From NCBI RefSeq assembly GCF_003018255.1, contig NZ_CP027440.1: a stretch of 64,000 nucleotides of DNA. One strand, given 5' to 3'. This DNA comes from Escherichia coli (GTDB lineage: Bacteria > Pseudomonadota > Gammaproteobacteria > Enterobacterales > Enterobacteriaceae). Under the pieces are notes generated by a model, which was not told the DNA's origin, ran no database searches, and worked only from the letters and a program-made list of their open reading frames with translations. Every line of letters starts with the position of its first letter. Positions within the stretch are counted from its first letter, which is position 1. Positions 1 to 64,000 of this stretch are shown here, one piece after another. The translations under genes and the position numbers were made by a program.

Positions 1-180
1 CATACATTGCGTCTGCCACCGCAGGAAGGGCGTCTGAGAAGTCGTTTTTATCAGCTTCAGGCAATAGAAAAAGAGTGGATGGAGGAGGACGGCAGCGTAA
101 GTCTGCAAGTTCGTATGCCGATCGTTGACTGGCGTCGCCTCTGTAAACAAGAACCGGCGTTGATCGATTACCTGATCTAA
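1..180 (+). CDS. hflX: GTPase HflX, 3' end (partial, continues upstream of window)
   Basis: In-frame translation ...QEGRLRSRFYQLQAIEKEWMEEDGSVSLQVRMPIVDWRRLCKQEPALIDYLI* ending at TAA 178-180; position immediately upstream of hflK. Confidence 0.85.
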   Translation, partial: HTLRLPPQEGRLRSRFYQLQAIEKEWMEEDGSVSLQVRMPIVDWRRLCKQEPALIDYLI

Positions 181-265
181 CGGCGTAGCGTCTGAAGCGT
201 GGAGTCATATCCTCTGGCGTCGAAAGACAACAGGGATCACCGCATAACAAATATGGAGCACAAAC

Positions 266-1525
266 ATGGCGTGGAATCAGCCCGGTAATAACGGACAAGA
301 CCGCGACCCGTGGGGAAGCAGCAAACCTGGCGGCAACTCTGAGGGAAATGGAAACAAAGGCGGTCGCGATCAAGGGCCACCTGATTTAGATGATATCTTC
401 CGCAAACTGAGCAAAAAGCTCGGTGGTCTGGGCGGCGGTAAAGGCACCGGATCTGGCGGTGGCAGTTCATCGCAAGGCCCGCGCCCGCAGCTTGGCGGTC
501 GTGTCGTTACCATCGCAGCGGCAGCGATTGTCATTATCTGGGCGGCCAGTGGTTTCTATACTATTAAAGAAGCCGAACGTGGCGTGGTAACACGCTTTGG
601 TAAATTCAGCCATCTGGTTGAGCCGGGTCTGAACTGGAAACCGACGTTTATCGACGAAGTCAAACCGGTGAACGTGGAAGCCGTGCGTGAACTGGCCGCT
701 TCTGGTGTGATGCTGACGTCGGACGAGAACGTAGTGCGCGTTGAGATGAACGTGCAGTACCGCGTCACCGATCCGGAAAAATATCTGTATAGCGTGACCA
801 GCCCGGATGACAGCCTGCGTCAGGCTACCGACAGCGCCCTGCGTGGGGTTATCGGTAAATACACCATGGACCGCATTCTGACGGAAGGTCGTACCGTGAT
901 TCGTAGCGATACTCAGCGCGAACTGGAAGAGACGATTCGTCCGTATGACATGGGTATCACGCTGCTGGACGTCAACTTCCAGGCAGCTCGTCCGCCGGAA
1001 GAAGTAAAAGCGGCGTTTGACGATGCGATTGCCGCGCGTGAAAACGAACAGCAATACATTCGTGAAGCAGAAGCGTATACCAACGAAGTTCAGCCGCGTG
1101 CGAACGGTCAGGCGCAACGTATCCTCGAAGAGGCGCGTGCGTACAAGGCCCAGACCATCCTGGAAGCTCAGGGTGAAGTGGCGCGCTTTGCTAAACTTCT
1201 GCCGGAATATAAAGCCGCGCCGGAAATTACTCGCGAGCGTCTGTATATCGAGACGATGGAAAAAGTGTTGGGCAACACCCGCAAAGTGCTGGTTAACGAT
1301 AAAGGTGGCAACTTGATGGTTCTGCCGTTAGACCAGATGCTGAAAGGTGGTAACGCCCCTGCGGCGAAGAGCGATAACGGTGCCAGCAATCTGCTGCGTC
1401 TGCCGCCAGCCTCTTCCTCCACAACCAGTGGAGCAAGCAACACGTCGTCCACCAGTCAGGGCGATATTATGGACCAACGCCGCGCCAACGCGCAGCGTAA
1501 CGACTACCAGCGTCAGGGGGAATAA
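266..1525 (+). CDS. hflK: HflK, SPFH/band-7 regulator of FtsH protease
   Basis: 419 aa ORF, N-term MAWNQPGNNGQDRDPWG with Gly-rich linker then SPFH domain; directly followed by hflC. Confidence 0.95.
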   Translation: MAWNQPGNNGQDRDPWGSSKPGGNSEGNGNKGGRDQGPPDLDDIFRKLSKKLGGLGGGKGTGSGGGSSSQGPRPQLGGRVVTIAAAAIVIIWAASGFYTIKEAERGVVTRFGKFSHLVEPGLNWKPTFIDEVKPVNVEAVRELAASGVMLTSDENVVRVEMNVQYRVTDPEKYLYSVTSPDDSLRQATDSALRGVIGKYTMDRILTEGRTVIRSDTQRELEETIRPYDMGITLLDVNFQAARPPEEVKAAFDDAIAARENEQQYIREAEAYTNEVQPRANGQAQRILEEARAYKAQTILEAQGEVARFAKLLPEYKAAPEITRERLYIETMEKVLGNTRKVLVNDKGGNLMVLPLDQMLKGGNAPAAKSDNGASNLLRLPPASSSTTSGASNTSSTSQGDIMDQRRANAQRNDYQRQGE

Positions 1526-1527
1526 CG

Positions 1528-2532
1528 ATGCGTAAGTCAGTTATCGCGATTATCATCATCGTGCTGGTAGTGCTTTACATGTCTGTCTTTGTCGTCAAAG
1601 AAGGTGAGCGCGGTATTACGCTGCGTTTTGGTAAGGTACTGCGTGACGATGACAACAAACCTCTGGTTTATGAGCCGGGTTTGCATTTCAAGATACCGTT
1701 CATTGAAACGGTGAAAATGCTCGACGCACGTATTCAGACCATGGACAACCAGGCCGACCGCTTTGTGACCAAAGAGAAGAAAGACCTGATCGTCGACTCT
1801 TACATCAAATGGCGCATCAGCGATTTCAGCCGTTACTACCTGGCAACGGGTGGTGGCGACATTTCGCAAGCGGAAGTGCTGTTGAAACGTAAGTTCTCTG
1901 ACCGTCTGCGTTCTGAAATTGGTCGTCTGGACGTGAAAGACATCGTCACCGATTCCCGTGGTCGTCTGACCCTCGAAGTACGTGACGCGCTGAACTCCGG
2001 TTCTGCGGGTACAGAAGATGAAGTTACTACCCCGGCGGCAGATAACGCCATTGCCGAAGCGGCAGAGCGCGTAACGGCTGAGACGAAGGGCAAAGTTCCG
2101 GTCATCAACCCGAACAGTATGGCGGCGCTGGGTATTGAAGTTGTCGATGTGCGAATTAAGCAGATCAACCTGCCGACCGAAGTGTCTGAAGCGATCTACA
2201 ACCGTATGCGCGCCGAGCGTGAAGCGGTAGCGCGTCGTCACCGTTCACAAGGTCAGGAAGAAGCGGAAAAACTGCGCGCGACTGCCGACTATGAAGTGAC
2301 CAGAACGTTGGCTGAAGCTGAGCGTCAGGGCCGCATCATGCGTGGTGAAGGCGATGCAGAAGCAGCCAAACTGTTTGCTGATGCATTCAGTAAAGATCCG
2401 GACTTCTACGCATTCATCCGTAGCCTGCGTGCTTATGAGAACAGCTTCTCTGGCAATCAGGACGTGATGGTCATGAGCCCGGATAGCGATTTCTTCCGCT
2501 ACATGAAGACGCCGACTTCCGCAACGCGTTAA
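1528..2532 (+). CDS. hflC: HflC, SPFH/band-7 regulator of FtsH protease
   Basis: 334 aa ORF MRKSVIAIIIIVLVVLYMSVFVVKEGERGI; 2-bp gap after hflK, operon arrangement. Confidence 0.95.
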   Translation: MRKSVIAIIIIVLVVLYMSVFVVKEGERGITLRFGKVLRDDDNKPLVYEPGLHFKIPFIETVKMLDARIQTMDNQADRFVTKEKKDLIVDSYIKWRISDFSRYYLATGGGDISQAEVLLKRKFSDRLRSEIGRLDVKDIVTDSRGRLTLEVRDALNSGSAGTEDEVTTPAADNAIAEAAERVTAETKGKVPVINPNSMAALGIEVVDVRIKQINLPTEVSEAIYNRMRAEREAVARRHRSQGQEEAEKLRATADYEVTRTLAEAERQGRIMRGEGDAEAAKLFADAFSKDPDFYAFIRSLRAYENSFSGNQDVMVMSPDSDFFRYMKTPTSATR

Positions 2533-2560
2533 TATAACGACTGCGGTACAGGTCAATAAA

Positions 2561-2598
2561 GCCACCGCATCCTCAGGGATGTCGGTGGTTTTATTTTT
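2561..2598 (+). terminator. Rho-independent terminator after hflC
   Basis: GC stem gccaccgcatcc...ggatgtcggtgg followed by ttttattttt. Confidence 0.6.
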
Positions 2599-2613
2599 CT
2601 ATAAGGATAATGA

Positions 2614-2811
2614 ATGAATTCGACAATCTGGCTGGCGCTTGCCCTGGTTTTGGTACTGGAAGGTTTAGGGCCGATGCTTTACCCGAAGGCATGGAAGAAG
2701 ATGATCTCTGCGATGACCAATTTGCCCGATAATATTTTACGTCGTTTTGGCGGTGGACTTGTGGTTGCGGGCGTTGTGGTCTACTACATGTTGAGGAAAA
2801 CGATTGGCTGA
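2614..2811 (+). CDS. yjeT: DUF2065 small membrane protein YjeT
   Basis: 65 aa hydrophobic ORF MNSTIWLALALVLVLEGLGP between hflC and purA. Confidence 0.8.
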   Translation: MNSTIWLALALVLVLEGLGPMLYPKAWKKMISAMTNLPDNILRRFGGGLVVAGVVVYYMLRKTIG

Positions 2812-2911
2812 ACAAAAAATAGACTGATCGAGGTCATTTTTGAGTGCAAAAAGTGCTGTAACTCTGAAAAAGCGATGGTAGAATCCATTTTTAAGCAAAC
2901 GGTGATTTTGA

Positions 2912-4213
<1,302 letters not shown>

Positions 4214-4417
4214 TTCTGGTACGCCTGGCAGATATTTTGCCTGCCGGGCTAACAGTGTGATACATTGCTGTGTCGGTTAAGCCATTACGCTATCCGACAC
4301 AGTGTTAAATCCTCGCTTTTTTCCTTCCCCGAACTGAAATAAATTAGCGACACAGCTTGTGGCTGGTTTATCATCAATATAAATGTATTTTTCCCCGATT
4401 TCCCTTTTGAGGTTGAT

Positions 4418-4843
4418 GTGCAGTTAACGAGTTTCACTGATTACGGATTACGTGCGCTGATCTACATGGCGTCATTGCCAGAAGGGCGGATGACCAGTAT
4501 TTCTGAAGTGACTGACGTCTACGGCGTCTCCCGTAATCATATGGTCAAAATAATCAATCAACTTAGTCGTGCCGGCTACGTGACTGCTGTTCGTGGAAAA
4601 AATGGCGGCATTCGCTTGGGTAAACCGGCGAGTGCGATACGTATTGGTGATGTGGTGCGCGAGCTGGAGCCCTTATCGCTGGTGAATTGCAGCAGTGAGT
4701 TTTGCCACATTACACCTGCCTGTCGGTTGAAACAGGCACTTTCTAAGGCCGTGCAAAGTTTTCTTACGGAACTGGATAACTACACGCTTGCCGATTTGGT
4801 TGAAGAGAATCAACCGCTTTATAAATTATTGCTGGTGGAGTGA
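4418..4843 (+). CDS. nsrR: NO-sensing Rrf2-family repressor NsrR
   Basis: 141 aa; [18 protein letters not shown] Rrf2 HTH, three Cys near C-terminus; immediately upstream of rnr. Confidence 0.93.
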
Positions 4844-4881
4844 CGAAAATCTTCATCAGAGATGACAACGGAGGAACCGAG

Positions 4882-7323
4882 ATGTCACAAGATCCTTTCC
4901 AGGAACGCGAAGCTGAAAAATACGCGAATCCCATCCCTAGTCGGGAATTTATCCTCGAACATTTAACCAAACGTGAAAAACCGGCCAGCCGTGATGAGCT
5001 GGCGGTAGAACTGCACATTGAAGGCGAAGAGCAGCTTGAAGGCCTGCGTCGCCGCCTGCGCGCGATGGAGCGCGATGGTCAACTGGTCTTCACTCGTCGT
5101 CAGTGCTATGCGCTGCCGGAACGCCTCGACCTGGTGAAAGGTACCGTTATTGGCCACCGTGATGGCTACGGCTTTCTGCGGGTTGAAGGGCGTAAAGATG
5201 ATTTGTATCTCTCCAGCGAGCAGATGAAAACCTGCATTCATGGCGATCAGGTGCTGGCTCAGCCGCTGGGCGCTGACCGTAAAGGTCGTCGTGAAGCGCG
5301 TATTGTCCGCGTACTGGTGCCAAAAACCAGCCAGATTGTTGGTCGCTACTTCACCGAAGCGGGCGTCGGCTTTGTGGTTCCTGACGACAGTCGTTTGAGC
5401 TTCGATATCTTAATCCCGCCCGATCAGATCATGGGCGCGCGGATGGGCTTTGTGGTGGTGGTTGAACTGACCCAACGCCCGACTCGCCGTACCAAAGCGG
5501 TGGGTAAAATCGTCGAAGTGCTGGGCGACAATATGGGCACCGGCATGGCGGTTGATATCGCTCTGCGTACCCATGAAATTCCGTATATCTGGCCGCAGGC
5601 TGTTGAGCAACAGGTTGCCGGGCTGAAAGAAGAAGTGCCGGAAGAAGCAAAAGCGGGCCGTGTCGATCTGCGCGATTTACCGCTGGTCACCATTGATGGC
5701 GAAGACGCCCGTGACTTTGACGATGCAGTTTACTGCGAGAAAAAACGCGGCGGCGGCTGGCGTTTGTGGGTCGCAATTGCCGACGTCAGTTACTATGTGC
5801 GTCCGCCAACACCGCTGGACAGAGAAGCGCGTAACCGTGGTACGTCGGTGTACTTCCCTTCGCAGGTTATCCCGATGCTGCCGGAAGTGCTCTCTAACGG
5901 CCTGTGCTCGCTCAACCCGCAGGTAGACCGCCTGTGTATGGTGTGTGAGATGACCATTTCGTCGAAAGGTCGCCTGACGGGCTACAAATTCTATGAAGCG
6001 GTGATGAGCTCTCACGCGCGTCTGACCTACACCAAAGTCTGGCATATACTGCAGGGCGATCAGGATCTGCGCGAGCAGTACGCCCCGCTGGTTAAGCACC
6101 TCGAAGAGCTGCATAACCTCTATAAAGTGCTGGATAAAGCCCGTGAAGAACGCGGCGGGATCTCGTTTGAGAGCGAAGAAGCGAAGTTCATTTTCAACGC
6201 TGAACGCCGTATTGAGCGTATCGAACAGACCCAGCGTAACGACGCACACAAGTTAATTGAAGAGTGCATGATTCTGGCGAATATCTCGGCGGCGCGTTTC
6301 GTTGAGAAGGCCAAAGAACCGGCACTGTTCCGTATTCACGACAAGCCGAGCACTGAAGCAATAACCTCTTTCCGTTCAGTGCTGGCGGAACTGGGGCTGG
6401 AATTGCCTGGCGGTAACAAGCCGGAACCGCGTGACTACGCGGAACTGCTGGAATCGGTTGCTGACCGTCCTGACGCAGAAATGCTGCAAACCATGCTGTT
6501 GCGCTCGATGAAACAAGCGATTTACGATCCGGAAAACCGTGGTCACTTCGGTCTGGCATTGCAGTCCTATGCGCACTTTACTTCGCCGATTCGTCGTTAT
6601 CCTGACCTGACGCTGCACCGCGCCATTAAGTATCTGTTGGCGAAAGAGCAGGGGCATCAGGGGAATACCACTGAAACCGGCGGCTACCATTATTCGATGG
6701 AAGAGATGCTGCAACTGGGTCAGCACTGTTCGATGGCGGAACGTCGTGCCGACGAAGCAACGCGCGATGTGGCTGACTGGCTGAAGTGTGACTTCATGCT
6801 CGACCAGGTAGGTAACGTCTTTAAAGGCGTAATTTCCAGCGTCACTGGTTTTGGCTTCTTTGTTCGCCTGGATGACTTGTTCATTGATGGTCTGGTCCAT
6901 GTCTCTTCGCTGGACAATGACTACTATCGCTTTGACCAGGTGGGGCAACGCCTGATGGGCGAATCCAGCGGCCAGACTTATCGCCTGGGCGATCGCGTGG
7001 AAGTTCGCGTCGAAGCGGTTAATATGGACGAGCGCAAAATCGACTTTAGCCTGATCTCCAGCGAACGCGCACCGCGCAACGTCGGTAAAACGGCGCGCGA
7101 GAAAGCGAAAAAAGGCGATGCAGGCAAAAAAGGCGGCAAGCGGCGTCAGGTCGGCAAAAAGGTCAACTTTGAGCCAGACAGCGCCTTCCGCGGCGAGAAA
7201 AAACCGAAGCCGAAAGCAGCGAAGAAAGACGCGAGAAAAGCGAAAAAGCCATCGGCGAAAACGCAGAAAATAGCCGCAGCGACCAAAGCGAAGCGTGCGG
7301 CGAAGAAAAAAGTGGCAGAGTGA
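4882..7323 (+). CDS. rnr: Ribonuclease R (RNB-family 3'-5' exoribonuclease)
   Basis: ORF track 4840..7323; start moved to ATG at 4882 ([17 protein letters not shown]) giving 813 aa; S1 domain and Lys-rich basic C-terminal tail. Confidence 0.93.
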
Positions 7324-7413
7324 TCATTACCCTCTTCAAACAGAAGAGGGTGAATTATCCGTAGGCCGGGCAAGCGTGGCGCTCCCGGCAAAACGTAAAT
7401 AACGAGTACATTA

Positions 7414-8145
7414 ATGAGCGAAATGATTTACGGCATCCATGCAGTGCAGGCCCTGCTGGAGCGCGCCCCTGAACGTTTTCAGGAAGTCTTTATTTTAAAA
7501 GGCCGTGAAGATAAACGTCTGTTACCGCTGATTCACGCCCTTGAGTCTCAGGGCGTGGTTATCCAGTTGGCAAACCGCCAATATCTCGACGAGAAAAGCG
7601 ACGGTGCCGTGCATCAGGGCATTATCGCTCGTGTGAAGCCAGGACGGCAGTATCAGGAAAACGATCTGCCGGATCTGATCGCTTCGCTCGATCAACCGTT
7701 CCTGCTGATCCTCGACGGCGTAACCGATCCGCACAACCTCGGCGCGTGCCTGCGTAGCGCGGACGCCGCTGGTGTTCATGCGGTGATTGTGCCGAAAGAT
7801 CGCTCCGCACAGCTCAACGCCACGGCGAAAAAAGTGGCCTGTGGTGCGGCAGAAAGCGTTCCGCTGATTCGGGTGACTAATCTGGCGCGCACCATGCGTA
7901 TGTTGCAGGAAGAGAATATCTGGATCGTCGGTACGGCAGGCGAGGCGGATCATACACTCTATCAGAGCAAAATGACCGGACGCCTGGCGCTGGTGATGGG
8001 CGCGGAAGGTGAAGGTATGCGTCGCCTGACCCGTGAACATTGCGATGAGTTGATCAGCATCCCAATGGCAGGAAGTGTTTCTTCCCTGAACGTTTCGGTT
8101 GCAACCGGAATTTGCTTATTTGAAGCGGTTCGTCAGCGCAGCTAG
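7414..8145 (+). CDS. rlmB: 23S rRNA (Gm2251) 2'-O-methyltransferase RlmB
   Basis: 243 aa SpoU/TrmH-family [25 protein letters not shown] downstream of rnr. Confidence 0.93.
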
Positions 8146-8160
8146 TTCCTCTGAATTATG

Positions 8161-8192
8161 AAAAGCCATCCAGATTTGGATGGTTTTTTTTT
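8161..8192 (+). terminator. Rho-independent terminator after rlmB
   Basis: aaaagccatccagatttggatgg hairpin followed by a T9 run. Confidence 0.75.
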
Positions 8193-8271
8193 GTCTATAG
8201 CTGGTAAGATAATTACGTACTGCAAATATTCATTTTATTAATATTTAAACTTAATTTATATGGAATAATAT

Positions 8272-8673
8272 ATGACATGGAATCCGTTGGCGCTGGCGAC
8301 GGCGCTGCAAACTGTACCTGAACAAAATATTGATGTAACAAATAGCGAGAACGCATTAATTATTAAAATGAATGATTATGGCGATTTGCAAATCAATATT
8401 CTATTTACTTCCCGCCAAATGATTATCGAAACCTTTATTTGTCCGGTAAGTAGTATCAGCAATCCAGATGAATTTAATACCTTCTTATTAAGAAATCAGA
8501 AGATGATGCCGTTGTCATCGGTAGGGATCTCCAGCGTGCAACATGAAGAGTATTACATTGTTTTCGGTGCGTTATCGCTTAAATCTTCTCTTGAAGATAT
8601 CCTGCTTGAGATAACCTCGCTGGTAGATAACGCATTGGATCTGGCTGAAATTACAGAAGAATATTCACACTAA
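8272..8673 (+). CDS. yjfI: DUF2170 protein YjfI
   Basis: 133 aa ORF, first gene of the yjfIJKLMC cluster. Confidence 0.85.
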   Translation: MTWNPLALATALQTVPEQNIDVTNSENALIIKMNDYGDLQINILFTSRQMIIETFICPVSSISNPDEFNTFLLRNQKMMPLSSVGISSVQHEEYYIVFGALSLKSSLEDILLEITSLVDNALDLAEITEEYSH

Positions 8674-8691
8674 TTACAAGGACGGGTATTT

Positions 8692-9390
8692 ATGGGAATT
8701 TTAAAAAGTTTATTTACGCTGGGGAAATCGTTTATCTCCCAGGCGGAAGAATCCATTGAAGAAACCCAGGGCGTGCGCATGCTGGAACAGCATATTCGTG
8801 ACGCTAAAGCTGAACTCGATAAAGCCGGAAAATCTCGCGTTGATCTGCTGGCGCGGGTGAAATTAAGTCACGATAAGCTGAAAGATTTACGTGAGCGCAA
8901 AGCCAGTCTGGAAGCTCGTGCGCTGGAAGCGTTAAGCAAGAACGTTAATCCGTCGTTGATTAACGAAGTTGCTGAAGAAATCGCGCGCCTTGAGAATCTC
9001 ATTACCGCTGAAGAGCAAGTGTTGTCGAATCTGGAAGTCTCTCGTGATGGCGTGGAAAAAGCAGTTACAGCGACAGCGCAGCGTATCGCTCAGTTTGAGC
9101 AGCAAATGGAAGTCGTTAAAGCTACTGAAGCCATGCAGCGTGCACAACAGGCTGTAACGACCTCTACTGTTGGCGCATCTTCCAGCGTTTCGACAGCGGC
9201 AGAATCCTTAAAACGCCTGCAAACGCGTCAGGCCGAACGTCAGGCTCGCCTGGATGCTGCCGCACAGTTGGAAAAAGTCGCAGACGGTCGCGATCTTGAT
9301 GAAAAGCTGGCGGAAGCCGGAATTGGCGGTAGCAATAAAAGTAGCGCCCAGGATGTATTAGCAAGACTGCAACGCCAACAGGGCGAGTAA
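8692..9390 (+). CDS. yjfJ: PspA/IM30-family protein YjfJ
   Basis: 232 aa, heptad-rich coiled-coil sequence (MGILKSLFTLGKSFISQAEESIEETQ...) typical of PspA/Vipp1 family. Confidence 0.88.
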   Translation: MGILKSLFTLGKSFISQAEESIEETQGVRMLEQHIRDAKAELDKAGKSRVDLLARVKLSHDKLKDLRERKASLEARALEALSKNVNPSLINEVAEEIARLENLITAEEQVLSNLEVSRDGVEKAVTATAQRIAQFEQQMEVVKATEAMQRAQQAVTTSTVGASSSVSTAAESLKRLQTRQAERQARLDAAAQLEKVADGRDLDEKLAEAGIGGSNKSSAQDVLARLQRQQGE

Positions 9391-9439
9391 TTTTTTGCCA
9401 GCCTCACTGCAAGGCTGGCAACTATTTTAAGGATAAAAT

Positions 9440-10099
9440 ATGTCTGGTTTTTTCCAGCGTCTGTTTGGCAAGGATAATAAGCCTGCTATCGCTCGCGGTC
9501 CTCTGGGACTTCATCTCAATAGTGGCTTTACGCTCGACACGTTAGCGTTTCGTTTGCTGGAAGATGAATTGCTGATTGCGCTGCCGGGTGAGGAATTTAC
9601 GGTAGCCGCTGTCAGCCGCATCGATCTGGGCGGCGGTAGCCAGATTTTCCGCTACTACACTTCAGGCGATGAGTTTCTGCAAATCAATACCACTGGCGGC
9701 GAAGATATTGATGACATTGATGATATCAAGCTCTTTGTCTATGAAGAGAGCTACGGTATCAGTAAAGAGAGTCACTGGCGCGAGGCGATCAATGCCAAAG
9801 CGATGGGGGCAATGACCTTAAACTGGCAGGAAAAACGCTGGCAGCGATTTTTTAATAGCGAAGAACCGGGAAATATCGAACCCGTCTACATGCTGGAAAA
9901 AGTAGAAAATCAAAACCATGCTAAATGGGAGGTCCATAATTTTACCATGGGCTATCAACGGCAAGTGACCGAAGATACTTACGAATATCTGCTGTTAAAT
10001 GGTGAGGAATCTTTTAATGATCTCGGCGAGCCGGAGTGGTTATTTTCGCGCGCGCTGGGGGTCGATATCCCGCTGACATCACTTCATATTATTGGTTAA
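9440..10099 (+). CDS. yjfK: DUF2491 protein YjfK
   Basis: 219 aa ORF in conserved position. Confidence 0.85.
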   Translation: MSGFFQRLFGKDNKPAIARGPLGLHLNSGFTLDTLAFRLLEDELLIALPGEEFTVAAVSRIDLGGGSQIFRYYTSGDEFLQINTTGGEDIDDIDDIKLFVYEESYGISKESHWREAINAKAMGAMTLNWQEKRWQRFFNSEEPGNIEPVYMLEKVENQNHAKWEVHNFTMGYQRQVTEDTYEYLLLNGEESFNDLGEPEWLFSRALGVDIPLTSLHIIG

Positions 10100-10116
10100 T
10101 TACAAGGACGTTTACG

Positions 10117-10515
10117 ATGCATATACTGGATTCACTTCTTGCCTTTAGCGCTTATTTTTTTATTGGTGTGGCTATGGTGATTATTTTTCTGTTTATCTAC
10201 TCCAAAATTACACCGCACAACGAATGGCAGTTAATCAAAAATAATAACACCGCGGCGGCACTGGCGTTCAGCGGAACATTGTTGGGGTACGTGATCCCCT
10301 TATCCAGTGCGGCAATCAATGCGGTGAGTATTCCAGACTATTTCGCATGGGGCGGGATTGCTCTGGTGATTCAATTACTCGTTTTTGCTGGCGTCAGGCT
10401 TTATATGCCCGCATTAAGCGAAAAAATTATTAATCACAATACCGCAGCAGGAATGTTTATGGGAACCGCCGCGCTGGCTGGCGGTATTTTTAACGCAGCT
10501 TGTATGACATGGTAA
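10117..10515 (+). CDS. yjfL: DUF350 inner-membrane protein YjfL
   Basis: ORF track 10036..10515; start moved to ATG 10117 (MHILDSLLAF) preceded by aaggacg RBS; hydrophobic. Confidence 0.8.
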   Translation: MHILDSLLAFSAYFFIGVAMVIIFLFIYSKITPHNEWQLIKNNNTAAALAFSGTLLGYVIPLSSAAINAVSIPDYFAWGGIALVIQLLVFAGVRLYMPALSEKIINHNTAAGMFMGTAALAGGIFNAACMTW

Positions 10516-10524
10516 TGGACGATC

Positions 10525-11163
10525 ATGGCCAGAAAACGCAAATCCAGAAATAACAAAAATATCGGATATGGGGCAATCAGTCGCATTGGTAGACCGCATA
10601 ATCCTTTTGAGCCGCGCCGCAATCGCTACGCACAAAAATACTTAACGTTGGCGCTAATGGGCGGTGCCGCTTTTTTCGTATTGAAAGGTTGTGGCGATAG
10701 TGGCGATGTCGATAACGACGGCGACGGAACGTTTTACGCGACTGTGCAGGATTGTATTGATGACGGTAATAATGCAGACATTTGCGCGCGTGGCTGGAAC
10801 AACGCCAAAGCGGCGTTTTATGCCGATGTTCCGAAGAATATGACTCAGCAGAATTGTCAGTCTAAGTACGAAAATTGCTACTACGACAATGTTGAACAGA
10901 GTTGGATCCCGGTCGTTTCTGGATTTTTGTTAAGCCGGGTTATTCGTAAAGATCGCGATGAGCCGTTCGTCTATAACAGCGGCGGATCCTCATTTGCTTC
11001 GCGCCCCGTCTGGCGCAACACTTCTGGTGATTACTCCTGGCGCTCCGGTTCTGGCAAAAAAGAGTCTTACTCTTCGGGCGGCTTTACCACCAAAAAAGCG
11101 TCAACCGTTTCTCGCGGCGGCTATGGTCGTTCTTCCAGCGCCCGTGGGCATTGGGGAGGCTAA
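10525..11163 (+). CDS. yjfM: DUF1190 protein YjfM
   Basis: 212 aa ORF with N-terminal basic/TM segment; conserved position. Confidence 0.85.
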   Translation: MARKRKSRNNKNIGYGAISRIGRPHNPFEPRRNRYAQKYLTLALMGGAAFFVLKGCGDSGDVDNDGDGTFYATVQDCIDDGNNADICARGWNNAKAAFYADVPKNMTQQNCQSKYENCYYDNVEQSWIPVVSGFLLSRVIRKDRDEPFVYNSGGSSFASRPVWRNTSGDYSWRSGSGKKESYSSGGFTTKKASTVSRGGYGRSSSARGHWGG

Positions 11164-11165
11164 TC

Positions 11166-12329
11166 ATGCTGAGACACAACGTTCCTGTGCGGCGGGATCT
11201 GGACCAGATCGCCGCTGACAACGGTTTCGACTTTCATATCATCGACAATGAAATCTATTGGGACGAGAGTCGAGCTTACCGTTTTACTCTGCGCCAGATT
11301 GAAGAGCAGATCGAAAAACCGACTGCGGAACTGCATCAGATGTGCCTTGAGGTGGTGGATCGCGCGGTTAAAGACGAAGAGATCCTGACGCAACTGGCGA
11401 TCCCGCCGTTGTACTGGGATGTGATCGCCGAAAGCTGGCGCGCACGCGATCCTTCGTTGTATGGCCGTATGGATTTTGCCTGGTGTGGTAATGCACCGGT
11501 TAAGTTGCTGGAGTACAACGCCGATACGCCAACTTCATTGTACGAGTCGGCTTATTTCCAGTGGTTGTGGCTGGAAGATGCCCGGCGCAGCGGCGTTATT
11601 CCGCGCGATGCCGATCAGTACAATGCCATTCAGGAGCGCCTGATTTCACGCTTTAGCGAGCTTTACAGTCGGGAACCGTTTTATTTTTGCTGCTGTCAGG
11701 ACACCGACGAAGACAGGAGTACCGTGCTGTACTTGCAGGACTGCGCCGAGCAGGCAGGGCAGGAGTCGCGGTTTATCTACATTGAAGATCTCGGTTTGGG
11801 CGTCGGCGGTGTGCTGACCGATCTTGATGATAATGTCATCCAGCGTGCATTTAAGCTGTATCCGCTGGAGTGGATGATGCGTGACGATAACGGTCCGCTG
11901 CTGCGCAAGCGTCGCGAGCAATGGGTGGAGCCGTTATGGAAAAGTATCTTGAGTAATAAAGGGCTAATGCCGCTGCTTTGGCGCTTCTTCCCTGGTCATC
12001 CTAACCTTCTTGCATCCTGGTTCGATGGTGAAAAACCGCAGATTGCCGCTGGCGAAAGCTATGTGCGTAAACCGATTTACTCGCGCGAAGGCGGAAACGT
12101 CACCATTTTCGACGGTCAGAATAACGTTGTTGACCACGCTGATGGTGATTACGCCGATGAACCGATGATCTACCAGGCGTTTCAACCTCTGCCGCGATTT
12201 GGCGATAGCTACACACTCATCGGTAGCTGGATTGTCGATGATGAAGCGTGCGGAATGGGGATCCGTGAAGATAACACGTTGATCACCAAAGACACCTCAC
12301 GTTTCGTTCCGCATTACATTGCTGGATAA
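11166..12329 (+). CDS. yjfC: Glutathionylspermidine synthase-like ATP-grasp protein YjfC
   Basis: ORF track 11151..12329; start at ATG 11166 (MLRHNVPVRRDLDQIAADNGF) gives 387 aa. Confidence 0.85.
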   Translation: MLRHNVPVRRDLDQIAADNGFDFHIIDNEIYWDESRAYRFTLRQIEEQIEKPTAELHQMCLEVVDRAVKDEEILTQLAIPPLYWDVIAESWRARDPSLYGRMDFAWCGNAPVKLLEYNADTPTSLYESAYFQWLWLEDARRSGVIPRDADQYNAIQERLISRFSELYSREPFYFCCCQDTDEDRSTVLYLQDCAEQAGQESRFIYIEDLGLGVGGVLTDLDDNVIQRAFKLYPLEWMMRDDNGPLLRKRREQWVEPLWKSILSNKGLMPLLWRFFPGHPNLLASWFDGEKPQIAAGESYVRKPIYSREGGNVTIFDGQNNVVDHADGDYADEPMIYQAFQPLPRFGDSYTLIGSWIVDDEACGMGIREDNTLITKDTSRFVPHYIAG

Positions 12330-12412
12330 GAATGTTTTAGCAATCTCTTTCTGTCATGAATCCATGGCAGTGACCATACTAATGGTGACTGCCATTGATG
12401 GAGGGAGACACA

Positions 12413-14038
12413 GTGCACTGGCAAACTCACACCGTTTTTAATCAACCTATACCATTAAATAACAGCAACTTATACCTGTCTGATGGCGCGCTCTGCGAAG
12501 CGGTAACGCGTGAAGGTGCTGGCTGGGATAGCGATTTTCTCGCCAGTATTGGTCAGCAGTTAGGGACGGCTGAATCCCTTGAACTGGGGCGGCTGGCGAA
12601 TGTGAATCCGCCTGAATTATTGCGCTACGATGCCCAGGGGCGGCGTCTGGACGATGTGCGTTTTCACCCCGCCTGGCACCTGCTGATGCAGGCGCTATGT
12701 ACCAATCGGGTGCACAATCTTGCCTGGGAAGAAGACGCTCGCTCCGGCGCATTTGTGGCGCGCGCGGCGCGTTTTATGTTGCACGCACAGGTTGAGGCAG
12801 GGTCGTTATGTCCGATAACGATGACCTTTGCCGCCACGCCATTGCTGTTACAGATGTTACCCGCGCCGTTTCAGGACTGGACCACGCCGCTGTTGAGCGA
12901 TCGCTACGATTCTCACTTATTGCCAGGTGGGCAAAAACGCGGTTTGTTGATTGGCATGGGAATGACGGAAAAACAGGGCGGTTCCGATGTCATGAGCAAC
13001 ACCACCCGCGCAGAGCGCATGGAAGATGGCTCTTATCGGCTGGTGGGGCATAAATGGTTTTTCTCGGTGCCGCAAAGCGATGCGCATCTGGTGCTGGCGC
13101 AGACTACGGGCGGTTTGTCCTGCTTTTTTGTGCCGCGCTTTTTGCCTGACGGGCAACGCAACGCGATTCGCCTCGAGCGGCTGAAAGATAAGCTGGGTAA
13201 TCGCTCTAACGCCAGCTGCGAAGTGGAGTTTCAGGATGCCATTGGCTGGTTGTTGGGGCAGGAAGGGGAAGGAATTCGTCTGATCCTGAAAATGGGTGGG
13301 ATGACGCGTTTTGATTGCGCCCTGGGTAGCCATGCCATGATGCGCCGTGCATTTTCGCTAGCGATTTATCATGCACATCAACGCCATGTTTTTGGTAATC
13401 CATTGATCCAACAGCCCCTTATGCGTCATGTCTTAAGTCGCATGGCACTTCAGCTTGAAGGGCAAACGGCGTTGCTGTTTCGTCTTGCTCGAGCGTGGGA
13501 CCGGCGTGCCGATGCCAAAGAAGCCCTGTGGGCGCGTTTATTTACGCCTGCGGCGAAATTTGTGATCTGCAAACGAGGTATGCCGTTTGTGGCCGAAGCG
13601 ATGGAGGTGCTGGGCGGCATTGGTTATTGCGAGGAGAGCGAGCTGCCGCGGCTTTACCGGGAGATGCCGGTAAACAGTATTTGGGAAGGTTCCGGTAATA
13701 TTATGTGCCTGGATGTACTGCGCGTGCTCAATAAGCAAGCGGGTGTATACGACTTATTGTCGGAAGCATTTGTGGAAGTGAAAGGGCAGGATCGCTATTT
13801 TGATCGCGCGGTTCGTCGTTTACAGCAGCAGCTGCGTAAGCCAGCTGAAGAACTGGGGCGAGAGATTACTCATCAGCTATTCCTGCTGGGCTGCGGTGCG
13901 CAAATGTTGAAATATGCCTCTCCGCCAATGGCGCAGGCGTGGTGTCAGGTGATGTTAGATACGCGCGGCGGCGTACGGTTGTCAGAGCAGATCCAGAATG
14001 ATTTATTGCTGCGGGCGACGGGAGGAGTGTGTTTGTAA
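12413..14038 (+). CDS. aidB: Adaptive-response protein AidB (acyl-CoA dehydrogenase family)
   Basis: ORF track 12395..14038; GTG at 12413 after ggagggaga RBS gives 541 aa (alternative ATG at 12398); acyl-CoA dehydrogenase fold. Confidence 0.9.
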   Translation: MHWQTHTVFNQPIPLNNSNLYLSDGALCEAVTREGAGWDSDFLASIGQQLGTAESLELGRLANVNPPELLRYDAQGRRLDDVRFHPAWHLLMQALCTNRVHNLAWEEDARSGAFVARAARFMLHAQVEAGSLCPITMTFAATPLLLQMLPAPFQDWTTPLLSDRYDSHLLPGGQKRGLLIGMGMTEKQGGSDVMSNTTRAERMEDGSYRLVGHKWFFSVPQSDAHLVLAQTTGGLSCFFVPRFLPDGQRNAIRLERLKDKLGNRSNASCEVEFQDAIGWLLGQEGEGIRLILKMGGMTRFDCALGSHAMMRRAFSLAIYHAHQRHVFGNPLIQQPLMRHVLSRMALQLEGQTALLFRLARAWDRRADAKEALWARLFTPAAKFVICKRGMPFVAEAMEVLGGIGYCEESELPRLYREMPVNSIWEGSGNIMCLDVLRVLNKQAGVYDLLSEAFVEVKGQDRYFDRAVRRLQQQLRKPAEELGREITHQLFLLGCGAQMLKYASPPMAQAWCQVMLDTRGGVRLSEQIQNDLLLRATGGVCL

Positions 14039-14087
14039 GCGTATACGACGCTGGTTTCGATTAACTCAATGAAATATGTGAAAATTG

Positions 14088-14125
14088 TTAGCCGGACAAG
14101 GCGCTCGCGCCGCATCCGGCATTGT
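14088..14125. repeat. REP (repetitive extragenic palindromic) element
   Basis: gccggacaaggcgctcgcgccgcatccggc motif downstream of aidB. Confidence 0.75.
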
Positions 14126-14145
14126 TCATTTGCTGTAGATGACAC

Positions 14146-14421
14146 TCACGCATACAGGATCGCCTGTACGCGCCAGTTATCAGGCTGCTGGTCTTCGTAC
14201 ATGGTAATAATGCGGTACCATGACGCACCTTGTTCATCAGCCTTTAACGCCACGATACGTTCCACGTCCTGCGGATCCCCTGAAATATTGCTAACTGAGA
14301 TCTGACCTATTTCATTCAGGCCTGTCACGCAGTCAGCACTGGCGAATTCTGCAGACTGTGCCGTGGCGCTCGCAGGATAAGTCACTAATTGCAGCGAGGA
14401 TGAGGCAAGGAATTGTTTCAT
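14146..14421 (-). CDS. yjfN: DUF1471 (YhcN-family) periplasmic protein YjfN
   Basis: ORF track 14146..14448; start moved to the Met of MKQFLASSSLQLVTYPASATA (signal peptide), 91 aa. Confidence 0.8.
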   Translation of the reverse strand: MKQFLASSSLQLVTYPASATAQSAEFASADCVTGLNEIGQISVSNISGDPQDVERIVALKADEQGASWYRIITMYEDQQPDNWRVQAILYA

Positions 14422-14569
14422 CGTCAGCTCCATTTTTCGTTTCCCCACATGTTGCAGGGCATTCCATCGCGGTAATAAACGCCCAGGCTTCCAGCCGGTA
14501 ATTTATTGTGCACAGGTAAACGCATAGGGACGCAAAGCAATGTAAAGCTGACTATGTAAGTTGTCTGAT

Positions 14570-14899
14570 TTATTTACGGTACAAAATGGCTTGTGAATAC
14601 CACTGTCCTGTGACGATGGTTTCGTCCACCATGACGACAACGTAATAATCAGCTTTTGCAGCGACAGCTTTCGCTCTGATTTCTGCTAATGCGTCATCCG
14701 GAGAACCCCGAACCATCGTGCTTACGCTACCTATTCGCTGTAACCCTTGCGTCTGGTCGCGGCGAATCTCTTGCGGATGGTCGGTTACTGGCGGTGCTGG
14801 CTGTGGCGTACCTTGTAGTGCGCTACAGGCACTTAACATCAACACCAATAATAAACTGGCAAACCGGTAAATAACGCTATTACGTTTCCTGCTAACCAT
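14570..14899 (-). CDS. bsmA: Biofilm stress and motility lipoprotein BsmA (YjfO)
   Basis: ORF track 14570..14998; start moved to MVSRKRNSVIYRFASLLLVLMLSAC (lipobox LSAC), 109 aa. Confidence 0.85.
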   Translation of the reverse strand: MVSRKRNSVIYRFASLLLVLMLSACSALQGTPQPAPPVTDHPQEIRRDQTQGLQRIGSVSTMVRGSPDDALAEIRAKAVAAKADYYVVVMVDETIVTGQWYSQAILYRK

Positions 14900-15080
14900 A
14901 GTGTAGTGCCTTATTAATTTAACTTTGGGGGAATGTTCCCGAATTGTTACCTGGTACGCGATTTTCGAATGAAAACGTGATGAAAGCGTAACCCACATCT
15001 CAACATTATGAACTAATACCGCCAGCAGAAACTTGTGCTAAGGATTTCTTCATGTCATACCAGACAAAAAGGAGAGACAG

Positions 15081-15830
15081 ATGATTGAAATAGAATCACG
15101 CGAGCTGGCAGATATTCCCGTTCTTCATGCTTATCCTGTCGGGCAAAAAGATACCCCGTTACCGTGCGCGATTTTTTATCACGGCTTTACTTCGTCCAGT
15201 CTGGTGTATAGCTATTTTGCCGTTGCGCTGGCGCAGGCTGGTTTGCGGGTGATCATGCCGGATGCGCCCGATCACGGTAGTCGTTTTAGTGGCGACGCAG
15301 CGCGGCGGTTAAATCAATTCTGGCAAATCTTGCTACAAAGTATGCAGGAATTCACTACTTTACGTGCGGCAATAGCCGAAGAAAACTGGCTGCGTGATGA
15401 CCGTCTGGCAGTCGGTGGCGCGTCGATGGGCGCGATGACGGCACTGGGAATTACCGCTCGCCACTCCACGGTGAAATGTACCGCCAGCATGATGGGATCG
15501 GGCTATTTTACATCGCTCGCCCGTTCACTGTTTCCACCGCTGATACCTGAAACGGCAGCACAGCAGAATGAATTCAATAACATTGTCGCGCCGCTGGCAG
15601 AGTGGGAAGCGACAAACCACCTGGAACAACTTGCTGACAGACCTCTACTGCTGTGGCATGGCCTTGACGATGACGTCGTGCCTGCCGACGAATCACTACG
15701 TTTGCAGCAGGCCTTAAGCGAGACGGGACGGGATAAACTGCTAACCTGTTCATGGCAGCCAGGCGTGCGTCACCGCATTACGCCTGAGGCGTTAGATGCT
15801 GCCGTGACATTTTTCCGCCAGCATCTTTAA
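15081..15830 (+). CDS. yjfP: Alpha/beta-hydrolase esterase YjfP
   Basis: 249 aa; GxSxG-type nucleophile motif (GGASMGA); conserved position. Confidence 0.88.
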
Positions 15831-16582
15831 ACACGCAGAATGCTGACCCCTTGCGCTTCCAGTTGTTGCAGGATTTCCGGGTTAGCATTTTTGCCGGTGA
15901 TCAGCATATCGATTTGATCGGCACGGCTAAAAAGCATTCCCGCGCGTTCGCCGATCTTACTGCTATCAACCAGTACCACCAGTTTCCCTACCACGCTTAG
16001 CATCTTCTGCTCTGCCATTGCCGTCAGCATATCGGTTTTATACAACCCTTCTGCTGTCAGCCCTTTGCCGCTGGTAAACATCCAGTGCCCGGCATAGAGA
16101 CTGTTTTCGCTGCCTTGCGGGCTTAAAGTGATGGACTGACTTTTGTTGTACTGTCCGCCCATAATGATCACGCTGTCATGCTCCTGATCGATCAGGTAAT
16201 TTGCCAGCGGTAGATAATTAGTGATGATTTGCACTGGCTTGCCACACATTTCCCGCCCAAGCAGAAACGCGGTGGAGCCGCAGTTGATGACTACGCTTTC
16301 GCCCGGATTAACCAGCTGCGAGGCCGCTTTAGCAATACGTACTTTTTCATCGTGATTCTGCGCCTGATGCAGATTCATCGGCGTCCAGCGTGGGCGCTGC
16401 TGGGTAATAGCTTCTGCGCCATTGCGCACTTTTTTCAGTTTGCCGCTTTCGTCAAGTTTATTGATATCGCGTCGCGCAGTGGCAGGCGAAATTCCCAGAC
16501 GCTCAACGACTTTCTCAACGGTCACAAAGCCCAATTGTGCGAGCATTTCCAGGAGGATTTGATGTCTTTGTGCTTCAGTCAT
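15827..16582 (-). CDS. ulaR: DeoR-family repressor of the ula (L-ascorbate) regulon
   Basis: 251 aa; N-terminal DeoR HTH; convergent 4-bp overlap with yjfP. Confidence 0.93.
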
Positions 16583-16689
16583 GAGCTATTCCGATAAAAT
16601 TTGATTTTTTTAGATGATATTTGAAATAGCCAGGAAATACTACGCCGGATAGCGCGAACTACTCCACGCTATCCGGTACAAGCGACAGA

Positions 16690-17754
16690 TTACAGGAACG
16701 ACTTGAACGGCAGATCCGGTTCAATAGTGAAGCAATCATCGAAACCACGCGGATAGTGGTACTCGAAGTTGTCTTTATCCAGCGGCCAGGTAAATTTGCC
16801 GCCGACCTGCCAGATAAACGGCTTGAAGCCATACTTCAGGCGATCTTTTTTCATCTCCCACAGCACGCGGATCTCTTGCGGATCGGCCTGGAAGTTTGAC
16901 CAGATATCGTGGTGGAACGGGATCACTACTTTAGCATTCAGCGCTTCGCCCATACGCAAGATATCAGCACTGGTCATTTTGTCGGTAATACCGCGTGGGT
17001 TTTCGCCGTATGAACCTAAAGCCACGTCGATCTGATGCTCGTTGCCATGTTTTGCATAGTAGTTAGAGTAGTGGGAATCGCCGCTGTGATACAGAGAACC
17101 GCCCGGTGTTTTGAACAGATAGTTTACTGCGCGATCGTCCATGCCGTCTGGCAGCACGCCAGCCGCTTTTTGATCCGCTGGTAGGGTGATCAGTGCAGTA
17201 CGGTCGAACGCGTCAAGGGCATGAATTTCAATGTCTTTCACTTTTACGACATCGCCCGGTTTGACCACGATGCAACGCTCTTTCGGTACGCCCCAGCCAA
17301 TCCATAAATCCACGCAGGTTTTCGGTCCGATAAACGGTACGTCATCAGCACAGTTCTGCATCACGGCAGCAGCGACGTTGACGTCGATATGATCGTTGTG
17401 ATCGTGAGTTGCCAGTACCGCGTCGATCTGGCGAATCGCAAACGGATCAAGAACAAACGGGGTGGTGCGCAGGTTTGGCTGCAGTTTTTTCACGCCAGCC
17501 ATGCGCTGCATCTGGTGACCCTGTTTCATCAGCGGGTTACCGTGACTTTGTTTGCCAGTACCGCACCAGAAATCAACGCAAACGTTGGTGCCACCTTCCG
17601 ATTTCAGCCAGATCCCGGTGCAGCCTAGCCACCACATCGCGAATGTGCCAGGGGCGACCTGCTCTTGTTCAATTTCTTCATTCAGCCAGCTACCCCACTC
17701 CGGGAAAGTGCTCAGGATCCAGGATTCTCGGGTGATACTTTTCACTTTACTCAT
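16690..17754 (-). CDS. ulaG: L-ascorbate-6-phosphate lactonase UlaG (metallo-beta-lactamase fold)
   Basis: ORF track 16690..17760; start at [17 protein letters not shown], 354 aa; HxHxDH motif ([10 protein letters not shown]). Confidence 0.93.
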
Positions 17755-19506
<1,752 letters not shown>

Positions 19507-19521
19507 TAAGGAGTTTTGATT

Positions 19522-19827
19522 ATGACCGTACGTATTCTGGCTGTGTGTGGCAACGGACAAGGCAGTTCCATGATCATGAAAATGAAAGTGGACCAGTTTT
19601 TAACCCAGTCGAACATTGACCACACGGTAAACAGCTGCGCGGTTGGCGAATACAAAAGCGAGTTGAGCGGCGCGGATATCATCATCGCTTCTACCCATAT
19701 TGCGGGCGAAATCACTGTGACCGGCAACAAATATGTGGTTGGCGTGCGCAATATGCTCTCTCCTGCCGACTTTGGCCCGAAATTGCTGGAAGTGATCAAA
19801 GAGCATTTTCCGCAGGACGTGAAGTAA
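19522..19827 (+). CDS. ulaB: PTS ascorbate-specific EIIB component
   Basis: ORF track 19516..19827; start at [16 protein letters not shown] (phospho-Cys motif), 101 aa. Confidence 0.92.
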
Positions 19828-19836
19828 GGACGCGCC

Positions 19837-20301
19837 ATGAAATTACGTGATTCGCTGGCGGAGAATAAATCCATCCGCCTGCAGGCTGAAGCTGAGACAT
19901 GGCAGGACGCAGTAAAAATCGGCGTTGACCTGCTGGTGGCGGCGGATGTTGTCGAGCCGCGTTACTACCAGGCGATTCTGGATGCGGTTGAACAGCACGG
20001 TCCGTACTTTGTGCTCGCACCCGGCCTGGCAATGCCGCACGGTCGCCCGGAAGAGGGCGTTAAGAAAACCGGTTTTGCGCTGGTGACGCTGAAAAAGCCG
20101 CTGGAGTTCAACCACGAAGATAACGATCCGGTGGATATCCTCATCACCATGGCGGCGGTCGATGCCAACACTCACCAGGAAGTGGGCATCATGCAGATCG
20201 TCAATCTGTTTGAAGATGAAGAGAATTTCGACCGTTTACGTGCCTGCCGTACCGAGCAGGAAGTACTGGATCTCATTGACCGCACCAACGCGGCAGCTTA
20301 A
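19837..20301 (+). CDS. ulaC: PTS ascorbate-specific EIIA component
   Basis: 154 aa [29 protein letters not shown]. Confidence 0.92.
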
Positions 20302-20314
20302 GAAGGAATTGAAA

Positions 20315-20965
20315 ATGTCATTACCGATGTTGCAGGTCGCGCTGGACAACCAGACTATGGATAGCGCCTATGAAACCACTCGCCTGATTGCCGAAGAAGT
20401 CGACATTATCGAAGTGGGTACCATTCTGTGCGTGGGCGAAGGCGTGCGTGCGGTTCGCGATCTGAAAGCGCTTTACCCGCACAAAATCGTACTGGCAGAC
20501 GCCAAAATTGCCGATGCGGGCAAAATCCTTTCTCGTATGTGCTTCGAAGCTAACGCTGACTGGGTGACCGTGATTTGCTGTGCGGATATCAACACAGCTA
20601 AAGGTGCGCTGGACGTGGCAAAAGAGTTTAACGGCGACGTGCAGATCGAACTGACCGGTTACTGGACCTGGGAACAGGCGCAACAGTGGCGCGACGCAGG
20701 CATTGGGCAGGTGGTTTATCACCGCAGCCGTGACGCACAGGCCGCAGGTGTGGCGTGGGGCGAAGCGGACATTACCGCGATCAAACGTCTTTCCGATATG
20801 GGCTTCAAAGTCACCGTCACCGGTGGTCTGGCGCTGGAAGATCTGCCGTTGTTTAAAGGCATTCCGATTCATGTGTTTATCGCTGGTCGCAGCATTCGTG
20901 ATGCCGCTTCTCCGGTGGAGGCCGCACGTCAGTTCAAACGTTCCATCGCTGAACTGTGGGGCTAA
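20315..20965 (+). CDS. ulaD: 3-keto-L-gulonate-6-phosphate decarboxylase
   Basis: ORF track 20162..20965; start at ATG 20315 ([20 protein letters not shown]) after aaggaa RBS, 216 aa. Confidence 0.92.
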
Positions 20966-20974
20966 GGAGCGGAT

Positions 20975-21829
20975 ATGTTGTCCAAACAAATCCCGCTTGG
21001 CATCTATGAAAAAGCGCTCCCCGCCGGGGAGTGCTGGCTGGAACGGCTGCAACTGGCAAAAACGTTAGGCTTCGATTTTGTCGAGATTTCGGTAGATGAA
21101 ACGGACGATCGCCTGTCGCGCCTCGACTGGAGCCGCGAGCAGCGTCTGGCGCTGGTGAACGCGATTGTTGAAACCGGCGTGCGCGTGCCGTCCATGTGCC
21201 TTTCTGCTCATCGTCGTTTCCCGCTGGGCAGCGAAGATGACGCAGTGCGGGCGCAGGGGCTGGAGATTATGCGCAAAGCTATCCAGTTCGCCCAGGATGT
21301 CGGTATTCGCGTGATCCAACTGGCGGGCTACGACGTTTACTATCAGGAAGCCAATAACGAAACGCGTCGTCGTTTCCGTGACGGCCTGAAAGAGAGCGTT
21401 GAGATGGCAAGCCGCGCGCAGGTGACGCTGGCGATGGAGATCATGGATTACCCGTTGATGAACTCCATCAGCAAGGCGCTGGGTTACGCGCACTATCTTA
21501 ACAACCCGTGGTTCCAGCTCTACCCGGATATCGGCAACTTGTCGGCGTGGGACAACGACGTGCAGATGGAGTTGCAGGCCGGGATCGGGCATATCGTCGC
21601 GGTGCATGTGAAAGACACCAAACCAGGCGTCTTCAAAAACGTCCCGTTTGGCGAAGGTGTAGTGGATTTCGAACGTTGCTTCGAAACGCTCAAACAGAGT
21701 GGTTATTGCGGGCCGTACCTGATTGAGATGTGGAGCGAAACGGCGGAAGACCCGGCGGCAGAAGTGGCGAAAGCGCGTGATTGGGTGAAAGCGCGCATGG
21801 CCAAAGCCGGCATGGTGGAGGCGGCATAA
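20975..21829 (+). CDS. ulaE: L-ribulose-5-phosphate 3-epimerase (xylose-isomerase-like TIM barrel)
   Basis: 284 aa [32 protein letters not shown]. Confidence 0.92.
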
Positions 21830-22515
21830 TGCAAAAGCTAAAACAGCAGGTATTTGAAGCCAATATGGATCTGCCGCGCTACGGGCTGGTGACCTTTACC
21901 TGGGGCAACGTCAGCGCCATTGACCGCGAACGCGGGCTGGTGGTGATCAAGCCCAGCGGCGTTGCCTACGAAACCATGAAAGCAGACGATATGGTGGTGG
22001 TTGATATGAGCGGCAAGGTGGTGGAAGGGGAGTATCGTCCGTCTTCCGACACCGCGACGCATCTTGAACTCTACCGCCGTTATCCGTCGCTTGGCGGCAT
22101 TGTCCATACCCATTCCACGCATGCCACCGCATGGGCGCAGGCGGGGCTGGCTATCCCGGCATTAGGCACCACGCACGCTGACTACTTCTTTGGCGATATC
22201 CCCTGTACGCGCGGGTTAAGCGAAGAAGAAGTGCAGGGGGAATACGAGCTAAACACTGGCAAAGTGATTATCGAAACGCTGGGTGACGCCGAGCCGCTGC
22301 ATACGCCGGGAATTGTGGTGTATCAGCACGGGCCATTCGCCTGGGGGAAAGATGCTCACGATGCGGTGCATAACGCGGTGGTGATGGAAGAAGTGGCGAA
22401 AATGGCGTGGATTGCCCGCGGCATTAACCCGCAACTGAATCACATCGACAGCTATCTCATGAATAAACACTTCATGCGTAAGCACGGTCCCAACGCCTAT
22501 TACGGGCAGAAGTAA
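21829..22515 (+). CDS. ulaF: L-ribulose-5-phosphate 4-epimerase
   Basis: ORF track 21781..22515; start at ATG 21829 ([23 protein letters not shown]), 228 aa class II aldolase fold; start overlaps ulaE stop. Confidence 0.92.
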
Positions 22516-22522
22516 AACACGC

Positions 22523-22577
22523 GCTGCGGAGATTTCCTTCTTCGGGAGATAACTGGTCTAAGTCCGCAGCCGTTTTT
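22523..22577 (+). terminator. Putative terminator after ulaF
   Basis: Inverted repeat gctgcgga...tccgcagc followed by cgttttt. Confidence 0.45.
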
Positions 22578-22578
22578 C

Positions 22579-22603
22579 AAAAAAAGCCCCCTGAAAAGGG
22601 GGC
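22579..22603 (-). terminator. Putative terminator of yjfY
   Basis: gccccct/agggggc hairpin with a T-run on the minus strand (A7 on plus strand). Confidence 0.55.
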
Positions 22604-22643
22604 AAAGCAAACTATGGCAATGTTTCGTTGGTTATACCTGGTG

Positions 22644-22919
22644 CTAGCGATAAATATCCGCGCTGGCGTGCATATTGCCGTTACTCCCCGGTTCCCGCAT
22701 CAGAATCACGTGGTAGTACGTTGCGCCCTGCGCATCTGTCTCTTCATTTAATGCCTGACGCGCTTCGCTTTCAGTGGCGAAATTATGATTGATATAAATC
22801 ACGCCTAAGCTTTGCACATCGTCCATATTTCTGGCCTGGTGGTTATTAATTTCAATGGCTGCCCATGTATTTGCACTTAGCAAAAGCACAGCCAGAAGGG
22901 CTAAAACACGGCTGAACAT
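22644..22919 (-). CDS. yjfY: DUF1471 (YhcN-family) secreted protein YjfY
   Basis: 91 aa with signal peptide MFSRVLALLAVLLLSANTWA. Confidence 0.85.
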   Translation of the reverse strand: MFSRVLALLAVLLLSANTWAAIEINNHQARNMDDVQSLGVIYINHNFATESEARQALNEETDAQGATYYHVILMREPGSNGNMHASADIYR

Positions 22920-23228
22920 AGATACCTCCTCGACGGCTGACTTTGTGTGCTCTCCTCTTGTGGTGATCTTCTGATTTAATTTTAATCAATGATAAAGAAG
23001 TGGATGGTGACCATTTCTGATGCAGTTGTTCAAAAAAACACCATGATGAAGTGTGATGAACTTCAAATCAGCGTGTTAGTACGATTTGGTGAAGGATGAG
23101 ATTTATTTGTCGGCTGGCCTTGAGTTTAGCGGGGTATGTCAGTACTATAACGCGTCATTTTTCAGCCGACCTTTAACACGTTCCTTGCCTCCCCGGGATT
23201 CGGCTGACCCAGACAGGAGGCTGAATAA

Positions 23229-23642
<414 letters not shown>

Positions 23643-23648
23643 TTTCTG

Positions 23649-24195
<547 letters not shown>

Positions 24196-24224
24196 TCGGT
24201 CACGGTCCATTAATACGACTTTGA

Positions 24225-24686
<462 letters not shown>

Positions 24687-24710
24687 TTCGTTATTCAACG
24701 AGACGTAAAA

Positions 24711-24740
24711 ACGCCGACCAGTGGTCGGCGTTTTGCTTTT
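24711..24740 (+). terminator. Rho-independent terminator of the rpsF-priB-rpsR-rplI operon
   Basis: acgccgaccagtggtcggcgt hairpin followed by tttgctttt. Confidence 0.85.
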
Positions 24741-25046
24741 AAGTGATAAAAACCGCAGAAACAGACGTTCCCTCCATAAATCTCTTGCTATTCCTTTTAT
24801 AAAAAGTTCGCAGTACCCATACCTGGCCCCCAGCCTCGCCGCTGGTAGTTCGTGTCATGTTTTTTACGCGTAAAACACGACAAAAGCATCAATACAGCGA
24901 TCGTCTCACTTGTATGATAATAAAAACAATATGTTATATATGAATGTGCTGTTATTTTATTGTTTTTATATATAAAAAGATAAAATACCATCACTTTCGT
25001 AATCTTGAACGCTTTGCAGGTGCGTTCAATCCAATAAATGCTAATA

Positions 25047-25067
25047 TTATGGCTATCATAGCCATAA
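25047..25067. promoter_or_regulatory. Perfect 21-bp palindrome, candidate operator of the HTH/HipA-like module
   Basis: TTATGGCTAT-C-ATAGCCATAA (10-bp arms, 1-bp centre) ending 21 bp upstream of the HTH gene start codon. Confidence 0.45.
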
Positions 25068-25087
25068 AAAGATAAAATATTATCACT

Positions 25088-25579
25088 ATGGGTAAAAAAA
25101 CAGCACCGTTACTCCCTTATACGAATCAGATGCTTAGTGAATTTGGTGAGCGGCTGAAACTTGCTCGTTTACGACGCAGGCTTACCGCAAAGCAAGTTGC
25201 TGAACGTGCTGGGATGTCGCCAATAACATTGCGCTCTCTGGAGTCAGGAAGTGCAGGGGTCACGATAGGGGCATATTTGTCTGTGATGCAGGTTTTGGGC
25301 CTGGAAACGGATTTAAATAAGCTTGCAGCTGAAGACGACTTAGGGCGTCAGCTCCAGGATTCCCGTTTGATTAAAAAAAGAGGGCTTTCTCGTGCATCAA
25401 GTAAGAATGAAGAAGGTTCTCAGACAGCCTCATTGCAGATGAGGCACGAGAAAGAAGGTCATCTCACCACGGATTTAACAGCACTGGCAGAAGGCTCGAC
25501 GCCATCTATTACAGGAGAAACATCAACCTCTCTTGCAGCACTATTAAAACCGATAAAAAAACCGTTAAAAGGAAATTAA
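25088..25579 (+). CDS. XRE-family HTH protein, HipB-like putative antitoxin with long C-terminal extension
   Basis: 163 aa; HTH_XRE signature around [32 protein letters not shown]; Ser/Thr/Glu-rich low-complexity C-terminal ~75 aa; stop 25577-25579 is 2 bp before the kinase ATG. Confidence 0.75.
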
Positions 25580-25581
25580 TT

Positions 25582-26850
25582 ATGGCATTAATCGGAGTGT
25601 ATGCGGATTGGGAAGGCCTGGATGGTCCGGAGCGGATTGGTTATTTACACAGTCGCCGCACTCGGACGCGTGAGATATTTGAGTTTGAGTACGATAAAAA
25701 GGCGCTTGCAGATCCTTCACTTAATTTCATTCAGTTAGATCCTGAAATAATGTTGTATGAGGGAGCACACTACCCAATTCCTCCAAAGGATAAATTTGGT
25801 GCATTTAGTGATTCCTGCCCGGATCGTTGGGGGCGTATGCTAATGAAGCGTCGTTTTGAGAGGGATATTCGAGACGGGTTATGTGATAAAGACTCCCACC
25901 TTTATGAGTCTGATTATCTACTAGGTGTTCATGATCTTTATCGGGTTGGGGCCCTTCGATACAAACGTGAAGACGCTGGAGAGTTTCTTGATAATCGCAT
26001 TGATGTTGCAGCCCCACCATTTACCGAAATAGCGAGTCTGGAAAGGGCTAGCCGGGCAATTGAAGAAGATCCTGATAATAAAGAGCTAATGGGGCAAAAA
26101 TGGTTAAGAATGCTAATCGCTCCGGGGGGATCATTAGGGGGGGCACGTCCGAAAGCCAGTGTTGTTGATGAAGCTGGGCATCTCTACATCGCTAAATTTC
26201 CCAGTGTAAAAGATGAGTATGATGTTGGTGGATGGGAAATGGCCGTTAATGCACTTGCTGTTGGCTGTGGACTGAATGTTGCACCTGCTCAGGCGCATAA
26301 ATTTGCCAGCAATTACCATTGTTTTATGGTTCGTCGTTTTGACCGCACTAATGCGGGAAGGCGTCTGCATTTTGCTTCGGCTATGACACTAACCAGGCAT
26401 CAGGATGGTGAAGATGCCTCTACAGGTGTGAGTTATCTGGAATTAGCAGATGTTCTTATCAGGCATGGCGCGCAGACTAATACTGATCTTAAGGAACTCT
26501 GGTCCAGGATTGTTTTTAATATTCTTGTTTCTAATACCGATGATCATTTACGCAATCATGGATTTATCTTGATACCAGGAAAAGGTTGGCGGCTTTCTGA
26601 GGCATATGATTTGAATCCTGTGGTCAGGTCTGATGGTTTAAAACTCAATATTACGGAAAATGACAATGCACTTGATTTGGAATTAGCTAGAGAAGTTGCA
26701 GAGTATTTTCGACTTAGTTTGACGGAAGCTGATGACATTATTGCTAATTTTAGAGGGATTGTCAGTCAGTGGCGAATCATTGCCGAGCGTCTGAGATTAC
26801 CTGGTCGTGAGCAAGAGTTAATGGCAGAGGCATTCAGAGCGTCAATTTAG
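25582..26850 (+). CDS. HipA-family serine/threonine kinase (putative type II toxin)
   Basis: 422 aa; Gly-rich loop GGSLGGARPKAS, catalytic-loop motif NTDDHLRNHG and HipA_C-like C-terminus (DLNPVV...); aaggaa RBS upstream of ATG. Confidence 0.8.
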   Translation: MALIGVYADWEGLDGPERIGYLHSRRTRTREIFEFEYDKKALADPSLNFIQLDPEIMLYEGAHYPIPPKDKFGAFSDSCPDRWGRMLMKRRFERDIRDGLCDKDSHLYESDYLLGVHDLYRVGALRYKREDAGEFLDNRIDVAAPPFTEIASLERASRAIEEDPDNKELMGQKWLRMLIAPGGSLGGARPKASVVDEAGHLYIAKFPSVKDEYDVGGWEMAVNALAVGCGLNVAPAQAHKFASNYHCFMVRRFDRTNAGRRLHFASAMTLTRHQDGEDASTGVSYLELADVLIRHGAQTNTDLKELWSRIVFNILVSNTDDHLRNHGFILIPGKGWRLSEAYDLNPVVRSDGLKLNITENDNALDLELAREVAEYFRLSLTEADDIIANFRGIVSQWRIIAERLRLPGREQELMAEAFRASI

Positions 26851-26947
26851 AATAGTTATTTCGATATATTCGCTAAATCATAAATTTGCGAAGCAATGCC
26901 AGTAGATACTGAACGTTTTGGAAGAGACGTTTAATTTATGAGAAAAA

Positions 26948-26982
26948 TAGAAACGCTACAAAGCTAAATTATAGCGTTTCTA
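26948..26982. terminator. Bidirectional hairpin between the HipA-like gene and the convergent MFS gene
   Basis: tagaaacgct ... agcgtttcta inverted repeat (10-bp stem, ~15-nt loop) in an AT-rich context. Confidence 0.5.
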
Positions 26983-26992
26983 TGTAAAATAA

Positions 26993-28270
26993 TTAGCTTG
27001 TCGCTAACTGTACTTGTGGTTCTTCGTCTTTAACTTTGATAAGCATCCACAGCGCAATGGCGCCAATAATGTCAAAGAAAGCCAGGGCAATAAAGAACGG
27101 CGCGAAGCCAATAATGTGAACGAATGCCCCGATAAACAGGTTGAAAATCAACTGACCGCTCCATGCACAGGCTCCTGCCATACCCACAGCGGTAGCTACT
27201 TCGTCTTTTTTGAATAGGTCACCGCCCAGAGTTGCTGCAACAGTAGAAAGACATTGATGCGAGAATGCGCCAATGCTAATCAGTAATACGGCGATGTAGG
27301 GATTTTCGACAATACTCACCAGACCAATCGTCATCATAATGACGGCTGCAATAGTGAAGGTAATTCTTCGTGAGTTAATTAAACTCACGCCGCGATCGTG
27401 GAAGAACTTCGCGACAAAACCACTGGCTAAACAGCCGAGATCGCCCAGCAGGAAAGGTAGCCAGACGAACATGGCAATTTCTTTCAGGCTAAAATGCAGC
27501 GTTTCGACGAAGAAAATCGGTACCCAGAAGTTAATGGTTCCCCATGCCGGGTCAGCGAGAAAACGCGCGATGCCAATCCCCCAGAAATTACGTTGGCTGA
27601 GGATATGCTTGATTGACGTTTTTTCTTTCTTATCTGTTTTAAGATGCTGTTCTTGCCCAGACTCAATATAGTGGCGCTCTTCATCAGAAAGGCGTTTAGC
27701 ATCTTTTGGATCTTTATAACAAAAGAACCAAAATAAAGCCGCGAGTAAAGCAAGGCTACCTGAGACAATAAACGCAAATTGCCAGCTATGAAACATAATG
27801 CACCAGGCAATCAACGGTGGAGCAAGCATCGCGCCGAGTGAGGTGCCCATATTGAAAACACCTGTCGCCACGCCACGCTCTTTTGCCGGGAACCATGTTG
27901 ATGCGGTTTTTACACCCGCAGGAATTGCCGATGCTTCGCTGAAACCCATCAGGGCGCGCATAAATGCCAGACCTGACCATGTTCCTGTCAAGGCATGCCC
28001 CATTGTCGCCAGGCCCCAGATTGCGGCACATATCGCAAAACTTAACTTCAGACCCACGGTATCAATAAAGAAGCCCATTATCGGTTGCCCCAATGTATAG
28101 GCCAACTGGAATGCACTGACAATCCATGAATATTGTTCTTTGGTTATTCCGGTTGTCTCCATAATCGTTGGAGCCGCAATACCTAACGCCGTTCTGTCCA
28201 GATAATTGATTACAGTGATAAAGCATACGAGGGCAATCATATGCCATCGATAATTCTTTATTTTATTCAT
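26993..28270 (-). CDS. MFS transporter, anion:cation symporter family (ExuT/hexuronate-transporter-like)
   Basis: 425 aa, 12-TM-like hydrophobicity; MNKIKNYRWHMIALVCF...WFPAKERG...KEIAMFVWLP resembles ExuT/DgoT-type sugar-acid transporters as recalled from memory. Confidence 0.8.
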   Translation of the reverse strand: MNKIKNYRWHMIALVCFITVINYLDRTALGIAAPTIMETTGITKEQYSWIVSAFQLAYTLGQPIMGFFIDTVGLKLSFAICAAIWGLATMGHALTGTWSGLAFMRALMGFSEASAIPAGVKTASTWFPAKERGVATGVFNMGTSLGAMLAPPLIAWCIMFHSWQFAFIVSGSLALLAALFWFFCYKDPKDAKRLSDEERHYIESGQEQHLKTDKKEKTSIKHILSQRNFWGIGIARFLADPAWGTINFWVPIFFVETLHFSLKEIAMFVWLPFLLGDLGCLASGFVAKFFHDRGVSLINSRRITFTIAAVIMMTIGLVSIVENPYIAVLLISIGAFSHQCLSTVAATLGGDLFKKDEVATAVGMAGACAWSGQLIFNLFIGAFVHIIGFAPFFIALAFFDIIGAIALWMLIKVKDEEPQVQLATS

Positions 28271-28362
28271 TTTTAAACCTTTTAATTATATTAATAAACC
28301 CTGGTTGTTGGTATTTCCATGTAATAGGCAATAAAAATCAGGTACAGAGGAAATATTGAAAA

Positions 28363-30435
28363 TTATTGTGTGTAAATGTCTCCCTTTAAAAAATCTGGCC
28401 AGTTTTTTTCAAAGTAAATACCGTTAATACACGGTTGCATACGTAAAGACTTTACTTCGGTAATAAAAGAACCTTGCGAATATTGAATTGTTAATTTGTG
28501 ATTTTTGTCTTCAGCGAGTTCAGAGCGAAAACGCCATTCTTCTTTTGCGCCGCGACGAGTTTGTGGTAGGCATTTGCCTTGTGGATCAATAACCATACGC
28601 GCCCCACGGCTACCACCACCAGCATCAATATAATGCGTTAATTGTGTTAATACCGCGGCAGAAGTCAGCGCCATATGCCGCCACATAAACAGCTCGGCAA
28701 CTTCACCCACATGTTTGATTGCCAATCCATGCCGTTGGACAAATTCGTTCAATAGCAGGGCATCACGAGTGGCACGTCGGACTTTATCGGCATGGCAAAT
28801 AAATCCCGCATAGTCAGACATTCGTGCCTGAATTTTTTCTCTCACAACCGACAACGGCATCCCGGTCCCGTTATCGTGCGCCTGAGTAATGATCTCTCTT
28901 ATAGAAGCCAGTGCCGGAGCTACCAGCTGTGCTATATCTCCATCAATATTACGTTTTTGCGTGCAACCAATAAAACGTGCCAGACGAACAGCAAAAACCT
29001 GCCCGGCATTCAATGCCGCACCACCAGGGCGAGTGACGCCGTGTGTGCCAGCAACTTCCCCCACGGCGAAACAGCCGGGCAGGGAGGTTTGTCCCCAGAT
29101 ATCCACTTCAATGCCGCCATTCATATGCTGATTATTCATGGCAAACTGCAAAGGCTGTGTGGTGAGATCGTAACCGTGCATCTTATACAGCGAGATAGAC
29201 AGCGGATTCATTCGTTGCAGCCGTTCGATGGGCGATGGTGCCAGAGCGTCGTTATTTTCCAGATACGCGCGAACGTCGTCGTCCAGTCGATCTAATGAGA
29301 AGGGCAGGTCACCCGGCACCGCTTCAGGATTGCGATTGAAATCCATAAATACCTGACGCCCTGATTGCTGCTCTTGCGCTACAGCCATATCTAACAAGCT
29401 GGAGCCAAACTCCATTACCCGAGTGGCGTGGAACGGCCACTGATAGCCTTTACGAAAAATGTTTGAAGCCAGCTCCTGGGTGGTGCGATAGTAATCCGCG
29501 AGGAAGTTATACTCGTTGCCCCCGGCATCCACGGAATAGATATGTGGGATCACCTGCACATAGGTGCCGGACAAATTCCACGGAAACGTGCTGCGCGGTG
29601 TGCCTATACCAAACTGGCTTTCAGTCAAATTGGTTAGCGTCAGACCTTCTTCCAGCGCCAGCCCCAGCGAGCCGAAACATTTGTGTGGGTACACACTGTC
29701 GCGATAAAGCTCGCCAGGCCCTCCTGTTGCCAGTACCACATTGGGCGCAATCACAATTGCCAGCCCCCATGGGTTATGGACGCGATGACCGGTCGCGAGG
29801 ATAGCCCCCGCCACGCGGTCTTCGCCGTTTTCGTCACGCTGATGCAGCAGTTTAATCACTGTTGCACTGGTCAACATTGGGATAGCAAGACGCTGTACTT
29901 CTTCCAGCAGCACTTTCACCATTAACCTTGAGGTACGTGGCCCACACGAGGTTGCACGCCCGGCTTCGTCATGGTCGGTTTGATAACGAAGAATCGCACC
30001 ATAGCGATCTTCCGGTAATTCCAGACCAAGATATTGCAACCCGCCAAGAGTGTGCAGAGAACCTACCGCTTCGACATAAGCAGTGTCGTGATCCATCGCC
30101 CCACCACTCGCCAGTGCCTCTGCCAGTTTGGTGAAGTTGTCGCCGTTGCCCGCGGTAGCGGCGGTAAACAGCGTCTGTTTATCGGAACCGGAGCAGGCCG
30201 ATGTTCCCATGTATAACCCGGCGGTGGCGATTAACACATTTTGCTGGCGGCGTTTAAGTTCCACAGCTGCACGCAGCCCGGCTGCACCACTGCCGACTAC
30301 CAGGGCATCTGTTTGCCAAAGTGGGTAATCAACACCGTCTACCGTGACAACCCATGCGGGTTCTGCCTGTGCAAAACCCTTTGGGAAAGTAACGTGCGTC
30401 AGCGCATCAAGGATGGTGTCATCAAGCTGACTCAT
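28363..30435 (-). CDS. FAD-dependent oxidoreductase (succinate dehydrogenase/fumarate reductase flavoprotein-like superfamily)
   Basis: 690 aa; N-terminal Rossmann dinucleotide motif VVGSGAAGLRAAVEL; start ATG overlaps the stop of the upstream CoA-transferase gene (ATGA). Confidence 0.7.
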   Translation of the reverse strand: MSQLDDTILDALTHVTFPKGFAQAEPAWVVTVDGVDYPLWQTDALVVGSGAAGLRAAVELKRRQQNVLIATAGLYMGTSACSGSDKQTLFTAATAGNGDNFTKLAEALASGGAMDHDTAYVEAVGSLHTLGGLQYLGLELPEDRYGAILRYQTDHDEAGRATSCGPRTSRLMVKVLLEEVQRLAIPMLTSATVIKLLHQRDENGEDRVAGAILATGHRVHNPWGLAIVIAPNVVLATGGPGELYRDSVYPHKCFGSLGLALEEGLTLTNLTESQFGIGTPRSTFPWNLSGTYVQVIPHIYSVDAGGNEYNFLADYYRTTQELASNIFRKGYQWPFHATRVMEFGSSLLDMAVAQEQQSGRQVFMDFNRNPEAVPGDLPFSLDRLDDDVRAYLENNDALAPSPIERLQRMNPLSISLYKMHGYDLTTQPLQFAMNNQHMNGGIEVDIWGQTSLPGCFAVGEVAGTHGVTRPGGAALNAGQVFAVRLARFIGCTQKRNIDGDIAQLVAPALASIREIITQAHDNGTGMPLSVVREKIQARMSDYAGFICHADKVRRATRDALLLNEFVQRHGLAIKHVGEVAELFMWRHMALTSAAVLTQLTHYIDAGGGSRGARMVIDPQGKCLPQTRRGAKEEWRFRSELAEDKNHKLTIQYSQGSFITEVKSLRMQPCINGIYFEKNWPDFLKGDIYTQ

Positions 30436-31973
30436 GCATCCTCCATCGGCGTAAACAGGCTACTTTCCATCAGGCGTGGGTGCTTGATAATTGGACGGAA
30501 AGCCATATACGGCAGAATGTCGCGCTCAATCTCCACACCCGGCGCGATTTCAATTAATTCAACGCCTTCTGCCGTTAACTGGAATACTGCGCGTTCAGTG
30601 ATATACAGCACTTCCTGACCACTTTGCTGTGCGTAGGCGGCGCTAAAAGTGATTTTTTCCACTTGGGTAACCAGTTTAGGGATTTGACCTGACTGGGCGA
30701 TATGCAGGCCATCAGGCGTTACATCAATCTTGCTGCCTTTGGCGTCAAACGTACCGCAGAACACCACTTTACGGGCGTTTTGCGCAATTTCGAGGAAGCC
30801 GCCGGGGCCAATGAGATTGCCATTGAGATGGGATACGTTGACGTTACCGTACCGATCCATCTCTCCCATGCCGAGGAAGGTGATATCGATACCGCCGCCA
30901 CTGTAGAATTCGAATTGATCGAGTGATGGAATAATGGCGTCGGCGTTACGGGCGCAGCCGAACAGAGCATCATCCAGCATCATGCCGTTATGTACGCCTT
31001 GCTCGACGCTCATCCATAAACTTTGATAAGGCACGCCTTCGCGCAGCGCAACCCCAGGAATACCGCCCGGAATACCAAAGCCAAAGTTGGTTGAAGCGCC
31101 TGCCACCAGTTCCCGTGCTGCCCGACGGGCAATCAGGCGACGCACCGGATGACTAACCAGTTCAATAGCGTCGTTAGAACTTAGACGGCGATGTTGACCG
31201 CTGATCGTCAGGTCGTAACCGCCAAGATAGGTTTGCGGTTGTTCGCGGTGTTCAACGATACCATCGACCAGAATCCCCGGTAGCTTGACCTTGCGAGGTT
31301 CAATGGCGCCAGCTTCCAGTACATCGCGCACCTGTACAAACACTTTGCCGCCACTGTTGTGTGCTGCCAGCGCCATCGAATAGCTATCCATATCAATCGC
31401 TTCTTCTTCGAGGCTAACGTTGCCACGCGGATCGGCATAGGTGCCGCGCAAAATCGCGTAGTCCACTTTGAAAGGGCGATAGCGGAGTTTGGTTTCACCG
31501 TCGATTTCAATCAGTTCTACCAGGTCGTCGGTCGTGCATTCATTCGACTTACCGCCACCATTGCGTGGATCAACAAACGATCCCAGCCCAACGTGGGTAA
31601 AAAGCCCCGGACGTCCGGCACCGATCTCCCGCAGCAGTGCCTGAATTACGCCACCAGGGAAACAGTAGGCTTCAATAGCATTGCTTTTCACCAGTTCCTG
31701 CATCTTGGGCGACCAGGTAAAATGTCCGGCAATAATGCGTTTGAGCATTTCGGCGTGAGCAAAACGGTTAGTGCCTTTGCTGTCGCGATCGCCAATACCC
31801 AGCGAGTGGATTAATGTCAGATCGCGCGGGTGTCCGGTTTGCAGGAAACGCGCTTCAATGGCGGCCATAATATGGTCAGCTTCCACCATACCGCCGCCGT
31901 TACCGCTAATGGCAATGGTTGCGCCGTCCTGAATTTGCGCCGCCAGTGTCTCGGCGGTTGATAACTTACGCAT
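30432..31973 (-). CDS. Family I CoA-transferase, fused alpha/beta subunits (YdiF-like acyl-CoA:acetate CoA-transferase)
   Basis: 513 aa; GSFVDPRNGGGK and YITERAVFQLTAEGVELIEIAPGVEIERDIL closely parallel YdiF motifs as recalled from memory. Confidence 0.75.
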   Translation of the reverse strand: MRKLSTAETLAAQIQDGATIAISGNGGGMVEADHIMAAIEARFLQTGHPRDLTLIHSLGIGDRDSKGTNRFAHAEMLKRIIAGHFTWSPKMQELVKSNAIEAYCFPGGVIQALLREIGAGRPGLFTHVGLGSFVDPRNGGGKSNECTTDDLVELIEIDGETKLRYRPFKVDYAILRGTYADPRGNVSLEEEAIDMDSYSMALAAHNSGGKVFVQVRDVLEAGAIEPRKVKLPGILVDGIVEHREQPQTYLGGYDLTISGQHRRLSSNDAIELVSHPVRRLIARRAARELVAGASTNFGFGIPGGIPGVALREGVPYQSLWMSVEQGVHNGMMLDDALFGCARNADAIIPSLDQFEFYSGGGIDITFLGMGEMDRYGNVNVSHLNGNLIGPGGFLEIAQNARKVVFCGTFDAKGSKIDVTPDGLHIAQSGQIPKLVTQVEKITFSAAYAQQSGQEVLYITERAVFQLTAEGVELIEIAPGVEIERDILPYMAFRPIIKHPRLMESSLFTPMEDA

Positions 31974-31982
31974 ACAATTTCC

Positions 31983-32759
31983 TTATTGATTGTGGAAGCT
32001 CACGCCGGCTTTTTCGGCAAATGCGTGCGTCGCCTGCTGGCAATCCTGAGTGGCGGACATTAATCCAGCCAGTAACTGGTGGGAGTAATCGGCGTGTTTA
32101 TTTTCCAGCGCCAGAATCAGTTGCTTAATATGTGCCAGTGCCACCGGACCACATTTTTCCAGCTGCGCTAACTGGTTCGCCATCCAGCTTTCCACCTGTT
32201 CTTTTTCTACCACTTCATCAATTAAATTCGCCACCTGGGCTTCCTGCGCCGTCAGGCGTTTACCCAGCATCAGCATCTGGCGACCGACCACCGGGCCAAC
32301 CTGATTAAGCACGCGTTCAATGCCCATCCAGCCAGGCACCATGCCGAGCATCACTTCCGGGTTAGAGAATTTCGCGCCGGGGCGAGCGATACGAATATCG
32401 CAGCACAAGGCAAGTTCAATACCGCCACCGATGGTATGACCGTTGAGATTCGCAACGGTTAATTGGGGTAAGTTGCGCAGGCGATTAAAAACCTCGTTAC
32501 CGCGTTTAATCCATTTTCTGCCCATATCTAATGGCGAATAGGCCGACCACGATTTAATATCGCCGCCCGCACAAAAGAATTTATCGCCGGTTGCCGTTAA
32601 TTCGACTAATCGTAATGTGGTGTCGTTTTCAATTTCATTTAAATAATGGTCGAGAGATTCGATCATTTCTTCATTAATAGCATGACATTTATCTTCACGG
32701 TTCAATGTCAGGCGGCAAGAAGCCGCCGCTCTGCTGAACAGAACGGGTTGGTCACTCAT
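31983..32759 (-). CDS. Enoyl-CoA hydratase/isomerase (crotonase-fold) protein
   Basis: 258 aa; crotonase-like oxyanion-hole region (FFCAGGDIK ... GHTIGGGIELALCCDIRIA). Confidence 0.75.
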   Translation of the reverse strand: MSDQPVLFSRAAASCRLTLNREDKCHAINEEMIESLDHYLNEIENDTTLRLVELTATGDKFFCAGGDIKSWSAYSPLDMGRKWIKRGNEVFNRLRNLPQLTVANLNGHTIGGGIELALCCDIRIARPGAKFSNPEVMLGMVPGWMGIERVLNQVGPVVGRQMLMLGKRLTAQEAQVANLIDEVVEKEQVESWMANQLAQLEKCGPVALAHIKQLILALENKHADYSHQLLAGLMSATQDCQQATHAFAEKAGVSFHNQ

Positions 32760-32768
32760 GATTATTCC

Positions 32769-33611
32769 TTAGCAATAATGTGCGATGCGATCGACGCTAA
32801 TATCCAGCGTGCTGTTAATATCTTTCTGCCACCAGTACGGTGAGAATATTTCCAGTTCAATAGCGCCATTAAATCCGGCGTTTTCAACCAGCCGACGAAT
32901 TGACGGAATATTGATGACACCATCTCCCGGCATTCCACGGTCATTGACCAGATCGGTGGTCGGCACTAACCAGTCGGAAACATGAAACGCGAGGATGCGT
33001 TTTCCGGCACGCAGGATCTGACTGGCGAGATCCGGGTCCCACCAGACATGGTAGACATCTACCGCCACGCCGAGGCCAAATTCGCCATCGGGATCGAGTT
33101 CATCACACCAGTCCAGCGCCTGACGTAACGTGCACAGACAAGAACGATCGGCAGCAGTCATCGGGTGCAGTGGCTCCAGTGCAATTGGCACGCCGACCTC
33201 TTTCGAATGTGGCAGCAACTGGCGAATCCCTTGTTTCACCTGTTCCCGTGCTTCGTACAGATCTTTTGTTCCCATTGGCAGACCGCCAACCACCTGCATG
33301 TAACAGGCGGCATTTAGCACAGCGGCATCGTCCAGCGCCCGGCGGTTATCATCAATCGCCAGCTTGCGCTCCGCCAGCGTCGGTGCGGTGTAGTAGGTGC
33401 TACGGCACAAACCGGAAACGTTTATGTTACTGGCAGCAAGCTGGCGGGCGATTTGCTGGAGATCTTCACCCTGCAACTCCCTGCGCCAGGGGGCAATGGC
33501 GCCAATACCGCGTGCGGCGCAGGCATCAATAATGGCGGGTAGCGGCGTTTTATAGCCCAGTGTCGCGGTATTGATACTGAATAAATCCGGGCGTTGTAAC
33601 AGATCTCTCAT
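32769..33611 (-). CDS. Xylose-isomerase-like TIM-barrel protein (sugar phosphate isomerase/epimerase or dehydratase family)
   Basis: 280 aa; AP-endonuclease-2/xylose-isomerase-like TIM-barrel pattern, same fold family as UlaE/IolE; function inferred from family only. Confidence 0.6.
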   Translation of the reverse strand: MRDLLQRPDLFSINTATLGYKTPLPAIIDACAARGIGAIAPWRRELQGEDLQQIARQLAASNINVSGLCRSTYYTAPTLAERKLAIDDNRRALDDAAVLNAACYMQVVGGLPMGTKDLYEAREQVKQGIRQLLPHSKEVGVPIALEPLHPMTAADRSCLCTLRQALDWCDELDPDGEFGLGVAVDVYHVWWDPDLASQILRAGKRILAFHVSDWLVPTTDLVNDRGMPGDGVINIPSIRRLVENAGFNGAIELEIFSPYWWQKDINSTLDISVDRIAHYC

Positions 33612-33620
33612 GATTCAGCC

Positions 33621-34412
33621 TCAGAAGCGCGGCATACTTAAGCCGCCGTCGATGGCGACCGCCTGACCACAGGTGTAAATCAGTTTACCTTCCGCCATCG
33701 CGCGGACAGTGGAAGCAATATCAGCCGGATAACCCCAACGTCCCCACGGCACCAGACCTTTGGCAATCAGTTCGTCGTAATAGGCCGTTGCCGGAATAGT
33801 CATATCGGTTTTGATGAGACCAGGACGCACTTCATATACGCCAATTTGTTCATTACAAAGGCGAGCAGCAAATAGACGAGCAGCGGCAGAGACGGCAGTT
33901 TTGGCAATGGTATATTCGCCGCGATTCATCGCCAGCATGATGGCGTTGATGGAACTGACGAAAATAATCGAGCGGTGCGGCAGTTCTGCTTCCGGTTTCG
34001 GCTGTGCCAGTAAGCGCTTACTGAATGCCTGAGCGAGGAAGAACGGTGCGCGGGTGTTAATGGCAATATTTTGGTCGAAGCTGTCTGGTTCGAGGTCGAG
34101 AAGATCACCGCGTTTTTTCACTGAAATGCCTGCGTTGTTGAGCAGGCAGTCCAGACGTCCCCACTGGTTTTGCGCTGCGTCGAGCATCTCTTCATGCAGG
34201 GAGAGATCGCCCACATCAGCAGGGAAGCAAATCACTTCCACGCCTTCCGCCAGACATTCTTGTTGTGTGGCATGTAATTTTTCTACGCTATCCGCATCCG
34301 GACGATCATTAATCAGCAGATTAAATCCGCCACGCGCAAGCTCCAGCGCACAGCCCTTTCCAATACCACGAGCGGCTCCGGTAATCACGGCAACAGGAAG
34401 AGTGGATTTCAT
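33621..34412 (-). CDS. Short-chain dehydrogenase/reductase (SDR)
   Basis: 263 aa; cofactor motif TGAARGIGKG and catalytic YxxxK (YTIAKTAV); first gene of the minus-strand operon. Confidence 0.8.
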   Translation of the reverse strand: MKSTLPVAVITGAARGIGKGCALELARGGFNLLINDRPDADSVEKLHATQQECLAEGVEVICFPADVGDLSLHEEMLDAAQNQWGRLDCLLNNAGISVKKRGDLLDLEPDSFDQNIAINTRAPFFLAQAFSKRLLAQPKPEAELPHRSIIFVSSINAIMLAMNRGEYTIAKTAVSAAARLFAARLCNEQIGVYEVRPGLIKTDMTIPATAYYDELIAKGLVPWGRWGYPADIASTVRAMAEGKLIYTCGQAVAIDGGLSMPRF

Positions 34413-34480
34413 ACAATAGCTCTCTTTTTTTGAATTTTGTTTCCTTAGTGATGATTAGCTTGCGACTGGAGGGTAAAAAG

Positions 34481-34502
34481 ATCAACCATCTAGTTGGTTG
34501 AT
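34481..34502. promoter_or_regulatory. Near-perfect 22-bp palindrome in the divergent SDR/TetR intergenic region (candidate TetR operator)
   Basis: ATCAACCATCTAGTTGGTTGAT, 20 of 22 positions self-complementary, 8-bp perfect arms. Confidence 0.4.
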
Positions 34503-34624
34503 ATGCGATGGCGATCACAGGACATTTGATAACCTGATGAAAGTACAAGTTTTTGCCCTTTTTTCTGAAGCTGAAATCAAATCAGGTTATGATAGTCACC
34601 ACGAAGAGGTCGTGGGGAAGCGTT

Positions 34625-35272
34625 ATGTATCTTGATACCAGCAACGTACAGAGCCTGAAAGAAAAGCTGCTGTTATGCGCGGTTAATGAATTTGCCGAAT
34701 ATGGTTACGAAGGGGCCAGAGTCGATAATATCGTCAAGGCCGCGGGGTGCAGTAAACAGACGGTTTATCACCACTTTGGTAATAAAGAAAATTTATTTAT
34801 CGAAGTACTGGAATATACCTGGAACGATATTCGACAAAAAGAAAAGGCCCTTGATTTCTCAGATCTTCCGCCACAGAAAGCCATTGAGAAAATAATCGAT
34901 TTTACATGGGATTATTATATTTCTAATCCCTGGTTTTTAAAAATTGTGCATAGTGAAAATCAAAGTAAGGGTGTGCATTATGCAAAGTCACAGCGTCTTT
35001 TAGAAATTAACCATGCGCACTTGCAGTTAATGGAATCCTTATTGGATGAAGGGAAGAAAAACAATATTTTTAAGCCAGATATCGACCCATTGCAGGTGAA
35101 TATTAATATTGCTGCGCTTGGGGGATATTATTTGATCAACCAGCATACGCTTGGTCTGGTTTATCACATCAGTATGGTTTCACCCCAGGCACTGGAAGCC
35201 AGACGTAAGGTCATCAAAGAGACAATCCTTAGCTGGCTTTTGGTTGACCCTTCATCTACCGCGCGCGAATAA
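34625..35272 (+). CDS. TetR/AcrR-family transcriptional regulator
   Basis: ORF track 34553..35272 begins at a TTG; ATG at 34625 with ggggaag RBS is more plausible (215 aa); TetR_N HTH ([27 protein letters not shown]). Confidence 0.75.
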
Positions 35273-35894
35273 AACTGCCATCCGGCTGGCGGGTAAACAG
35301 GACCTGTTGATTATTCCCCGTATCAATGGTTAAGCCCGTCACCACGCCGCTGGCGTTCTGGCGGATTTTCACCATCTGCCCGTTTTGCAAATTACTCAGT
35401 GGCTTATCCGCGCCTTCTACCTGCGCCATGGCATAGACATCGGTAGCGGGCAGTCCGTGGTCGCGGAACAGCTGCGCCATCGTTTTACCGGGTTCGACAC
35501 GATAGGAGCGCCATTGATTATCAATTCCGCTATCTGGCTGGAATGGTTGCGTATGGGTGGTTTGCGGCTGCTCTTCTGGCTGGCCTTCCTGTATTGGTTC
35601 TGGAGCGACCGGAGCCACCTGATCAGGATCATTTTGTGGCGTGACTAATTGCGCCCGCAGCTGTTCTTCTGTCGGTGGTTGTGATTGCGACTGAATATCT
35701 AACTGCGCTTCACGCGTCACCACCGGCGCGTTGGGCGTATCATCAGATGGAAGCAGAAATCCGACTACCAATACAATGGCGGCAATAATGATCCCCCGAC
35801 GATGCATCGGCGGCAGCGGGTCCATGAAGCGAAAATTGTCCGGCGCGTGCCAGACTTTCTCCAGGGTTGGTTTTAGTTCAAAGCGCCCGGGCAT
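35256..35894 (-). CDS. ytfB: Cell-division-associated OapA/LysM-domain protein YtfB
   Basis: ORF track 35256..35930; start at [21 protein letters not shown], 212 aa; Pro/Gln-rich linker and C-terminal OapA-like domain. Confidence 0.85.
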
Positions 35895-36111
35895 GGTTTC
35901 CTCCTGCTCCGCGTCTTGTTCCTCAATCATAGCCTATGAATAAGCTAACGCTATGATGTCCGTGGTAAACCCGCCTTTATTATATTCATACGGGATATTG
36001 CTATTGTTTCTTTTTCCCCGGGATTTGTCATCATTCCCGCGACAAAGTTTTACCCAAAGAAGTGTGGCTGATATGCTGCCCGCTACTTTATACCCTAAGA
36101 AAGGAAATACG

Positions 36112-36732
36112 ATGACCACCCCAACTTTTGACACCATCGAAGCGCAAGCAAGCTACGGCATTGGTTTGCAGGTAGGGCAACAACTGAGTGAATCTGGCCT
36201 GGAAGGGCTGCTGCCAGAAGCACTGGTTGCAGGCATTGCCGATGCGCTGGAAGGCAAACATCCGGCTGTTCCGGTTGATGTGGTGCACCGCGCGCTGCGT
36301 GAAATCCACGAACGCGCCGATGCCGTTCGTCGTCAGCGTTTCCAGGCGATGGCTGCTGAAGGTGTGAAATACCTGGAAGAAAACGCCAAAAAAGAAGGTG
36401 TAAATAGCACCGAATCTGGCCTGCAATTCCGCGTGATCAACCAGGGCGAAGGCGCAATTCCGGCACGTACCGACCGCGTTCGTGTTCATTACACCGGAAA
36501 ACTGATCGACGGCACCGTGTTTGACAGCTCCGTTGCTCGCGGCGAGCCAGCTGAATTCCCGGTTAACGGCGTGATCCCTGGCTGGATTGAAGCACTGACT
36601 CTGATGCCGGTAGGTTCTAAATGGGAACTGACTATCCCGCAGGAACTGGCATATGGCGAGCGTGGCGCAGGCGCGTCCATCCCTCCGTTCAGCACCCTGG
36701 TGTTTGAAGTCGAACTGCTGGAAATCCTCTAA
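36112..36732 (+). CDS. fklB: FKBP-type peptidyl-prolyl cis-trans isomerase
   Basis: ORF track 35953..36732; start at ATG 36112 ([20 protein letters not shown]) after aaggaaa RBS, 206 aa. Confidence 0.93.
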
Positions 36733-37040
36733 GCAGCGCATTCTGTTCCCCTCGAACCAGAGGGGAGCAGACATTCAGCAATAAACCCTTCAGTTTGCCA
36801 AACGGCGCTATTTTGTGTTGCAAAGACCCCGTAAGCGTGTATTTTTGTGAGCTGTTTCGCGTTATCACCGTGATATGACACTCACTTTAAACATAAAATT
36901 AACATTAGATCTAAATCTTAGTATTCATACCGCGTATTGTTACCTAATATCGATGAGTCCCGATACAGATTCGTCGTATCATAGACTGACTAAAGGCCGT
37001 AGAGCCTGAACAACACAGACAGGTACAGGAAGAAAAAAAC

Positions 37041-38453
37041 ATGGTAGATCAGGTAAAAGTCGTTGCCGATGATCAGGCTCCGGCTGAACAGTCGCTACGG
37101 CGCAATCTCACAAACCGACATATTCAGCTTATTGCCATTGGCGGTGCCATTGGTACAGGGTTGTTTATGGGGTCCGGCAAAACGATTAGCCTTGCCGGGC
37201 CGTCGATCATTTTCGTTTATATGATCATCGGTTTTATGCTCTTTTTCGTGATGCGGGCAATGGGGGAATTGCTGCTTTCGAATCTGGAATACAAATCTTT
37301 TAGTGACTTCGCTTCCGATTTACTCGGGCCGTGGGCAGGATATTTCACCGGCTGGACCTACTGGTTCTGCTGGGTTGTAACCGGTATGGCAGACGTGGTG
37401 GCGATCACGGCTTATGCTCAGTTCTGGTTCCCCGATCTCTCCGACTGGGTCGCCTCGCTGGCGGTGATAGTGCTGCTGCTGACGCTTAACCTCGCCACCG
37501 TGAAAATGTTCGGTGAGATGGAGTTCTGGTTTGCGATGATCAAAATCGTCGCCATTGTGTCGCTGATAGTCGTCGGCCTGGTCATGGTGGCGATGCACTT
37601 TCAGTCACCGACCGGTGTGGAAGCGTCATTCGCGCATTTGTGGAATGATGGCGGCTGGTTCCCGAAAGGTTTAAGTGGCTTCTTTGCCGGATTCCAGATA
37701 GCGGTTTTCGCTTTCGTGGGGATTGAGCTGGTAGGTACAACAGCTGCGGAAACCAAAGATCCAGAGAAATCACTGCCACGCGCGATTAACTCCATTCCGA
37801 TCCGTATCATTATGTTCTACGTCTTCGCGCTGATTGTGATTATGTCCGTGACGCCGTGGAGTTCGGTAGTCCCGGAGAAAAGCCCGTTCGTTGAACTGTT
37901 TGTGTTGGTAGGTTTGCCTGCGGCTGCCAGCGTGATCAACTTTGTGGTGCTGACCTCTGCGGCGTCTTCCGCTAACAGCGGTGTCTTCTCTACCAGCCGT
38001 ATGCTGTTTGGTCTGGCCCAGGAAGGTGTGGCACCGAAAGCGTTCGCTAAACTCTCTAAGCGCGCAGTACCCGCGAAAGGGCTGACCTTCTCTTGTATCT
38101 GTCTGCTCGGCGGCGTGGTGATGTTGTATGTGAATCCCAGCGTGATTGGCGCGTTCACGATGATTACAACCGTTTCCGCGATTCTGTTTATGTTTGTCTG
38201 GACGATTATCCTTTGCTCGTACCTGGTGTATCGCAAACAGCGTCCTCATCTGCATGAGAAGTCGATCTACAAGATGCCACTCGGCAAGCTGATGTGCTGG
38301 GTATGTATGGCGTTCTTTGTGTTTGTTCTGGTGTTGTTGACACTGGAAGATGACACCCGCCAGGCGCTGCTGGTTACCCCGCTGTGGTTTATCGCGCTGG
38401 GGCTGGGCTGGCTGTTTATTGGTAAGAAGCGGGCTGCTGAACTGCGGAAATAA
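37041..38453 (+). CDS. cycA: D-serine/D-alanine/glycine:H+ symporter (APC family)
   Basis: 470 aa amino-acid permease, MVDQVKVVADDQAPAEQSLRRNLTNRHIQLIAIGGAIGTGLF. Confidence 0.95.
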   Translation: MVDQVKVVADDQAPAEQSLRRNLTNRHIQLIAIGGAIGTGLFMGSGKTISLAGPSIIFVYMIIGFMLFFVMRAMGELLLSNLEYKSFSDFASDLLGPWAGYFTGWTYWFCWVVTGMADVVAITAYAQFWFPDLSDWVASLAVIVLLLTLNLATVKMFGEMEFWFAMIKIVAIVSLIVVGLVMVAMHFQSPTGVEASFAHLWNDGGWFPKGLSGFFAGFQIAVFAFVGIELVGTTAAETKDPEKSLPRAINSIPIRIIMFYVFALIVIMSVTPWSSVVPEKSPFVELFVLVGLPAAASVINFVVLTSAASSANSGVFSTSRMLFGLAQEGVAPKAFAKLSKRAVPAKGLTFSCICLLGGVVMLYVNPSVIGAFTMITTVSAILFMFVWTIILCSYLVYRKQRPHLHEKSIYKMPLGKLMCWVCMAFFVFVLVLLTLEDDTRQALLVTPLWFIALGLGWLFIGKKRAAELRK

Positions 38454-38497
38454 TCGCATTATCATGCTGGATGGCGCAATGCCATCCAGCTTTTAGA

Positions 38498-39160
38498 TCA
38501 CTCACCCGCCAGCGCGCGCGGGAATAGTACATTGTTTTCCAGACTGATGTGCTCCATCAGGTCATCAATCAGTTCATTAATGCCGTTATACATCGCTTTC
38601 CAGGTGGTGCAGGCTTCCGGCGGCGGTGTGACGTTATTGGTGGTGTGTTTGATCACTTCCAGCAGTTCGCCCGCTTCATCGTGCTCGCTTTCCATTACGC
38701 TGATTGGCCCCATTGCCTGGCTGCCCATGCCTTGTTTAATCATCGGGAAGAGAATTTGCTCTTCTTTCATCATGTGGCTGGAAAGCTCTTCATGCAGCAT
38801 AGTCAGGTATTTTGTCAGCCCTTTTGGCACACTTGGTTTGTCGGCGTGAACGCGCTCGACTTTAGTCGCTTGCAGGATCAGCTCCGGCAGTTGCTCGCGG
38901 TGGCGATCGTGGTAGCGCACGATGATATGGTCGATGATTTCTGCCAGCGGGGCGCTACGCCAGTCTTTCTCAATCGGTTGTTCAGCAAGCTTTGCCAGTT
39001 CGGCTTCAATGACGTCAACATCCAGTTCTTTACGTGCCGCCGCGCGCGCCAGCGTCTGCTTACCGCCACAGCAGTAATCCATATCATATTTACGAAACAG
39101 AGCCGAAGCGCGAGGAATAGAGAGCGCCAGTTCACCTAAAGGTTGGTCGCGATAAGCCAT
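38498..39160 (-). CDS. ytfE: Iron-sulfur cluster repair di-iron protein YtfE (RIC)
   Basis: 220 aa [33 protein letters not shown], hemerythrin-like domain. Confidence 0.93.
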
Positions 39161-39267
39161 AGCTGATACCTCATTCTTAATAAGATAAGATGCATTTTAA
39201 ATGCATCTTTATGGCAAATGCTATAACCCTTACGTAGCAGAGGCTTATTTAACTCACTGCCAGCGTG

Positions 39268-40242
39268 TCAACTTTCTGAGACAGATTCAGTTAAAGGTTT
39301 TTCTGGTTTTGCTCTGACTGCAATGACCACGCCAACCACTAACAGCGCGATACCGCTTAGCGTCATTAGCGGCGGCATTTGCTGGCGTAACAAAAAGGTG
39401 TACAGCAAGCCTGCCAGCGTTTCGAAAACAATCAGCGGCCCGAGAATCACTGTCGGTAATCGCTGGCTGGCGACGTTCCAGCAGAGTGCGCCAACCCATG
39501 AGCAAAGCACGGCTATCGCAACCATCAGACTAATAAACACCAGCGGACGGGGGCCAAAGGGTAGGGAGAAGCCCGGCGTTTGCGTATTCAGCCAGTAACA
39601 GGCGACGAGATAGCCGATGAGAGAAACCGGCAGCGTGACCAGCGCCTGCGCCGTCGCCCACATCATCGGATGTTTGTCGGGATTCTCCCGCAGCCAGCGG
39701 GCGTTGCGCAGGGCATACCATGCCCAGCAGACCACGGAAACTAACGCCAGCACGATGCCAGAGGTATAACGTGCCCAGTCAAAATCGGGGAGTCCGTGGT
39801 TTAACTCAGCAATATTCACACACGCCAGGCCGATGCCAATACAAACCAGTGCCGGGGCGAGTTTTCCCCACGCGAGTTTGCCGTCGCGCTGGCTATAAAG
39901 CAGATTGGCAAAAACGGGAATCACCACCGGCAGGGTGCCAATAATCATCGTGGAAACAGGCGCGCCAGTACGTTGAATGGCACTGGCAAGGCAGAAGTAA
40001 TAGATGAGGTTGCCCATCATGGTGAGCATCAAGGCGGTAAGCCAGTCGCGACGCGCCAACTGACGCAGACGCACGCGTCCCAGCCAGGCAATGGGCAGCG
40101 CAATTAACCCTAACGCCAGATAACGCCCCATCGACTGCAACATCGCCGGGTATTCCGGCACGATCAACGGCCCGACAAAAATAAGCCCCCACATCAACCC
40201 TGCTAACAGGGCGTACAGCACGCCGCTAATCATTACTGGCAT
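39268..40242 (-). CDS. ytfF: DMT-superfamily (EamA-like) inner-membrane transporter YtfF
   Basis: 324 aa polytopic ORF; an internal Met (MISGVLYAL) is a possible alternative start. Confidence 0.85.
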   Translation of the reverse strand: MPVMISGVLYALLAGLMWGLIFVGPLIVPEYPAMLQSMGRYLALGLIALPIAWLGRVRLRQLARRDWLTALMLTMMGNLIYYFCLASAIQRTGAPVSTMIIGTLPVVIPVFANLLYSQRDGKLAWGKLAPALVCIGIGLACVNIAELNHGLPDFDWARYTSGIVLALVSVVCWAWYALRNARWLRENPDKHPMMWATAQALVTLPVSLIGYLVACYWLNTQTPGFSLPFGPRPLVFISLMVAIAVLCSWVGALCWNVASQRLPTVILGPLIVFETLAGLLYTFLLRQQMPPLMTLSGIALLVVGVVIAVRAKPEKPLTESVSES

Positions 40243-40340
40243 CCATTGGTCTGTCAGAAGAAAGTTCAGGAAGCAGACATGATTGCTCCCGGCATCCCGT
40301 CATTATCAGAGAGGATGCGGGAGGATGCCACTTTAATTAA

Positions 40341-41201
40341 CTAGTTATTAACATTAAAAAGATGGCTTACGCTTTCGGCTAACGTTGTCGTTGGGCGGCC
40401 AATCAATTTGCTAAGCGTTTTGCTGTCATCAAACAGACCGCCTTTCGATGCGCCAACGTCAGAATCCGCCAGCATATCCGCCAGTCCATCAGGCAGTCCG
40501 ACGCTTTTCAGTGCCGCAGCGAAATCAGCTTCGCTCAGGTTTTGATAGGTAACCTGTTTGCCGCTCTGTTTGGTGAGTTCTGCCGCTAACTGTGTCAGCG
40601 TCCAGGCACTATCGCCCGCCAGTTCGTAAACCTTGCCTTCGTGACCGGCTTCGCTAATCACGCGTGCCGCAGCTACCGCATAATCAGCCCGCGTTGCTGA
40701 GGCAATTTTGCCATCGCCTGCGGCACCGATAAATACGCCGTGCTCCAGTGCTGCCGGGGCGCTGGCGAGGTAGTTTTCGGTGTACCAGCCGTTGCGCAGC
40801 AGGGTGTAAACGATGCCAGAATCAGCCAGCATTTTCTCCGTCTCGATGTGCTCATCGGCGAGGCCGAGCGGGGAGGAATCGGCATGTAGCAGGCTGGTAT
40901 AAGCGATAAATTTCACGCCGGCCGCCTTTGCGGCATTAATAACATTACGATGCTGCGGGGCACGTTGACCCACTTCGCTGGAAGAGATCAGCAGTAGTTT
41001 TTCCACTCCCTGAAGTGCAGATGTCAGTGCGGCTTCATCGCCGTAATCAGCCTGACGCACGGTAATGCCTTGTGCTGTCAGTGCCTGTGCTTTTGCCGGA
41101 TTACGAACGATAGCCACTATTTGGCTGGCAGGAACCGTTTTCATCAAGGATTCAATAACATAGTGACCAAGTTGGCCAGTGGCACCAGTAATAGCGATCA
41201 T
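40341..41201 (-). CDS. qorB: NAD(P)H:quinone oxidoreductase QorB (YtfG)
   Basis: 286 aa MIAITGATGQLGHYVIESL NmrA-like Rossmann fold. Confidence 0.92.
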   Translation of the reverse strand: MIAITGATGQLGHYVIESLMKTVPASQIVAIVRNPAKAQALTAQGITVRQADYGDEAALTSALQGVEKLLLISSSEVGQRAPQHRNVINAAKAAGVKFIAYTSLLHADSSPLGLADEHIETEKMLADSGIVYTLLRNGWYTENYLASAPAALEHGVFIGAAGDGKIASATRADYAVAAARVISEAGHEGKVYELAGDSAWTLTQLAAELTKQSGKQVTYQNLSEADFAAALKSVGLPDGLADMLADSDVGASKGGLFDDSKTLSKLIGRPTTTLAESVSHLFNVNN

Positions 41202-41289
41202 GGGAAGTCTCCATCGTTTTGTCTTGTGTTTAAATACGCTAACACTTAAACTTACTTTTAGTAAGTACGTACAAAAAGGTAAGTATGAG

Positions 41290-41670
41290 ATGAGTCAGGT
41301 TAGCCTGTCGCAACAACTGAAAGAGGGAAATCTCTTCGCTGAACAGTGTCCGTCGCGCGAGGTTTTGAAACACGTCACCAGCCGTTGGGGGGTGTTGATT
41401 CTGGTGGCGCTACGCGAAGGTACTCATCGCTTTAGCGACCTGCGGCGCAAAATCGGCGGGGTGAGTGAAAAGATGCTTGCGCAGTCGTTACAGGCGCTAG
41501 AGCAGGATGGTTTTCTTAACCGTATCGCGTATCCGGTAACGCCGCCGCATGTGGAATATAGCCTCACGCCGCTGGGCGAGCAGGTGAGCGAAAAGGTTGC
41601 TGCACTGGCGGACTGGATTGAGTTGAATTTGCCCGAGGTGTTGGCGGTGCGGGATGAACGTGCGGCGTAG
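41290..41670 (+). CDS. ytfH: HxlR-family transcriptional regulator YtfH
   Basis: ORF track 41179..41670; start at ATG 41290 (MSQVSLSQQLKEGNLFAEQCPSREVLKHVTSRWG), 126 aa; divergent from qorB. Confidence 0.88.
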   Translation: MSQVSLSQQLKEGNLFAEQCPSREVLKHVTSRWGVLILVALREGTHRFSDLRRKIGGVSEKMLAQSLQALEQDGFLNRIAYPVTPPHVEYSLTPLGEQVSEKVAALADWIELNLPEVLAVRDERAA

Positions 41671-41671
41671 C

Positions 41672-41775
41672 TGCAGGATGCGCGGCCTACGGTGTATGAC
41701 TTGTAGGGCGGATAAGATGCGTCATCATCGCATCCGCCAATAAATGCCGGATGCGGTTGATGATTTGCAGGCCGA
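41672..41775. repeat. REP/BIME-like repeats
   Basis: ggcctac...gcatccgcc...gccggatgcgg motifs between ytfH and cpdB. Confidence 0.6.
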
Positions 41776-41787
41776 AAAAGAAGTGTA

Positions 41788-43731
41788 TTACTTACTCAAA
41801 TCCACCTGATAAATCGCAAACCCGATATCATCGGTCGCGACTTTATTCATCGGATATTGCCCTTTCTCTTTAATAAACGCCGCGGCTTTATCTGATGGAG
41901 AGGTTTCGAAACGGATATCCAGTTTCTTATCGCCAGCTATTGGTGCTAAACGCCAGTTGTTATCTGCCGCCGGGTGAATTTCCCCCGCACGTTTCGACTC
42001 ATCAGCAATCCACGCTGCCAGCACCGAGCGGTTCTCATCCGGTGAAGCAAAAGCGATATGGCTGTCGCCCGTACCGGCAAATTTGCCGCCGTAAGCGCGA
42101 TAGTTATTGGTGGCAACGAGGAACATGGCGTTCGGATCAATCGGCTTGCCGTTAAAGGTCAGGTTCTTAATCCTTTCCGCATTGGCATTAACCATCTGGC
42201 ACTCGCCGTCATAACGGGCGGGCTGGGTAACATCAATCTGATAATTCACACCATCAATAACATCAAAGTTATAGGTGCGGAAACCATCCCAGTTGATGAG
42301 TGACTGTGGTTTCGTGCTGTTAGGATCAATCTGGTTAAACTGTCCGGCGGAGCACTCCAGCCACTCTTTCACCTCTTTACCGCTGGCTTTCACCACAATC
42401 AGCGTATTGGGGTAGAGATAAAGATCGGCGGCATTACGGAAGGTCAACTGGCCTTTTTCCACCTCCACATAGCTTGCCGGGTCATTTTTGCGACCACCAA
42501 CTTTAAACGGTGCGGCAGCTGAAAGCACTGGCAGTTTTGCCAGATCCGGATCGCCCTGAATGTAATGCTCGACATACGCTTTTTGCGCGTTGTTCACCAC
42601 CTGCACGGTCGGATCGTCCTGCACAAGCGCCAGATAGCTATACATATTGTCGGCAGATTTACCGATTGGCTTGCTGACGAACTGGCGTGTGGCATCGTGA
42701 TCGGCTTTGAGTGTTTCTACCAGCTTGCTGTCTTCCGCCGCGAGGGATTTTTTATTCGCGATGTCGTAAATCGGCCGTGCTTCCGCTTTCGCCTGCGTCA
42801 CCTGCCATTTACCGCTGTCATTACTGAGTTGTAAGTCGACCACACCAAGATGATCGCCCCACATGCCTGGCATTACCGCCGGAACACCATTCAGCGTGCC
42901 TTTCGCGATATCAGCCCCTTCGATATCAGCAAAATCTTTACCTGGGAAAACGGCGTGAGCATGGCCAAACATAATGGCGTTAACGCCCGGAATTTCACTG
43001 AGGTAATAAACTGAGTTTTCCGCCATCACTTTATACGGATCGGCAGACAGCCCGGAATGCGCCAGAACGACAACGACATCGGCACCTTTCTCGCGCATTT
43101 CAGGCACGTATTTGCGCACGGTTTCGGTAATATCATTCACCGTCACTTTCCCGGATAAATTAGCTTTATCCCAGCCCATGATTTGTGGCGGGACGACGCC
43201 AATATAACCAATCTTCAGCGTCTGTTTTTTTCCGTCTTTATCGACCACTTCGGTGTCTTTAATTAAATACGGTGTAAACATTGGCTGTTTGGTTCTGGCG
43301 TCAATGACGTTGGCATTTACATAAGGGAATTTCGCTCCCGCCAGCGCATTTTTCAGATAATCCAGACCGTAGTTAAACTCGTGGTTGCCAAGCGTGCCGA
43401 CGGTATAGTCCAGCGTATTTAATGCCTTATAGACCGGGTGAATATCACCTGCTTTTAAACCTTTCGCCGACATGTAATCTGCAAGCGGACTCCCCTGAAT
43501 CAAATCGCCGTTATCGACCAGTACGCTGTTTTTCACTTCATTGCGGGCATCGTTAATCAGGCTTGCGGTACGTACCAGTCCGAATTTTTCCGTGGCGGTG
43601 TCTTTGTAATAATCGAAATCCATCATGTTGCTATGCAGATCAGTGGTTTCCATGATACGCAGATCGACCGTCGCTGCATTCACACTGGCGGCAATCAGCG
43701 TGGCCAGGAGCGTTGCGCTAAACTTAATCAT
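41788..43731 (-). CDS. cpdB: 2',3'-cyclic-nucleotide 2'-phosphodiesterase/3'-nucleotidase (periplasmic)
   Basis: ORF track 41788..43740; start at [19 protein letters not shown] signal peptide, 647 aa; metallophosphatase and 5'-nucleotidase C domains. Confidence 0.93.
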
Positions 43732-43920
43732 CAGGGACATCCTTTTATCATCGGGAATACGAAAGAAAAGGGAGAATAAACGTCTTACTTATAGAACAGT
43801 GAAGAATGCCACAATTTTACGCTTTGAAAATGATGACACTATCACAGTTGGCGCATTCATTAACGATAGGGTATAAGTAAAACAATAAGTTAACACCGCT
43901 CACAGAGACGAGGTGGAGAA

Positions 43921-44661
43921 ATGTTAGATCAAGTATGCCAGCTTGCACGGAATGCAGGCGATGCCATTATGCAGGTCTACGACGGGACGAAACCGATGGA
44001 CGTCGTCAGCAAAGCGGACAATTCTCCGGTAACGGCAGCGGATATTGCCGCACACACCGTTATCATGGACGGTTTACGTACGCTGACACCGGATATTCCG
44101 GTGCTTTCTGAAGAAGATCCTCCCGGTTGGGAAGTCCGCCAGCACTGGCAGCGTTACTGGCTGGTAGACCCACTGGATGGTACTAAAGAGTTTATTAAAC
44201 GTAATGGCGAATTCACCGTTAACATTGCGCTCATCGACCACGGCAAACCGATTTTAGGTGTGGTGTATGCGCCGGTAATGAACGTAATGTACAGCGCGGC
44301 AGAAGGCAAAGCGTGGAAAGAAGAGTGCGGCGTGCGCAAGCAGATTCAGGTCCGTGATGCGCGCCCGCCACTGGTCGTTATTAGCCGATCCCATGCAGAT
44401 GCAGAGCTGAAAGAGTATCTGCAACAGCTTGGCGAACATCAGACCACGTCCATCGGCTCTTCGCTGAAATTCTGCCTGGTGGCGGAAGGGCAGGCGCAGC
44501 TGTACCCGCGCTTCGGACCAACGAATATTTGGGACACCGCCGCTGGTCATGCCGTGGCTGTAGCTGCCGGAGCGCACGTTCACGACTGGCAGGGTAAACC
44601 GCTGGATTACACTCCGCGCGAGTCGTTCCTGAATCCGGGGTTCAGAGTATCTATTTATTAA
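43921..44661 (+). CDS. cysQ: 3'(2'),5'-bisphosphate nucleotidase CysQ
   Basis: 246 aa [22 protein letters not shown]; inositol-monophosphatase-family motif [12 protein letters not shown]. Confidence 0.95.
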
Positions 44662-45208
44662 TTAATTTATGCAGCAGGTCCATCACTTGCTGCACCTCTT
44701 CCTGAGTAAGCGCCCCGTCTTTGGCCCATTGCACGCGACCGTCTTTATCCAGCACCACTACAGCGGAACTTTCTTCATCCAGCTGCCAGGCACCGCGCGC
44801 GACGCCATTGCTATCGACAATAAACTGCGACCAGGGATAAAGCTTTTTATTACTCTCCAGACTGCTGCGCACAAACATGCCGGAACCCGGAATTGCGTCG
44901 TCGGTGTTAACAATGGTGGTGGTCTGGTAACGATCGTGCGGTAACTTTGCTGATTTAATCGCTTCAATCAGCGTCGCGTTTTTCTCTTTTGCAGAGGTGC
45001 GACCAGCAATATGTTGCAGTACTCGCACTTTTCCCACTAGCTGCGCGCTGTTCCAGGTTTTGTAGCTAAACTGATCTTTATCAAGCACCAACTCGCCACG
45101 ATCGGTAATGCCAATCGGCGGCACTCGCTGACCGGTTTCGAACTGATGTGCGGAAGCCATCATCGGCAACAGCAGGCAGGTGAGTGCCAGAATCTTGCGT
45201 AGGGTCAT
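44651..45208 (-). CDS. ytfJ: Periplasmic protein YtfJ (DUF1107-like)
   Basis: 185 aa with signal peptide [20 protein letters not shown]; convergent 11-bp overlap with cysQ. Confidence 0.88.
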
Positions 45209-45532
45209 GGTGTTTCCTTCTTATGATATGCAGGTGATCCGACCACTTGGGTCTGAGTTTTAATCATATGTGCTATTTATCGAATTTCCCGCAAGTGTGA
45301 TGCCAGTTTGCGGTCAAGCGCACAAATCATATGAAAAATGAATGCTTATACTGAAGACGGCGCTTCGGTAAAAAGATAATTCTGAATAATTGTAACCTTT
45401 AGGTAAAAAAAGTTATACGCGGTGGAAACATTGCCCGGATAGTCTATAGTCACTAAGCATTAAAATTTGCGCCTCATAATAGTTGGGCCGATTGTGGCAC
45501 CGCACAGGCGTAATACTCAGCAGGAGATAACA

Positions 45533-45739
45533 ATGAAAATTTTCCAACGGTACAACCCACTTCAGGTGGCGAAGTACGTAAAGATCCTGTTCCGTGGACG
45601 GTTATACATCAAGGACGTTGGCGCTTTTGAATTTGATAAGGGTAAGATTCTTATCCCAAAAGTGAAGGATAAGCTGCATTTGTCAGTGATGTCCGAAGTT
45701 AACCGTCAGGTTATGCGTCTGCAAACAGAGATGGCTTAA
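45533..45739 (+). CDS. ytfK: Small protein YtfK (DUF1107)
   Basis: ORF track 45467..45739; start at ATG 45533 ([20 protein letters not shown]) after caggaga RBS, 68 aa. Confidence 0.85.
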
Positions 45740-45800
45740 CCAAAGTGCTATGCAGTAATAAGACGGCTCCTGATTCAGGAGCCGTTGATGTTTCTGGGGG

Positions 45801-47144
45801 TTACGCGACGCTTTCTTCTTTATCTTTAGCGTCAGGCAATTTTGGCGAAAGGGCGGTGGCCTTGCTGTCGATTCGGGTCACCAGCAGCTGGTCGATGCGG
45901 TAGTTATCGATATCCACCACTTCAAATTTGTAGCCGGCGAATTTCACCGAATCGGTGCGTTTCGGGATCTTACGCAGCATAAACATCATAAAGCCGCCGA
46001 TGGTTTCGTAGTTGCCCGACTGCGGGAACTCGTCAATATCCAGCACGCGCATGACGTCGTCAATAGGCGTGCCGCCGTCTATCAGCCATGAGTTCTCATC
46101 ACGGGCGACAATTTGCTCTTCCAGCCCCTGACCGACCAGATCGCCCATCAGCGTGGTCATCACGTCGTTGAGGGTGATGATCCCCACTACCAGCGCGTAC
46201 TCGTTCATGATCACCGCGAAGTCTTCACCTGCGGTTTTAAAACTTTCCAACGCCTCTGAAAGGGTTAACGTATCCGGCACAATCAGCGTATTGCGAATTT
46301 GTACGCCGCTGTTCAGTGCCAGGCTTTGGTTAGCCAGCACGCGGTTCAGCAGGTCTTTAGAATCGACATAGCCGATGATGTGGTCAATATCTTCATTACA
46401 GACGAGAAACTTAGAGTGCGGATGTTCCGCCACCTTATTCTTCAGACTTTGCTCATCTTCGTGGAGATCAAACCAAATCACGTTTTCACGCGGTGTCATT
46501 GAAGACGGAACGGTACGGGATTCCAGCTCAAAGACGTTTTCAATCAGCTCGTGTTCCTGTTTACGTAACACGCCCGCCAGCGCACCGGCTTCCACTACCG
46601 CGTAGATGTCATCAGAAGTGATATCATCTTTACGTACCATTGGCAGTTTGAAAATACGGAAGATTATGTTCGCCAGTCCGTTGAAGAACCACACCAGCGG
46701 GGTGCAAACGTACAGGCAGAAGCGCATCGGGTTGATGATACGCAAAGCCACCGCTTCTGGCGCAATCATACCGATGCGTTTCGGGGTTAAATCCGCAAAC
46801 AGGATAAACATGCCAGTCACTAACGAGAAAGAGAGAATAAAGCTCAGTTGCTCAGAGAGTTCTGCCGACATATAGCGGGAGAACAGGCTGTGAAAAGCTG
46901 GAGAAAATGCCGCATCACCGACGATACCGCCGAGAATCGCCACTGCGTTCAGACCGATCTGGACCACGGTAAAGAACATGCCGGGATTTTCCTGCATATT
47001 CAGAACGCGTTGGGCATTTATATTGCCTTCATCAGCCAGCAGTTTAAGTTTGATTTTGCGTGAGGCGGCAAGCGAGATCTCGGACATCGAGAAGAACGCA
47101 CTTACAGCGATCAAACAGAGTATGACTAAAATACTGTTTAACAT
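45801..47144 (-). CDS. ytfL: HlyC/CorC-family membrane protein with CBS domains (YtfL)
   Basis: 447 aa; N-terminal DUF21 TM region, CBS pair, CorC_HlyC C-terminus. Confidence 0.92.
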   Translation of the reverse strand: MLNSILVILCLIAVSAFFSMSEISLAASRKIKLKLLADEGNINAQRVLNMQENPGMFFTVVQIGLNAVAILGGIVGDAAFSPAFHSLFSRYMSAELSEQLSFILSFSLVTGMFILFADLTPKRIGMIAPEAVALRIINPMRFCLYVCTPLVWFFNGLANIIFRIFKLPMVRKDDITSDDIYAVVEAGALAGVLRKQEHELIENVFELESRTVPSSMTPRENVIWFDLHEDEQSLKNKVAEHPHSKFLVCNEDIDHIIGYVDSKDLLNRVLANQSLALNSGVQIRNTLIVPDTLTLSEALESFKTAGEDFAVIMNEYALVVGIITLNDVMTTLMGDLVGQGLEEQIVARDENSWLIDGGTPIDDVMRVLDIDEFPQSGNYETIGGFMMFMLRKIPKRTDSVKFAGYKFEVVDIDNYRIDQLLVTRIDSKATALSPKLPDAKDKEESVA

Positions 47145-47321
47145 ATCTTATCCGACCTTTCAGGCCAGATCCTCGGAAGGGGAAGTTGATTAATTTGTGT
47201 GAAATACACATTGAAAGCCGATTCGAAGAAAGTGAACCGGCATTTTCAGTGGCTAGTATAGCGTAAGGTACTGTAAAGCCGCCAGAGGGTTAAAATTCAG
47301 ACAGCTGAAAAATGAAAAACT

Positions 47322-47420
47322 GCCTGATGCGCTATGCCGAACAGGCCTACGCAGTCCCCGCAATATATTGAATTTGGACGATTTTGTAGGCCTGGCAAGG
47401 CGTTTACGCCGTATCCGGCA
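47322..47420. repeat. REP-like repeat
   Basis: gcctgatgcgctatgcc...gcctacgcag...gccgtatccggca motifs between ytfL and msrA. Confidence 0.55.
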
Positions 47421-47466
47421 TAAACAAAATGCACTTTATCAACAATCTACATTTGTACCCGTAACG

Positions 47467-48105
47467 CTATGCTTCCGGCGGCAGACAGACGCCAATTCCG
47501 CCAATTCCACAGTAACCATACGGGTTTTTATGCAGATATTGCTGGTGGTCATCTTCGGCATAATAAAACGGTGTGGCGTTAGCGATTTCCGTGGTGATGC
47601 GACGATCGTCATCGGCGGCAAGCATCGCCGCCTGAAAACGTTCCAGACTGGCGCGAGCGGCGGCATCCTGTTCTGGGGTCAGCGGATAAATCGCTGAACG
47701 ATACTGCGTGCCGTGGTCATTGCCCTGACGCATTCCCTGGGCGGGATCGTGATTCTCCCAAAATACTTGTAGCAACTGCTCATAGCTGATGACGGATGGA
47801 TCGTAAACAATGCGCACCGCTTCGGCATGGCCAGTATCGCCGGAGCACACTTCCCGATAAGTCGGATTTGGCGTATAGCCGCCGGTATAGCCTGCGGCGG
47901 TGCTGTAAACGCCGGGTAACTGCCAGAACAGACGCTCCACACCCCAGAAACAACCCATCGCAAAAATGGCAATCTCCATTCCGTCAGGTACATTGGTCAT
48001 TGAGTGACCGTTGACCGCATGCAGCGTGGCTACGGGCATCGGGGTGTTACGTCCAGGCAGGGCATCGGCGGGGGAAACCAGATGCTTTTTATCAAATAAA
48101 CTCAT
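47467..48105 (-). CDS. msrA: Peptide methionine sulfoxide reductase MsrA
   Basis: ORF track 47467..48171; start at [18 protein letters not shown], 212 aa; catalytic GCFWG motif. Confidence 0.95.
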
Positions 48106-48268
48106 GGTGTCGCTCTCCCGAAAATCGGTCATTGGGGTTAAGGTTGTAACAAGAGGCGTATTTGCACACAATAACCGCTGTGAATAGGTCTAAAGTAAAA
48201 CATAAGAAATATTTGGGGTTTAGTCTGCTTTTTAATCCATATTACTGGATTTTTGTTAAGCCGTTTAA

Positions 48269-53820
<5,552 letters not shown>

Positions 53821-53822
53821 CA

Positions 53823-54164
53823 ATGCGAATATTTGTCTACGGCAGTTTACGCCACAAACAAGGCAACAGTCACTGGATGACCAATGCCCAGTTACTGGGC
53901 GATTTCAGTATCGATAACTACCAGTTGTATAGCCTGGGCCACTATCCAGGCGCAGTTCCGGGGAACGGAACAGTACACGGTGAAGTTTATCGTATTGATA
54001 ACGCCACGCTGGCCGAACTTGATGCCTTGCGCACCAGGGGCGGTGAATACGCGCGCCAGTTGATTCAGACGCCGTACGGGAGTGCATGGATGTACGTTTA
54101 TCAACGACCCGTCGATGGATTAAAGCTAATTGAAAGCGGCGACTGGTTAGACAGGGATAAGTAA
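53823..54164 (+). CDS. ytfP: Gamma-glutamylcyclotransferase-family protein YtfP
   Basis: 113 aa MRIFVYGSLRHKQGNSHWM (GGCT/AIG2-like YGSL motif). Confidence 0.9.
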   Translation: MRIFVYGSLRHKQGNSHWMTNAQLLGDFSIDNYQLYSLGHYPGAVPGNGTVHGEVYRIDNATLAELDALRTRGGEYARQLIQTPYGSAWMYVYQRPVDGLKLIESGDWLDRDK

Positions 54165-54543
54165 TAATAAAAGCACGCCACCTTCGGGTGGCGTTGTTTT
54201 ATGCGATGTATCTCGCGATTTTTTTTGTAACTTTCCCATCTTTTGCTTTTCTCTCCGGGCCGCTTTCCATATCTGCAATCGCATAAAAAACTCTGCTGGC
54301 GTTAACAAATGTACAGGGGTAAAACGGGGACACGCTTTGAACGGTGAGTATGAGTGAGGCCGGCTAACTTCCAGCAAGTGGCTATGAACAGCAAAATGGT
54401 GGTCGAGTTTAGCTTGTTCTTACCGTTCAAGCCTTTCAACTGCTGAAAATAATAATAGTGGAGTAGAGAGTTTATAAATTGCGGGCATAAAAAAACCCTT
54501 ACTAACCGAAGCCCGGTGTTCAGGGTTATTGCGCCAGAAGAAC

Positions 54544-55074
54544 TTATTTATTCTTGGCGCGCTCGAAGGAAGCAACGATTTCAGCTTTAGCGGCTTCTGC
54601 GTTTTCCCAACCTTCAACTTTAACCCACTTGCCTTTTTCGAGGTCTTTGTAGTGCTCGAAGAAGTGAGCGATTTGCGCTTTCAGCAGCTCTGGCAGATCG
54701 TTAACGTCTTTAATGTGATCGTATTCTTTGCTCAGCTTGGTGTGCGGAACAGCAATCAGTTTCGCATCTTCACCGGCTTCGTCGGTCATTTTCAGTACGC
54801 CAACCGGACGGCAGCGGATCACAGAACCCGGCTGCAGCGGGTACGGAGTCGGGACCAGTACGTCAACCGGGTCACCGTCCAGAGACAGAGTGTGGTTGAT
54901 GTAACCGTAGTTGCACGGATAGAACATCGCGGTGGACATGAAGCGGTCAACGAACAGTGCGCCGCTCTCTTTGTCGATTTCGTATTTGATTGGATCTGCG
55001 TTAGCCGGGATCTCAATAACAACGTAGATGTCTTCCGGCAGATCTTTACCCGCAGGGACGTTGAGTAAGCTCAT
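54544..55074 (-). CDS. ppa: Inorganic pyrophosphatase
   Basis: 176 aa [35 protein letters not shown]. Confidence 0.97.
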
Positions 55075-55383
55075 GTCTGTTTCCTTTAAAAATATGTGGC
55101 AAACAAGTGCCGAGTATTATAGCCAACTCGCGCCGAATGTCTTCGCTTGTTTTCGTCTTCATTTTCCTTTTTCGCCAGTTTTAAGACGGTATACAGAGCA
55201 GGAAAATCCATAACCGTAGCCGCATTTTTCATAGTGAGATGAAAGCGATTACAAACTTGTGATTAACGTTTTATTTACTTTTTTGAAGTGTGATGTAACG
55301 CAATCCGTTACATAACGAATTGTCTATAGTTTTTTCGCGAACATCTTTTCACCAATAATAATTACCCCGACGAGGACAACCCT

Positions 55384-56340
55384 ATGTGGAAACGCTTACT
55401 TGTAGTCTCTGCAGTCTCGGCAGCCATGTCGTCTATGGCGTTGGCCGCTCCATTAACCGTTGGATTTTCGCAGGTCGGGTCGGAATCCGGCTGGCGCGCC
55501 GCAGAAACCAATGTGGCGAAAAGTGAAGCCGAAAAGCGCGGAATTACGTTGAAAATTGCCGATGGTCAGCAAAAGCAGGAAAACCAGATTAAAGCGGTAC
55601 GTTCCTTCGTCGCGCAAGGGGTGGATGCGATCTTTATCGCTCCAGTGGTAGCGACCGGTTGGGAGCCGGTATTAAAAGAGGCGAAAGATGCCGAAATCCC
55701 GGTCTTCTTGCTTGACCGTTCCATCGATGTGAAAGACAAATCTCTCTATATGACCACTGTCACCGCCGACAACATCCTCGAAGGCAAGTTGATTGGTGAC
55801 TGGCTGGTAAAAGAAGTGAATGGCAAACCATGCAACGTGGTGGAGCTGCAGGGCACCGTTGGGGCCAGCGTCGCCATTGACCGTAAGAAAGGCTTTGCCG
55901 AAGCCATTAAGAATGCGCCAAATATCAAAATTATCCGCTCGCAGTCAGGTGACTTCACCCGCAGCAAAGGCAAAGAAGTGATGGAGAGCTTTATCAAAGC
56001 GGAAAACAACGGCAAAAACATCTGCATGGTTTACGCCCATAACGATGACATGGTGATTGGTGCAATTCAGGCAATTAAAGAAGCGGGCCTGAAACCGGGC
56101 AAAGATATCCTGACAGGCTCTATCGACGGTGTGCCGGACATCTACAAAGCGATGATTGATGGCGAAGCGAACGCCAGTGTTGAACTGACGCCGAATATGG
56201 CAGGTCCCGCCTTCGACGCGCTGGAGAAATATAAAAAAGACGGCACCATGCCTGAAAAGCTGACGTTAACCAAATCCACCCTTTATCTGCCTGATACCGC
56301 AAAAGAAGAGTTAGAGAAGAAGAAAAATATGGGGTATTGA
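55384..56340 (+). CDS. ytfQ: ABC transporter periplasmic sugar-binding protein (galactofuranose-binding YtfQ)
   Basis: 318 aa with signal peptide MWKRLLVVSAVSAAMSSMALA; type I periplasmic binding-protein fold. Confidence 0.93.
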   Translation: MWKRLLVVSAVSAAMSSMALAAPLTVGFSQVGSESGWRAAETNVAKSEAEKRGITLKIADGQQKQENQIKAVRSFVAQGVDAIFIAPVVATGWEPVLKEAKDAEIPVFLLDRSIDVKDKSLYMTTVTADNILEGKLIGDWLVKEVNGKPCNVVELQGTVGASVAIDRKKGFAEAIKNAPNIKIIRSQSGDFTRSKGKEVMESFIKAENNGKNICMVYAHNDDMVIGAIQAIKEAGLKPGKDILTGSIDGVPDIYKAMIDGEANASVELTPNMAGPAFDALEKYKKDGTMPEKLTLTKSTLYLPDTAKEELEKKKNMGY

Positions 56341-56349
56341 GGGTTGCTA

Positions 56350-56450
56350 TGCCTGATGCCGATTCGTAGGCCGGATAAGGCGCTCGCGCCGCATCCGGCG
56401 GTTGTGCGCTGAAGCCTGATGCGACGCTTACCGCGTCTTATCATGCCTAC
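56350..56450. repeat. REP/BIME repeats
   Basis: gcctgatgcc...taggccggataaggcgctcgcgccgcatccggcg...gcctgatgcgacgcttaccgcgtcttatcatgcctac between ytfQ and ytfR. Confidence 0.8.
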
Positions 56451-56479
56451 TGGGAGCACGCTTTACACCGGGGGAAACC

Positions 56480-57982
56480 ATGACGACCGACCAACACCAG
56501 GAAATCCTCCGCACCGAAGGATTAAGTAAATTTTTCCCCGGTGTCAAAGCGTTAGACAACGTTGATTTCAGCCTGCGCCGTGGCGAAATCATGGCGCTGC
56601 TCGGTGAAAACGGGGCGGGAAAATCGACGCTAATCAAAGCATTAACCGGTGTATACCACGCCGATCGCGGCACTATCTGGCTGGAAGGCCAGGCTATCTC
56701 ACCGAAAAACACCGCCCACGCACAACAACTCGGCATCGGCACCGTCTATCAGGAAGTCAACCTGCTACCCAATATGTCGGTCGCTGATAATCTATTCATA
56801 GGTCGCGAACCCAAACGTTTCGGCCTTCTACGCCGTAAAGAGATGGAAAAGCGCGCCACCGAACTGATGGCATCTTACGGTTTCTCCCTCGACGTGCGCG
56901 AACCGCTCAACCGCTTTTCAGTCGCGATGCAGCAAATCGTCGCCATTTGCCGGGCTATCGATCTCTCCGCCAAAGTGCTGATCCTCGATGAACCCACCGC
57001 CAGTCTCGACACTCAGGAAGTAGAGTTACTGTTTGGCCTGATGCGTCAGCTTCGCGATCGCGGCGTCAGCCTGATCTTCGTCACTCATTTTCTCGATCAG
57101 GTTTATCAGGTTAGCGATCGGATCACCGTCTTACGTAACGGCAGTTTTGTGGGCTGTCGGGAAACCCGCGAGCTACCGCAGATCGAACTGGTAAAAATGA
57201 TGCTGGGGCGTGAACTGGACACCCACGCGCTTCAGCGTGCCGGGAGAACATTGCTGAGCGACAAACCCGTTGCCGCGTTCAAAAATTACGGCAAAAAAGG
57301 AACGATCGCACCGTTTGATCTCGAAGTACGCCCCGGCGAGATCGTTGGCCTGGCAGGCTTGCTGGGATCCGGACGTACCGAAACCGCCGAAGTGATCTTC
57401 GGGATCAAACCTGCTGACAGCGGCACGGCGTTGATCAAAGGCAAACAGCAAACCCTGCGATCGCCACATCAGGCTTCGGTACTGGGTATCGGCTTCTGCC
57501 CGGAAGACAGGAAAACCGATGGCATCATCGCCGCCGCCTCGGTGCGGGAAAATATCATCCTCGCTCTCCAGGCCCAGCGCGGCTGGCTACGACCGATTTC
57601 CCGCAAAGAACAGCAAGAGATTGCCGAACGCTTTATCCGCCAGCTTGGCATTCGCACACCTTCAACTGAACAACCGATTGAATTTCTCTCTGGCGGCAAT
57701 CAGCAAAAAGTGTTGCTTTCACGTTGGCTACTGACTCGTCCGCAATTTTTGATCCTCGACGAGCCAACCCGCGGCATTGATGTTGGTGCCCACGCTGAAA
57801 TCATCCGCCTGATTGAAACGCTGTGCGCTGACGGTCTGGCGCTGCTGGTGATCTCCTCTGAACTGGAAGAGCTGGTGGGCTATGCCGACCGGGTGATTAT
57901 CATGCGCGATCGCAAACAGGTGGCGGAGATCCCGCTGGCAGAGCTTTCCGTTCCGGCGATCATGAACGCCATTGCGGCGTAA
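56480..57982 (+). CDS. ytfR: Sugar ABC transporter ATP-binding protein with duplicated ABC domains (YtfR)
   Basis: 500 aa; Walker A GENGAGKST and second-domain GLLGSGRTE; signature LSGGNQQK. Confidence 0.93.
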   Translation: MTTDQHQEILRTEGLSKFFPGVKALDNVDFSLRRGEIMALLGENGAGKSTLIKALTGVYHADRGTIWLEGQAISPKNTAHAQQLGIGTVYQEVNLLPNMSVADNLFIGREPKRFGLLRRKEMEKRATELMASYGFSLDVREPLNRFSVAMQQIVAICRAIDLSAKVLILDEPTASLDTQEVELLFGLMRQLRDRGVSLIFVTHFLDQVYQVSDRITVLRNGSFVGCRETRELPQIELVKMMLGRELDTHALQRAGRTLLSDKPVAAFKNYGKKGTIAPFDLEVRPGEIVGLAGLLGSGRTETAEVIFGIKPADSGTALIKGKQQTLRSPHQASVLGIGFCPEDRKTDGIIAAASVRENIILALQAQRGWLRPISRKEQQEIAERFIRQLGIRTPSTEQPIEFLSGGNQQKVLLSRWLLTRPQFLILDEPTRGIDVGAHAEIIRLIETLCADGLALLVISSELEELVGYADRVIIMRDRKQVAEIPLAELSVPAIMNAIAA

Positions 57983-57992
57983 GGAGAATAGT

Positions 57993-59018
57993 GTGATGCC
58001 TCAATCTCTCCCGGACACTACGCCGCCGAAAAGGCGTTTTCGCTGGCCAACAGGAATGCCGCAGCTGGCGGCACTGTTGCTGGTGCTGCTGGTCGATAGC
58101 CTGGTGGCCCCGCATTTCTGGCAGGTGGTGCTTCAGGATGGGCGTTTGTTCGGTAGCCCTATCGACATTCTTAACCGTGCGGCCCCCGTTGCGCTACTGG
58201 CGATTGGCATGACGCTGGTTATCGCCACCGGTGGGATTGATCTCTCCGTAGGGGCGGTGATGGCTATCGCCGGAGCCACAACGGCTGCGATGACGGTCGC
58301 GGGATTCAGCCTGCCGATTGTTTTGTTAAGCGCCCTGGGCACTGGCATCCTGGCAGGATTGTGGAACGGCATACTGGTAGCGATCCTCAAAATTCAGCCG
58401 TTTGTCGCCACCCTGATCCTGATGGTCGCCGGGCGCGGTGTGGCGCAACTGATCACCTCCGGACAGATCGTCACATTTAACTCACCGGATCTCTCCTGGT
58501 TCGGCAGTGGATCGCTGTTGTTCCTGCCAACGCCAGTCATTATTGCGGTGCTGACGCTTCTCCTGTTCTGGCTGTTGACCCGCAAAACGGCACTGGGGAT
58601 GTTTATCGAAGCCGTTGGTATCAATATTCGGGCGGCAAAAAATGCCGGGGTAAACACGCGAATCATCGTCATGCTCACCTACGTGTTGAGCGGGCTATGT
58701 GCGGCGATTGCGGGCATTATCGTGGCGGCGGATATTCGCGGTGCCGATGCCAATAACGCCGGGTTATGGCTGGAGCTGGACGCCATTCTCGCGGTGGTGA
58801 TTGGCGGCGGATCGCTGATGGGCGGGCGCTTTAACCTGCTGCTTTCGGTGGTGGGGGCGCTGATTATTCAGGGAATGAACACCGGAATTTTGCTTTCTGG
58901 ATTTCCGCCGGAGATGAACCAGGTGGTGAAAGCGGTGGTGGTGCTTTGCGTGCTGATTGTCCAGTCGCAACGCTTTATCAGTCTGATTAAAGGGGTACGT
59001 AACCGTGATAAAACGTAA
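57993..59018 (+). CDS. ytfT: Sugar ABC transporter permease YtfT
   Basis: ORF track 57972..59018; GTG at 57993 after aaggaga RBS gives 341 aa (ATG at 57996 also possible); polytopic. Confidence 0.88.
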   Translation: MMPQSLPDTTPPKRRFRWPTGMPQLAALLLVLLVDSLVAPHFWQVVLQDGRLFGSPIDILNRAAPVALLAIGMTLVIATGGIDLSVGAVMAIAGATTAAMTVAGFSLPIVLLSALGTGILAGLWNGILVAILKIQPFVATLILMVAGRGVAQLITSGQIVTFNSPDLSWFGSGSLLFLPTPVIIAVLTLLLFWLLTRKTALGMFIEAVGINIRAAKNAGVNTRIIVMLTYVLSGLCAAIAGIIVAADIRGADANNAGLWLELDAILAVVIGGGSLMGGRFNLLLSVVGALIIQGMNTGILLSGFPPEMNQVVKAVVVLCVLIVQSQRFISLIKGVRNRDKT

Positions 59019-60000
59019 TTTGCCACTGATGATCACCATCGGCGTCTTTGTGTTGGGTTATATCTACTGTCTGACCCAGTTTCCCGGTTTTGCTTCCACA
59101 AGAGTGATCTGCAATATCCTGACCGATAATGCCTTTCTTGGGATAATCGCCGTTGGCATGACCTTTGTGATCCTCTCCGGTGGGATCGATCTCTCCGTCG
59201 GTTCGGTGATCGCCTTTACCGGCGTGTTTCTGGCAAAAGTGATTGGCGATTTCGGCCTCTCGCCGCTGCTGGCGTTTCCGCTGGTGTTGGTGATGGGCTG
59301 TGCCTTCGGCGCATTTATGGGGCTTCTGATTGACGCCCTGAAGATCCCGGCGTTTATCATTACTTTGGCAGGAATGTTCTTTTTGCGTGGCGTCAGCTAT
59401 CTCGTTTCGGAAGAGTCGATCCCGATAAACCATCCTGTTTATGACACGCTCTCAAGCCTTGCGTGGAAAATCCCTGGCGGCGGTCGCTTAAGTGCGATGG
59501 GGCTGCTGATGCTGGCGGTGGTGGTTATCGGCATATTCCTCGCGCATCGTACGCGTTTTGGTAATCAGGTGTACGCCATTGGCGGCAACGCAACGTCGGC
59601 GAACCTGATGGGGATTTCCACTCGCAGCACCACTATTCGCATTTATATGCTCTCTACCGGGCTGGCGACACTGGCGGGGATTGTCTTCTCGATTTATACC
59701 CAGGCCGGATATGCGCTGGCGGGCGTAGGTGTGGAACTGGATGCTATCGCCTCAGTGGTAATTGGCGGTACGCTTTTGAGTGGTGGCGTTGGAACGGTAT
59801 TAGGGACGCTTTTTGGCGTGGCGATTCAGGGACTGATTCAGACTTACATAAACTTTGATGGCACGCTGAGCTCATGGTGGACGAAAATCGCCATCGGTAT
59901 TTTGTTGTTTATTTTTATAGCATTACAGCGTGGATTAACGGTGCTGTGGGAGAATCGTCAGAGTTCGCCTGTGACAAGAGTCAACATTGCGCAGCGATAA
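59005..60000 (+). CDS. yjfF: Sugar ABC transporter permease YjfF
   Basis: 331 aa polytopic ORF; start overlaps ytfT 3' end by 14 bp. Confidence 0.9.
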   Translation: MIKRNLPLMITIGVFVLGYIYCLTQFPGFASTRVICNILTDNAFLGIIAVGMTFVILSGGIDLSVGSVIAFTGVFLAKVIGDFGLSPLLAFPLVLVMGCAFGAFMGLLIDALKIPAFIITLAGMFFLRGVSYLVSEESIPINHPVYDTLSSLAWKIPGGGRLSAMGLLMLAVVVIGIFLAHRTRFGNQVYAIGGNATSANLMGISTRSTTIRIYMLSTGLATLAGIVFSIYTQAGYALAGVGVELDAIASVVIGGTLLSGGVGTVLGTLFGVAIQGLIQTYINFDGTLSSWWTKIAIGILLFIFIALQRGLTVLWENRQSSPVTRVNIAQR

Positions 60001-60032
60001 AAACGCCTCTCCGTGTGGAGAGGCGCAGGAGA

Positions 60033-61031
60033 TTACGCGTCCGGGAACTCACGGATAAAGCGTTCGACATCTTCAACCATATGGTCGTTGCCGACAAAGA
60101 ATGAACGGCGCTGGTGCAGGGTTTCCGGGATGATATCCAGAATACGCTCTTTGCCATCGCTCGCTTTACCGCCTGCTTGTTCCGCCAGGAATGCCATCGG
60201 GTTGCACTCATACAGTAAACGCAGTTTACCGTCCGGGTGGCTGGCGGTGCTTGGGTAGAGATAAATACCGCCTTTCAGCAGGTTACGGTGGAAATCCGCG
60301 ACCAGTGAACCGATATAACGTGAGGTATACGGGCGGTTGGTGGATTTATCTTCTTCCTGGCAGAATTTAATGTACTTCTTCACCCCGTTCGGAAACTTAA
60401 TGTAGTTTCCTTCGTTGATGGAGTAGGTTTTGCCTTTCTCCGGGAAGCGCATCCGTTCCTGGCACAGGCAGAAAACACCCAGCGAAGGATCATAAGTAAA
60501 GGCGTGAACACCGCATCCGGTGGTGTAAACCAGCATAGTAGAGGAGCCGTATACCACGTAACCTGCCGCAACCTGTTTGTTACCAGGCTGGAGGAAATCT
60601 TCTTCCGTTACCGGCGTGCCAACAGGCGTAACGCGGCGGTAGATGGAGAAAATGGTACCGACAGAGACGTTAACATCGATGTTGGACGAGCCATCCAGTG
60701 GGTCCATCAGCACCACGTATTTTGCGTGTTCACAGCCTTCAAAGACGACAATCTCATCTTCTTCTTCAGAGGCAATGCCCGCAACGATATCGCGTGCTTT
60801 CAGTGCGGCTTTCAGTTTCTCATTAGCGAACAGGTCGAGTTTCTGCTGAACCTCGCCCTGCACGTTCTCAGCACCGCTGGCACCCAGGATATCAACCAGT
60901 CCTGCTTTGTTGATATCGCGATGGATAATCTTGGCGCCCAGTTTTATTGCCGACAGCAAAGCAGTGAGCTCACCGGTAGCATGAGAAAACTCGTGCTGCT
61001 TTTCGACAATAAATTCACCTAACGTTTTCAT
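60033..61031 (-). CDS. fbp: Fructose-1,6-bisphosphatase class 1
   Basis: ORF track 60033..61094; start at [26 protein letters not shown], 332 aa. Confidence 0.95.
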
Positions 61032-61206
61032 AAAACTTTCCCTGCAATGTTTATGGAGTAAAGCGACCGCAACAATCTTAACAAATAATCCCAATGTTGC
61101 GCTCAGGTGAATCGCGCCAGCAAATTACGGATTATCCTGAAATGCGTTTCTCACTTGCCCGACATATGCGTAAAATGAGCGCCAGATTAAAAAAGGATAG
61201 TGACGT

Positions 61207-62580
61207 ATGCGCATTCATATTTTAGGAATTTGTGGCACGTTTATGGGCGGTCTGGCGATGCTGGCGCGCCAGTTAGGCCATGAAGTAACGGGTTCGGACG
61301 CCAATGTGTATCCGCCGATGAGCACCTTACTTGAGAAGCAAGGCATTGAACTGATTCAGGGTTACGATGCCAGCCAGCTCGATCCACAGCCGGATCTGGT
61401 GATTATTGGTAACGCCATGACCCGTGGAAATCCGTGTGTGGAAGCGGTACTGGAAAAAAACATCCCTTATATGTCAGGTCCGCAGTGGCTGCACGATTTT
61501 GTGCTGCGCGACCGCTGGGTGCTGGCCGTTGCCGGTACACATGGCAAAACCACCACCGCGGGAATGGCAACCTGGATTCTGGAACAGTGCGGTTACAAAC
61601 CGGGATTTGTGATCGGCGGTGTGCCGGGGAACTTTGAGGTTTCGGCGCGTCTGGGCGAAAGCGACTTCTTTGTTATCGAAGCGGATGAGTATGACTGCGC
61701 CTTCTTCGACAAACGCTCTAAATTTGTCCATTACTGCCCGCGTACGCTGATCCTCAACAACCTTGAGTTCGATCACGCCGATATCTTTGACGACCTGAAA
61801 GCGATCCAGAAACAGTTCCACCATCTGGTGCGTATCGTTCCGGGGCAGGGCCGTATTATCTGGCCGGAAAATGACATCAACCTGAAACAGACCATGGCGA
61901 TGGGCTGCTGGAGCGAGCAGGAGCTGGTGGGCGAGCAAGGTCACTGGCAGGCGAAAAAGCTGACCACCGATGCTTCCGAATGGGAAGTCTTGCTGGATGG
62001 CGAAAAAGTGGGCGAAGTGAAATGGTCGCTGGTAGGCGAACATAATATGCACAATGGCCTGATGGCGATTGCGGCGGCTCGCCATGTTGGTGTAGCGCCG
62101 GCAGATGCCGCTAACGCGCTGGGTTCGTTTATTAATGCTCGTCGCCGTCTGGAGTTGCGTGGTGAAGCGAATGGTGTGACGGTATATGACGATTTTGCCC
62201 ATCACCCGACGGCGATTCTGGCAACGCTTGCGGCGCTGCGTGGCAAAGTTGGTGGTACGGCGCGCATTATTGCCGTGCTGGAACCGCGCTCAAACACCAT
62301 GAAAATGGGGATCTGCAAAGACGATCTGGCACCTTCATTAGGTCGTGCCGATGAAGTCTTCCTGCTGCAACCGGCGCATATTCCGTGGCAGGTGGCAGAA
62401 GTGGCAGAAGCCTGCGTTCAGCCTGCACACTGGAGCGGCGATGTGGATACGCTGGCAGATATGGTGGTGAAAACCGCTCAGCCGGGCGATCACATTCTGG
62501 TGATGAGTAACGGCGGTTTTGGTGGGATCCATCAGAAACTGCTGGATGGGTTAGCGAAGAAAGCGGAAGCCGCGCAGTAA
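61207..62580 (+). CDS. mpl: UDP-N-acetylmuramate:L-alanyl-gamma-D-glutamyl-meso-diaminopimelate ligase
   Basis: 457 aa MRIHILGICGTFMGGLAMLARQLGHEVTGSD, Mur-ligase family. Confidence 0.95.
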   Translation: MRIHILGICGTFMGGLAMLARQLGHEVTGSDANVYPPMSTLLEKQGIELIQGYDASQLDPQPDLVIIGNAMTRGNPCVEAVLEKNIPYMSGPQWLHDFVLRDRWVLAVAGTHGKTTTAGMATWILEQCGYKPGFVIGGVPGNFEVSARLGESDFFVIEADEYDCAFFDKRSKFVHYCPRTLILNNLEFDHADIFDDLKAIQKQFHHLVRIVPGQGRIIWPENDINLKQTMAMGCWSEQELVGEQGHWQAKKLTTDASEWEVLLDGEKVGEVKWSLVGEHNMHNGLMAIAAARHVGVAPADAANALGSFINARRRLELRGEANGVTVYDDFAHHPTAILATLAALRGKVGGTARIIAVLEPRSNTMKMGICKDDLAPSLGRADEVFLLQPAHIPWQVAEVAEACVQPAHWSGDVDTLADMVVKTAQPGDHILVMSNGGFGGIHQKLLDGLAKKAEAAQ

Positions 62581-62589
62581 TTCACAGCC

Positions 62590-62720
62590 TCAGCCTGATA
62601 GAGTGTGTGTAGGCCGGATAAGGCGTTCACGCCGCATCCGGCATTTGAGCATAGTGCCTGATGCGACGCTTGATGCGTCTTATCAGGCCTACAGGTGCAC
62701 CGCATCCGGCAAACCATACT
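62590..62720. repeat. REP/BIME repeats
   Basis: gtaggccggataaggcgttcacgccgcatccggc...gcctgatgcgacgcttgatgcgtcttatcaggcctac...caccgcatccggca between mpl and yjgA. Confidence 0.8.
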
Positions 62721-62737
62721 CACATCAACAACGAAAA

Positions 62738-63289
62738 TTACCCTTCGTTTTCCGCTAACTCACGCAGATACTGGAAAATCTGGCGCGCGGATTTCGGCGG
62801 CTTATTCCCTTCTTTCTCTTTCTTCGCGTTACGGATCAGAGTACGCAGTTGCTGACGATCGGCATCGGGCCACAGATTCAATACTTCAGCGATGGCGTCA
62901 TCACCTTGCTCGATCAGACGATCGCGCAGGTTTTCCAGTTTATGGAACAACACCACTTGCTGGTTGTGGCGGTTTTTCAGCTTATCCAGCGCCTGACGAA
63001 TAGGCTCAACATCGCGCTGGCGCAGCATCTTACCGATGAGCTGCAACTGGCGGCGGCGACCTTCCATCTTAATACGCTGGGCGAGCTCAATAGCCGCGCG
63101 CAGATCCGCATCTAACGGGATCTTATCCAGCGCGTTTTTCCCCAGATCAACAATTTCCGCGCCAAGGCGTTTTAGCTCCTCGGCATCGCGTTTAATTTCA
63201 CTTTTACTGACCCAGATAATTTCATCGTCTTCGTCTTCGATGTCATCACCGGGAACGTCGTCGAGCCAGTCTTCGGGCTGCTTAGTCAT
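62738..63289 (-). CDS. yjgA: Ribosome-associated protein YjgA (DUF615)
   Basis: 183 aa [35 protein letters not shown]. Confidence 0.92.
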
Positions 63290-63382
63290 CTCAGGCTCCT
63301 TAAAAAAAGAGGCTAATGTTACCAGTTAAGATGCGCACTGAAAAACGGTTCTCTGTTAGACTTCAGAGAAACTCTCTACATT

Positions 63383-64000
63383 ATGGCACTTGCAATGAAA
63401 GTAATCTCTCAAGTTGAAGCGCAGCGCAAGATTCTGGAAGAAGCAGTTTCGACTGCGCTGGAGTTGGCCTCAGGCAAATCGGACGGTGCAGAAGTTGCCG
63501 TCAGCAAGACCACCGGCATTAGCGTAAGCACGCGTTATGGTGAAGTGGAGAATGTTGAATTCAATAGCGATGGCGCGTTGGGGATCACTGTTTATCACCA
63601 GAACCGCAAAGGTAGCGCATCGTCTACCGATTTAAGCCCGCAGGCCATTGCCCGCACCGTACAGGCGGCGCTAGATATTGCCCGTTATACCTCGCCAGAT
63701 CCCTGTGCCGGCGTGGCAGACAAAGAGCTGCTGGCCTTTGACGCACCGGATCTCGACTTGTTCCACCCTGCGGAAGTTTCCCCGGATGAAGCCATTGAAC
63801 TGGCGGCCCGCGCAGAACAGGCAGCATTGCAGGCGGACAAACGCATCACCAATACCGAAGGTGGCAGCTTTAACAGCCACTACGGTGTCAAAGTTTTTGG
63901 CAACAGCCACGGCATGTTGCAGGGTTACTGCTCTACGCGTCATTCGCTCTCCAGCTGTGTAATTGCCGAAGAAAATGGCGATATGGAGCGTGATTACGCC
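63383..64000 (+). CDS. pmbA: Metalloprotease PmbA (TldE), 5' portion (partial, continues past window end)
   Basis: ATG at 63383 opens [38 protein letters not shown]..., open to the window edge; not in the ORF track because no stop is reached. Confidence 0.88.

What the first reader, a model, noticed from the sequence alone, without database searches (positions are those of the whole stretch)
8272..12329. yjfIJKLMC: a PspA/IM30-paralogue operon with an ATP-grasp enzyme, conserved but functionally obscure
Six co-directional genes with short gaps encode three DUF proteins, a PspA/Vipp1-like coiled-coil protein (YjfJ), a DUF350 membrane protein and a glutathionylspermidine-synthase-like ATP-grasp enzyme (YjfC). 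The combination of a membrane-stress-type scaffold with a putative peptide or amide ligase suggests an envelope-stress or modification system whose biochemistry is, to my knowledge, unresolved.
Basis: partly seen in the sequence, partly recalled or inferred. Interest (0 to 1): 0.45.

Follow-up and report, generated by a model that had tools for sequence, protein, structure and literature searches.

The report
E. coli yjfIJKLMC membrane-stress/polyamine-ligase cluster
This is the known, near-universal E. coli yjfIJKLMC gene cluster, whose physiological role is still open; comparing many genomes suggests that its spermidine-attaching enzyme YjfC modifies the conserved glycine-glycine tail of YjfM, the protein encoded just upstream.

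Summary
Window 8272-12329 holds six co-directional genes: yjfI (DUF2170), yjfJ (PspA/IM30), yjfK (DUF2491), yjfL (DUF350), yjfM (DUF1190) and yjfC (GSP_synth ATP-grasp). The gaps are 2-49 nt, and the stretch matches 5425 of 5426 complete E. coli genomes.

"Biochemistry unresolved" is only partly right. YjfC has crystal structures (7UK6/7UK7). K-12 RefSeq names it "peptide--spermidine ligase". This operon type was catalogued by Ravi et al. 2024. A 2025 review still calls the physiological substrate unknown.

New here:
- In 80 proteobacterial loci found with the ligase, 70 have a DUF1190 gene ending -3 to +139 nt (median 5) before the ligase start.
- 76 of 79 of these proteins end in -GG, after a conserved RGG(F/Y)G motif. 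Among 114 diverse family representatives, 91 end in -GG.
- Some jumbo phages carry the same gene pair.
- GspS-type enzymes amidate a C-terminal glycine carboxylate. I therefore propose that YjfC adds spermidine to the C-terminus of YjfM, and YgiC to that of YgiB (probability about 0.4).
- The main obstacle is that the tail may be periplasmic.

Most E. coli, this window included, lack a K+ channel gene that related operons carry between yjfJ and yjfK. The feature is already known; interest is moderate.

The parts
8160..8189 (+). Intrinsic terminator of rlmB (13-bp stem followed by a run of nine T). It separates the cluster from the upstream genes.
   Evidence: Terminator scan. RNA fold -16.3 kcal/mol, z -4.8. 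Sequence read.
8190..8271 (+). AT-rich (80% A+T) intergenic region that must hold the yjfI promoter. Only weak sigma-70-like matches were found, and no sigma-54 -24/-12 element.
   Evidence: GC falls to 0.37-0.38 across 8000-8750. PMC12492005 reports an activating 1-nt deletion 80 bp upstream of yjfI.
8272..8673 (+). yjfI: DUF2170 protein of 133 aa with a CesT/Tir-like chaperone fold, the presumed partner of YjfJ.
   Evidence: Pfam PF09938 E 2.4e-44. PDB 8Q8O (BacA) E 1.3e-16. Placed in the CesT/Tir superfamily by Ravi 2024.
8692..9390 (+). yjfJ: PspA/IM30 (ESCRT-III-like) coiled-coil protein of 232 aa with an amphipathic N-terminal segment.
   Evidence: Pfam PF04012 E 5.3e-58 over the whole profile. 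Residues 2-19 have hydrophobic moment 0.45.
9395..9421 (+). Perfect 10-bp hairpin with a 7-nt loop in the 49-nt yjfJ-yjfK spacer. A K+ channel gene occupies this position in related operons and in 19 of 5426 E. coli genomes. It may act as a partial terminator or RNA stabiliser.
   Evidence: RNA fold -17.1 kcal/mol, z -4.0. Channel gene in L008 and other loci.
9440..10099 (+). yjfK: DUF2491 protein of 219 aa. No signal peptide or hydrophobic segment is visible in its sequence. It is mostly beta-strand and has no close solved structural relative.
10117..10515 (+). yjfL: DUF350 inner-membrane protein of 132 aa with four hydrophobic segments.
   Evidence: Pfam PF03994 E 5e-34. Hydropathy peaks. 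Found beside DUF1190 in every yjf-type locus.
10525..11163 (+). yjfM: DUF1190 protein of 212 aa. It has a basic N-terminus, a membrane anchor (residues 39-55), an acidic cysteine-containing domain, a short hydrophobic segment (126-140) and a basic disordered tail.
   Evidence: Pfam PF06693 E 2e-17. Hydropathy and charge analysis. Family alignment A1.
11110..11160 (+). Codons for the YjfM tail SRGGYGRSSSARGHWGG-COOH, the proposed recognition motif and acceptor C-terminus for YjfC.
   Evidence: Every intact enterobacterial homologue ends in -GG (36 of 36). 91 of 114 diverse representatives end in -GG. 76 of 79 ligase-linked copies end in -GG. In the AF2 fusion, tail residues 421-440 reach pLDDT about 70.
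11166..12329 (+). yjfC: ATP-grasp acid-amine ligase of 387 aa, a homologue of the GspS synthetase domain without the amidase domain. It is annotated as a peptide--spermidine ligase.
   Evidence: Pfam PF03738 E 5.9e-149. PDB 7UK6 E 2e-274. K-12 RefSeq product name.
12360..12399 (+). 18-nt inverted repeat (89% complementary) between yjfC and aidB, with no T-run after it. It marks the downstream edge of the cluster; its function was not determined.
   Evidence: RNA fold -23.5 kcal/mol, z -4.8.

Best explanation
IDENTITY (shown). This is the core-genome E. coli cluster yjfI-yjfJ-yjfK-yjfL-yjfM-yjfC. It is a K+-channel-less version of a conserved proteobacterial system built from two modules:
- YjfI (CesT-like chaperone) with YjfJ (PspA/ESCRT-III membrane-remodelling protein).
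- YjfL (4-TM DUF350), YjfM (envelope-anchored DUF1190) and YjfC (ATP-grasp peptide-spermidine ligase).
YjfK is a beta-rich protein, probably cytosolic, with no close solved structural relative.

MECHANISM (inferred). YjfC recognises the conserved T-x-S-R-G-G-(F/Y)-G motif in the disordered tail of YjfM. It activates the free carboxylate of the terminal glycine (...WGG-COOH) with ATP as an acyl phosphate and joins it to spermidine. GspS does the same chemistry on the glycine of glutathione. YgiC would treat YgiB (...SMGG-COOH) the same way. The product is an envelope protein whose C-terminal negative charge is replaced by a flexible polycation. If the tail is periplasmic, the modification would have to happen before export.

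The YjfI-YjfJ module would act on the same membrane under stress. This link rests only on gene neighbourhood.
For: Gene identities.

Enzyme:
- YjfC is identical to PDB 7UK6, 'putative acid--amine ligase YjfC'.
- RefSeq names it a peptide--spermidine ligase.
- A 2025 review says the physiological substrate is unknown.

Coupling between ligase and DUF1190:
- Of 80 genome loci retrieved with a ligase alignment, 70 have a DUF1190 gene on the same strand ending -3 to +139 nt (median 5) before the ligase start.
- Five more (L015, L026, L031, L038, L042) carry the gene elsewhere in the locus.
- Three Bradyrhizobium-type loci have a divergent upstream ORF that lacks most of the domain but keeps ...RGGFG...GGG-COOH.
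- One locus is too short upstream to judge, and only one (L033) has nothing.
- The pair persists when all other partners change: after tolC in 31 loci, in full yjf operons in 21, with yjfL but not yjfI/yjfJ in 18, with no detected partner in 10. It also occurs in jumbo phages.

The tail:
- 76 of 79 ligase-linked DUF1190 proteins end in -GG and 3 in -GS.
- 91 of 114 representatives from clusters at 50% identity or less end in -GG.
- Longer tails end again in WGG.
- Of 61 ORFs of at least 150 aa in the window, only YjfM ends in GG.
- The motif and terminus are conserved while the linker before them varies freely.

Structure prediction: in an AF2 model of YjfC + 30-residue GS linker + YjfM tail, built with a paired alignment, the linker has pLDDT 29-37. 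Tail residues 421-440 (GFTTKKASTVSRGGYGRSSS) have pLDDT 73 and 68 and form a strand at TVSR.

Established knowledge: GspS and trypanothione synthetase amidate the glycine carboxylate of glutathione. Other ATP-grasp enzymes act on protein C-termini (RimK on S6, LysX on LysW, tubulin tyrosine ligase).
Against: - Topology. The cysteine-containing domain and the lipoprotein or signal-anchor N-terminus place the body of DUF1190 outside the cytoplasm. The second hydrophobic segment is short (about 15 residues, containing Pro, Gly and often Arg). Bradyrhizobium-type variants have none. The tail is therefore probably periplasmic, out of reach of an ATP-dependent cytoplasmic enzyme unless it is modified before export.
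- In the AF2 fusion the last seven residues (ARGHWGG) have pLDDT below 50, so the terminus itself is not placed.
- Gene adjacency and tail conservation are also compatible with docking or regulation rather than modification.
- The loci are related by descent, so the counts are not independent events.
- I could not read Pederick 2023, so I do not know which peptides were accepted or whether this idea was already tested.
- Some E. coli carry frameshifted yjfM alleles that destroy the tail, so the system is dispensable in those strains.
Confidence: 0.4

Rival explanations
1. YjfC conjugates spermidine to a free small peptide or metabolite in the cytoplasm, not to YjfM. The DUF1190 tail only docks or regulates the ligase at the membrane, or binds its product. 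The PspA module responds to polyamine status. This is essentially the reading of Ravi et al. 2024.
For: - The reported activity is on peptides, with the physiological substrate unknown.
- Ravi et al. propose that the PspA system monitors polyamine concentration or modification.
- The AF2 fusion orders the RGGYG motif but not the terminal GG.
- YgiC was recovered in an inner-membrane-association proteome.
- A periplasmic tail would be out of the enzyme's reach.
Against: - It does not explain why the free -GG-COOH end is kept across the family and re-created after tail extensions.
- It does not explain why even minimal variants that have lost the cysteine domain keep the tail next to the ligase.
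- Docking would also need the tail in the cytoplasm, so it faces the same topology problem.
Confidence: 0.3
2. DUF1190 is an amine-carrier protein in the manner of LysW with LysX. A polyamine is attached temporarily to the C-terminal glycine, then elaborated, moved or delivered, and finally released.
For: - The tight coupling of an ATP-grasp ligase to a protein with a conserved C-terminal tail resembles LysX/LysW (established knowledge).
- Related operon variants carry AdoMet decarboxylase, a polyamine oxidase or spermidine-synthase-like genes.
Against: - The E. coli cluster and the tolC-ygiBC unit contain no aminopropyltransferase, hydrolase or release enzyme.
- The carrier would be membrane-anchored and probably extracytoplasmic.
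Confidence: 0.1
3. YjfC is a glutathionylspermidine synthetase, and the cluster is a thiol-redox or polyamine-storage system like GspSA.
For: Pfam GSP_synth match. Many genome records carry the label 'glutathionylspermidine synthase family protein'.
Against: - Reviews citing Sui 2012 state that the paralogue YgiC lacks this activity.
- NCBIfam's bifunctional GspSA model scores 162.6 bits against a cut-off of 882, and only the C-terminal part matches.
- There is no amidase domain.
Confidence: 0.03
4. The cluster is an anti-phage defence or other accessory island acquired horizontally, as the low GC of yjfI might suggest.
For: GC is 0.37-0.38 at 8000-8750 against 0.50-0.58 in the flanks. One relative (L005) lies beside type IV CRISPR-associated csf genes.
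Against: - There are no PADLOC matches other than coiled-coil noise.
- The cluster sits at one chromosomal site in 5425 of 5426 E. coli genomes.
- Phages themselves carry the DUF1190-ligase pair.
Confidence: 0.02

Closest known systems
The 'third group' of CesT/Tir-PspA operons with polyamine genes (Ravi et al. 2024, mSystems, PMC11237479)
   Same: Same families in the same order: DUF2170 (CesT-like), a PspA homologue, DUF2491, 4-TM DUF350, DUF1190 and a GspS-like ATP-grasp ligase.
   Different: The K+ channel gene described for that group is missing here and in all but 19 of 5426 E. coli genomes. That paper calls DUF1190 a metal-chelating lipoprotein and does not link its C-terminus to the ligase.
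E. coli tolC-ygiB-ygiC (the paralogous DUF1190 + ligase pair)
   Same: YgiB is a DUF1190 protein ending ...RSMGG. YgiC is about 51% identical to YjfC, starts 5 nt after ygiB, and is named peptide--spermidine ligase.
   Different: There is no PspA, DUF2170, DUF2491 or DUF350 partner. It is linked to tolC in 31 of 80 loci. The tail residue at position -3 is usually Met rather than Trp. YgiB has a canonical lipobox (LAGC), YjfM an atypical one (LKGC).
Glutathionylspermidine synthetase/amidase GspSA and trypanothione synthetase
   Same: Homologous ATP-grasp synthetase domain (PDB 2IO7 E 1.6e-32, 2VOB E 9.8e-38). The chemistry is ATP-dependent amidation of a C-terminal glycine carboxylate with spermidine (established knowledge).
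   Different: No N-terminal CHAP amidase domain. Reported not to make glutathionylspermidine. The proposed acyl substrate is a protein tail rather than glutathione.
The classical phage-shock system pspF-pspABCDE
   Same: YjfJ is a full-length member of the PspA/IM30 family.
   Different: No PspF, PspB or PspC neighbours and no sigma-54 promoter. The partner is a CesT-like protein. phmmer finds no PDB PspA or Vipp1 chain at E below 0.01, so YjfJ is a divergent branch.
ATP-grasp enzymes that act on protein C-termini (RimK/S6, LysX/LysW, tubulin tyrosine ligase) and the GG C-termini of ubiquitin-like proteins
   Same: An ATP-dependent ligase paired with a protein whose conserved, flexible C-terminal tail is the acyl donor. 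The analogy comes from established knowledge.
   Different: Those enzymes add amino acids or attach to lysines. Here the amine would be a polyamine, and the target is an envelope protein. No homology to ubiquitin-like proteins or E1 enzymes is implied.
The P. aeruginosa bacABCDEF (BAC) system
   Same: BacA is a homologue of YjfI (8Q8O) and BacB is a PspA-family protein. The authors suggest an atypical Psp system.
   Different: The BAC paper reports biofilm, rhamnolipid and swarming phenotypes. No ATP-grasp ligase is described in that operon.

Membership tests
PspA/IM30 (ESCRT-III superfamily): YjfJ | Full-length match to the family profile above its curated threshold | tested here: met
   PF04012 E 5.3e-58, 196.7 bits against a cut-off of 33.9; residues 2-232 cover profile positions 1-220.
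PspA/IM30 (ESCRT-III superfamily): YjfJ | N-terminal amphipathic membrane-binding helix | tested here: inconclusive
   Residues 2-19 (GILKSLFTLGKSFISQAE) have hydrophobic moment 0.45 and mean hydrophobicity 0.26. This is compatible but not diagnostic.
PspA/IM30 (ESCRT-III superfamily): YjfJ | Assembly into rings or rods and remodelling of membranes | not testable with these tools
   Only homology models are published (PMC12492005).
Classical Psp regulon (pspF-pspABCDE) | Sigma-54 promoter, PspF activator and PspB/PspC partners | tested here: not met
   No -24/-12 element in 8100-8290. The neighbours are rlmB and aidB.
GspS-type ATP-grasp acid-amine ligases: YjfC | GSP_synth pre-ATP-grasp/ATP-grasp domain | tested here: met
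   PF03738 E 5.9e-149. Identical to PDB 7UK6 (E 2e-274).
Bifunctional glutathionylspermidine synthetase/amidase (GspSA) | N-terminal amidase domain and an equivalog-level match | tested here: not met
   The protein has 387 aa and aligns only to the synthetase part, within residues 253-613 of the 619-residue GspSA. NCBIfam PRK10507 scores 162.6 bits against a cut-off of 882.
Bifunctional glutathionylspermidine synthetase/amidase (GspSA) | Makes glutathionylspermidine | not testable with these tools
   Literature citing Sui 2012 says the paralogue YgiC does not have this activity. The primary paper, which also covers YjfC, is not held.
Peptide-spermidine ligases (YgiC/YjfC) | ATP-dependent ligation of spermidine to a peptide | not testable with these tools
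   The sequence is YjfC itself. The activity is taken from the K-12 RefSeq product name and from papers citing Pederick 2023.
CesT/Tir-PspA polyamine operon, group 3 (Ravi 2024) | DUF2170-PspA dyad with GspS-like ATP-grasp, DUF350, DUF1190 and DUF2491 | tested here: met
   All six families are present in that order. The same order occurs in 21 of 80 related loci.
CesT/Tir-PspA polyamine operon, group 3 (Ravi 2024) | K+ channel with an intracellular ligand-sensing domain | tested here: not met
   Absent from the window, which has a 49-nt spacer with a hairpin instead. Present in 19 of 5426 E. coli genomes and in 17 of the 80 related genome loci.
DUF1190: YjfM | Profile match, four conserved cysteines, the hydrophobic 'P-x-M-A-G-F-M'-type segment and the RGG(F/Y)G...GG C-terminus | tested here: met
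   PF06693 E 2e-17. Alignment A1 shows 4 invariant Cys plus invariant P94, G98 and G174. The tail is SRGGYGRSSSARGHWGG.
DUF1190: YjfM | Lipoprotein signal peptide (lipobox) | tested here: inconclusive
   YjfM has VLKGC, with an atypical Lys at -2, after a 38-residue basic N-terminus. Some close relatives lack the Cys. Most of the family and YgiB (LAGC) have a standard lipobox.
Known anti-phage defence systems (PADLOC) | Match to any defence protein model | tested here: not met
   Only two weak coiled-coil matches for YjfJ (E 5e-4 and 2e-3). Nothing for the other five proteins.

The most novel reading that the evidence does not exclude
YjfC and YgiC are protein C-terminal glycine-polyamine ligases. 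Each marks the invariant (W/F/M)GG-COOH end of the DUF1190 envelope protein encoded immediately upstream, probably before that protein is exported. This would be a new bacterial post-translational modification: a GG terminus, as in ubiquitin, but capped with spermidine. It would be widespread in Proteobacteria and borrowed by jumbo phages. The resulting tethered polycation or free primary amine could bind anionic envelope components. More speculatively, it could be cross-linked to the cell wall as the C-terminal lysine of Lpp is, or gate the K+ channel encoded in the ancestral operon.
Probability: 0.35. Interest if true: 0.75.

Novelty: already known. Interest (0 to 1): 0.45.

Why it matters
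yjfIJKLMC and its paralogue ygiBC are among the conserved E. coli genes still without a physiological role. ygiBC sits in the tolC operon, and loss of ygiBC together with yjfMC is reported to worsen the growth defect of tolC mutants (as cited). The enzymes have structures and an in-vitro activity, but the natural substrate is unknown.

If the substrate is the tail of the neighbouring DUF1190 protein, three things follow:
- The question can be settled by one mass-spectrometry experiment and one peptide assay.
- A new kind of protein modification (polyamine capping of a C-terminus) is defined.
- Polyamine chemistry is tied directly to envelope-stress machinery of the PspA/ESCRT-III type and to efflux biology.

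If the hypothesis fails, the locus remains an ordinary, already catalogued conserved operon of unknown function.

Tried and rejected
I seeded with the ligase instead.
- Sequence searches of the PDB found nothing for YjfJ at E below 0.01. They found nothing meaningful for YjfK, either as a single sequence or as a profile.
- A relaxed Pfam scan linked none of the DUF families to other families.
- PADLOC gave no defence assignment.
- No sigma-54 promoter lies upstream of yjfI, unlike pspA or the reported bacA promoter.
- Apparent DUF1190-ligase fusion proteins in E. coli (548-601 aa) turned out to be frameshifts inside the yjfM tail, not natural fusions.
- A two-TM topology that would put the YjfM tail in the cytoplasm fits the charge distribution. 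I did not adopt it, because the second hydrophobic segment is short and is missing from some variants.
- The primary papers were not in the library: Pederick 2023, Sui 2012, Dhamdhere & Zgurskaya 2010 and Li 2019.
- Searches for any published link between the DUF1190 tail and the ligase found none. The library is incomplete.

Full report
**1. Observation**

- yjfI 8272-8673
- yjfJ 8692-9390
- yjfK 9440-10099
- yjfL 10117-10515 (RefSeq start)
- yjfM 10525-11163
- yjfC 11166-12329

The gaps are 18, 49, 17, 9 and 2 nt. Each product matches a single Pfam family far above threshold: DUF2170, PspA_IM30, DUF2491, DUF350, DUF1190 and GSP_synth.

The 4.3-kb stretch matches 5425 of 5426 complete E. coli genomes. 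In 5326 of them the match covers at least 80% of the stretch, and two strains are 100% identical. RefSeq annotates the same genes between rnr-rlmB and aidB. In detail: this is a core-genome locus of E. coli.

**2. Local anatomy**

- A strong intrinsic terminator follows rlmB (8160-8189; -16.3 kcal/mol, z -4.8).
- The 82-nt region before yjfI is 80% A+T. It has only weak sigma-70-like matches and no sigma-54 element.
- GC falls to 0.37-0.38 over yjfI, against 0.50-0.58 in the flanks.
- A perfect 10-bp hairpin (9395-9421; -17.1 kcal/mol, z -4.0) lies in the yjfJ-yjfK spacer.
- An 18-nt inverted repeat (12360-12399) lies between yjfC and aidB, with no T-run after it.

Whether all six genes form one transcription unit is open. 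A large expression compendium groups only yjfIJKL, which was silent except in heat-evolved strains carrying a 1-nt deletion 80 bp upstream of yjfI (PMC12492005). Another paper speaks of a yjfIJ operon (PMC10948618). Position -80 falls in the T-run of the rlmB terminator; that is my inference.

**3. What is already known**

YjfC:
- It is identical to PDB 7UK6/7UK7, and its paralogue YgiC to 7UK8/7UKA.
- K-12 RefSeq names both "peptide--spermidine ligase".
- A 2025 TolC review states that YgiC lacks glutathionylspermidine synthetase activity, has peptide-spermidine ligase activity, and that "the physiological substrate remains unknown" (PMC11762307; see also PMC12506659).

The operon type:
- Ravi et al. 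2024 described it as one of three classes built around a CesT/Tir-like + PspA dyad. [quoted passage not shown]
- They proposed that the PspA system monitors polyamines or polyamine-type modifications (PMC11237479).

Other components and phenotypes:
- BacA of P. aeruginosa, a YjfI homologue, has a crystal structure (8Q8O) and is reported to bind its PspA-like partner.
- Loss of ygiBC together with yjfMC is cited as worsening the growth defects of tolC mutants.

"Biochemistry unresolved" is outdated for the enzyme. I could not read the primary papers: Pederick 2023, Sui 2012, Dhamdhere 2010 and Li 2019.

**4. New evidence: the DUF1190 tail and the ligase**

YjfM ends ...SRGGYGRSSSARGHWGG. Every intact enterobacterial homologue ends the same way; the exceptions are frameshifted. 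YgiB ends ...TRGGFGESV...RSMGG.

An exhaustive HMMER search of 1.84 billion cluster representatives found 155 relatives at E of 0.001 or better. Of the 114 listed that are at least 160 aa long, 91 end in -GG and 13 in -GS. The family alignment shows, in order:
- a lipoprotein or signal-anchor N-terminus;
- four invariant cysteines;
- a short conserved hydrophobic segment (W-F-x-P-x-M-A-G-F-M);
- a freely variable linker;
- the most conserved part, S-R-G-G-F-G ... (W/F/M)-G-G at the very end.

Extended tails end again in WGG. In the window, YjfM is the only one of 61 ORFs of at least 150 aa that ends in GG.

I then fetched 80 loci from the one-genome-per-species collection with a ligase alignment and annotated them with HMMs:
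- In 70 loci a DUF1190 gene ends -3 to +139 nt (median 5) before the ligase start, on the same strand.
- In L015 and L026 one small gene is inserted between the two.
- In L031, L038 and L042 the DUF1190 gene lies elsewhere in the locus.
- In three Bradyrhizobium-type loci the upstream ORF has lost most of the domain but still ends ...RGGFG...GGG.
- One locus is too short upstream to judge, and one has nothing.
- Of 79 ligase-linked DUF1190 proteins (these loci plus L004-L007), 76 end in -GG.

The pair stays together while everything else changes:

| Context | Loci |
|---|---|
| After tolC | 31 |
| Full yjf-type operon with the channel gene | 12 |
| Full yjf-type operon without the channel gene | 9 |
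| With yjfL but not yjfI/yjfJ (some also with the channel or yjfK) | 18 |
| No detected partner | 10 |

The residue before GG tracks the context: Met in 24 of 31 ygi-type loci, Trp in 20 of 31 yjf-type loci.

Jumbo phages carry the pair as well:
- Ralstonia phage RSL1 ORF051 is a small lipoprotein ending ...ARGGFGATAAGHASAGG, directly upstream of its gsp gene.
- Ochrobactrum phage OC encodes a DUF1190 protein, a SprT-like peptidase and the ligase in a row.
- A phage-like contig (L007) has the pair among dozens of small ORFs.

**5. Mechanism proposed**

GspS and trypanothione synthetase activate the glycine carboxylate of glutathione and amidate it with spermidine (established knowledge). YjfC is their homologue and is reported to join spermidine to peptides.

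The simplest reading of section 4 is that the natural "peptide" is the C-terminus of the neighbouring DUF1190 protein. The RGG(F/Y)G motif would serve for recognition and the free Gly-Gly carboxylate as the acceptor site.

I tested this with an AF2 model of YjfC, a 30-residue Gly-Ser linker and the last 30 residues of YjfM, using a 23-row paired alignment:
- the ligase is confident;
- the linker is not (pLDDT 29-37);
- tail residues 421-440 (GFTTKKASTVSRGGYGRSSS) reach 73 and 68 and form a short strand at TVSR;
- the final seven residues are below 50.

This fits docking of the motif but does not place the terminus. There was no control, and I could not inspect the coordinates.

Shown:
- gene identities;
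- coupling between ligase and DUF1190;
- conservation of the tail.

Taken from the literature:
- the ligase activity.

Inferred:
- that the tail is the substrate;
- the link to the YjfI-YjfJ module.

**6. The main difficulty**

The cysteine-containing domain and the N-terminal anchor place DUF1190 outside the cytoplasm. YgiB is listed in a vesicle proteome among envelope proteins.

The charge pattern of YjfM would fit a two-TM hairpin with a cytoplasmic tail: a basic N-terminus, an acidic middle and a basic tail. However, the second hydrophobic segment is only about 15 residues long and contains Pro, Gly and often Arg. Some variants lack it altogether.

If the tail is periplasmic, a cytoplasmic ATP-dependent enzyme could act only before export. 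Cytoplasmic glycosylation of some Sec-exported adhesins before export is a precedent from general knowledge. This difficulty is why I put the hypothesis at about 0.4.

**7. Other components**

- **YjfL.** It has four hydrophobic segments and accompanies DUF1190 in every yjf-type locus but in no ygi-type locus.
- **YjfJ.** It is a full-length PspA-family protein with an amphipathic N-terminal segment, but it is not part of a classical Psp regulon.
- **Defence.** No PADLOC defence model matches any of the six proteins.

**8. Loss of the channel gene**

In 12 of the 21 full operons from other Proteobacteria, a K+ channel gene lies between yjfJ and yjfK. The same gene is present at that position in only 19 of 5426 complete E. 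coli genomes.

The window has the majority form. The yjfJ stop is followed by a 49-nt spacer with the hairpin, and alignment with a channel-bearing E. coli shows that the flanks match. The common E. coli operon is therefore a reduced version of the wider system.

**9. Verdict**

The feature is real, ordinary in the sense of being a known and annotated core operon, and already catalogued as a class.

The value added here is a specific, cheap-to-test hypothesis for the unknown substrate of YjfC and YgiC, and hence for what the ligase half of the cluster does. Novelty of the feature: already known. Interest: 0.45. The most novel surviving reading, polyamine capping of a protein C-terminus, has a probability of about 0.35.

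Noticed in passing
window 9391-9439; L008:3070-4140: A potassium-channel gene (Ion_trans_2 with a Castor/RCK-like domain) lies between yjfJ and yjfK in many related operons and in 19 of 5426 complete E. coli genomes. The window has a 49-nt spacer with a perfect 10-bp hairpin at that place, which looks like an old deletion.
   Followed up: partly
L088:2095-3622 (Ralstonia phage RSL1 ORF051-ORF052); L089:1481-3661 (Ochrobactrum phage OC p242-p240); L007:6962-8759: Jumbo phages and a phage-like contig carry the DUF1190 + GspS-like ligase pair, and the RGGFG...GG tail is preserved. In phage OC a SprT-like metallopeptidase gene sits between the two, and the tail ends in -AG. In all, 141 phage records encode a homologue of the ligase.
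   Followed up: partly
window 8000-8750: GC content drops to 0.37-0.38 over the yjfI promoter and gene, against 0.50-0.58 in the flanks. This would fit silencing of an AT-rich promoter and the reported lack of expression under laboratory conditions. Not tested.
   Followed up: no
window 8184-8192: The published activating mutation (a 1-nt deletion 80 bp upstream of yjfI, PMC12492005) maps by my count into the run of nine T in the rlmB terminator. It may therefore change read-through or promoter spacing. The exact base is not given in the text I read.
   Followed up: no
window 12360-12399: An 18-nt inverted repeat (89% complementary; RNA fold -23.5 kcal/mol, z -4.8) lies between yjfC and aidB with no T-run after it. 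It could be a protein-binding palindrome of the aidB promoter or an RNA 3' end stabiliser.
   Followed up: partly
yjfM tail region, window about 11050-11163 (proteins P0255-P0259, P0301, P0306): Some E. coli genomes have frameshifts inside the tail-coding part of yjfM. These fuse it to the reading frame upstream of yjfC, giving apparent DUF1190-ligase fusions of 548-601 aa. One such cluster has 130 member sequences. The tail is destroyed, so the system is dispensable in those strains.
   Followed up: partly
L005:1-2649: In one metagenomic relative, the full seven-gene operon lies next to type IV CRISPR-associated genes (Csf1, Csf3, Cas6/Csf5), which suggests a plasmid or mobile context.
   Followed up: no
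L071:8215-8973; L076:3492-4235; L083:8399-8995: Bradyrhizobium-type loci replace DUF1190 with short Ser/Gly-rich membrane proteins that keep only the anchor, two cysteines and the RGGFG...GGG end. L071 has two such ORFs in tandem before the ligase. These minimal versions show which parts are indispensable.
   Followed up: partly
L015:8610-8981; L026:8599-8997: In two Alteromonadales-type loci a small unrelated gene is inserted between the DUF1190 gene and the ligase: a four-helix-bundle-like protein in L015 and a small protein with a signal-peptide-like N-terminus in L026.
   Followed up: no

Follow-up and report, generated by a model that had tools for sequence, protein, structure and literature searches.

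The region between rplI and ytfB in this E. coli genome probably unites DNA of two origins: positions 26967-35272 represent an ancestral enterobacterial locus, lost in the K-12 lineage, with an operon that would act on a sugar-acid-like compound, and positions 24740-26966 hold foreign hipBA cargo. The window is the whole stretch of DNA analysed, 64,000 nucleotides of contig NZ_CP027440.1. The first-pass annotation had regarded the entire block as a 10.5-kb insertion, which stands for 24740-26966 (about a fifth of it, AT-rich and foreign) but not for 26967-35272, which is syntenic in four other species and has core-like synonymous divergence (dS). The nine genes of the block are not universal in E. 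coli, nor is the block at once core-like and universally conserved, and the earlier description is corrected rather than refuted.

Organization of the rplI-ytfB locus

The ORF list reproduces the arrangement described earlier, with nine ORFs between rplI and ytfB: a hipB-like and hipA-like pair on the plus strand, a six-gene operon on the minus strand and a divergent TetR gene. The backbone that had been called conserved is present on both sides (rpsF-priB-rpsR-rplI upstream, ytfB-fklB-cycA downstream). The operon and the edges of the block comprise the following features:

24708..24734, plus: intrinsic terminator hairpin of rplI, left wall of the variable slot (terminator scan)
26947..26983, minus: terminator hairpin 3' of the MFS gene, closing the variable slot on the right (terminator scan)
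26993..28270, minus: MFS transporter of the anion:cation-symporter type, 425 aa, last gene of the operon (NCBIfam TIGR00893)
28271..28362: spacer between the flavoprotein and MFS genes, 92 bp, 26% GC (composition, comparison)
28363..30435, minus: FAD-dependent oxidoreductase (flavoprotein), 690 aa, FAD_binding_2 (profile and structure matches)
30432..31973, minus: family I CoA-transferase, fused alpha/beta, YdiF-like, 513 aa (PDB 2ahu, YdiF, E 3e-114)
31983..32759, minus: crotonase-family enoyl-CoA hydratase/isomerase, 258 aa (many NCBIfam models, E 1e-44 to 1e-28)
32769..33611, minus: TIM-barrel protein, xylose-isomerase-like (AP_endonuc_2), 280 aa (PDB 3qc0/3ju2, E 2e-85)
33621..34412, minus: short-chain dehydrogenase/reductase (SDR), 263 aa, first gene of the operon (NCBIfam NF009386, PRK12745, 417 bits against a cut-off of 250)
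34477..34500: candidate TetR operator, palindrome AAAGATCAACCATCTAGTTGGTTG in the divergent promoter region (inverted repeat I1)
34625..35272, plus: TetR-family regulator (intact ytfA), 215 aa, TetR_N and TetR_C_29, divergent from the operon (RefSeq annotation of the orthologue, profiles)
35256..35894, minus: ytfB, core gene whose 3' end overlaps the TetR gene convergently by 17 bp (ORF list, annotation)

Comparison of the E. coli forms places the block junctions at 24739/24740, 26967 and 28372. Homology is lost at the first of these in all E. coli forms, directly after the rplI terminator hairpin; it picks up again at 26967 in the yjfZ form and at 28372, adjoining the spacer 28271..28362, in the form that has a TRAP system in place of the MFS transporter. 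The variable slot is a few base pairs wide and is flanked by two convergent terminators. This window carries hipBA there and other E. coli carry yjfZ; in Salmonella and Klebsiella an EamA gene occupies the slot, and in E. marmotae it is empty and the two terminators, including a homologous MFS-side hairpin, stand a few bp apart. The AT-rich left edge reported by the first-pass annotation is real (34.5% GC at 24740-25087), and so is the 17-bp overlap between the TetR gene (stop at 35272) and ytfB (3' end at 35256). However, this overlap does not mark the right edge of an insertion: it also measures 17 bp in E. albertii, E. marmotae, Salmonella and K. oxytoca, and is therefore an ancestral feature. 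As had been noted, signs of mobility are absent: the gene annotation of the block lists neither an integrase nor a transposase, and there is no tRNA at 20-40 kb of the window, no match to an Rfam family within the block, and no direct or inverted repeat at the junctions longer than in shuffled controls.

Predicted function of the operon

A literature search on the operon found no paper, and of its enzymes only the SDR, with its generic name, scores above a curated NCBIfam cut-off. The CoA-transferase, whose stop shares 4 bp with the flavoprotein start, scores 381 bits against FadX (cut-off 750). It resembles K-12 YdiF (acetate/3-ketoacid family I CoA-transferase, PDB 2AHU) in its fused alpha/beta organization and similar length, but is a paralogue in another operon and lies under every NCBIfam equivalog cut-off. 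Every enoyl-CoA hydratase match of the crotonase is likewise under its cut-off; Pfam ECH_1 is found in the orthologues. The structures matched by the TIM-barrel protein are those of S. meliloti SMc04130 (3qc0/3ju2) and 7vpf (E 1e-61). The flavoprotein is distant kin of NadB, FrdA and TfrA, with all NCBIfam matches far under cut-offs and a best PDB match of E 7e-9, and its family comprises 412 clusters (50% identity) at E<=1e-30. The SDR is the commonest partner of this family (30 of 80 loci), and the CoA-transferase and crotonase accompany the flavoprotein in just 8 to 13 of the 80. Distant flavoprotein homologues adjoin SDR, TIM-barrel and TRAP genes, and elsewhere LacI, Gfo/Idh/MocA, GMC, PfkB-kinase and Eda-like aldolase genes.

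The top NCBIfam match of the MFS transporter is the D-galactonate transporter subfamily TIGR00893, though under its cut-off (314 bits against 395). The transporter gene has itself been swapped in some lineages: the MFS that Salmonella and Klebsiella have here is a different one, just 52% identical, and a TRAP system takes its place in 1446 E. coli genomes (27%); the solved proteins closest to the TRAP binding protein include glucuronate and galacturonate binders (E 1e-72 to 1e-58; ligands from PMC7660916, PMC11668362). In this respect the locus is similar to the TRAP and MFS systems for hexuronate uptake (STM3169-3171 of Salmonella; ExuT and DgoT-type MFS), whereas its downstream enzymes are not Uxa/Uxu/Kdg or Udh/Gci.

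Together, these matches point to a sugar acid as the substrate. The transporter would import an anionic, sugar-acid-like compound, the conserved trio of SDR, TIM-barrel enzyme and flavoprotein would oxidise and rearrange it, and in the enterobacterial version the CoA-transferase and crotonase may take part of the route via CoA thioesters. TetR would bind the 24-bp palindrome between the two promoters and be released by the substrate or an intermediate. This candidate operator is constant save for one central A/G position among the E. coli forms, E. albertii, E. marmotae, Salmonella and K. oxytoca, and the remainder of the TetR-SDR spacer varies around it. The ORF list also gives a longer, TTG-initiated TetR frame (34553-35272); the RefSeq orthologue starts at the ATG at 34625.

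The CoA-transferase and crotonase are hard to place in sugar-acid routes already known. Given this and their rarity beside the flavoprotein, the sugar-acid reading may not hold for the enterobacterial version. An enterobacterial sugar-acid route via CoA thioesters has been proposed for 2-deoxy-D-ribonate in Klebsiella michiganensis, with an MFS importer and a CoA-transferase as in the window (Price et al. 2019, PMC6365646). That route has CoA-synthetase, beta-hydroxyacyl-CoA dehydrogenase, thiolase, glycerate kinase and lactonase genes and, unlike the window operon, no FrdA-type flavoprotein, TIM-barrel enzyme or crotonase; identity of the two systems was rejected because their gene content differs.

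It is unlikely, though by no means negligibly so, that the operon instead serves to break down a fatty, dicarboxylic or alicyclic/aromatic carboxylic acid by a route resembling beta-oxidation, proceeding from CoA activation through FAD-dependent desaturation and crotonase hydration to oxidation by the SDR. By general biochemistry the enzyme roles fit such a cycle one to one, and the top NCBIfam matches are FadX, short-chain enoyl-CoA hydratase, '3-ketoacyl-ACP reductase' and FadR/AcuR-like TetR regulators. However, apart from the generic SDR model these matches are far under curated cut-offs, the flavoprotein is of the FrdA/NadB type and not an acyl-CoA dehydrogenase, and the operon lacks a thiolase. 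Moreover, the alternative MFS and TRAP transporters are both of sugar-acid types, and the flavoprotein/SDR/TIM-barrel trio stands elsewhere beside sugar kinases, LacI, Gfo/Idh/MocA and Eda-like genes.

The hipBA-like module

Only the 2.2-kb segment 24740-26966 (leader and hipBA) behaves like acquired DNA. It contains the following features:

24740..25087: AT-rich leader of the module, 34.5% GC, with candidate promoter and operator repeats (composition)
25047..25067: perfect palindrome with 10-nt arms, TTATGGCTAT-c-ATAGCCATAA, just 5' of hipB (inverted-repeat search, I13)
25088..25579, plus: hipB-like gene, 163 aa, XRE-type HTH at residues 18-75 and a tail of ~90 aa (Pfam HTH_31, 6.6e-11)
25582..26850, plus: hipA-like Ser/Thr kinase gene of a divergent clade, 422 aa (Pfam HipA_C, 3.4e-47)

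The module has 42.6% GC (GC3 0.34-0.37) and is missing from the otherwise identical E. marmotae locus. Its closest relatives outside Escherichia are on plasmids of Azotobacter (72-76% identity, with an HTH gene alongside) and of Pantoea (equally close, annotated as HipA only). In RefSeq the two genes are named helix-turn-helix domain-containing protein and type II TA system HipA family toxin. The hipB-like protein scores 30 bits against NCBIfam couple_hipB, under the cut-off, and with its long tail and 163 aa differs from K-12 HipB, which has 88 aa. The nearest solved relative of the kinase is HipT of E. coli O127 (phmmer E 2e-8), and K-12 HipA is very remote (E 0.12); unlike HipT, the window kinase is full length, includes an N-terminal region and lacks a HipS partner. 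As in the HipBA, HipBST and HipH (YjjJ) families of Hip kinases (Gerdes et al. 2021, PMC8262856), an HTH gene lies 5' of a HipA_C kinase gene, here 2 bp apart, and the kinase has a Gly-rich loop with adjacent Ser (GSLGGARPK, residue 183), an NxDxHxxN-type catalytic motif (NTDDHLRN, 318) and a Mg-binding motif (YDLNP, 342). The pair is a putative toxin-antitoxin module with a highly divergent HipA-family kinase. Its leader contains a 24-nt direct repeat (24972-24995 and 25064-25087), and the palindrome 25047..25067 is a candidate HipB operator.

In E. albertii the same leader (92-94% identity) and hipB are found at the identical junction, with hipA deleted, and yjfZ has been reported as confined to E. 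coli and Shigella (PMC11057252). Both observations would suit hipBA being the ancestral Escherichia occupant of the slot and yjfZ a later replacement, as opposed to a late arrival of hipBA in one E. coli lineage. We consider this order of events distinctly unlikely: the E. marmotae slot is empty, the composition of the module is foreign, and dS between E. coli and E. albertii is 0.09 in hipB and 0.13 in the MFS gene, several-fold under the neighbouring genes (0.2-0.67), which indicates recent transfer rather than common descent.

Conservation of the seven-gene unit and its loss in K-12

The seven-gene unit from MFS to TetR (26967-35272, 8.3 kb) occurs at rplI-ytfB in E. albertii, E. marmotae, Salmonella enterica and K. 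oxytoca. All four share the order cycA-fklB-ytfB-TetR<>SDR-TIM-ECH-CoAT-flavoprotein-MFS-[slot]-rplI, with equal or nearly equal gene lengths. Identity to the window is 92% in E. albertii, 90% in E. marmotae and 78-79% in Salmonella and Klebsiella. Relative to E. albertii, dS is 0.20-0.67 for operon genes and 0.32-0.49 for ytfB, fklB and cycA; relative to Salmonella, the ranges are 1.07-1.90 and 0.78-1.37. The operon genes have dN/dS of 0.01-0.08. The five enzyme genes have 52.6% GC against 51.5% for the window; the MFS (46.5%) and TetR (40%) genes are not core-like in GC.

As stated by the first-pass annotation, K-12 carries yjfZ and a TetR pseudogene, ytfA, at this locus. Two parts of the unit survive there:

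34222..34323: SDR stretch, in K-12 a decayed 102-bp remnant of ~80% identity (K-12 comparison)
34870..35272, plus: TetR portion kept by K-12 as the ytfA pseudogene, 403 bp (K-12 homology restarts at 34870)

The SDR remnant sits between yjfZ and ytfA, which RefSeq labels 'missing N-terminus'; ytfA matches 34870-35272 within a ~98%-identical flank and has the same ytfB overlap. By contrast, the window has an intact regulator with a divergent six-gene operon and candidate operator, and hipBA where K-12 has yjfZ. Since the 3' 403 bp of TetR and a degraded SDR fragment remain, the K-12 arrangement is the derived one, with the operon deleted. The scar is shared by the O145 locus, where an IS200/IS605 element has since divided it.

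Among 5426 complete E. coli genomes (at least 80% coverage of each segment), the enzyme core is present in 3114 (57%) and absent from about 43%, hipBA is found in 1040, TRAP in 1446 and yjfZ in 2514. Just 1655 cover at least 80% of 24000-36500, which bears out the strain variability proposed earlier. The ytfA gene was reported from only some E. coli, yet from every strain of E. albertii and E. fergusonii studied (PMC6790063).

Evolution of the locus

Within Salmonella and Klebsiella the operon is patchy, as judged by the names of sequence matches, so that vertical descent needs many losses. E. coli alleles are up to ~10% apart in places, an unusually high divergence, and similarity of the window to its nearest relative, JNE23-011, is mosaic; recombination has therefore clearly acted at the locus, possibly from other species. 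The low dS of the hipB-MFS segment (0.09-0.13), far closer between E. coli and E. albertii than that of neighbouring genes, indicates that flank-guided exchange between species does occur here. All this would agree with repeated movement of the operon between enterobacterial genera, in which homologous recombination within the highly conserved flanks (rplI, ytfB/fklB) would bring it to the same place each time. Such a history has only a slim chance of being correct, as the five enzyme genes and TetR have dS values in step with those of flanking core genes in all four outgroups, the identity gradient matches the species tree, and the 17-bp overlap and candidate operator are kept throughout. Acquisition of the whole of 24741-35272 as one cassette, with K-12 yjfZ/ytfA as the older state, is scarcely credible despite its absence from K-12 and ~43% of complete E. 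coli genomes, its AT-rich edges and the below-average GC of TetR and MFS: it is already contradicted by synteny of the unit in four further species of three genera, by dS equal to flanking core genes and core-like GC of the enzyme genes, by the TetR and SDR fragments in K-12, by sub-parts that differ in junctions and distributions, and by dS of 1.1-1.9 to Salmonella and Klebsiella, which excludes the outgroup loci as recent E. coli transfers.

In the favoured reading of an ancestral locus with added cargo, vertical descent would account for the operon locus in Escherichia, Salmonella and Klebsiella, and a single old deletion in the E. coli lineage of K-12 and O145/O157-type strains would have left the SDR fragment and TetR 3' end as a scar. 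Cargo would enter the slot by illegitimate recombination, with no part played by mobile-element machinery, and then spread among lineages via homologous recombination in the conserved flanks. The rplI-ytfB region is an ordinary variable locus.

Gene organization of the rplI–ytfB locus

The gene order between rplI and ytfB was taken from the ORF list and from RefSeq annotation of strain JNE23-011, whose genome is 98.8% identical. The nine ORFs described in the first-pass annotation, together with the AT-rich left tract and the overlap between the TetR-family gene and ytfB, are all present in the window.

Features of the rplI–ytfB locus (window coordinates; the operon genes are numbered in transcription order)
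23165-23249, + strand, RpsF leader upstream of rpsF (Rfam RF02893, 110 bits)
24237-24686, rplI, followed by a terminator hairpin at 24708-24734
25088-25579, + strand, hipB-like HTH gene, 163 aa
25582-26850, + strand, hipA-family gene, 422 aa, starting 2 bp after the hipB-like gene
26993-28270, - strand, MFS transporter, sixth and last
28363-30435, - strand, FAD-dependent oxidoreductase (flavoprotein), fifth
30432-31973, - strand, CoA-transferase, fourth
31983-32759, - strand, enoyl-CoA hydratase (crotonase), third
32769-33611, - strand, TIM-barrel protein, second
33621-34412, - strand, SDR, first
34625-35272, + strand, TetR-family gene, divergent from the operon, with a 17-bp overlap between its end and the 3' end of ytfB
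35256-35894, - strand, ytfB, core gene

The RpsF leader lies where it is expected for a core ribosomal-protein operon, and the 348 bp past the rplI terminator have a GC content of 34.5%. The block contains no integrase or transposase according to the ORF list and annotation, no tRNA in the tRNA scan and no Rfam family in the Rfam scan. At every junction checked, the longest common word was 6–7 nt, below the 95th percentile of shuffled sequences. The earlier reading that integrase, transposase, tRNA target and flanking direct repeats are lacking is thus borne out. The end of the CoA-transferase gene overlaps the beginning of the flavoprotein gene by 4 bp (30432-30435), and some E. coli records (P0004, P0030) contain fused proteins of 1043–1078 aa, the former with both FAD_binding_2 and CoA_trans domains; these are presumably frameshift fusions or sequencing artefacts.

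Forms of the locus among E. coli genomes

We surveyed 5426 complete E. coli genomes, counting modules at a coverage of at least 80% and defining the forms of the locus from annotated representatives and pairwise BLAST comparisons. The backbone was matched in 5425 of the 5426 genomes, and at least 80% of the 12.5-kb query was covered in just 1655.

Forms of the rplI–ytfB locus and occurrence of their modules in 5426 complete genomes
Form 1 (that of the window): hipBA, MFS, five enzymes, TetR
Form 2: yjfZ, MFS, five enzymes, TetR
Form 3: three-gene TRAP transporter, five enzymes, TetR
Form 4 (K-12 type): yjfZ and a deletion scar
Form 5 (O145/O157-type strains): form 4 with an IS200/IS605 element within the TetR remnant
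Rare form: larger IS1-mediated deletions (strain KL53)
Enzyme core: 3114 genomes (57%)
hipBA: 1040 genomes (19%)
TRAP transporter: 1446 genomes (27%)
yjfZ: 2514 genomes (46%)

By subtraction, form 2 accounts for about 615 genomes, and the sum of 1040, 615 and 1446 is close to the 3114 genomes with the enzyme core. Carriers of this core include ST131, ATCC 25922 and the BL21 derivative T7 Express; hipBA is chromosomal in every carrier, O25b:H4-ST131 and ATCC 25922 among them. All forms share the left breakpoint at 24739/24740, and the points at which homology to the window restarts are 26967 (form 2), 28372 (form 3) and, within the TetR gene, 34870 (K-12).

A published study presents yjfZ as a signature gene conserved in all E. 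coli and Shigella and as a qPCR target for them (PMC11057252). In the yjfZ form of E. coli (L002) it occupies positions 2258-3052, matching the window slot 24740-26966; neither the window nor strains in which hipBA or the TRAP transporter fills this place, ST131 and ATCC 25922 among them, carry it. This universal qPCR marker is therefore missing in about half of complete E. coli genomes, because hipBA or the TRAP transporter takes its place. In strain KL53 (L017 9758-11420), an IS1 deletion extends from the middle of yjfZ through ytfB, fklB and cycA to a truncated metallophosphoesterase gene by cysQ, so the cell-division-associated ytfB is dispensable in this clinical isolate. KL53 also carries, inserted between ulaF and yjfY, a YagU-family gene that the window does not have.

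Ancestry of the operon and its deletion in K-12

The first-pass annotation had taken the whole block for a strain-variable inserted cassette, a view that does not hold for the operon unit 26967-35272, which is syntenic in four sister or outgroup species. Contigs of E. albertii, E. marmotae, Salmonella enterica and K. oxytoca have the order cycA-fklB-ytfB-TetR<>SDR-TIM-ECH-CoAT-flavoprotein-MFS-[slot]-rplI-rpsR-priB-rpsF, in which the slot is a short gap of variable content; the operon genes have the same or nearly the same lengths, and TetR overlaps ytfB by 17 bp in each. Identities of the flavoprotein homologues (92% in E. albertii, 90% in E. marmotae, 79% in K. oxytoca, 78% in Salmonella and 77% in Citrobacter) form a species-like gradient. 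In comparison with E. albertii, dS is 0.20–0.67 for the operon genes and 0.32–0.49 for ytfB, fklB and cycA, and the respective ranges with Salmonella are 1.07–1.90 and 0.78–1.37; by this measure the operon has diverged to a similar extent as the core genes beside it. The dN/dS ratios of every operon gene are 0.01–0.08 (Nei-Gojobori).

Foreign composition, another mark of a genomic island, applies to one part of the block only: the hipBA module has 42.6% GC and a GC3 of 0.34–0.37, whereas the five enzyme genes are core-like (52.6% GC versus 51.5% for the window). The TetR and MFS genes have 40.4% and 46.5% GC.

The presence of yjfZ and ytfA at this position in K-12, stated in the first-pass annotation, was confirmed, ytfA being a TetR pseudogene. 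K-12 (L004) keeps the 3' 403 bp of the TetR gene, labeled 'missing N-terminus' in RefSeq, and a 102-bp remnant of the SDR gene (L004 3217-3318) that is about 80% identical to every extant allele. The same scar occurs in an O145 strain (L016 2825-4970), and since the scar regions of the two strains are only about 95% identical, the deletion is old; in O145/O157-type strains the TetR remnant was later split by IS200/IS605 (tnpA/tnpB). Taken together, outgroup synteny, core-like dS, core-like GC of the enzyme genes and the fragments in K-12 argue that the 26967-35272 unit is ancestral at this locus and that K-12 represents an old deletion. This agrees with the published observation that ytfA occurs in only some E. 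coli strains, yet in every strain of E. albertii and E. fergusonii that was examined (PMC6790063). The description of the block as a strain-variable insertion thus survives for the hipBA module (24740-26966), which is absent in E. marmotae, and not for the rest, which was never acquired; for the same reason the puzzle of the acquisition mechanism is mostly gone.

A variable slot, transporter exchange and recombination

Only a few bp separate the rplI terminator from the hairpin that follows the MFS gene in E. marmotae, which delimits the slot. Its content is the AT-rich leader with hipBA in the window, yjfZ (41% GC) in other E. coli and an EamA-family gene in Salmonella and Klebsiella. The E. 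albertii locus (L005 13444-14520) has the same leader, hipB and junction as the window; hipA has been deleted, the segment corresponding to 25647-26885 being missing. Between E. coli and E. albertii, the dS values of hipB (0.09) and MFS (0.13) are several-fold below those of neighboring genes, and the orphan hipB of E. albertii has a dN/dS of 0.42. These values point to a recent interspecies exchange followed by decay, and suggest that the hipB-MFS segment was recently transferred between E. coli and E. albertii.

The transporter gene has been exchanged as well. In form 3, a TRAP system with 43.8% GC stands in place of MFS, the junction falling within the final codons of the flavoprotein gene. 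Across genera, the MFS protein of Escherichia (window 26993-28270) is just 52% identical to those of Salmonella (L008 12127-13404) and K. oxytoca (L010 12128-13405), all being 425 aa long, whereas the enzymes are 78–94% identical. Besides the MFS-to-TRAP swap within E. coli, the protein comparison thus indicates a non-orthologous transporter replacement between these genera. The 92-bp spacer between the flavoprotein and MFS genes (28271-28362; 26% GC) adjoins the MFS/TRAP breakpoint and may be either a seam of transporter exchange or an internal promoter.

Identity between the window and JNE23-011 is 100% in the flanks, hipBA and MFS and falls to 93–96% in three patches inside the operon, at approximately 30.5–31.5, 33.0–33.5 and 34.0–35.0 kb. 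Within E. coli, the divergence between operon alleles locally reaches about 10%, versus 0–2% in the flanks; for instance, the window and the yjfZ-form contig L002 are 89.6% identical at 30001-30500. Such patchy identity and deep allele divergence imply that homologous recombination is active across the operon, which by these alignments is a mosaic with deep allelic lineages.

Candidate TetR regulation of the operon

The TetR orthologues contain TetR_N and TetR_C_29 domains, and the gene is separated from the divergently transcribed SDR gene by a spacer of 212 bp (34413-34624). We aligned this spacer from three E. coli forms, E. albertii, E. marmotae, Salmonella and K. oxytoca, and obtained a mean column identity of 85%. 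A palindrome, ATCAACCATCT/AGTTGGTTGAT, lies within it, and the 24-nt sequence AAAGATCAACCATCT(A/G)GTTGGTTG is invariant in all seven sequences from the three genera. We infer that this 24-nt palindrome is bound by the regulator; its conservation is a strong footprint of a candidate TetR operator. The divergent TetR_N gene and the conserved candidate operator fit a putative TetR-controlled divergent operon.

Predicted substrate and enzymes

Three lines of evidence bear on the substrate class. The best NCBIfam model for the MFS transporter is TIGR00893 (D-galactonate-transporter, ACS), matched with 313.9 bits against a cut-off of 395 and by a wide margin over other models. The binding protein of the TRAP system that replaces MFS, WP_000695886.1, is similar to solved proteins, the closest with E values from 1e-72 to 1e-58, including the D-glucuronate/D-galacturonate binders 4N8Y, 4X8R, 4N91 and 4MHF (PMC11668362, PMC7660916). 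Finally, sugar-metabolism genes are frequent neighbors of the more distant flavoprotein homologues: the arrangements SDR-flavoprotein-TIM-DctPQM and TetR_C_29<>SDR-flavoprotein were found, as were neighboring PfkB kinases with LacI, Gfo/Idh/MocA and GMC oxidoreductases, sugar ABC ATPases and an Eda-like aldolase. Together these point to a sugar-acid substrate.

The flavoprotein family comprises 412 clusters (50% identity) at E<=1e-30, in which no characterised member was found. Among curated models, TfrA scored best (125 bits; cut-off 718), followed by NadB (99–105 bits; cut-offs 453–639); the protein shares just the FAD_binding_2 fold with SdhA, FrdA and NadB and fails the cut-offs of those families. 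A PDB sequence search gave only remote NadB and FrdA matches that are of no help on the substrate. Across 80 species-representative loci, the flavoprotein is most commonly accompanied by SDR (30), followed by TIM-barrel (13), crotonase (13) and CoA-transferase (8) genes, and all five enzyme genes together were present only in Escherichia and a single Pseudovibrio genome. The CoA-transferase resembles YdiF (PDB 2AHU; E 3e-114). No NCBIfam equivalog cut-off was reached by the operon enzymes, save for a generically named SDR model.

As a best guess, the transporter would import a sugar-acid-like anion, which the trio of SDR, TIM-barrel protein and flavoprotein would oxidize and rearrange; in enterics, part of the route could proceed via CoA thioesters made by the YdiF-like transferase and the crotonase. 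The acyl-CoA deoxyribonate pathway of Klebsiella michiganensis was considered as a counterpart and rejected, since its gene content differs: its CoA-synthetase, beta-hydroxyacyl-CoA dehydrogenase, thiolase, glycerate kinase and lactonase have no equivalent in this operon (PMC6365646). Literature searches by gene or locus names (yjfZ, ytfA, rplI, ytfB, TRAP), RefSeq accessions and PDB codes (7VPF, 3JU2, 3QC0, SMc04130) found no work on the operon.

The HipBA-like pair

The hipA-like product matches Pfam HipA_C (3.4e-47, residues 184-397) and contains the Gly-rich motif GSLGGARPK at 183, the catalytic motif NTDDHLRN at 318 and the Mg-binding motif YDLNP at 342. Its N-terminal region matches Couple_hipA weakly (E 0.25, residues 17-94), and its length fits full-length HipA. 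The co-oriented upstream gene encodes an HTH_31 domain (6.6e-11), and the region preceding it contains candidate HipB operators, namely a palindrome at 25047-25067 and a 24-nt direct repeat. By analogy with other type II antitoxins, the approximately 90-aa tail of the HTH partner probably neutralises the kinase. In architecture and motifs the pair is a predicted Hip-kinase toxin-antitoxin module that stays below curated family thresholds, the NCBIfam scores being 44.5 bits versus 401 for YjjJ and 30.3 versus 71.65 for couple_hipB.

The kinase is highly divergent. Its similarity to K-12 HipA is nearly undetectable (E 0.12), and its closest solved relative is HipT of E. coli O127 (E 2e-8). Plasmids of Azotobacter, where an HTH gene completes the pair, and of Pantoea encode homologues with 72–76% identity; a plasmid origin was rejected, as these relatives are no closer than that and belong to other genera. 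The single E. coli 'plasmid' match consists of five separate pieces in an 834-kb record, which may not be a true plasmid. A phage search gave no close relatives of hipA-like, and the PADLOC defence-system models gave weak HTH matches for HipB and one very weak match for HipA (E 0.0039). For placement in the Hip kinase tree, neither the accession nor the motifs were matched in part of the published supplementary sequence table. Nothing specific was found in the literature on hipBA in ST131/B2.

Implications of the locus

Every component of the locus is of a known kind: the intergenic slot varies in content, the reference strain bears a deletion scar, the catabolic operon is an orphan and the HipBA-like pair is divergent. 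As a putative mobile cassette the block is ordinary, and it does not qualify as a genomic island. With K-12 as the reference, a deletion in K-12 looks like an island elsewhere, which is a common trap of reference-based reasoning.

We tentatively entertain, at somewhat less than even chances, a joint reading in which the SDR, TIM-barrel and flavoprotein trio with the YdiF-like CoA-transferase and the crotonase would form an undescribed hexuronate-like catabolism running partly via CoA thioesters, and in which, separately, the HipA-like kinase would represent an uncharacterised Hip-kinase clade with a new cellular target. If true, the operon route would have been overlooked because K-12 had deleted the operon.

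The operon is an orphan that is conserved under strong purifying selection and present in most non-K-12 E. coli, clinical and industrial strains included; several other enteric genera keep it besides 57% of complete E. coli genomes. The lasting interest of the locus thus lies in an uncharacterised yet widely conserved operon and a divergent Hip kinase. The substrate of the former, probably an organic or sugar acid of host or diet origin, could bear on fitness in the gut or urinary tract, and the presence of the divergent HipA-family kinase module in ST131 and ATCC 25922 could be relevant to antibiotic tolerance.

Follow-up and report, generated by a model that had tools for sequence, protein, structure and literature searches.

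Introduction

What is the function of the 347 bp that lie between the ribosomal protein gene rplI and a toxin-antitoxin (TA) operon on the Escherichia coli chromosome, and how did they come to be there? The window, by which we mean the whole stretch of 64,000 nucleotides that was analyzed, is a piece of that chromosome in which the rpsF-priB-rpsR-rplI operon closes with rplI (stop at 24686). The interval from the rplI side to the antitoxin gene, 24741-25087, carries no annotation in any matching RefSeq genome among the matches listed. A preliminary description had treated it as about 350 bp of markedly AT-rich, non-coding DNA at the left edge of a cassette, with a composition typical of horizontally acquired junctions and of H-NS-silenced promoters, and had supposed that it contains both the TA promoter and an integration scar. 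We conclude that the tract is for the most part a control region of an ordinary kind, and that its reading as an integration scar is not supported. Its AT-rich right half (approximately 24891-25087) can be assigned with good confidence, from its sequence and conservation, to the self-regulated promoter-operator of the XRE-antitoxin/HipA-like-kinase operon hipA-2/xre-3.

The two genes downstream of the tract have been described before. The pair was catalogued as hipA-2/xre-3 (TA28) of adherent-invasive E. coli NRG857c, where it lies between ribosomal protein genes and a fatty-acid metabolism cluster, and was noted as absent from K-12 and pseudogenized in CFT073 (Bustamante and Vidal, 2020; PMC7232551); this is the same locus as the one studied here. 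The parts of that study which concern this pair cover the genes and their mRNA and say nothing of the tract upstream, the boxes in it or the limits of the cassette (PMC7232551). Our literature search found no description of the hipA-2/xre-3 promoter or operators, nor of operators for this subfamily. The gene pair is therefore already known, and what is new is its mapped operator-promoter, with a box sequence of its own and an unusually rigid geometry. The antitoxin has a homolog of solved structure (PDB 9u9g, "XRE family transcriptional regulator, HipB", E 1e-30), for which the literature search returned no paper. The kinase matched no HipA in the PDB at E<=1e-3, only HipT-type chains, and gave a weak match to YjjJ; judged by these matches, it is a distant member of the HipA superfamily. 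The operon represents an uncharacterized HipA-like TA system that roughly one in five complete E. coli genomes carries, UPEC and AIEC strains among them; UTI89 and NRG857c are carriers.

Results and Discussion

AT-richness is confined to the half of the tract next to the antitoxin gene

The GC content of 24741-25087 is 34.6%, as against 51.5% for the whole window, which places the tract in the lowest 0.7% of 347-bp windows. Computing composition in windows showed that this low value is unevenly distributed. The first 150 bp (24741-24890) are unremarkable, with 44.7% GC (15th percentile of the window), and the AT-rich part is confined to 24891-25087, which at 26.9% GC is the most AT-rich 197-bp stretch of the 64 kb (0.06 percentile). 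The preliminary description had placed the tract correctly, as it had the two AT runs that it quoted (24917-24946 and 24960-24989), and its statement that the tract is markedly AT-rich holds for about 200 bp but not for the left 150 bp. The features discussed below are collected in Table 1.

Table 1. Features of the locus, in coordinates of the window. Strand is given where it applies.
Feature	Position	Strand	Basis or remark
rplI intrinsic terminator hairpin	24708-24734	+	13-nt arms, 100% complementary; U/T runs on both sides
TA cassette (tract, XRE antitoxin gene, HipA-like kinase gene, 97-bp tail)	24740-26947	+	genome comparison
Left segment, 44.7% GC	24740-24890		only in Escherichia; 92.7% identical to E. 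albertii
Conserved inverted repeat TGTCATGTTTT-N8-AAAACACGACA	24853-24882		kept in E. albertii and EC23HZZ201
AT-rich core, candidate operator-promoter region, 26.9% GC	24891-25087	+	composition and box conservation
Box O1, GTGCTGTTATTTTATT, left arm of distal unit	24946-24961	+	14.6 bits; polymorphic at 24947 among E. coli strains
Box O2, minus strand GTGATGGTATTTTATC, right arm of distal unit 1	24979-24994	-	13.9 bits; polymorphic at 24988
Inter-unit spacer	24995-25037		least conserved segment; 74% identity to E. albertii
E. coli-specific inverted repeat TTGAACGC-N9-GCGTTCAA, within inter-unit spacer	25005-25029		sequence reading
Box O3, ATGCTAATATTATGGC, left arm of proximal unit	25038-25053	+	21.7 bits, top match in the 64-kb window
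Extended -10-like element TGcTAATAT, within O3	25039-25047	+	TGnTAnnnT in this box in 39/47 proteobacterial loci
Perfect inner palindrome TTATGGCTAT-C-ATAGCCATAA	25047-25067		overlaps O3 and the 17-bp spacer of unit 2
Candidate sigma-70 promoter, TGGCTA (25050-25055), 17-bp spacer, TAAAAT (25073-25078)	25050-25078	+	8/12 positions match
Box O4, minus strand GTGATAATATTTTATC, plus strand GATAAAATATTATCAC, right arm of proximal unit	25071-25086	-	20.8 bits
XRE/HTH_31 antitoxin gene, xre-3, 163 aa	25088-25579	+	HTH_31 match; PMC7232551
HipA_C kinase toxin gene, hipA-2, 422 aa	25582-26850	+	HipA_C match; starts 2 nt after antitoxin gene

Four boxes form two 49-bp dyad units upstream of the antitoxin gene

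The AT-rich core contains four 16-bp boxes with the consensus GTGCTAATATTCTGGC and an invariant T-A-T-T core, which are arranged in two dyad units (24946-24994 and 25038-25086). Each unit consists of a 16-bp box, a 17-bp spacer and an inverted 16-bp box and is exactly 49 bp long, and the second ends 1 nt before the antitoxin ATG. When the 64-kb window was scored with a position matrix built from 26 non-E. coli loci, the two best matches were O3 and O4. O1 and O2 are spaced identically, and three unrelated sites in the window individually score as high as these two. The dyad as a whole is more specific: expressed as an IUPAC pattern, it matched only units 1 and 2 in the window, with 0.03 matches expected by chance.

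Conservation among close relatives is concentrated in the proximal unit. E. albertii and Serratia have the same O3 and O4 sequences as E. coli, and six E. coli strains have no SNP in 24996-25147. The variation that these strains do show in the AT-rich half affects the distal unit or its immediate surroundings, with SNPs at 24947 (in O1), 24978 and 24988 (in O2), and O1 and O2 are degenerate in E. coli. Identity to E. albertii is 86% at 24891-24945, 82% in unit 1 and 94% in unit 2. The inner palindrome of unit 2 keeps 7 of its 10 arm positions in E. albertii and is absent in Serratia. The repeat analysis also found several long imperfect inverted repeats in the tract, besides a direct repeat that is discussed in the last section.

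The proximal unit and its distance from the start codon are conserved across genera

We collected 80 loci of other genera that encode a homolog of the kinase (47-81% identical) and identified the HTH gene that precedes it in every one. The last 50 nt or so before the antitoxin ATG follow a common design, in which the GTGCTAATATTCTGGC box and its inverted copy are separated by a 17-bp spacer and the ATG comes 0-2 nt after the inverted box. With the non-E. coli matrix, for which the background rate is 9e-5 matches per position-strand, the unit was found in approximately 40 proteobacterial homolog loci, including those of Atlantibacter, Serratia, Erwinia, Pantoea, Azotobacter, Pseudomonas, Burkholderia, Alcaligenes and Comamonas, and every one of these units measures exactly 49 bp. 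Nearly all of these loci have the proximal unit at -50 to -2 relative to the ATG; its start is at -50 (+/-1) in most and at -54 in three, and its right arm ends at -1 to -3 in most. A second 49-bp unit stands 67-156 bp further upstream in most of the approximately 40 loci. For the plasmid-borne homologs of Pantoea and Azotobacter, the alignment with our tract begins at query positions 291-298, that is, at 25030-25037 of the window, the left edge of unit 2. Homologs in Bacteroidota have a different box sequence in the same design, with a dyad that spans about -53 to -1 and a promoter box, TAnnTTTG, between its arms; in 15 of 30 loci the distance from the end of this box to the ATG is exactly 18 nt.

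The region thus has three of the features by which a type II TA operator is recognized: it adjoins the antitoxin gene of a bicistronic operon, it carries dyad sites above chance, and the sequence and position of these sites are conserved upstream of orthologous operons. Because the boxes keep their distance from the antitoxin ATG in one genus after another, the suggestion that the tract contains the TA promoter gains comparative support, and the tract very probably holds both promoter and operators. The boxes also bear on its composition. The same boxes form AT-rich patches in the GC-rich loci of Pseudomonas and Burkholderia, and the AT-richness of the E. coli tract is largely accounted for by its own AT-rich boxes, so that foreign base composition is not needed to explain it. 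A concrete map of the control region, with four boxes, their coordinates and candidate promoters, can now replace the vague label of an AT-rich junction, and the operator consensus can be used to find and annotate promoters of this TA subfamily in other bacteria.

Candidate promoters lie inside the operator boxes

A simple sigma-70 consensus scan returned no plus-strand promoter in the tract. Candidate -10 elements sit inside O3 and inside O4. The TGGCTA-17-TAAAAT candidate, whose -10 hexamer lies in O4, matches the consensus at 8 of 12 positions, which is below the threshold of the scan, and its predicted start is 2-4 nt before the ATG. O4 contains two other -10-like hexamers, AATATT (25076-25081) and TATTAT (25078-25083); relative to the ATG, TAAAAT occupies -15 to -10, AATATT -12 to -7 and TATTAT -10 to -5. 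This placement recurs elsewhere, in that 40 of the 47 proteobacterial loci have a -10-like hexamer whose end lies 5-9 nt upstream of the ATG. Of these 47 loci, 31, including every Enterobacterales locus, have no Shine-Dalgarno (SD)-like 4-mer in the interval from -16 to -5. The E. coli locus accordingly shows the two sequence hallmarks of a leaderless gene, a -10 element about 7 nt upstream of the ATG and no SD-like 4-mer.

Were the extended -10 in O3 the promoter, the mRNA would have a leader of about 34 nt, and this element is conserved equally (39 of 47 loci). The -10 hexamers in O4 would instead yield an mRNA that is leaderless or has a 2- to 4-nt leader. We modestly favor the O4 candidate over that in O3, since an SD-like 4-mer is missing from so many loci, the distance from box to ATG is frozen across orders, and the Bacteroidota promoter box sits between the dyad arms.

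More tentatively, the 49-bp dyad, the embedded -10 and the start codon may form one indivisible module that travels with the HipA-like TA cassette, in which O4 would serve at once as repressor site, -10 element and transcription start, and from which a leaderless mRNA would be made. This idea is possible rather than probable at present, but it is testable, and it would have several consequences if true. The antitoxin mRNA would need no host-specific ribosome-binding site, which would explain how the cassette works after transfer between phyla, as well as why Enterobacterales and Burkholderiales keep one fixed geometry and Bacteroidota mirror it.

A model of autorepression and its known counterparts

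In the mechanism that we propose, the HTH antitoxin would bind the four boxes, either by itself or as a complex with the kinase, and antitoxin bound there would occlude RNA polymerase and repress its own operon. The proximal unit (25038-25086) would bracket the core promoter, and the distal unit (24946-24994) would act as a weaker auxiliary pair. Transcription would start inside or just after O4 and give an mRNA with no leader, or a very short one, and no Shine-Dalgarno sequence; this arrangement is our proposed explanation for the distance between box and ATG being frozen across genera. The map provides exact targets for EMSA, footprinting and reporter mutagenesis.

Autorepression is suggested here by analogy with canonical HipB, which represses its own operon at four operators in the K-12 hipBA promoter (O1-O4, TATCC-N8-GGATA). 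As in hipBA, the control region lies upstream of an XRE-type antitoxin gene that is followed by a HipA-family kinase gene, and four repeated dyad-type sites form two pairs, of which the proximal one would here overlap the core promoter region. The canonical operator TATCC-N8-GGATA, however, has no match in 24741-25087 at up to 2 mismatches, and the analogy with HipB is therefore one of architecture and not of sequence. The box sequence here is unrelated; the boxes are 16 bp long, in inverted pairs 33 bp apart from centre to centre within a fixed 49-bp unit; and the last box abuts the start codon, leaving no room for an SD sequence. The proteins differ as well, since the antitoxin has 163 aa with a long C-terminal extension, compared with 88 aa in HipB, and the kinase is distant from HipA.

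A second counterpart is the cI gene of phage lambda, whose XRE-fold repressor is translated from a leaderless mRNA made at P_RM beside its own operators. The locus studied here appears to share with cI an XRE-fold repressor gene whose ATG lies directly beside candidate operators that would overlap the promoter, without an SD sequence. Unlike the 17-bp tandem operators of lambda, the candidate operators here are 16-bp boxes in 49-bp dyads. Of the activation and the bistable switch known for lambda cI there is no sign at the present locus.

Silencing by H-NS, to which the preliminary description had also pointed, is an alternative. H-NS prefers AT-rich DNA, and the 197 bp next to the antitoxin gene, being the most AT-rich stretch of the window, might recruit it; an H-NS-bound, silenced region would also be compatible with the operator model. 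We nevertheless regard this reading as rather doubtful, because conservation in the region is specific to the boxes and not compositional, and because hipA-2 mRNA is reported to be detectable and to rise 8- to 32-fold with bile salts (PMC7232551). The same source reports induction of hipA-2 inside macrophages, which together with the response to bile salts shows that the promoter is not silent at all times.

The cassette is one of several occupants of a slot between two terminators

Genome comparison defined the extent of the cassette to which the tract belongs. Of 5426 complete E. coli genomes, a single one lacks a match to the rplI side of the locus, and 1046 (19%) have the tract, always as a single chromosomal copy. 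The remaining genomes, including K-12 derivatives, stop matching at a sharp breakpoint, 24739/24740, just past the rplI terminator hairpin, which marks the left boundary of the variable slot. Even a search in distant mode aligned no part of the tract to K-12-type genomes lacking it. The tract is accordingly the left edge of a strain-variable cassette, as had been proposed, and against the K-12 rplI-yjfZ intergenic sequence in particular it gave no alignment.

Assemblies with an identical RplI protein showed three arrangements, in which rplI is followed by yjfZ and the MFS operon, by a TRAP transporter, or by the TA pair and the MFS operon. Two loci of the first type (L091 and L084) match the window up to 24739 and again from 26948, so that the TA cassette extends exactly from 24740 to 26947. 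This 2.2-kb segment is edged by the rplI terminator on the left and by the terminator of the convergent MFS operon on the right. The left junction is common to the TA, yjfZ and TRAP-transporter cassettes, the right one to the TA and yjfZ cassettes. In K-12, yjfZ occupies this position and homology to the window resumes at 34870, inside a TetR gene, from which it follows that K-12 ytfA is a truncated remnant of that gene. K-12 also keeps a 102-bp relic of the ketoacyl-reductase gene (79% identity). Judged by these remains, the K-12 arrangement is a decayed state of the locus, and the locus itself is a multi-allelic slot between two terminators, with the TA cassette as one of several alternative fillings. 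Its contents are probably exchanged by homologous recombination in the flanking core genes.

These data bear directly on the possibility that the tract is an integration scar or a recent acquisition junction, that is, DNA of foreign composition left when the TA cassette inserted beside rplI. Such an origin might be read from the sharp breakpoint and from the absence of the tract from 81% of complete E. coli genomes, and homologous TA modules on Pantoea and Azotobacter plasmids and scattered across phyla indicate that the module moved horizontally at some point. Yet the junction sequences at the two cassette ends have no flanking direct repeat in common, and no integrase or tRNA gene is found among the annotated or called genes around the cassette. 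Both junctions are used by the yjfZ cassette as well, and the left one also by the TRAP-transporter cassette; the K-12 arrangement, with its truncated ytfA and its reductase relic, is the decayed one; and the AT-rich part is composed of conserved boxes and stops at 24891, away from the junction itself. E. albertii carries the tract, the TA pair and the operon at the same site with roughly 90% identity, and the insertion is therefore not recent. Of the marks of an att scar, which are repeats with an integrase or tRNA target and absence from the sister species, the tract shows none, and we consider the scar reading highly improbable. The evolutionary picture is corrected from a recent insertion scar to a multi-allelic slot between two terminators, with a decayed K-12 allele. 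A phage collection gave no match to the cassette, and the one E. coli "plasmid" that matched is an 834-kb record that is probably chromosomal sequence.

The left segment is a spacer confined to Escherichia

The left 200 bp of the tract found no homology in the TA loci of other genera, and the left 150-200 bp are, by this comparison, an Escherichia-specific spacer. Its first 150 bp are somewhat better conserved between E. coli and E. albertii (92.7%) than are the third codon positions of HipA (84.6%). In the inverted repeat at 24853-24882, one single-sided change, from G-U to A-U as read on the minus strand, leaves the base pair intact, and the repeat could be a hairpin or a binding site.

A further alternative is that the tract encodes a product of its own, either a small RNA transcribed divergently on the minus strand, from about 24910 to 24705, or a small peptide of hydrophobic residues encoded from 25086 to 24991. 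For the RNA, one may point to the conserved hairpin, to a minus-strand promoter-like site (TTCATA-16-TATTAT at 24944->24917), to folding that is stronger on the minus strand of 24741-24912 (z = -2.55 against shuffles) than on the plus strand of 24741-24945 (z = -0.79), and to the rplI terminator, which has T runs on both sides and is potentially bidirectional, so that it may end transcripts from either direction. One promoter-like site was found where 1.5 are expected by chance, however, and across three sequences the left part has no compensatory base-pair changes, for which reason the structural reading was rejected despite the minus-strand z-score. In a scan of 22500-28500 against Rfam, only the upstream RpsF leader was real; the sole match near the tract, to AgrB at 24705-24762 on the minus strand, covers the terminator hairpin and, at 29.8 bits, falls short of the gathering score of 40. 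A divergent small RNA that ends at a possibly bidirectional rplI terminator is possible but unsupported.

Eight ORFs of 21-65 aa overlap the tract (all ORFs of at least 20 aa were checked); they are disrupted or altered by indels in E. albertii and strain EC23HZZ201, and none has a Pfam match. No convincing ORF of at least 20 aa was left, in agreement with the preliminary description, and the small-ORF reading was rejected. The candidate for a peptide, a 31-aa minus-strand ORF (25086->24991), is open in E. albertii, but it has a GTG start, no SD sequence and no family match, a stop ends it after 6 codons in Serratia and after 17 in Atlantibacter, and its hydrophobic codons are the default of a T-rich dyad. 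Taking RNA and peptide together, a product encoded by the tract itself is highly improbable.

A direct repeat between the units coincides with two of the boxes

The tract contains a 24-bp direct repeat, D1, whose copies (24972-24995 and 25064-25087) are 92% identical and contain O2 and O4, respectively. The two-unit layout across genera implies that this repeat simply represents boxes O2 and O4. A reading of D1 as a 92-bp duplication or small mobile-element insertion instead of a regulatory pair, suggested by the likeness of its copies and by strain EC23HZZ201, which lacks exactly the 92 bp between them, is hardly credible and was dropped together with the notion of a MITE, because the copies correspond to O2 and O4 of a layout that other genera have with different spacer sequences, because E. 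albertii has both units, and because the hipA gene of EC23HZZ201 is internally deleted as well, which points to secondary loss. The single hybrid unit of that strain, in which O1 is fused to O4, is best read from its sequence as the product of a secondary deletion by recombination between O2 and O4.

Alleles at the site 3′ of rplI

Comparison of the window with other loci (L091/L084, L087 and K-12, L002) indicates that the site 3′ of rplI is a multi-allelic slot. The left junction is common to the toxin-antitoxin (TA), yjfZ and TRAP-transporter cassettes, and the right junction, which lies beside the terminator of the MFS operon, is common to the TA and yjfZ cassettes.

Features at and around the slot (window coordinates unless a locus is named)
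Feature	Position	Strand	Remarks
TA cassette	24740-26947		compared with L091/L084, L087 and L002
yjfZ cassette	L091/L084		1.04 kb, then MFS operon
TRAP-transporter cassette	L087		DctPQM
Left junction	24739/24740		
Right junction	26947/26948		
Inverted repeat	24853-24882		conserved; TGTCATGTTTT-N8-AAAACACGACA
Promoter-like site	24944->24917	-	
31-aa ORF	25086->24991	-	GTG start
RpsF leader	23165-23249		Rfam RF02893, 110 bits
Operator-box match	30925-30940	-	17.2 bits
Operator-box match	34060-34075	+	15.3 bits
Ketoacyl-reductase relic	34222-34323		102 bp retained in K-12, 79% identity
TetR gene, part homologous to K-12 ytfA	34870 onward		K-12 remnant at L002 7117-7625

Apparent decay of the toxin gene, and the decayed K-12 island

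The closest complete genome, strain 104 (L001), carries a tract 100% identical to that of the window. Its annotation marks hipA (L001 20983-22250) as frameshifted; in the window, by contrast, hipA (25582-26850) is an intact ORF of 422 aa. E. coli EC23HZZ201 (L003 6001-7232) carries a diverged allele of the island, in which identity is 88.8% over the tract but just 77.6% over the MFS operon, and which contains an extra MaoC gene, as does E. albertii. In this strain, 92 bp are deleted between operator-type boxes O2 and O4, and an internal deletion has reduced hipA to fragments of 81 and 78 aa; the antitoxin gene is intact. Both TA genes have been reported as pseudogenes in CFT073 (PMC7232551). 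The toxin gene seems to decay frequently, leaving in place the antitoxin gene with its operators.

Of the full-length TetR regulator that goes with the adjacent catabolic operon, K-12 retains a C-terminal remnant, ytfA; it also retains a relic of the ketoacyl-reductase gene. From these two vestiges, we infer that the K-12 arrangement represents a diverged island in decayed form.

The antitoxin has a solved structural relative, PDB 9u9g, a 153-aa 'XRE family transcriptional regulator, HipB' that aligns to antitoxin residues 1-99 (E = 1e-30). Our literature search found no accompanying paper; the source organism of this structure and any bound DNA would be directly relevant to the box model.

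A possible divergent RNA and minor features

The left segment of the tract (24740-24890), which is not AT-rich, is 92.7% identical to its E. albertii counterpart (L094), above the 84.6% at third codon positions of HipA. Minus-strand folding of 24741-24912 gave z = -2.55. This fold, the inverted repeat, the promoter-like site and the possibly bidirectional terminator of rplI could jointly define a divergent RNA of ~210 nt. For this region (24705-24944, minus strand), Rfam returned just a sub-threshold AgrB match, covering the terminator.

With its hydrophobic helix and basic tail, the product of the 31-aa ORF resembles a type I toxin. The ORF has neither a Shine-Dalgarno sequence nor a Pfam family; its E. 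albertii counterpart remains open (29 aa), and in Serratia and Atlantibacter the reading frame ends early. The T-rich dyad probably generates this ORF as a by-product.

Elsewhere in the window, the operator-box matrix gave two isolated matches, both unpaired and within genes of the neighboring catabolic operon, which probably arose by chance. As expected for an rpsF operon, the RpsF leader lies upstream of rpsF.

Follow-up and report, generated by a model that had tools for sequence, protein, structure and literature searches.

An intact HipB/HipA-like kinase gene pair (hipA-2/xre-3) in the Escherichia coli chromosome, part of a widespread divergent HipBA subfamily and probably a toxin-antitoxin module

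A 64-kb stretch of the Escherichia coli chromosome, referred to below as the window, carries an intact two-gene module, composed of a HipB-like helix-turn-helix (HTH) gene and, directly downstream on the same strand, a gene for a HipA-like kinase (Table 1). The hipB-like gene ends with a TAA at 25577-25579, which leaves the 2-nt gap to the kinase ATG at 25582 that a previous reading of this DNA from its letters alone (hereafter, the sequence-only reading) had noted. The HTH protein corresponds to the RefSeq product WP_000516891.1 and the kinase, by exact sequence match, to WP_106905326.1, named “type II toxin-antitoxin system HipA family toxin” by RefSeq/PGAP. The pair also has a name of its own. 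In AIEC NRG857c it was called hipA-2/xre-3 (TA28) (Bustamante & Vidal 2020, PMC7232551), and there it occupies the same locus, between rps/rplI ribosomal genes and a fatty-acid-type cluster, with the same 1269-nt kinase gene. The NRG857c Xre-3 is annotated with 294 nt and without a recognised domain (PMC7232551); this annotation is consistent with initiation at the internal Met67 and leaves out the HTH. A literature search on the RefSeq accessions of the pair returned nothing relevant. The case that the sequence-only reading had named as refuting it, identity with an already characterised hipBA locus of known target, did not materialise: the locus is named, and the literature yielded no toxicity or target data for the pair or for any member of its subfamily.

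Table 1. Positions of the genes, protein segments and candidate regulatory sites of the hipA-2/xre-3 locus in the window
Feature	Position	Strand	Basis or remark
Operator unit 1 (degenerate), putative	24947..24993	.	Convergent GTGCTGTTATTT (+, T at 24947) and AGTGATGGTATTT (-, T at 24993)
Operator unit 2, putative	25039..25085	.	ATGCTAATATTATGGC (+, -49 from ATG) and GTGATAATATTTTATC (-, -3 from ATG), 46 bp apart
hipB-like gene (xre-3)	25088..25579	+	ATG start; 163-aa XRE-HTH protein; putative antitoxin/autorepressor
Helix-turn-helix domain, residues 18-75	25139..25312	+	Pfam HTH_31 E=6.6e-11
Conserved post-HTH segment, residues 76-95	25313..25372	+	Alignments of homologues
Variable low-complexity linker, residues 96-141	25373..25510	+	pLDDT ~33 in fused model
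Conserved C-terminal motif, residues 142-158	25511..25561	+	Alignment of long HipBs
AGGA, Shine-Dalgarno-like/ribosome-binding site for kinase gene	25570..25573	+	Within hipB 3' end; read from sequence
hipA-like gene (hipA-2)	25582..26850	+	ATG start; 422-aa HipA-fold Ser/Thr kinase; putative toxin
Gly-rich (P-)loop, residues 181-193, PGGSLGGARPKAS	26122..26160	+	S184 aligns with HipA autophosphorylation site S150
Catalytic motif NTDDHLRNHG, residues 318-327	26533..26562	+	D320 = HipA D309; N325 = HipA N314
D343, aligned with HipA Mg2+-binding Asp D332	26608..26610	+	Invariant in homologues

The kinase is strongly matched by Pfam HipA_C (E=3.4e-47, residues 184-397), whereas its N-terminal domain is recognised only marginally, by Couple_hipA (E=0.25). 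A complete lack of HipA_N/HipA_C hits, which would have spoken against a HipA relative, is not what the searches returned. The HipA_C-like C-terminus proposed by the sequence-only reading is real, and the two motifs quoted there, the Gly-rich GGSLGGARPKAS (residues 182-193) and NTDDHLRNHG, are both in place. A profile alignment with K-12 HipA (hhalign, probability 93.8%) puts S184, K205, D320, N325 and D343 of the kinase opposite S150, K181, D309, N314 and D332 of HipA, and all five are invariant among 78 kinase homologues. In the P-loop, P181 and S184-A192 are likewise invariant and G182 is kept in at least 90% of these homologues. Part of this loop is encoded by a run of six G (26124-26129) and a run of seven G (26137-26143). 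The catalytic, Mg-binding, ATP-Lys and P-loop Ser positions are those of K-12 HipA. The protein has its catalytic residues intact and is predicted to be active, and S184 is likely a self-inactivating autophosphorylation site.

Along its entire length, the AlphaFold model of the kinase (pLDDT 90.8) can be superposed on the HipA of E. coli and of Shewanella (TM 0.63-0.73, TMq; 0.67-0.73 for K-12 HipA). About 460 structural-alignment columns are obtained with K-12 and S. oneidensis HipA, compared with only about 260 for HipT, and both HipT and CtkA match only the C-terminal part of the model. As modelled, this is a full-length kinase with its own N-terminal subdomain, unlike the split HipS + HipT. 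By its core domain and motifs it appears as a member of the HipA family sensu Gerdes et al. 2021. Identity with K-12 HipA is 17-26%, namely 17-18% in the structural alignment and 26% over 147 aa by BLASTP, and a phmmer search of the kinase against the PDB gave no HipA match.

For the upstream protein, the sequence-only reading had claimed a HipB-like XRE HTH, about twice the length of K-12 HipB and a disordered tail rich in Ser, Thr and Glu, and all of this stands. Next to HTH_31, Pfam HTH_3 also matches residues 18-75 (E=2e-6), and this region reaches a pLDDT of 76-90 in a fused HipB-kinase model. A profile of the HipB core finds HipB structures, with E=2.5e-39 for PDB 9U9G, 1.5e-5 for Legionella HipB and 1.9e-4 for K-12 HipB. 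However, BLASTP against K-12 HipB gives no alignment, and the scores against the curated models lie below their cutoffs, with 17.1 bits for NCBIfam antitoxin HipB (PRK09726 / NF007271 equivalog; cutoff 79) and 30.3 for TIGR03070 couple_hipB (cutoff 71.65). Therefore, we regard the protein as an analogue or distant homologue of HipB and not as its orthologue. Compared with the 88 aa of K-12 HipB, its 163 aa include a 17-residue N-terminal extension, a conserved LGRxLQD segment, a long linker and a terminal motif. D83, G86 and D91 in the post-HTH segment are invariant across 71 homologues, Bacteroidota included. S, T, E and L abound in the linker, which defies alignment between genera and, with one exception among the 36 homologues scored, measures 36-76 aa. 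The exception, a reading of 139 aa (locus L042), is an artefact of a mis-anchored core motif.

Beyond the linker, 36 of 38 long HipBs share the C-terminal motif, with the consensus G-x-[ST]-[STA]-x-x-L-[AS]-x-L-[LI]-x-P followed by basic residues. Conserved Ser/Thr residues are located just ahead of it. By these alignments, the long antitoxin, made of a core of ~95 aa, a variable disordered linker and a short C-terminal motif, is a trait of the subfamily in Proteobacteria. The term “non-canonical antitoxin”, used in the sequence-only reading, goes too far, since such a tail is the rule in the proteobacterial branch. In a single-chain AlphaFold2 model of HipB, linker and kinase fused, the motif forms a beta-bridge at HipB residues 144-145 and a helix at 146-150, with a pLDDT of 85 for residues 141-150 and 76 for 151-160, against ~33 for its surroundings. 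This one fused-chain model suggests that the motif may dock on the kinase.

The promoter region of hipB contains two putative operator units. The first one is degenerate, has its outer T's 46 bp apart, and contains an inverted repeat (I1) and a direct repeat (D1). The second one abuts the hipB start codon and contains, at 25047-25067, a perfect palindrome (I16), TTATGGCTAT-C-ATAGCCATAA. The sequence RTGMTAATATT occurs twice in the 64-kb window, both times in operator unit 2, compared with 0.14 occurrences expected. In 19 of 43 loci, a regex-based analysis found convergent sites spaced by exactly 46 bp, 25 such pairs in all, while shuffled controls had at most one site pair at any distance in 200 shuffles. 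Furthermore, the positions -49 and -3 from the ATG are preferred, being found in most proteobacterial loci. This site architecture on the hipB promoter appears conserved and statistically non-random, and we take the sites as predicted operators. No match to a strict composite operator pattern with zero mismatches was found in the loci fetched, and a simple sigma-70 scan upstream of hipB gave no promoter on the + strand. The K-12 HipB operator is TATCC-N8-GGATA, and the window operators are unlike it in sequence.

The pair recurs far more often than expected by chance. It is carried by 1045 complete E. coli genomes, approximately 19% of the complete genomes, and of 80 loci taken from bacteria other than E. 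coli (among them Proteobacteria, Bacteroidota and Myxococcota), 78 have an XRE-HTH gene immediately ahead of the kinase gene; in the remaining two the upstream ORF was unreadable. The distance between the end of the HTH gene and the kinase start ranges from -17 to +61 nt in these 78 loci and mostly amounts to a few bases. The HipB core alone is found in at least 183 clusters at 50% identity with E<=1e-30. Kinase identity within the subfamily is ~80% in Enterobacterales and ~50% in Bacteroidota, and these 50-80% across phyla are a sign that the subfamily is under strong purifying selection. Some members are encoded on plasmids; in phage genomes, tblastn detected none, PHROGs being uninformative. 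Kinase positions separating the partners of long and short HipBs were set aside as confounded by phylogeny.

One member of the same HipB subfamily is structurally represented. PDB 9U9G, a 153-aa protein from Pseudomonas deposited alone as ‘XRE family transcriptional regulator, HipB’, is 60% identical to the window HTH protein over residues 1-99 (E=1e-30). Its gene, in another genus and at another locus (downstream of glmS), lies directly upstream of a gene for a 418-aa kinase 58% identical to the window kinase, and the protein likewise has a long tail, ending in the motif S-S-E-L-A-K-K-L-L. No paper on 9U9G was found in the literature.

With K-12 HipBA, the pair shares the hipB-hipA order, the XRE-HTH partner, multiple palindromic promoter sites (predicted here) and a disordered HipB C-terminus, as well as the full-length kinase fold. 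It differs from it in locus and probably in Hip clade. Among the hipBA clades of the Hip Tree (I, II, IV-VIII), the kinase is plainly distant from the reference HipA of clade I; the subfamily motifs were not found in the searched portion of Table S1 of PMC8262856. The HipA_C kinase core is common to the window kinase, to HipBST (E. coli O127, Legionella) and to YjjJ/HipH. By sequence, this core is matched better by the HipT PDB entry (E=2e-8) and by the YjjJ NCBIfam model (E=8.5e-12, far below the model cutoff) than by HipA. However, HipT has no N-terminal subdomain of its own, this being supplied by HipS, and HipB is not the antitoxin in HipBST, while YjjJ is monocistronic with a fused HTH (PMC8262856). 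The window system is bicistronic, and its kinase matches HipA over the whole length. All hipBA modules investigated to date have a HipB with a double role, as antitoxin and as autorepressor (PMC8262856). The Acidovorax citrulli HipBA (HipB 168 aa, HipA 440 aa) has been described as K-12-HipA-like (PMC11990009). Two candidate relatives were rejected: BPSS0394/0395 of B. pseudomallei is a BrnTA, the hipA of this organism being BPSL0559, and a plasmid HipBA of Klebsiella michiganensis belongs to another family, with 44% identity to K-12 HipA.

Most probably, the pair is a HipBA-like toxin-antitoxin module of type II. The gene pair itself, the fold, the catalytic residues, the universal HTH partner, the operator architecture and the tail motif all point in this direction. 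Both genes form one operon and are probably translationally coupled. The HTH protein, most likely as dimers, would bind pairs of ~16-bp pseudo-palindromic sites on its own promoter, predicted to be TGCYA-N6-TGGCA-like with an AT-rich centre, convergent and exactly 46 bp apart, and it would repress the operon, because one of the sites abuts the start codon. Neutralisation of the kinase is expected from this protein as well: it would bind the kinase by means of its conserved core (HTH and LGRxLQD segment) and, in Proteobacteria, also through the C-terminal motif on its disordered tether of ~50 residues. Once free, the kinase would arrest growth by Ser/Thr phosphorylation of an essential target. 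HipA phosphorylates GltX and HipT phosphorylates TrpS, and by analogy with these the target is probably a translation component, such as an aminoacyl-tRNA synthetase.

Toxin-mediated antibiotic persistence has its founding example in HipA-type kinases, and to our knowledge targets are known for only a few HipA clades. The present subfamily is large, its strong conservation extends from Enterobacterales as far as Bacteroidota, and E. coli lineages of clinical importance carry it. A new kinase-target pair would come out of its characterisation, which would also put to the test whether inhibiting the kinase by a C-terminal antitoxin motif on a tether is a general strategy, and would reveal whether pandemic ExPEC clones show a phenotype from losing the toxin. 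No new category is opened, with gene organisation, fold and expected logic being those of HipBA.

More tentatively, and with a small chance of being right as a whole, the proteobacterial HipBs could neutralise their kinases by a tethered motif, a mode undescribed for HipBA, and the kinase could have a target other than GltX and TrpS. The motif [ST][ST]xxLAxLLxP, together with its basic residues, would then dock on the kinase by means of the ~50-residue tether, and might sit at the P-loop or the active site, or close to either, as a pseudosubstrate or as a real substrate. The latter may be the case because conserved Ser/Thr residues stand immediately before the helix. Release would then be triggered either by degrading the tether or by phosphorylating the tail. 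In a K. pneumoniae phosphoproteomics paper, no statement of HipB phosphorylation was found.

The main role of the module could also be anti-phage abortive infection, in which infection releases the kinase and the infected cell is shut down. We consider this unlikely. Although toxin-antitoxin modules frequently turn out to be defence systems, and another HipA-family kinase system of E. coli, DS-6/HipAD, is validated as anti-phage (PMC13092281), the HipAD partner protein differs from the one found here, and PADLOC-DB v2 returns for the kinase only a best match of E=0.004 to the candidate family PDC-M03A and for the HTH protein a generic HTH. The patchy carriage in E. coli and the occurrence of the subfamily on some plasmids would fit a defence role, but no defence or mobile-element genes adjoin the pair in E. 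coli or P. putida, and the subfamily is absent from phage genomes. As a candidate relative, too, HipAD/DS-6 (DefensePredictor) was rejected for its different partner protein. An abortive-infection role concerns the biological role of the pair and is compatible with a toxin-antitoxin mechanism.

Within E. coli, the kinase gene is frequently broken. In a spread sample of carriers it is frameshifted in ~70%, the match being one nucleotide shorter or longer (1268 or 1270 nt) than the full 1269 nt; a single carrier genome retains kinase fragments only. The frameshifted copies include ST131 and the CFT073/Nissle lineage, and PGAP flags those of ST131 and CFT073. The former has lost the C at 26086, the latter has an extra G in the run of seven G; hipA-2/xre-3 was previously reported as a pseudogene in CFT073 and as common to many E. 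coli strains (PMC7232551). The module could be a decaying, inert remnant which is being lost in E. coli, the window copy simply not having been hit yet. This is quite improbable, as the window kinase is full length and retains every residue invariant across the 78 homologues from several phyla, the subfamily bears the marks of purifying selection, and length-intact alleles exist elsewhere, for example in UTI89 and APEC O1. Moreover, the HTH gene is intact in both frameshifted lineages inspected (ST131, CFT073), which argues for selective toxin loss rather than random decay. Distinct kinase frameshifts beside an intact HTH gene are the pattern expected for the loss of a toxin, as read from these alleles, although the module could just as well be dispensable, given how often it is pseudogenised.

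The pair lies at the edge of a 10.6-kb metabolic islet absent from K-12 (PMC7232551 for the locus), which encodes an MFS transporter, an FAD oxidoreductase, a CoA-transferase, an enoyl-CoA hydratase and others. A non-toxic signalling pair, whose HTH protein regulates this catabolic islet and whose kinase modulates the regulator, would suit such a neighbourhood and the conserved Ser/Thr ahead of the HipB tail motif, but is very unlikely, given that the pair occurs without the islet in P. putida (the one other genus neighbourhood-checked) and also in Pseudomonas beside glmS, that the predicted sites lie on its own promoter and nowhere else in the window, and that the islet has a TetR regulator of its own. 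As for the toxin-antitoxin module that we favour, its locus is transcribed in NRG857c: in a study composed of annotation and qRT-PCR, hipA-2 mRNA rose 8-32 fold in bile salts, and hipA-2/xre-3 was induced in macrophages too (PMC7232551).

The pair belongs to a divergent HipBA subfamily that was annotated and named before, and it very likely forms a HipBA-type type II toxin-antitoxin (TA) module. The sequence-only reading had proposed such a putative module from a HipB-like HTH protein and a HipA-family kinase; the observation was confirmed and the interpretation is supported. RefSeq labels the kinase 'type II toxin-antitoxin system HipA family toxin' and its partner 'helix-turn-helix domain-containing protein'. 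The two ORFs start ~400 bp 3' of rplI, in the gene order ulaA-F, yjfY, rpsF-priB-rpsR-rplI, 10.6-kb islet, ytfB-fklB-cycA. The 2-nt gap between them and the AGGA before the second ATG make a single operon with coupled translation the natural reading.

Features of the hipB/kinase locus and its surroundings (window coordinates)
Feature	Position	Strand	Details
Rfam matches at gathering threshold, elsewhere in window	23165-23249, 43732-43854, 47206-47263, 47343-47385, 56369-56447, 62612-62689		RpsF leader (5' of rpsF), ES239 sRNA, STnc450, ES036, two naRNA4 (REP-derived) elements
Operator unit 1 (putative), degenerate	24947/24993		2 x 46 bp 5' of unit 2
Perfect 8-bp inverted repeat	25006-25030		TTGAACGC-N9-GCGTTCAA, between operator units 1 and 2
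Operator unit 2 (putative)	25039/25085		convergent pair
TAAAAT	25073-25078		
hipB-like gene	25088..25579	+	163 aa, ATG start, TAA stop 25577-25579
AGGA	25570-25573		8 nt 5' of kinase ATG
hipA-like kinase gene	25582..26850	+	422 aa, ATG start
G6 and G7 tracts	26124-26129, 26137-26143		encode P-loop glycines (span 26124-26143)
Islet	26993-~35700		~10.6 kb, between rplI and ytfB (2361-10641 in fetched locus L087)

The exact locus was named hipA-2/xre-3 (TA28) in AIEC NRG857c, and described as a pseudogene in CFT073 and common to many strains (Bustamante & Vidal 2020, PMC7232551). In that study, which covers annotation and mRNA levels, hipA-2 mRNA was up 8-32 fold in bile salts and raised in macrophages. 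Xre-3 was annotated there as 294 nt (4,541,621..4,541,914 in NRG857c) with 'no domain identified'. This length fits a start at the internal Met67 of the 163-aa protein, leaving out the HTH; the start was probably mis-called, which would have hidden the HipB-like nature of Xre-3. The HipA family is defined by hipBA organisation, and its clades II and IV-VIII are listed as lacking an experimentally studied member (Gerdes et al. 2021, PMC8262856). Our literature search found neither papers citing the pair's protein accessions nor a publication on PDB 9U9G, a related structure. Judging from our searches, apparently new features are the 46-bp operator architecture with its deep conservation, the C-terminal motif that HipB carries on a tether, and the toxin loss via different frameshifts in major ExPEC clones.

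Both the Gly-rich loop and the NTDDHLRNHG motif claimed for the kinase are present (residues 182-193 and 318-327). Of the two Pfam halves proposed as a check, HipA_N and HipA_C, the HipA_C-like C-terminus stood (E=3.4e-47, residues 184-397), while the N-terminal match, to Couple_hipA, was marginal (E=0.25). The kinase has low similarity to K-12 HipA, with 26% identity over 147 residues (BLASTP); phmmer against PDB sequences returned a weak HipT match (E=2e-8) and no HipA, and the match to the NCBIfam YjjJ model was sub-threshold. An AlphaFold2 model computed from 78 homologues (mean pLDDT 90.8) has as its best PDB matches the full-length HipA proteins of E. coli K-12 and Shewanella (TMq 0.63-0.73, ~460 columns, 16-19% identity), whereas HipT and CtkA align with its C-terminal half alone. 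The HipA-type fold of the model is unambiguous. Profile alignment with K-12 HipA (probability 93.8%) pairs S184 with the autophosphorylated S150, K205 with K181, D320 with D309, N325 with N314, and D343 with D332, and all of these kinase residues are invariant in the 78-sequence alignment. Based on the full-length structural matches and the aligned invariant residues, the kinase is a full-length HipA rather than a split HipT, and looks catalytically competent, as had been suggested.

Homologues of the kinase are numerous and unusually conserved. Identity to the window kinase is 77-82% for the named Enterobacter, Salmonella, Yersinia, Serratia and Pectobacterium matches, 72-76% in Pseudomonas, Stenotrophomonas, Burkholderia and Achromobacter, and ~50-54% in Bacteroidota, Myxococcota and one spirochaete MAG. 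Plasmid-borne copies occur in Azotobacter, Pantoea, Hymenobacter and Undibacterium, and a search of phage genomes found no family members. An XRE-HTH gene lies directly before the kinase in 78 of 80 fetched loci, ending -17 to +61 nt from the kinase start and usually only a few bases away; in the remaining two (L007, L008) the upstream ORF was unreadable.

The HTH partners share a ~95-residue core, composed of an N-terminal 10-residue stretch, the HTH, and LAxxDxLGRxLQD, with 13 residues invariant in 71 sequences (including P10, G20, R27, R29, R30, D83, G86 and D91). In the window protein, the XRE HTH was recovered by Pfam HTH_31 and HTH_3 (residues 18-75). K-12 HipB gave no BLASTP alignment with this protein. 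The core profile matches Legionella HipB (1.5e-5) and K-12 HipB (1.9e-4), and thus the likeness to HipB holds as a distant relationship. The profile also matches PDB 9U9G (E=2.5e-39), deposited as 'XRE family transcriptional regulator, HipB', whose first 99 residues are identical to those of a 153-aa Pseudomonas protein. Its gene lies 3' of glmS and directly 5' of a 418-aa kinase (58% identity to the window kinase); the 9U9G-matching loci (L088, L089, L090; ~6.8-Mb chromosomes; genes 3001-4711) are directly 3' of glmR-glmS. Among 1.84 billion cluster representatives, the profile retrieved 183 proteins at E<=1e-30 and 2024 at E<=1e-10, from ~100 to >300 aa long. A few proteins of 181-195 aa (P0203, P0204, P0208) match it in two separate stretches, the best being in the C-terminal half in some, and may carry a tandem core duplication in one polypeptide.

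The unusual length noted for the 163-aa protein reflects a real long tail, which is not peculiar to E. coli, as proteobacterial partners reach ~150-190 aa. Bacteroidota-type partners have ~100-115 aa and a basic RAPKK tail soon after the core. Core, linker and C-terminal motif follow one another in 36 of 38 long partners. The linker is unalignable, of low complexity, and 36-76 residues long in all but one sequence, an outlier due to a mis-anchored core motif. The motif, which reads G-x-[ST]-[STA]-x-x-L-[AS]-x-L-[LI]-x-P with basic residues after it, occupies residues 142-158 of the window protein. A HipB-(GGGGS)5-kinase fusion was folded with a paired alignment of 28 loci. Its pLDDT was 76-90 in the HTH core, ~31-39 in linker residues 91-140 and the artificial linker, 85 at residues 141-150 and 76 at 151-160. 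The model has a beta-bridge at 144-145, which needs a partner strand, and a helix at 146-150, a hint which suggests that the motif docks on the kinase.

The AT-rich region 5' of hipB contains a 24-nt direct repeat, with copies 92 bp apart, and several palindromes. By comparison of the regions upstream of hipB at 43 proteobacterial loci, these resolve into one conserved element, a ~16-18-bp site with the consensus AAGTGCYAWTATTCTGGC (TGCYA-N6-TGGCA-like). Candidate sites form convergent pairs with outer T's exactly 46 bp apart; 25 of these pairs were counted in 19 of the 43 loci, and no distance gathered more than one pair in any of 200 shuffles. Counting from the hipB ATG, the favoured positions are -49 on the + strand and -3 on the - strand, and another pair lies further 5' in many loci. 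Only two copies of the 11-mer RTGMTAATATT exist in the 64-kb window (0.14 expected), and both are at the hipB promoter. Paired site centres are ~31 bp apart, roughly three helical turns, which suggests two HTH dimers on one DNA face, perhaps bridged by the kinase like other HipBA repressor complexes. The downstream candidate site adjoins the hipB start codon, ending 3 nt 5' of the ATG in most proteobacterial loci. No Shine-Dalgarno was found 5' of the E. coli hipB ATG (25070-25090), and a sigma-70 scan located no promoter 5' of hipB. The TAAAAT would put the transcription start ~3 nt before the ATG, making a leaderless or near-leaderless hipB mRNA possible. The inverted repeat between the operator units is unrelated to the family consensus, and we found no explanation for it.

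The pair occupies this chromosomal locus in 1045 of 5426 complete E. coli genomes (19%), and its kinase is often frameshifted. An ST131 genome (L083) has a kinase flagged as frameshifted, through loss of one C at window position 26086 (codon 169). In CFT073 (L084), an extra G turns the G7 run, which encodes G186-G187 of the P-loop, into G8 and frameshifts the putative toxin within its active-site loop. Both genomes keep an intact HTH gene. We sampled 60 records at regular intervals down the match ranking. The kinase match is 1269 nt long in 18 (UTI89 and an APEC O1 strain among them), 1268 nt in 34 (ST131-type), 1270 nt in seven (a Nissle 1917 genome among them) and fragmentary in one, so that roughly 30% of carriers, a database-biased estimate, have a length-intact kinase. 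Nissle/ST73-like genomes with the 1270-nt match probably also carry G8. Different kinase frameshifts beside a retained HTH gene in the two inspected lineages are the pattern expected of a toxin gene; they could also reflect dispensability of the kinase. The G run may be no more than a mutational hotspot, or else a slippage-prone site that switches the toxin on and off. In Pseudomonas 9U9G-type loci, the kinase is split (189 + 246 aa) in one strain and called as a shorter 386-aa product in another, hence disruption beside an intact hipB may recur outside E. coli. A divergent variant in E. coli EC23HZZ201 (L085, 3001-4565; ~92-93% identity) has an intact-length HTH gene, two small kinase fragments, and an extra MaoC/PaaZ-domain gene 5' of the MFS transporter.

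In the TA module that we favor, HipB dimers would bind the paired operators to repress the operon and would also sequester the kinase. When free, the kinase would phosphorylate an essential target and arrest growth; by analogy, an aminoacyl-tRNA synthetase or some other translation factor is the probable target. S184 in the P-loop is the probable autophosphorylation site. A role in defence, through abortive infection, would be compatible with a TA module, yet is unsupported, since the pair has no significant PADLOC matches and no defence or mobile-element genes adjoin it in E. coli or P. putida. The pair is unlikely to regulate the neighbouring metabolic islet: it is found without the islet in Pseudomonas, and its candidate sites in the 64-kb window are confined to its own promoter. 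An inert remnant does not fit the window copy, which is intact and fully conserved.

None of the Rfam matches in the window overlaps the pair. The islet is not in K-12 (PMC7232551), and no integrase was found in its ~10.6 kb. It encodes an MFS transporter, a 690-aa FAD-dependent oxidoreductase, an acyl-CoA:acetate/3-ketoacid CoA-transferase, an enoyl-CoA hydratase, a sugar-phosphate isomerase/epimerase, a 3-ketoacyl-ACP reductase and a divergent TetR regulator.

Follow-up and report, generated by a model that had tools for sequence, protein, structure and literature searches.

The window, a 64,000-nucleotide stretch of an Escherichia coli chromosome (contig NZ_CP027440.1), contains a hipBA-like gene pair located between rplI and a gene encoding an MFS transporter. 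The first gene of the pair (25088-25579, plus strand, stop codon included) encodes a 163-aa XRE-type helix-turn-helix (HTH) protein, identified from the ORF list and Pfam and annotated with identical boundaries in RefSeq (WP_000516891.1, "helix-turn-helix domain-containing protein"). The second gene (25582-26850, plus strand) encodes a 422-aa HipA-family kinase (Pfam HipA_C, E 3.4e-47; WP_001562534.1, "type II toxin-antitoxin system HipA family toxin" in RefSeq), the putative partner of the HipB tail discussed below. The gap between the hipB stop codon and hipA is 2 nt. An XRE-type HTH gene adjoined on the same strand by a HipA_C gene has the layout of the bicistronic hipBA modules defined by Gerdes et al. 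(2021), and the pairing of a HipB-like protein with a HipA-family kinase proposed in the earlier note holds (Pfam HTH_31 and HTH_3 matches, HipA_C gene 2 nt downstream). The HTH protein scored below the cut-offs of the NCBIfam K-12 HipB model NF007271 (17.1 bits, cut-off 79) and of the Y4mF/couple_hipB model TIGR03070 (30.3 bits, cut-off 71.65); it is HipB-like by context and lies outside the curated K-12 HipB and Y4mF families. A perfect palindrome, TTATGGCTAT-C-ATAGCCATAA (25047-25067, 10-nt arms, 100% complementary), is located 20 nt upstream of the hipB start codon and is a candidate operator; direct repeats were also found upstream of hipB. A simple palindrome scan revealed no conserved operator palindrome clearly shared with other species. 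The PADLOC anti-phage defence models yielded generic HTH matches only.

By its sequence, the window kinase belongs to a deeply divergent HipA clade: its identity is no more than 26% both to K-12 HipA (over 147 aa) and to HipH/YjjJ (over 109 aa), and a phmmer search of the PDB with the kinase retrieved HipT only, E. coli HipA not being reached at E 1e-3. The close similarity to the K-12 protein that defines the clade-I (K-12-like) HipA was not observed; nevertheless, the fold is HipA-like, the kinase part of the fused structural model described below matching E. coli and Shewanella HipA structures (E about 1e-13), followed by HipT. Within the clade, kinase identity is 71-83% from Enterobacterales to Pseudomonas and Burkholderia, and more than 8000 kinase relatives were found.

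An 81-nt probe over the junction of the hipB core and tail matched 1044 of 5426 complete E. coli genomes (about 19%), among them those of Nissle 1917 and of the type strain, ATCC 11775. The database search with the window HipB retrieved 2362 homologues, and full-length matches of about 55-70% identity occur in Serratia, Yersinia, Erwinia, Enterobacter, Salmonella, Burkholderia, Azotobacter, Stenotrophomonas and Achromobacter. Scanning one genome per species yielded 80 loci, in which the HipB homologues are 149-280 aa long and keep the C-terminal motif in frame. The HipA homologues encoded downstream are 396-430 aa, mostly 419-430 aa, and in the recovered pairs the two genes usually overlap by 4 nt (ATGA) or are no more than about 10 nt apart. 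Wherever the locus was long enough (about 60 loci), a full-length HipA of the same clade directly follows the tailed HipB. When 1.84 billion cluster representatives were searched with the HipB profile, 141 clusters (50% identity) scored E ≤ 1e-30, with proteins of up to 328 aa.

The long tail of HipB is genuine. A wrong ORF boundary, for example one caused by a frameshift in the source sequence, had been named in the earlier note as something that would undo its reading; in this window such an artefact is excluded, since the RefSeq boundaries are identical and 1044 E. coli genomes and 80 in-frame loci from other species agree with them. Both other frames of the tail region contain many stop codons. 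Databases do hold HipB proteins of 117 and 129 aa that lack the tail, owing to the loss of one nucleotide in an A7 run (25373-25379) or in the adjacent GGG, the tail-coding frame still being open downstream of the loss. No exact match to these alleles was found among the 1044 probe-positive complete RefSeq E. coli genomes, and they most likely stem from sequencing errors in homopolymers, unless they are very rare variants. Tail-less E. coli strains were rejected as evidence of dispensability, as the alleles do not occur exactly in these complete genomes and their tail frame is open. Genuinely tail-less relatives occur in metagenomes. In one, a 104-aa HipB is followed by a 429-aa HipA, which is 50% identical to the window HipA and has the catalytic motifs; in another, the stop codon of a 108-aa HipB overlaps the next gene, the partner gene being cut by the contig end. 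Because tail-less relatives adjoin intact kinases of the same clade, the tail is not indispensable to the family and is probably an auxiliary, added layer.

Alignment of 27 diverse homologues (Enterobacterales, Burkholderia, Azotobacter, Stenotrophomonas, Achromobacter) revealed three regimes in HipB: residues 1-96 are almost invariant, residues 97-142 are unalignable and variable in length, and a conserved block stands at the end. The first part begins with a near-invariant N-terminal peptide (residues 1-17, 25088-25138, plus strand; K4, A6, L8 and P10 invariant in the alignment), which precedes the HTH DNA-binding domain (residues 18-75, 25139-25312, plus strand; Pfam HTH_31, E 6.6e-11, and HTH_3, E 2e-6). 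It continues into a conserved post-HTH segment (residues 76-96, 25313-25375, plus strand), predicted to be helical; D75, D83, G86, R87, L89, Q90, D91 and R93 are invariant here, and AlphaFold2 applied to HipB alone predicts a helix at residues 72-101. Codons 1-99 show no nucleotide difference between two E. coli hipB alleles.

The conserved core is followed by about 65 residues without a stable fold, which start with a hypervariable, disordered linker (residues 97-142, 25376-25513, plus strand) containing many indels and no conserved column in the alignment. In a set of 154 sequences, the length of the linker proper ranges from 31 to 207 residues (median 46); Pro, Ser, Arg, Ala, Lys and Thr are enriched in it, and aromatic residues and Cys are strongly depleted. 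Measured from residue 96, the first Leu of the terminal motif is 38-168 residues away in close homologues and 29 to 216 residues away across family representatives. Divergence is also visible within E. coli: the window hipB shows 17 differences from that of strain RS218, of which 16 are confined to a 69-nt patch of the linker (25394-25462, plus strand), and for codons 100-125 (25385-25462), which include this patch, pS is 0.285 and pN is 0.183.

The earlier note described the tail as low-complexity and Ser/Thr-rich. The second property is seen in the window allele, where Ser and Thr make up 25-28% of the tail; however, the tail has an entropy of 3.6 bits and is not low-complexity in the strict sense, and Ser/Thr richness is not conserved, as the combined Ser and Thr content ranges from 2% to 37% (median 20%) across the 154 family linkers. 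It probably reflects the ordinary composition of a disordered linker together with a helix-capping box, and looks incidental.

The third part is a short motif (residues 143-158, 25514-25561, plus strand) that consists of the N-cap residue T145, a helix with L149, L152 and L153, and subsequent basic residues. L149 is invariant in the alignment of 27 homologues, while T145, L152, L153, K154 and P155 are each conserved in at least 90% of the sequences. The protein ends with a basic C-terminal segment (PLKGN, residues 159-163, 25562-25576, plus strand), the corresponding region being K/R-rich in homologues. The motif can be written as [S/T/N/D]-[S/T/A]-x-x-L-A-x-L-[L/I] followed by basic residues, and the consensus of the wider family is [S/G]-G-F-x-[S/T]-[S/A/T]-x-x-L-A-x-L-[L/I]. 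The strict pattern is present in 164 of 185 close homologues; counting from the first Leu as position 0, these have T/N/S at -4 (Asn in 20%), S/T/A at -3, S/D/E at -1, A/S at +1, L at +3, L/I/F at +4 and often K-P at +5/+6. Positions +7 to +12 are rich in Lys and Arg, which account for 63-81% of residues at +8 and +9 and are common through +12.

The motif extends far beyond close homologues. For the wider family, we considered 128 representatives of 50%-identity clusters, drawn from the 141 found at E ≤ 1e-30 and at least 140 aa long. The strict motif occurs near the C-terminus in 67 of them, against 1.7 expected from shuffled tails (maximum 7 in 200 shuffles), and position-weight scoring, for which the 99th percentile of the shuffled-tail scores served as threshold, adds 36 more, so that 103 of the 128 representatives carry the motif. 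It lies 6-62 residues (median 16) from the C-terminus. At position -4 the 103 motif-bearing representatives have Ser (57), Thr (25), Asn (8), Asp (5) or Arg (5), that is, Ser or Thr in 80% and Asn or Asp in 13%; at position -3 they have Ser (51), Ala (29) or Thr (17), that is, Ser or Thr in 66% and Ala in 28%. Ser, Thr, Asn and Asp directly before a predicted helix are the classical helix N-cap set, and the motif is predicted to form an N-capped amphipathic helix of the LxxLL type. All close homologues have at least one Ser or Thr at positions -5 to -3, the register of the hydroxyl residue shifting between subgroups; no single universal acceptor position was found either in the close homologues or in the 103 representatives. 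The part of the tail that evolution has preserved is the short, helix-forming terminal motif, not the Ser/Thr content.

Structure prediction is consistent with this subdivision. In the AlphaFold2 model of HipB alone, pLDDT is below 50 for residues 101-144 (37-40 in the linker), and the motif helix (residues 146-152) has a pLDDT of 52-55. The pair was also modelled as a HipB-(G4S)6-HipA fusion, using an alignment of 29 paired fusions (the window pair and 28 from the loci), 50 unpaired HipA and 41 unpaired HipB sequences. The resulting model has a pTM of 0.69 and a pLDDT of 83-88 in the HTH domain, 24-33 in the natural linker and about 30 in the synthetic one. Residues 141-150, with a two-residue beta-bridge (144-145) and a helix (146-150), reach a pLDDT of 84, and residues 151-160 average 67. 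Comparison of the motif between the two runs is confounded, as 70 alignment rows carried HipB in the fused run and 27 in the HipB-only run and the HTH pLDDT rose too. Within the fused model, residues 1-9 (below 50) and 76-96 (below or near 50) have low scores despite equal conservation; hence conservation alone does not explain the score of the motif.

One experimental structure is available for the family. The HipB of Pseudomonas fluorescens 2P24 in PDB entry 9U9G (released 2026-04-01) is a member of the same family (phmmer E 1e-30, residues 1-99); the HTH core of the window protein matches its chains A and B with 62-63% identity and an rmsd of 1.9-2.0 A. Only 77-85 of the 153 residues are modelled per chain, and these partial coordinates give an experimental hint of tail disorder. 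The charge-hydropathy boundary likewise places the window tail among disordered sequences.

In the earlier note, the sequence at 25300-25579 (residues 71-163), quoted exactly, was considered to have no recognisable fold. The disorder prediction that it suggested bears this out for much of the region (pLDDT 24-40, charge-hydropathy, 9U9G). However, residues 76-96 are near-invariant and predicted to be helical, and the last 20 or so residues, far from featureless, contain a conserved motif. That reading overlooked the division into a conserved helix, a variable linker and a conserved terminal motif; this three-part anatomy is the principal result of the analysis. The gene pair had already been annotated, and the HTH core of a relative had been crystallised; in the literature searched, we found no description of the C-terminal motif or of a function for the long tail, no experimental study of this HipBA clade, and no publication on 9U9G.

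We suggest, with belief and doubt about equally balanced, that the C-terminal extension of HipB is a flexible tether bearing a short motif that folds onto HipA and serves as an auxiliary clamp or neutralising element. Residues 97-142 would then be a fast-evolving disordered spacer, in which flexibility and approximate length count rather than sequence. The functional element would be residues 143-158, with the N-cap Thr/Ser, the amphipathic face formed by L149, L152 and L153, and the Lys/Arg patch. The motif would be unfolded in free HipB and fold onto the cognate HipA, so that the HTH dimer would hold the toxin at a second, flexible point, which would add to neutralisation or to the stability of the complex. 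We infer the binding, the site on HipA and the effect on kinase activity alike. The proposal is favoured by the three-part conservation, with the terminal motif kept while the linker diverges, by the tight genetic linkage of hipB and hipA (2 nt here) and by the model containing HipA, in which the motif is placed with confidence (pLDDT 84) while both linkers stay near 30. Moreover, there is a precedent in the extreme C-terminus of K-12 HipB, which binds a HipA pocket (PMC8262856). However, the HTH domain could in principle be the partner of the motif instead of HipA, tail-less relatives are found beside intact kinases, and K-12 HipB lacking its C-terminal 16 residues retains unchanged affinity for HipA, only its Lon-dependent turnover being altered (PMC3376134).

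The last observation points to another role for the tail, that of a degradation signal, the motif and the basic end being recognised by Lon or ClpXP, possibly through protease tethering; HipB would then be labile and HipA would be released once synthesis of the antitoxin stops. Degradation of K-12 HipB by Lon requires its last 16 residues, which are unstructured and are not needed for binding of HipA or DNA (PMC3376134), and an unstructured C-terminal stretch of this kind is present in the window protein (pLDDT below 50 for residues 101-144, tail unmodelled in 9U9G), where a disordered tail ends in a conserved hydrophobic helix with a K/R cluster. The layout may also be likened to that of the ClpX adaptor SspB, with its dimeric body, variable linker and conserved terminal peptide, and the tail-less relatives suggest that neutralisation may not need the tail. 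We nevertheless consider a degradation signal rather unlikely: it leaves unexplained why the motif is placed with confidence only in the model containing HipA, the protein has neither the terminal Trp of K-12 HipB nor an LAA-type end, and the motif does not stand at the extreme C-terminus. The two functions may well coexist, for instance if the degron is masked in the complex.

The earlier note had considered the tail, on account of its Ser/Thr richness, a possible substrate or pseudosubstrate of the adjacent kinase; it also named a degron and an active-site plug, roles that the tail may have. The general idea of contact between tail and kinase gains support from the fused AlphaFold2 model, whereas the rationale drawn from Ser/Thr richness is weak, and the inference from richness to a substrate or pseudosubstrate is mildly disfavoured by the variable Ser/Thr content of the linkers (2% to 37%). 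In a narrower form, the Ser/Thr cap before the helix would be the phospho-acceptor of HipA or an active-site pseudosubstrate, through which the kinase reads or switches its own antitoxin. The frequency of Ser and Thr at -4 and -3 and their occurrence at -5 to -3 in all close homologues agree with this, as does the confident placement of the motif beside something in the fused model, and HipA-family kinases undergo autophosphorylation at a Ser of the Gly-rich loop (PMC7758455), which makes regulation through Ser phosphorylation native to the family. However, Asn or Asp at -4 in 13% and Ala at -3 in 28% of the representatives leave no universal acceptor, a residue set of this kind before a predicted helix looks like an N-cap, and the motif is unlike the known target loops of HipA or HipT (cited in PMC7758455). 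An invariant acceptor in fixed register with docking residues, as a pseudosubstrate should have, was not found, and the literature searched contains no report of HipB phosphorylation. We regard this role as distinctly improbable; if it were true, release would be gated by phosphorylation and the kinase would toggle the grip of the antitoxin, a mode undescribed for any HipBA system in the literature searched. Resemblance of the motif to the GGSLGGARPK loop of the kinase (S-L-A-A against S-L-G-G) was also considered and rejected as mimicry, being confined to the E. coli subgroup, with D/A/S/E at position -1 elsewhere. Equally little probability is given to a partner other than HipA, whether DNA bound through the basic patch, another HipB dimer in higher-order operator complexes, or a host protein bound through the LxxLL-type helix. 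Such a partner would suit the K/R cluster that follows the helix in most homologues and the DNA-binding nature of HipB, with a palindrome and direct repeats upstream of the gene; against it stand the constant company of a full-length HipA of the same clade in about 60 loci with tailed HipB and the low pLDDT of the motif in HipB alone (52-55), which predicts no intramolecular partner.

Among toxin-antitoxin systems, the restraint of HipA by HipB still stands out as unusual. According to the K-12 model, HipB binds at a distance from the active site, while its short tail chiefly governs turnover by Lon. The large clade described here carries something else, a long flexible tether with a conserved motif, predicted to form a helix, at its end. 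If this motif grips or blocks the kinase, a peptide of about 15 residues would provide a simple experimental on/off handle for it.

Several known systems can be compared with the proposed clamp. The closest is the HipB of 9U9G, a 153-aa chain of the same family with a long tail after the conserved helix; the tail is invisible in the coordinates, and the entry contains no kinase. Judged by P0333, a cluster representative resembling the 9U9G protein, the motif is a variant, …QTSSELAKKLL…, with another Leu spacing and a score below the motif threshold. K-12 HipB is likewise the antitoxin of a HipA kinase with an unstructured C-terminal extension after the HTH domain; the tip of its tail (last 16 residues, Trp88) contacts the HipA pocket (PMC8262856), and the tail controls Lon-dependent turnover (PMC3376134). 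However, this tail is four times shorter than that of the window protein, has no LxxLL-type helix and ends in Trp, and the two proteins are not orthologues. Acidovorax HipBA, a K-12-like system, was set aside as not relevant. In HipBST, the HipA-family kinase is neutralised by direct contact with HipS, HipB being mainly a transcription regulator (PMC8262856, PMC7758455). HipS, a folded domain of some 100 aa, is homologous to the N-subdomain of HipA, whereas the candidate element in the window is a short linear motif on HipB itself, and the window kinase (422 aa), whose model aligns to HipA structures over its full length, keeps its N-terminal domain.

Outside the Hip systems, tethering adaptors of the SspB type have a dimeric body, a flexible variable linker and a conserved C-terminal docking peptide. 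Their physical layout resembles that of the window HipB in the absence of any sequence relationship, and this analogy bears mainly on a role of the tail in degradation. Classical type II antitoxins such as Phd, CcdA, RelB and MazE combine an N-terminal DNA-binding domain with a C-terminus that is intrinsically disordered and folds upon meeting the toxin; this region is essential, and all of it wraps around the toxin. The layout proposed for the window HipB would be the same by analogy, but here about 45 residues of spacer (31-207 in the family) come before a motif some 15 residues long, relatives without the tail exist, and the toxin is a kinase instead of a nuclease or gyrase poison. If the motif does grip or block the kinase, HipB proteins would span both the allosteric mode of K-12 and the classical mode, in which a disordered arm folds onto the toxin.

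The length of the HipB tail, a hypervariable disordered linker (residues 97-142) followed by a conserved C-terminal motif (residues 143-158), varies widely among homologs. Metagenomic relatives of only 104 and 108 aa end directly after the conserved helix, and the loci L088 (positions 481-2102) and L087 (positions 292-934) are natural tail-less forms of the hipB-hipA module. In L088, the short HipB adjoins an intact HipA kinase of the same clade (429 aa, 50% identical to that of the window), while in L087 the adjoining gene is truncated by the contig end, only its N-terminal 108 residues being visible. At the other extreme, the loci L075 and L079 and the proteins P0258 and P0347 have much longer tails (proteins of 237-328 aa in total). 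As these proteins still retain the same motif at their C-terminal end, the length of the spacer is very elastic.

Apparent tail-less products also occur in some E. coli assemblies. A run of seven A followed by GAGGG (window 25373-25384) lies exactly at the junction of the conserved core and the tail of hipB, and 1-nt deletions at this site (A6, or GG for GGG) were found in draft and older assemblies, yielding tail-less proteins of 117 and 129 aa. Downstream of these deletions, the tail frame is still open. Among the complete RefSeq genomes of E. coli that carry hipB, 1044 in all, neither allele occurs. When the window allele is compared with that of strain RS218, 16 of the 17 nucleotide differences in hipB fall within 69 nt (25394-25462). 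In codons 100-125 both substitution rates are high (pS 0.285, pN 0.183), codons 1-99 are identical, and pS in hipA is 0.06. The variable patch could be a product of recombination or a local hotspot.

The opposite end of the protein is nearly invariant: throughout Gamma- and Betaproteobacteria the first 10-17 residues, preceding the HTH domain (window 25088-25138), hardly change, despite being predicted as unstructured (pLDDT <50). This N-terminal stretch could be another short peptide with a function, for instance an arm that touches DNA or a site of contact with the kinase. The region upstream of hipB (24972-25087) contains candidate operator or promoter elements, namely a perfect palindrome, TTATGGCTAT-C-ATAGCCATAA (25047-25067), and a 24-nt direct repeat, ATAAAAAGATAAAATAYYATCACT, that occurs at 24972-24995 and again at 25064-25087, where it runs up to the hipB start codon. 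A simple palindrome scan revealed none shared with other species.

The module and its neighbor genes (24700-28270 and beyond), which encode an MFS transporter, an FAD-dependent oxidoreductase and a CoA-transferase, come after rplI. Of 5426 complete E. coli genomes, 1044 have the hipB junction, in every case on the chromosome and as a single copy, a pattern that suggests a chromosomal segment specific to certain lineages and not a mobile module carried by plasmids.

The HipA kinase itself (25582-26850; Gly-rich loop APGGSLGGARPKA) shows 71-83% identity among Enterobacterales, Pseudomonas, Burkholderia and Stenotrophomonas, a conservation that is unusual for a toxin. Searches of the literature yielded no experimental work on its divergent clade, and its identity to K-12 HipA and to HipH is only about 26% each.
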